NCBI GenBank assembly: GCA_038245905.1
Contig: JBBRRY010000055.1
Location: 1-10,567, forward strand
Source: Thermoanaerobaculia bacterium
Lineage (GTDB): Bacteria; Acidobacteriota; Thermoanaerobaculia; UBA5066
Length of the DNA: 10,567 nucleotides
Reading direction: 5' to 3'
The notes under the pieces were generated by a model that did no database searches, was not told where the DNA came from, and saw nothing but the letters and a program-made list of their open reading frames with translations. Position 1 is the stretch's first letter; every line of letters begins with the position of its first letter. The position numbers and the translations under genes are program-made. This document shows positions 1 to 10,567 of the stretch, in pieces.

Positions 1-48
1 AGGACGCGCCGGTGGGTCCAGCGTTTCAGGGCGGGTCGGGGCGCCACG

Positions 49-2100
49 TCAGTCGACGATCTCGACCGTCGCCCGGGCCTGGGCGAGGTCCGTGATGGGT
101 GCCGAAAGGCCTTTGCCCGGGAAGAGGAAATCGACGAGGTACTGGTCCAGCTTGCGGTAGTGGAGCGTCGCGAGGACGTCGAGCTTTCCGCGCGGCGGCG
201 CCGGCACGGTCACGTCCCGCACGGGCCGGGGGCTTCCCGCCGCGCCGGGGCAGCCGAATGAGTACTCGGCCGCGTCGGAGTAACCCGGGAAGAGGCTCCG
301 TCGGTACCGGACGCCGACCATCTCCCAGAGATTGTGCCGGTCGATCAGGTTCCCGAACCGGTCCACGGGTTCGGCCTTGAAGAGGAAAGTCCCAGGCGGG
401 ATCATCTTCTTCTCGTCGGGCTTTCCCGACGAGAAGACGACGCCGCCGGCCTCGTCCTTCACTTCGATCTCGACCCACGACTGGATCAGGTCCAGCGGTC
501 CGGTCGGATAGTCGTGCCCCACTTTGTTCGACGTGATCACGACGCGCAGCTTCAGGGGCTCGCCGCGGCGGGCCTTCGCCGGGGCGTCGAGGTCGATCTG
601 CACGGCGGCGCCTGCGGCCCACTTGCCGGCGATCTCCGGGATCTCGACCTCTCCCTTGAGCCACTTCTTCACGAGATCGACCTGCTGCTCGCCGCCCTCG
701 AGCTTCAGGAGCGTCGGCATGTACTGGTTCGCGCCGAGGAAGCGGTGGCTGCGGTGCTTGCCGTCCGTGGCCGTCCGGTTGTAGTCGGCCGTGTCGCCGG
801 AGGCCGGCTCCGGGCCGTCGAGGAGCGGCATGTGGCACTCGCGGCACTCGACCGTCTTTCTCGCGTCCTTCGGGTGGTTCCACTTGCTCTTGCGCCAGTT
901 GTCGTACTGGTTCTGGAGCTGGACCCAGCCGAAGTTGTTGACGTCCTTGTCGACGAACTGCTTGTGGCAGGCGGCGCAGTACTCCGGGGTCTTGTACATG
1001 CGCTTCGAGAGGGAGTCCACGTGGTGGACCGGGTAGCTCCGGATCAGAAAGTACGACGCGAGCTTCAAGGCCCGGCTCTTCGAGGTCTCGAACAGATATC
1101 GCTTCGGCGGCTTCACGACGAAGTTCGCGTTGCCCTGCACGTCGGTCTTCGTGACGGCGTGACAGGAGAGACAGGAGACCCCCTCCTGGAATCCGAGGTC
1201 CTCCGTCAGATTCTCCTTGAAGACGACCTTCGCGCCCGAGAAGAGCGAGATCGGGTCGTGGCATCCACCGCAGTAACGGGTGGACTCGGGGCCGTTCTGC
1301 CTGCCCATCTCCTCCTGGACCCTCTGAAAGGCCGGGTCCAGCGCCGCCCAGCGGTGCGCCGAGACCGACCACTCGGCATAGATCGCCGGGTGACAGCCCG
1401 CCTCACCGCAGGACGCCGAGCCCGCGAGAGCTTCGGGGGCGAGCGGCCCGTTCGACTCGGTGCGTGCGAGGCTCGGGGCGAACGGGCGGTCCTGCCCGTA
1501 AGGCATCCGGTAGTCCTTCGGGAAGCGCCCCACCGTCTTCGGACCGTCGTAGAGGAGGCTCGCGGGGAAGGCGAGGAGGAGCGCGACGGCCGGCGCCCCG
1601 AGGAGCGCCGCGACGTACCCGCGGCGCGCAGCCGAGAAGGCCTCGCGCGCCGTCCCCTCGGCCGCGCTCCGCTTTCGAAGCGGCCAGAGATGCGCAAAGA
1701 GGAGGACCGCGAGAGCCACCGATGGAACGAGGTGGAGCGTCCGTGCGAAGGGCGGCACCCGGTCCGAGAAGAAGCCGAGATACGTCACCCAGAGCCCGGT
1801 TCCCTCCGCGAGCACGATCGCGCCGAGCCCGCAATAGCCGAGGACCTTCGAGGGCGTCAGCGCGTCGGCGCGGTATTCCTCGAAATGCCGCCAGAGATAG
1901 AGCCCGACCGGGACGAGCGACAGGAAGCCCGCCAGCGTGTGCAGGAGGACGGTCCACTCGAGGACCGGCGAGAACCCGATCAGCCGGAGCGGCAGGCCGC
2001 TCACGATGAGGTACACGAGCAGACCGGCGGCGATGCGGGAGAGAAGTCCGGACCAGCCGCCGGTCCGGGTCGCCCGGGATCGGATCGCGGAACCGCTCAT
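49..2100 (-). CDS. Membrane-bound multiheme cytochrome c: N-terminal 5-TM His-containing (cytochrome b/DUF4405-like) domain, pentaheme c554-like domain, C-terminal beta-rich domain
   Basis: 683-aa ORF. Heme motifs CGGCH, CLSCH, CAACH, CRECH plus atypical CGEAGCH (CX4CH). The pattern W..SAH..A..DP.F followed by GHDYPTG resembles c554-like multiheme proteins. Five hydrophobic segments in the first ~185 aa carry two His pairs. ATG lies 12 bp after the upstream gene's stop. Confidence 0.88.
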   Translation of the reverse strand: MSGSAIRSRATRTGGWSGLLSRIAAGLLVYLIVSGLPLRLIGFSPVLEWTVLLHTLAGFLSLVPVGLYLWRHFEEYRADALTPSKVLGYCGLGAIVLAEGTGLWVTYLGFFSDRVPPFARTLHLVPSVALAVLLFAHLWPLRKRSAAEGTAREAFSAARRGYVAALLGAPAVALLLAFPASLLYDGPKTVGRFPKDYRMPYGQDRPFAPSLARTESNGPLAPEALAGSASCGEAGCHPAIYAEWSVSAHRWAALDPAFQRVQEEMGRQNGPESTRYCGGCHDPISLFSGAKVVFKENLTEDLGFQEGVSCLSCHAVTKTDVQGNANFVVKPPKRYLFETSKSRALKLASYFLIRSYPVHHVDSLSKRMYKTPEYCAACHKQFVDKDVNNFGWVQLQNQYDNWRKSKWNHPKDARKTVECRECHMPLLDGPEPASGDTADYNRTATDGKHRSHRFLGANQYMPTLLKLEGGEQQVDLVKKWLKGEVEIPEIAGKWAAGAAVQIDLDAPAKARRGEPLKLRVVITSNKVGHDYPTGPLDLIQSWVEIEVKDEAGGVVFSSGKPDEKKMIPPGTFLFKAEPVDRFGNLIDRHNLWEMVGVRYRRSLFPGYSDAAEYSFGCPGAAGSPRPVRDVTVPAPPRGKLDVLATLHYRKLDQYLVDFLFPGKGLSAPITDLAQARATVEIVD

Positions 2101-2112
2101 GTGAAGCTGGCG

Positions 2113-2823
2113 TCAGGCCAGCCGCTGGATCAATCCGACGAGCGCATCGGCTTCGGCCCTGCCGAGCACGCGGTCCGCGAGGGGGTAGAGAATCTGCTCT
2201 TCCTTGAGGTTGTGACCGCCGAGGATGGATGCGAGCCGCGCGCGAATCTCCGACGCACCGGCACCGCCCCCGTCGAGAGCGGTCGCAATTTCCGCGAGGC
2301 AGGAACGGATCTCGACGTGCTCGGCCCGCATGACGGCCGTGGGGCCCGCCGTCGGGCCGAATCCGGCACGCGCCTCGAGGGCCGGGAAGAGGATCTCCTC
2401 CTCGAAGCGAATGTGCCGCTCGAGCCCACGCGCGAAGGCGGCGAAGGTCGCGCGGGCGTCCGCGACGTCGCCCGCCTCGAGACCGGCGAAGGCGGCCCCT
2501 TCGAGAGCATCCAGCCGGTCGTGATCCCAGGCGAGCGCCTCGAGAACGCCGCGCCCCGAGCCCCGGGCGGCGTCGCGCCGCATGACCTCGATCCCGTCCG
2601 GTCCGGCAGCGCCGCCTCCCGGCGTCCATTCGAACTGGCCCTTGCGCTCGCGCTGCAGGGTCTCGAGGAGGTCGTGGGCCGGCCGCTCTGCCTTCAATAC
2701 GAGCGTCTCACCGGGAACGAGAGTGTCGAAGCGCTCCAGCAGGGAACGGCCGCGGTCGAGCGGGGCCAGTCCTGCAAAGTCGCAGATTGCGGCTGTCGAT
2801 GTCGATGTCGATGTCCCGGCCAT
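2113..2823 (-). CDS. DUF2249-like + hemerythrin (HHE cation-binding) domain protein
   Basis: Start reassigned to ATG 2823, which has an AGGAGG RBS at 2834-2829 (236 aa). Hemerythrin ligands: DHDRLD, HIRFEEEILFP, MRAEH, HNLKEEQILYP. N-terminal FDTLVPGETLVL...GQFEW resembles DUF2249. Confidence 0.88.
   Translation of the reverse strand: MAGTSTSTSTAAICDFAGLAPLDRGRSLLERFDTLVPGETLVLKAERPAHDLLETLQRERKGQFEWTPGGGAAGPDGIEVMRRDAARGSGRGVLEALAWDHDRLDALEGAAFAGLEAGDVADARATFAAFARGLERHIRFEEEILFPALEARAGFGPTAGPTAVMRAEHVEIRSCLAEIATALDGGGAGASEIRARLASILGGHNLKEEQILYPLADRVLGRAEADALVGLIQRLA
2794..2815. repeat. Short tandem hexamer repeat (TGTCGA) x~3.7 encoding a Thr-Ser N-terminal linker
   Basis: tgtcgatgtcgatgtcgatgtc, in frame, encodes TSTSTST. 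Confidence 0.7.
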
Positions 2824-2872
2824 CGCGTCCTCCTGTGTCTCGCCATGATTCCCGCGGCGTCGCCCGGCCGAC

Positions 2873-2886
2873 ATGACGGCCGTCAT
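2873..2886. promoter_or_regulatory. Crp/Fnr-family-like binding site (ATGAC-GGCC-GTCAT) upstream of the hemerythrin and multiheme genes
   Basis: Perfect 14-bp intergenic palindrome with a TGA-N6-TCA core. Its centre is at -41.5 if the -10 is AATCAT (2850-2845, - strand) and the TSS is ~2838. Matches a second site at 6407-6420. Confidence 0.65.
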
Positions 2887-2965
2887 ACCGAATGCGTGTT
2901 TCGAGCCCGAGCCAATCGAACATAGCCAGCGCGGCCGCCCGGAGGGCCGCCTTCTCCTCGTAACT

Positions 2966-3706
2966 TCAGATTGCCGGAAGAGACGCGGGGGTGCGGAGCT
3001 TCGCCAGGGTCGGGAAAAGGACGTTGTTCTCGAGGTGGACGTGCTCGTGCACGTCGCGTTCCAGCTCGGCGAGCCCGTGCATCAGCCCTCGGAAGGTGTT
3101 GCAGGCGTCCTGCGGAGCCGTGTATCCCGCGGTCACGCGCCGCAGCTCGCGAAGGAGGTCCCCCACCTTCTCGTGCTGCCGCGAGAGAAGGGCAATGCCA
3201 GCCTCGACCGACGCCGGGGGCGCCGTCCGGCCGGCCGACCGTCCGGACGCCTGCCGCATCTCGAGCGCAACGAGCGCGGGGAAGACCACGTCCTCCTCCT
3301 CGGTCAGGTGCGGCTCGAGGTCAGCGCGCAGAGCGCCGAACAACCGGTGCATCTCGGGGACCGACTCGGGGTGTCGCTCGCCATGCGCGGCGAGGACCTG
3401 GTCGGCCATGCCGCCGAGACGAGGCAGCTCCCGCCAGAGCGAGCTGTGGTACCGGGTGAGGATGTGGGAAATCAGCTCGCTGATAGCCGCCTTCGCCACG
3501 ACCGGCTCGGGTGACCTCGGAGCCGCGGCCGCTTCCGACAGCTCCGCAAGGAAACCTTCGAGGCCGAGCCCATGCGCCGTCGAGACCTCGGAAAGCGTCT
3601 TGTCGCCTCCGCAGCAGAAATCGACGCCGTGGGCCTGGAAGACGCGGATGGTGGCGGGGTGCTCGGCGGCGATCGAGCCGACCGTGGACGCGGATGTCAG
3701 GTTCAT
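2966..3706 (-). CDS. ric: Iron-sulfur cluster repair di-iron protein (Ric/YtfE/ScdA/DnrN family)
   Basis: Start at ATG 3706 with a GGAGGT RBS (246 aa). N-terminal GVDFCCGG signature. Di-iron motifs RYH, HLTEEEDVVFP, QH, HVHLENNVLFP, plus DACNTFR. Confidence 0.93.
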   Translation of the reverse strand: MNLTSASTVGSIAAEHPATIRVFQAHGVDFCCGGDKTLSEVSTAHGLGLEGFLAELSEAAAAPRSPEPVVAKAAISELISHILTRYHSSLWRELPRLGGMADQVLAAHGERHPESVPEMHRLFGALRADLEPHLTEEEDVVFPALVALEMRQASGRSAGRTAPPASVEAGIALLSRQHEKVGDLLRELRRVTAGYTAPQDACNTFRGLMHGLAELERDVHEHVHLENNVLFPTLAKLRTPASLPAI

Positions 3707-3753
3707 CGAGACCTCCGTCGGCGAGACTACCCCACCGGCCTTCTGCGGCGTTC

Positions 3754-4215
3754 TTACCGGGCGAGGTCCGGCCGATAGCTGCCGGGCAACGACCGGAATG
3801 CGATCGCCAGACGGTTCCAGCCGTTGATCACGACGACCGCCAGGGTGAGGTCCACGAGCTCTTTCTCGGCGAAGTGCCGCCGGACCTCGTCGTACAGCTC
3901 GTCGGACACGTGGGTCTCGCCGACCCGGGTCACCGCCTCGGTCCACGCCAGCGCCGCCCTCTCGCGTTCGCTGAAAAACGGCGTCTCCTGCCAGGCCGCG
4001 ACGGCATAGAGGCGCTGCTCCGTCTCTCCCGCGGCCCGCGCGTCCTTCGTATGCATGTCGAGGCAATAGGCGCACCCGTTGATCTGGCTCGCACGGACCT
4101 TCACGAGCTCGAGCAGCTCGTGCTCGAGCCCCGAGGCGCGAACGTATTTCTCGAGCCCGAGCATGGCCGCGAGGCCTTCGGGCGTTACGTTGCCATATTC
4201 GACCCTGGGTTTCAT
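3754..4215 (-). CDS. Carboxymuconolactone decarboxylase / AhpD-family protein (alkylhydroperoxidase-like)
   Basis: Start at ATG 4215 with an AAAGGA RBS (153 aa). Core ELVKVRASQINGCAYCLDMH, plus FSERERAALAWTEAVT and INGWNRLAI. Confidence 0.92.
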   Translation of the reverse strand: MKPRVEYGNVTPEGLAAMLGLEKYVRASGLEHELLELVKVRASQINGCAYCLDMHTKDARAAGETEQRLYAVAAWQETPFFSERERAALAWTEAVTRVGETHVSDELYDEVRRHFAEKELVDLTLAVVVINGWNRLAIAFRSLPGSYRPDLAR

Positions 4216-4251
4216 GTCCGGTTCCTTTCGCGGCTCTTTCGCTCCCGGCGT

Positions 4252-4290
4252 TTGACTCCTCTGATTGCCACTCATAACATCATGATAACA
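4252..4290. promoter_or_regulatory. Divergent sigma70-type promoter region between the ahpD-like and nnrS-like genes
   Basis: + strand: TTGACT (4252-4257), 17 bp, TAACAT (4275-4280). - strand: extended -10 TGtTATCAT (4290-4282). AT-rich patch in very GC-rich DNA. Confidence 0.5.
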
Positions 4291-5676
4291 GTGGAAACTA
4301 TCTCTTCGCCGATCTCGTCGGCCGCACCCGTGGCCGAGGGGCCGATCTACCCGCGCTTCTTCCTCACCGGCCTCTGCATCACGCTGACCGCCGGAGCGGG
4401 CTGGGGCGCCTGGCTCCTCCTCAACATCGCCCGTGCTCGCAACTTCTCGGCGCCGTCGATCTTCGAGATCAACGCCCACGGTCAGGCGCAGATCTATGGC
4501 TGGATGGGGCTCTTCATCATGGGGTTCTCACTCCAGATGTTCCCCGCTTTCTGGGGGGTCCGCCTGGCCGCGCCGCGCCTCGCCCGCGCTCTACTGCCGC
4601 TGATGACCCTCGCGGTCGTCGTGAGGACGATCGGCGAGGCGCGCCACGCCGGCCTCTTCGGCGACCTCGCAATCGCGGCGGGGGTGCTGCAGCTGGCCGT
4701 CGTCGCGACCTTCGTCGCGCTGCTGGCGGCTACGGCGCGCCGAAAGGGGGCGCGGGGGCGCGTCGCGGATCTCTACATCGGGGCAGGGCTGGCCTGGTTC
4801 CTCGTCTCCACCGTCTTCGACCTGCGCCATCTCGTCCTCATGATCGGCGCGCCCGACCGCGCGTCGCTCCTGGCCGAGATCGCGATCTGGCAGCTGCCTC
4901 TGCGCGACCTGCAGATCCATGGCCTGGCGCTGTCGATGATCCTCGGCGTCTCTCTGCGCGTGCTGCCCGGGCTCTTCGGCACGCCGGTCGCCGACGAGCG
5001 CCGCACCTTCCGCCTCTTCTGGCCGCTGCAGGCCACGATCCTCGCCGAGTCGGCGCTGTTCCCCGTGGCGATGACCTCCCGGCGGCCGGCCTTGTTCGCC
5101 GTCGTCTGGGCGGCATGGGCCGGATTCGCCGTCTGCGCCGTCCTCGCCGCCGCCAGCTTGCGGGTCTTCGCGCGGCCCCGCTTCGCTCTGCCACGCCTCT
5201 CGCCGCTCGCCTTCGTGCGCGCGGCGCACGTGTGGCTCGGCGTGTCGCTCGCGATGCTGGTGGCCGGGCCGCTCTGGTCGCACCTGCTCGGTCTGCCGTT
5301 CTCGCATGCCTGGCATGGCGCCACCCGGCACGCGATCACGGTCGGCTTCATCAGCCTGATGATCGTCGGCGTCGCCTCGCGGGTCGCGCCAAGGCCGGTG
5401 GGGAGCCCGGCGGCCCTTGCGGCGGTGCCGCTCGCGCCGTTCGTCCTGCTGAACCTCGGCTGCACCCTGCGCGTGACGCAGCAGATCCTGACCGACCTGA
5501 CCCCCGCCGCCTTCCCGTTGGCCGGCGCCTCGGGGCTACTCGAGGTCGCCGGCCTCGTGTGGTGGGCGAGCTGGATCGGTCCGCGCCTGTTGAGCTTGCT
5601 CCACCCTCGCATGGCGGTGCGGCCCCCGGACTCGTCCCGTGCCGACGACATCGCCTCGGGCGCGGAAGTCGGATGA
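4282..5676 (+). CDS. nnrS: NnrS-like polytopic membrane protein (NO response)
   Basis: About 12 hydrophobic segments. Repeated His-containing motifs AHGQAQIYGWMGLFIMG, QIHGLALSMILG and RHAITVGFISLMIVGVASR. Start is ATG 4282 or GTG 4291; the longer ORF from 3511 overlaps real - strand genes. Confidence 0.75.
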   Translation: MITVETISSPISSAAPVAEGPIYPRFFLTGLCITLTAGAGWGAWLLLNIARARNFSAPSIFEINAHGQAQIYGWMGLFIMGFSLQMFPAFWGVRLAAPRLARALLPLMTLAVVVRTIGEARHAGLFGDLAIAAGVLQLAVVATFVALLAATARRKGARGRVADLYIGAGLAWFLVSTVFDLRHLVLMIGAPDRASLLAEIAIWQLPLRDLQIHGLALSMILGVSLRVLPGLFGTPVADERRTFRLFWPLQATILAESALFPVAMTSRRPALFAVVWAAWAGFAVCAVLAAASLRVFARPRFALPRLSPLAFVRAAHVWLGVSLAMLVAGPLWSHLLGLPFSHAWHGATRHAITVGFISLMIVGVASRVAPRPVGSPAALAAVPLAPFVLLNLGCTLRVTQQILTDLTPAAFPLAGASGLLEVAGLVWWASWIGPRLLSLLHPRMAVRPPDSSRADDIASGAEVG

Positions 5677-5693
5677 GAGATGTGGAGGTGTCG

Positions 5694-6410
5694 ATGCAAA
5701 CCACGTCGTCGTTCTTCGGACCGGGGATCGGCGAGAGCCAGAGAAGTCTCCTCGATCTGATCAAGCGTTTCGGCGAGTGCACCCTCACCCAGCTCGAGGC
5801 CGGATTCGAGCTGAACCGCGAGACTCTCCGCACCCACCTGAAGTCGCTCGCCGCGATGGGGCTCGTCGAACGATCGGGCGTCCGCCGTTCCGGACCCGGA
5901 CGGCCCCACGTCCTGTACCGGCTGACGGCCGCCGGGGAAGCTCTCTTTCCGCGCCGCGAGGGAGCGCTGCTGCGAGAGCTCGCCGAATTCCTGCTCGAAC
6001 AGGGCCACCGGGACCTCCTCGAGACGTTCTTCGACCTTCGGCTCGCGCGCTGGCGCCGGGAGGTGGCGCCCCGCCTTGCCGGCCTGCGTGGCCGCAGGCG
6101 ACACGAGGCAATCGCCGAGATCCTCTCCGAGGAAGGTTTCGTCGCCGAGGTCGTCGCCGGCGCTGCCGCGTCCCGGCTGCGGCTCTGCCACTGCCCCGTC
6201 CTGGATCTCGTCGCGATCTCCGAGCTGCCGTGCCGGTTCGAGAAGAGGCTGATCGAGGGTCTGCTGGGCGAACGGCTGCGCCGTGAGACTTTCATTCCGG
6301 ACGGAGACCACGCCTGCACGTATTCGATCTCGACCGCCTCTCCCGCGCGGTCAAAACAAAAGGACGCTCCGCGAAGGGGCCGAATCGCTCAAGGCCGCGC
6401 GTCTATATGA
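5694..6410 (+). CDS. SufR-like / ArsR-type winged-HTH transcriptional regulator with C-terminal Cys motif (COG2345-like)
   Basis: GGAGGT RBS before ATG 5694 (alternative ATG 5673 overlaps the nnrS stop). HTH and wing LRTHLKSLAAMGLVER...GPGRPHVLYRLTAAG..LFPR. C-terminal CHCP-...C(x2)E...C. Confidence 0.88.
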   Translation: MQTTSSFFGPGIGESQRSLLDLIKRFGECTLTQLEAGFELNRETLRTHLKSLAAMGLVERSGVRRSGPGRPHVLYRLTAAGEALFPRREGALLRELAEFLLEQGHRDLLETFFDLRLARWRREVAPRLAGLRGRRRHEAIAEILSEEGFVAEVVAGAAASRLRLCHCPVLDLVAISELPCRFEKRLIEGLLGERLRRETFIPDGDHACTYSISTASPARSKQKDAPRRGRIAQGRASI

Positions 6411-6448
6411 TGCCGATCATGCGGTTTTCGCCAGCGAAGCCTTATTTT
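6407..6448 (+). promoter_or_regulatory. Crp/Fnr-family-like site (ATGAT-GCCG-ATCAT) with -10 TATTTT; putative class II promoter for the two-component genes
   Basis: Palindrome at 6407-6420, an 8/10 match to FNR TTGAT-N4-ATCAA. TATTTT at 6443-6448 puts the box centre at -41.5 (TSS ~6455). Confidence 0.68.
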
Positions 6449-6468
6449 TTGGCGGAGACCAGTTGGAC

Positions 6469-7889
6469 GTGAGTACCGCTGCCGGTCCGGTCCCTTCGCC
6501 CGTCGCACGGGCTCACGAGCCGGTCCGGGCTTCGCCCGAGGCTGCCCCCTCGGCGCCCGACATTCTCGCGCTCGCAGGACTCGCGGGAGCCGCAGTTTTC
6601 ATCCTCTTTCTTCTCTGGGCTGGAGTCGAGCAGTCGATCAGGCTCTCCGACGCCGCCCGAGACCGCTTCCACTACGCCCGGGGCGTTTCGACGAGCCTCC
6701 TGACGGGACTCCTCGTCGGAGCGATCGCCTGGCGTCAGCAGCGCCGACACAAAGAAGAGCTGCGGTCGCTCGCAGCCAGGAGCGACCGAGCCGCGCACGA
6801 GGCTCGTGCCCTCTTGCAGCTCGTCGTCGACAACACCCCGGCAGCGCTCGTCGTCCTCGACTGTGATTTCCGCATCGTCCAGGCCAATCGGGCCGCCGAG
6901 CGCGTCCACGGCCGTGATCTCGAAGGCCACCGCTGCTCCGACGCAATCGCGGCGTGCACGCAGATGTGCGGGGAGTGTCCGGCCGCTCACAGCTTCGCGC
7001 ACGGGATCTCGTCTCCCGAGGCGCGTTCGCTCACCGACCCACGCACCGGCGAGATGCTTTCGGTAGAGAGCCACCCGCTCGAGCTGCCGGATGGCCGGCG
7101 TTACGTTCTCCTCGTCGAGAGAATCGTCACCGAGCAGAAAAAGCTCCAGGCCCGCCTCATCCACCAGGAAAAGATGGCCGCCTTCGGGCTCCTCGCCGCC
7201 GGAATCGCGCACGACATGGGGAACCCCCTCGCCTCCATCGAGATGCAACTCCAGCTCGTCGACGAGAGCCTCCTCCCCGGCGAAACGGCCGGCGTCATGC
7301 AGACGGTGAGGCAGGAGGCCGCGCGCCTGAGGCGGATCCTGCGCGAGCTGGTCGACTTCGCCAGGCGCCGAAGGGACGAGGCGAGCCTCGTCTCCGTCCA
7401 GTCGGTCGCGGAGGATGCTCTTCGCCTCATCCGGCACGACCCGAGGATGGGGAGAGTCGAGGCCTCGACGGTCTTCGATCCGGAGGCGCCGCCTGTCTCG
7501 ATCGTGGAGGACCACCTCATGCAGGTCGTCCTCAATCTCCTGATCAACGCGCTCGACGCGATGCCTGAGGGTGGCACCCTCCGGATCGAAGTGCAGGCCG
7601 CGGGACGCTCGGTGGCGTTGCGGGTCCACGACTCCGGGCACGGGATGGAGCGGCAGGTTCTGGCGCGCTGCCTCGAGCCCCTCTACACGACGAAGGCGCC
7701 GGGCAAGGGGACCGGTCTCGGCCTCAGCATCTCGCGCGACATCCTTCTCGAGGTCGGGGGCGGTATCGAGCTGCACAGCGTCCCCGGCCACGGGACCACG
7801 GCCGTCGTCACGCTGCCCTCGGCAGCCGTGGCCATCGACCCGGCCCGCGTCCCCGAGAGCGCGCTCGCGAACGCACCCGTCGGGGTCCA

Positions 7890-7893
<4 letters not shown>
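6469..7893 (+). CDS. Membrane-bound PAS-domain sensor histidine kinase (NtrB-like)
   Basis: Two TM helices, a PAS domain (VVDNTPAALVVLD...ANRAAE), H-box AHDMGNPL, N-box QVVLNLLINALDAM, G1 HDSGHGM, G2 GTGLGLSI. Start is uncertain (TTG 6463 or GTG 6469). Confidence 0.92.
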
Positions 7894-9283
<1,390 letters not shown>

Positions 9284-9296
<13 letters not shown>

Positions 9297-9331
9297 GAGG
9301 CTCCCGCCCCCGTTCCTCTCAGAACTGAGAG
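9284..9331. promoter_or_regulatory. Tandem palindromic enhancer (UAS) sites CTCTCA-N4-TGAGAG x2
   Basis: CTCTCAacacTGAGAG (9284-9299) and CTCTCAgaacTGAGAG (9316-9331), 32 bp apart and ~100-150 bp upstream of the predicted sigma54 TSS. Confidence 0.8.
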
Positions 9332-9406
9332 TCCATCGCCCGCGATTCGCGGGGGCTCTCGGGCGTAAAGCCTCTCCGGACAGCACTTCGGAGCACGCTT
9401 CCCGCA

Positions 9407-9422
9407 TGGAATGTTGCTTGCT
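9407..9422 (+). promoter_or_regulatory. Sigma54 (RpoN) -24/-12 promoter for the cytochrome c-narG genes
   Basis: TGGAATgttgcTTGCT: GG (9408-9409), N10, GC (9420-9421), matching TGGCAC-N5-TTGC. Lies next to the enhancer-binding protein gene and the UAS palindromes. Confidence 0.8.
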
Positions 9423-9441
9423 CTTGTTCGGGCGAACGCCT

Positions 9442-10377
9442 ATGCGAATTTCCTCCCGTGCTCTCAGGTCTTCCCCCGTCCTCCTCGTGGCGATCGCCGC
9501 CGGAGCGCTCGCACAGGCTCCCGGCTCGCCGCCCGCTTCCGCGGCATCCGCGCCGCCAGCCACGGCCGGCGTGGCGCCCGCGGCCGCCGCCGCGGTCCAG
9601 AGCCCGGCCGAGGACCTCTTCTCGCGCAAGTGCGGCTCCTGCCACACCATCGGCAAGGGGGTCCGCGTCGGCCCGGACCTGAAGGACGCGGACAAGCGCC
9701 GCAGCCACGCATGGCTGGAGGCCTTCGTCGTGGCGCCGAGCACGATGCTCGACACCGATCCGGACGCAAGAAACCTGCTCGCGGACTTCAAGGGCGTGAG
9801 GATGCCGGACCTCGGCCTTTCGGCGAAGGACGTGAAGTCGCTCGTCGAGCTCATCGCACGCTGCTCATCCGCGCCGTGCAACCTCGCGGGAAAATTCACG
9901 CCGGCGACTGTCGCGACCGACCGCGACATCGCGCGCGGCCGCGACCTCTTCCTCGGGCTCCAGCCGCTCAAGGCCGGCGCCGCACCGTGCCTCTCGTGTC
10001 ACACCGTCCGCGGCGTGAAAAGCGCCGTACCGGGCGGGACCCTGGCGAAGGACCTGACGAACGTCTTCGCGCGGCTGGGCGACGAAGGGCTCGACACCGC
10101 CCTCGCGAACCCTCCTTTCCCGCTCATGAACAAGCTTTTTGCCGAGCGCCCCCTCGATCCCGCCGAGGTCTTCGCCCTGCGCGCGTTCCTCTATCAGGCG
10201 AACCGCGGCGGCGAGCCGGCGCGGGAAAACCCGCTGAGCGTCTTCCTCATGGGCTCCCTCGGGGCGGTCGGGGTCCTGATCACCCTCAACGCCGCCTGGG
10301 GACGGAGGCTGAGGGGCGTTCGGCGGCCTCTCGTGAAGAAGCAAAACGGCGAAACGCCGGGGAGACACGCGACGTGA
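9442..10377 (+). CDS. narC: NarC-like membrane-anchored diheme cytochrome c associated with nitrate reductase
   Basis: Signal-peptide-like N-terminus, Ala/Pro linker, heme motifs CGSCH (followed by VGPDL and RMP) and CLSCH (followed by LAKDL and PLM), C-terminal TM helix with a basic tail. Stop overlaps the narG start. ATG 9442 is preferred because ATG 9406 overlaps the sigma54 promoter. Confidence 0.82.
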
Positions 10378-10567
10378 AGTGGATCAAGGACCTCGTCAGC
10401 CCGAAGACGCGCTCGTGGGAAGAGTTCTACCGGAACCGCTGGCAGCACGACAAGGTCGTCCGCTCGACGCACGGCGTGAACTGCACCGGCGGGTGCTCCT
10501 GGAACATCTACGTCAAGGAAGGGATCGTCACCTGGGAGATGCAGGCGGTCGACTACCCCCTCATCGA
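10374..10567 (+). CDS. narG: Respiratory nitrate reductase alpha subunit, 5' fragment (runs off the window)
   Basis: GTG 10374 with a GGGGAG RBS translates to [62 protein letters not shown], the NarG FS0 [4Fe-4S] motif (H-x3-C-x3-C). No Tat signal. Not in the supplied ORF track. Confidence 0.93.

Follow-up and report, generated by a model that had tools for sequence, protein, structure and literature searches.

NreB of Staphylococcus carnosus, the soluble kinase with which the NreBC system senses oxygen, controls genes of respiratory nitrate reduction through a LuxR-type partner, NreC. As quoted in PMC13478379, its cytoplasmic PAS domain carries a CX2CX11CX2C motif, which is reported to hold an O2-labile [4Fe-4S] cluster. 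The NreB of Bacillus licheniformis, whose PAS domain has been solved (9WEX), is reported to be a sulfide sensor in which three cysteines and a non-protein fourth ligand hold a [2Fe-2S] cluster. OrpR from D. vulgaris Hildenborough is described as a sigma-54 activator whose PAS domain has three conserved cysteines, an acidic residue at C+2 and a redox-sensitive cluster that passes from [4Fe-4S] to [3Fe-4S] (PMC8359166). Our literature searches for the motif reported below, or for iron-sulfur PAS domains in general, returned NreB, OrpR and HydS, the last of which has its cluster elsewhere than in the PAS domain; matches to CX10CX2C were motifs of reductive dehalogenases or zinc proteins and were discarded. 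The main text of a PAS census paper lists only nine domains with an NreB-like cysteine motif, and the papers searched did not describe a membrane PAS kinase that acts on narGHJI by way of sigma-54. The 10,567-nt stretch of DNA analyzed here (the window), from a Thermoanaerobaculia bacterium, encodes a cysteine-cluster kinase and an activator predicted to switch on the adjoining nitrate-respiration genes, a wiring that is probably new to the literature we searched.

The sensor histidine kinase gene (6469..7893, + strand) was delimited from its open reading frame and translation, its candidate start codons, the lengths of its orthologues and Pfam matches to PAS_4, HisKA and HATPase_c. Beyond the 3' end of the upstream gene this frame offers only two start codons, TTG at 6463 and GTG at 6469; the latter gives a kinase of 474 aa, and orthologues have 472-475 aa. 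Residue numbers are counted from 6283, where the open frame starts, and not from the GTG. The protein is predicted to cross the membrane twice and to carry, on the cytoplasmic side, a PAS domain followed by a HisKA/HATPase core. TM1 (residues 94-115; 6562..6627, +) is a strong prediction, with 19-residue hydropathy up to 2.57, and TM2 (residues 135-150; 6685..6732, +) a weak one at about 1.0, a conserved helix rich in Ser, Thr and Gly with a basic stretch, RQQRRH, directly after it. In NarX and NarQ a P-box, the periplasmic four-helix nitrate-binding domain, occupies about 100 residues between the transmembrane helices. Pfam finds neither a P-box nor any other periplasmic sensor domain in the kinase, and its two helices are joined by 19 residues (6628..6684, +), as the initial annotation had recognized when it described a short loop and no NarX-type domain. 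This loop is among the best-conserved parts of the protein, its conserved positions being E116, H130, Y131, R133 and G134 (E116 and H130 in 65 of 71 orthologues each, R133 and G134 in 67 each), so that an extracytoplasmic input remains compatible with the missing periplasmic domain.

Pfam, AlphaFold and structure searches agree on a cytoplasmic PAS domain with flanking helices at residues 165-300 (6775..7182, +). PAS_4 matches residues 182-286 (E 1.3e-7), and the AlphaFold model of residues 165-300 adopts a canonical PAS fold at a mean pLDDT of 86.8, the cysteine-bearing block being among its less confident parts (mean pLDDT 75). The top VIA-align match of this model is the NtrB PAS domain 3b33 (Z 12.6, rmsd 2.3, 104 residues). 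Foldseek and VIA-align, run against a library to April 2026, returned generic PAS domains only (LOV, FixL, NifL, NtrB, CitA) and did not list 9WEX, and the ESM Atlas and its cluster names gave generic PAS labels only. The HisKA dimerization and phospho-acceptor domain follows at residues 304-363 (7192..7371, +; PF00512), with a phospho-acceptor, H310 (7210-7212), that is invariant among orthologues, and the HATPase_c catalytic domain at residues 409-513 (7507..7821, +; PF02518, E 3.8e-25).

Translation of 6283-7893(+) reads GHRCSDAIAACTQMCGECP at ORF residues 215-233, within the PAS domain. The cysteine motif C218-x6-C225-x3-C229-x2-C232-P233, CSDAIAACTQMCGECP, occupies 6934..6981 (+), with codons at 6934-6936 (C218), 6955-6957 (C225), 6967-6969 (C229) and 6976-6978 (C232) and with P233 ending at 6981. 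A C-x6-C-x3-C-x2-C-P motif in a cytoplasmic PAS domain was what the initial annotation had reported, and translation, coordinates and the Pfam and AlphaFold assignments all agree with it. By a rough estimate, four cysteines within 15 residues could turn up by chance in a few proteins per proteome, so that conservation is the real test. Across 71 orthologues this test upheld three of the four cysteines, C218 (70), C229 (70) and C232 (71), but not C225, which is present in 22. The conserved unit is therefore C-x10-C-x2-C, mostly followed by Pro, rather than the four-cysteine motif first proposed. At the C225 codon (6955..6957, +), 41 of the 71 orthologues have Arg, and the cysteine traces to one change on the tree, making it a clade-specific, single-origin replacement of Arg.

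Other lineages carry extra cysteines at nearby positions other than that of C225. On the tree, such residues were gained or lost at least eight times at differing positions, and they are about nine-fold enriched near the core (70 of 2062 residues in 219-250 versus 92 of 25390 elsewhere); ten of the 71 orthologues have the three core cysteines alone in the segment. At position 220, the C+2 of C218, 62 of the 71 have an acidic residue, Asp or Glu. When 26 PAS domains reaching down to 30% identity are compared, the only invariant columns are the three core cysteines and one Asn of the PAS core.

The three-cysteine signature extends far beyond the orthologues. Among the best 149 remote matches, 104 contain such a PAS domain, and the signature is found in 191 of their 425 PAS domains, with the exact spacing of 10 and 2 in 173 of the 191 and with no further cysteine in the segment in 134. 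We define this group here as an unnamed subfamily of PAS_4-type domains with the fixed-spacing signature G-x-x-C-[YHF]-x5-R-x3-C-x2-C-P. Our kinase has the Gly, the three cysteines at 10 and 2 and the Pro, and departs from the signature twice, with Ser after the first cysteine and Cys in place of Arg. The GAFTGA motif was found in none of the 149 best remote matches.

PDB sequence searches with the family profile and with P0085, a subfamily protein that has several PAS domains, found no solved C-x10-C-x2-C PAS structure, the latter query matching kinase cores only. A single-sequence search with the PAS domain of our kinase gave no NreB-type match at E <= 1; its weak match to NifL and its chance matches to hydrogenase large subunits were rejected. 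The profile built from the 26 PAS domains does match 9WEX over its full length (E 5.3e-4, 23.2 bits), at a level for which general PAS similarity could suffice. Among the twelve solved chains matched by this profile, 9WEX is the sole one with cluster ligands in the cysteine segment; in the alignment the cysteine columns do not coincide, the ligands lying in the same segment but 2-5 residues off.

Translation of the kinase is predicted to be coupled to that of an NtrC-type sigma-54 activator (7890..9296, +), which starts at a TTG overlapping the stop codon of the kinase gene. Pfam assigns this response regulator REC, AAA+ (Sigma54_activat) and HTH_8 domains, and its translation contains GAFTGA, in keeping with the sigma-54 partner that the initial annotation had named. 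Two 16-bp palindromes of the form CTCTCA-N4-TGAGAG, putative upstream activator sites, follow: CTCTCAACACTGAGAG at 9284..9299, which overlaps the regulator gene at its 3' end, and CTCTCAGAACTGAGAG at 9316..9331, 32 bp from the first. They lie 76-123 bp ahead of a predicted sigma-54 promoter and are the sole perfect copies, and the sole pair, in their own 3.8-Mb genome, where the predicted regulon appears to be the single operon that follows them. The promoter is a -24/-12 box, TGGAATGTTGCTTGC, at 9407..9421 (+). A sigma-54 consensus scan of the window allowing three mismatches gave 27 matches against 23.9 expected, which by itself is not above chance, and the box at 9407 is credible only because of its position and conservation. 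Each of the 16 intervals between regulator and cytochrome c genes (7142 nt in total) has one coding-strand TGG-N9-TGC, 15 of these 16 with TTGC, and the other strand has one in all; the background is 0.45 per kb. The genome also encodes rpoN.

The first gene of the target operon encodes a c-type cytochrome (9442..10377, +; Pfam Cytochrom_C), which precedes narG in 19 loci. The 5' end of narG (10374..10567, +; Nitr_red_alph_N) begins with a GTG that overlaps the cytochrome stop codon, and the gene continues on contig C72 (TIGR01580 match, 1483.8 bits). That the kinase stands beside nar had already been noted; the activator sites conserved ahead of cytc-narG, together with the sigma-54 box there, now support a link of regulation as well as of adjacency, and the comparison shows the palindrome pair and the sigma-54 promoter as the predicted drivers of cytochrome c-narGHJI.

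The same arrangement of kinase, activator, palindromes, sigma-54 box and nar recurs in Acidobacteriota and Planctomycetota, the relatives compared all being metagenome-assembled genomes. At 19 of 29 orthologous loci cytc-narG either follows the kinase-regulator pair or is divergent from it; of the ten others, five are contigs in which the sequence stops within 400 nt of the end of the regulator gene. Pairs of palindromes with a spacing of 30-34 bp occur in the window and at 20 of 31 loci examined. At locus L013 the pair adjoins a nar operon 6.5 kb from the kinase, and at L028 narGHJI comes after the cytochrome. A molybdopterin/4Fe-4S oxidoreductase lies nearby at L026, and the orthologues at L025 and L031 do not adjoin nar. 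At L025, from a planctomycete, the cassette of kinase, activator, palindrome pair and sigma-54 box stands before an operon with genes for ADH, enoyl-CoA hydratases, HGD-D and BcrAD/BadFG, which is, as judged from these genes, a benzoyl-CoA-reductase-like, oxygen-sensitive pathway. Directly upstream of the kinase in the window are nnrS, a ytfE-type repair gene, hemerythrins and a gene for a SufR-like regulator; these NO-stress genes are kept only in the closest relatives and are without activator sites.

We put at about even the chance that respiratory nitrate reductase is switched by a two-component system with this kinase as its sensor, under redox control through an iron-sulfur cofactor in the PAS domain. 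As judged from the sequence, from the profile match to 9WEX and from the parallel with OrpR, the cofactor itself is plausible, and the C-x2-C-P ending of the motif resembles cluster motifs of ferredoxins. The cluster would be held by C218, C229 and C232, which are predicted to sit on the D-alpha, E-alpha and F-alpha helices, the cofactor region of other PAS domains; in the lineage of the window C225, one helical turn before C229, would replace the conserved Arg and supply a fourth ligand. Under anoxic, reducing conditions an intact cluster would let the kinase phosphorylate the activator, and nar would be transcribed. Oxygen or other oxidants would convert or destroy the cluster, and this would shift the short, highly conserved helix that runs from the PAS domain to the phospho-acceptor His, turning the kinase off. 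The direction of this switch is assigned by analogy with S. carnosus NreB only. That the L025 cassette precedes a benzoyl-CoA-reductase-like operon points to anoxia or redox, and not nitrate or NO, as the signal. Nitrate respirers use class I benzoyl-CoA reductase, so a nitrogen-oxide signal could still fit this context.

A cluster might instead be present and respond to a small ligand or nitrosylating species bound there, such as NO, nitrite or sulfide, rather than to oxygen or redox. Three-cysteine clusters leave one iron or coordination position open, B. licheniformis NreB is reported to hold a labile sulfur ligand at that position and to sense sulfide, and the NO-stress genes directly upstream in the window would suit such a role. 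We nevertheless consider a ligand signal distinctly unlikely: the window lineage fills the fourth position with C225, the L025 cassette also precedes an anaerobic operon unrelated to nitrogen, and the confinement of the NO-stress genes to the closest relatives, with no activator sites, appears to leave NO in particular without specific support.

More doubtful still is a structural or regulatory zinc site, with the PAS domain sensing something else or only transmitting. Clustered cysteines that include a C-x2-C pair are typical of zinc sites, the window protein has four cysteines, and a further residue, His209, is invariant among the orthologues. Structural zinc sites normally have four protein ligands, however, whereas only three positions are conserved here; most domains of the wider subfamily have Phe or Tyr at position 209, and 134 of the 191 have just the three cysteines. 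Of the solved chains that the profile matched, the only one whose ligands lie in this segment is an iron-sulfur protein.

The conserved loop between the transmembrane helices raises the possibility, again less probable, that the true input enters through this loop, which would read a membrane partner, the quinone pool or, at a dimer interface, nitrate or nitrite, with the PAS cysteines as accessories. Of the 66-68 orthologues with a residue at the position concerned, 65-67 keep E116, H130, Y131, R133 and G134, a conservation exceeding that of the transmembrane helices, and NarX and NarQ bind nitrate through Arg at their dimer interface. Against a loop input, 19 residues are very few for a binding site, the three cysteines are conserved at least as strongly, and two orthologues (L025, L031) are found away from nar. 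Least probable is a metal-free domain in which the C-x2-C pair and the third cysteine form a thiol/disulfide switch, as thiol-based PAS or kinase switches such as ArcB would allow, or in which Cys-Pro, the core of haem-regulatory motifs, binds haem: a disulfide needs two cysteines, yet three are invariant, mostly at the same spacing, across very distant PAS domains, and the wider subfamily has neither CXXCH nor a conserved axial His.

The redox-controlled iron-sulfur switch thus remains our preferred reading, and it can be extended. C-x10-C-x2-C-P PAS domains may form a very large, unrecognized class of iron-sulfur sensors, in which a three-cysteine cluster reads ligands or redox state through an open site; in the nar-controlling kinase family, different lineages may have capped that site repeatedly with a fourth cysteine, each at its own position, retuning the sensor, and our kinase may also read nitrate, nitrite or the quinone pool through the His/Arg loop. 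We regard this extension as tentative and unlikely; if true, one protein would combine the roles of E. coli FNR and NarX. The domains so grouped often occur as several repeats per protein. Should the three-cysteine PAS domain bind an iron-sulfur cluster, such sensing, so far two isolated cases (NreB and OrpR), would become a feature of a subfamily, and the three- and four-cysteine forms would offer a natural series for studying how a fourth ligand tunes a sensor. The locus provides a complete, testable circuit of sensor, activator, two predicted binding sites, sigma-54 promoter and target operon, and bears on how uncultured Acidobacteriota and Planctomycetota decide on nitrate respiration, bacteria that abound in soils and sediments in which the turnover of nitrate is important.

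Among described systems, S. carnosus NreB shares with our kinase a histidine kinase core, clustered cysteines in a cytoplasmic PAS domain and nitrate-reduction genes as the target. The differences that the initial annotation had drawn, in topology, cysteine spacing and partner, all hold: NreB is soluble whereas our kinase has two transmembrane segments; C-x10-C-x2-C with a variable fourth cysteine takes the place of C-x2-C-x11-C-x2-C; and a HisKA (PF00512) core works with a sigma-54-dependent NtrC-type partner (REC, Sigma54_activat, HTH_8) instead of LuxR-type NreC. With B. licheniformis NreB the kinase has in common three conserved PAS cysteines in the same segment, spanning 15 residues in 9WEX and 14 here, but the order is inverted, C-x2-C-x11-C against C-x10-C-x2-C, and the columns are offset. 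That NreB is reported to be soluble and to control sqr-pdo for sulfide oxidation, and a long loop replaces the PAS helical region in 9WEX; ours is a membrane kinase beside nar with helices predicted there.

OrpR, as described, shares the three conserved PAS cysteines, the Asp or Glu at C+2 and the sigma-54 output, and differs in being a one-component protein with PAS fused to AAA+, where we find a membrane kinase and a separate activator, and in its C-x8-C-x3-C spacing as opposed to 10 and 2. No OrpR-like protein was found in the one Desulfobacterota genome examined. The output half of the circuit is that of NtrB/NtrC, AtoS/AtoC and ZraS/ZraR: HisKA kinase, REC-AAA+(GAFTGA)-HTH_8 regulator, tandem palindromes and a -24/-12 promoter, every feature of NtrC-class sigma-54 two-component systems being present, rpoN included. 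None of these three pairs has a three-cysteine PAS domain or controls narGHJI, and assignment to the AtoSC, NtrBC or ZraSR equivalogs was rejected, the scores being far under the NCBIfam cut-offs (AtoS 204.7 versus 646; AtoC 395.8 versus 714). With NarX/NarL and FNR the locus shares its narGHJI target and, presumably, Nar expression when oxygen is absent. Its activator, however, is sigma-54-dependent and not a LuxR-type or CRP-type sigma-70 activator as NarL and FNR are, and oxygen sensing would sit in the kinase, where FNR places it in a DNA-binding iron-sulfur protein.

The kinase gene (6469–7893, + strand) likely starts at GTG 6469, giving a protein of 474 aa beside orthologues of 472–475 aa. 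The initial annotation had placed a cysteine motif in its cytoplasmic PAS domain, and the motif is there: GHRCSDAIAACTQMCGECP, running from C218 at 6934 to the end of P233 at 6981 (residues are counted from 6283, where the open frame begins). Pfam PAS_4 covers residues 182–286, and an AlphaFold model (input 71 sequences; mean pLDDT 86.8) has the full PAS topology, with C218 in the short D-alpha, C225 and C229 in E-alpha, and C232 at the E-alpha/F-alpha junction; this cysteine block (mean pLDDT 75) is among its lower-confidence parts. Structure searches with the model returned PAS domains only, headed in VIA-align by the NtrB PAS domain 3b33 (Z 12.6, rmsd 2.3, 104 aligned residues).

To define which cysteines are conserved, residues 90–300 were used as query to collect 70 relatives of the same architecture, all of which were aligned with the window protein (n=71). 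The proposed four-cysteine motif did not hold as a unit: C218 (70/71), C229 (70/71) and C232 (71/71) are nearly universal, the sole row lacking C218 having a Cys in the next column, whereas C225 is present in only 22/71 and position 225 is Arg in 41/71. When the motif columns were left out of the tree, C225 required a single change, on a branch with support 82 (SH-aLRT), and none of 500 label shuffles gave so low a count. Because of this distribution, alignment and tree together identify C-x10-C-x2-C, in most cases with a Pro after it (54/71), as the conserved unit, and the window's four-Cys form as a derived state of a single clade. Other lineages carry extra cysteines at 224, 226, 227, 235, 244–246, 249 or 263, ten of the 71 proteins have none across 205–268, and the state of three versus more than three Cys changes at least eight times on the tree. 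Extra cysteines make up 3.4% of residues 219–250 (70/2062) versus 0.36% elsewhere (92/25,390, leaving out one conserved ATPase-domain Cys), as raw counts that ignore kinship. When 26 PAS domains from the genome loci were aligned, with identities as low as 30%, no column was invariant except those of the three Cys and of one PAS-core Asn.

Used by itself as query in an exhaustive search, the PAS domain retrieved 2342 cluster representatives at E ≤ 0.001, of which the 149 best, the close orthologue left out, were scanned with the PAS-domain profile. In these 149 best hits, 191 of 425 PAS domains have Cys at all three columns, 173 of the 191 with the exact 10-and-2 spacing and 134 without a further Cys in the segment, and the subfamily signature reads G-x-x-C-[YHF]-x5-R-x3-C-x2-C-P. 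At least one motif occurs in 104 of the 149 proteins, many with tandem copies, and none of the 149 contains a GAFTGA motif; the window's own genome has a single copy of the three-Cys PAS domain. A 156-aa open frame 5' of the kinase in a related locus (L003, 7714–8181) is a second, degraded PAS copy with the first Cys changed to Tyr, possibly a duplication remnant. Literature searches found no description of this PAS subfamily, the accessible text of a PAS census mentions only nine NreB-like Cys-motif domains (PMC10468136), and PDB sequence searches with the profile of the 26 domains and with a multi-PAS member (P0085) found no solved structure of the subfamily, which is apparently large and uncharacterised.

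We lean, on indirect grounds and by a modest margin of confidence, towards an Fe-S cluster at this candidate site, since the three cysteines are invariant, their spacing is fixed, they lie in a region of the fold where other PAS domains carry cofactors, and neighbouring cysteines have been gained repeatedly and independently. A C-x2-C-P ending and three-Cys ligation recall clusters of the ferredoxin, aconitase and radical-SAM type, as well as NsrR, IscR and RirA. Along the entire domain, the profile of the 26 domains matched 9WEX, the PAS structure of Bacillus licheniformis NreB, at E 5.3e-4, a weak score that general PAS similarity could give; among the twelve chains listed at E ≤ 0.1, no other has its cluster ligands in this segment. 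In the alignment, NreB C63 and C66 fall 2 and 5 residues from C218 and C78 falls 3 from C232, the cysteines spanning 15 residues in 9WEX versus 14 in the window kinase. The NreB domain is described as holding a [2Fe-2S] cluster on C63, C66 and C78 with a labile sulfur ligand (PMC13478379), and OrpR of D. vulgaris as holding a redox-sensitive [4Fe-4S] cluster in its PAS domain, with conserved C52, C61 and C65 and Asp/Glu at 54 (PMC8359166); in the aligned kinases, position 220, two residues past C218, carries Asp or Glu in 62/71. Points against a cluster are the weak 9WEX score, a cysteine order inverted relative to NreB, a spacing that differs from that of OrpR, and the lower model confidence around the cysteines. 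A zinc site on the same invariant cysteines appears unlikely, and a metal-free thiol switch or a haem site slightly more so.

N-terminal to the PAS domain, a strong hydrophobic segment (94–115), a 19-residue loop, a weaker hydrophobic segment (135–150) and a basic stretch follow one another, in agreement with the earlier description of two membrane-spanning segments joined by a short loop. The loop (6628–6684, + strand) is more conserved than either helix. It is no simple linker and may provide an extracytoplasmic or membrane input to the kinase, because almost every orthologue retains E116, H130, Y131, R133 and G134 (55–67 of the 66–68 with a residue there).

The proposed coupling of the kinase to sigma-54 is supported by its surroundings. 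The stop of the kinase gene overlaps by four bases, at 7890–7893, the TTG start of an NtrC-type activator gene (7890–9296, + strand; REC, Sigma54_activat with GAFTGA, HTH_8), and further on the GTG start of narG lies on the stop of a c-type cytochrome gene (9442–10377, + strand), again over four bases (10374–10377); these overlaps suggest translational coupling within each pair. Only the 5' end of narG is in the window (from 10374, + strand), the rest being on another contig of the same genome (C72), and rpoN was found in this genome. Across 79 related loci an NtrC-type activator adjoins every kinase relative but one, where the contig ends beside the kinase. Of the 29 loci taken as orthologous (PAS profile score ≥ 130), 19 have cytochrome c and narG with the kinase-activator pair (three divergent, one 6.5 kb away), five end less than 400 nt past the activator gene, and five (L012, L022, L025, L026, L031) lack nar although the contig leaves space for it; in L028 the operon order is cytochrome c-narG-narH-narJ-narI.

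A sigma-54 box, TGGAATGTTGCTTGC, lies at 9407–9421 (+ strand), 20 nt 5' of the likely cytochrome start. TGG-N9-TGC occurs once on the coding strand in 16/16 activator-cytochrome intervals, as TTGC in 15, with one match on the opposite strand and a background of 0.45 per kb. Upstream of the box are two 16-bp palindromes, CTCTCA-N4-TGAGAG, at 9284 and 9316, the genome's only perfect matches (71 sites have at most two mismatches) and its only pair; such a pair, spaced 30–34 bp, was found in the window and in 20/31 loci examined. The L013 pair (18944–19222) has travelled with the nar operon and lies just 5' of the cytochrome gene, the operon being 6.5 kb from the two-component genes. In L008 a pair with 31-bp spacing (9752–9798) lies 5' of the kinase gene on a contig that ends soon past the activator, and could reflect autoregulation or a divergent target. 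Because of this comparative evidence (overlaps, activator pairing, nar neighbourhood, boxes and palindrome pairs), kinase, activator, tandem sites, sigma-54 promoter and cytc-narGHJI very probably form one circuit, which is complete and testable. Literature searches on sigma-54 and narGHJI found no description of such control.

The window is a complete contig (C55, 10,567 bases) of a 3.8-Mb metagenome-assembled genome (68% G+C), and its part upstream of the kinase, 49–5676, is a nitrosative-stress-type set: genes for a 683-aa multihaem cytochrome (49–2100), a DUF2249-hemerythrin protein (2113–2886), a ScdA_N-hemerythrin (YtfE/RIC-type) protein (2966–3700) and a CMD/AhpD-like protein (3754–4479), all on the minus strand, and nnrS (4282–5676, + strand; PF05940, 33.5 bits). 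Only the closest relatives keep this set beside the kinase (L002, and in part L003, L004, L013 and L028), and it contains no CTCTCA-N4-TGAGAG pair or activator sites. Between nnrS and the kinase, an ArsR/MarR-type HTH regulator (5694–6410, + strand) with four Cys in its C-terminal half aligns over its full length to the Fe-S regulator SufR (TIGR02702; E 5e-12, 45.9 bits, below the cut-off of 178.8); it may be an NO/redox regulator of the upstream genes.

In the planctomycetotal locus L025 (stretch 9437–17334, from the palindromes on), the kinase-activator pair, a palindrome pair (9437 and 9469) and a near-identical box, TGGAATGACTCTTGC, precede a different operon instead of nar, with ADH, two enoyl-CoA hydratases, two HGD-D and two BcrAD/BadFG ATPases; judged by gene content, its make-up is that of a class I benzoyl-CoA reductase-like pathway. 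In L031, BcrAD and HGD-D genes also lie nearby, as does a molybdopterin/4Fe-4S oxidoreductase gene in L026. Because the sensor appears to be reused for different anaerobic, oxygen-sensitive modules, anoxia or redox would fit better as its signal than nitrate or NO.

By class, the window system is an NtrC-type two-component system, though a member of none of the named equivalogs. It resembles NreB-NreC, in which an Fe-S PAS kinase controls nar, and OrpR, in which a three-Cys Fe-S PAS domain feeds sigma-54, the cluster being only a candidate in the window kinase. It matches neither in topology, Cys pattern, kinase class or partner type, as the initial annotation had said of NreB for topology, cysteines and partner.
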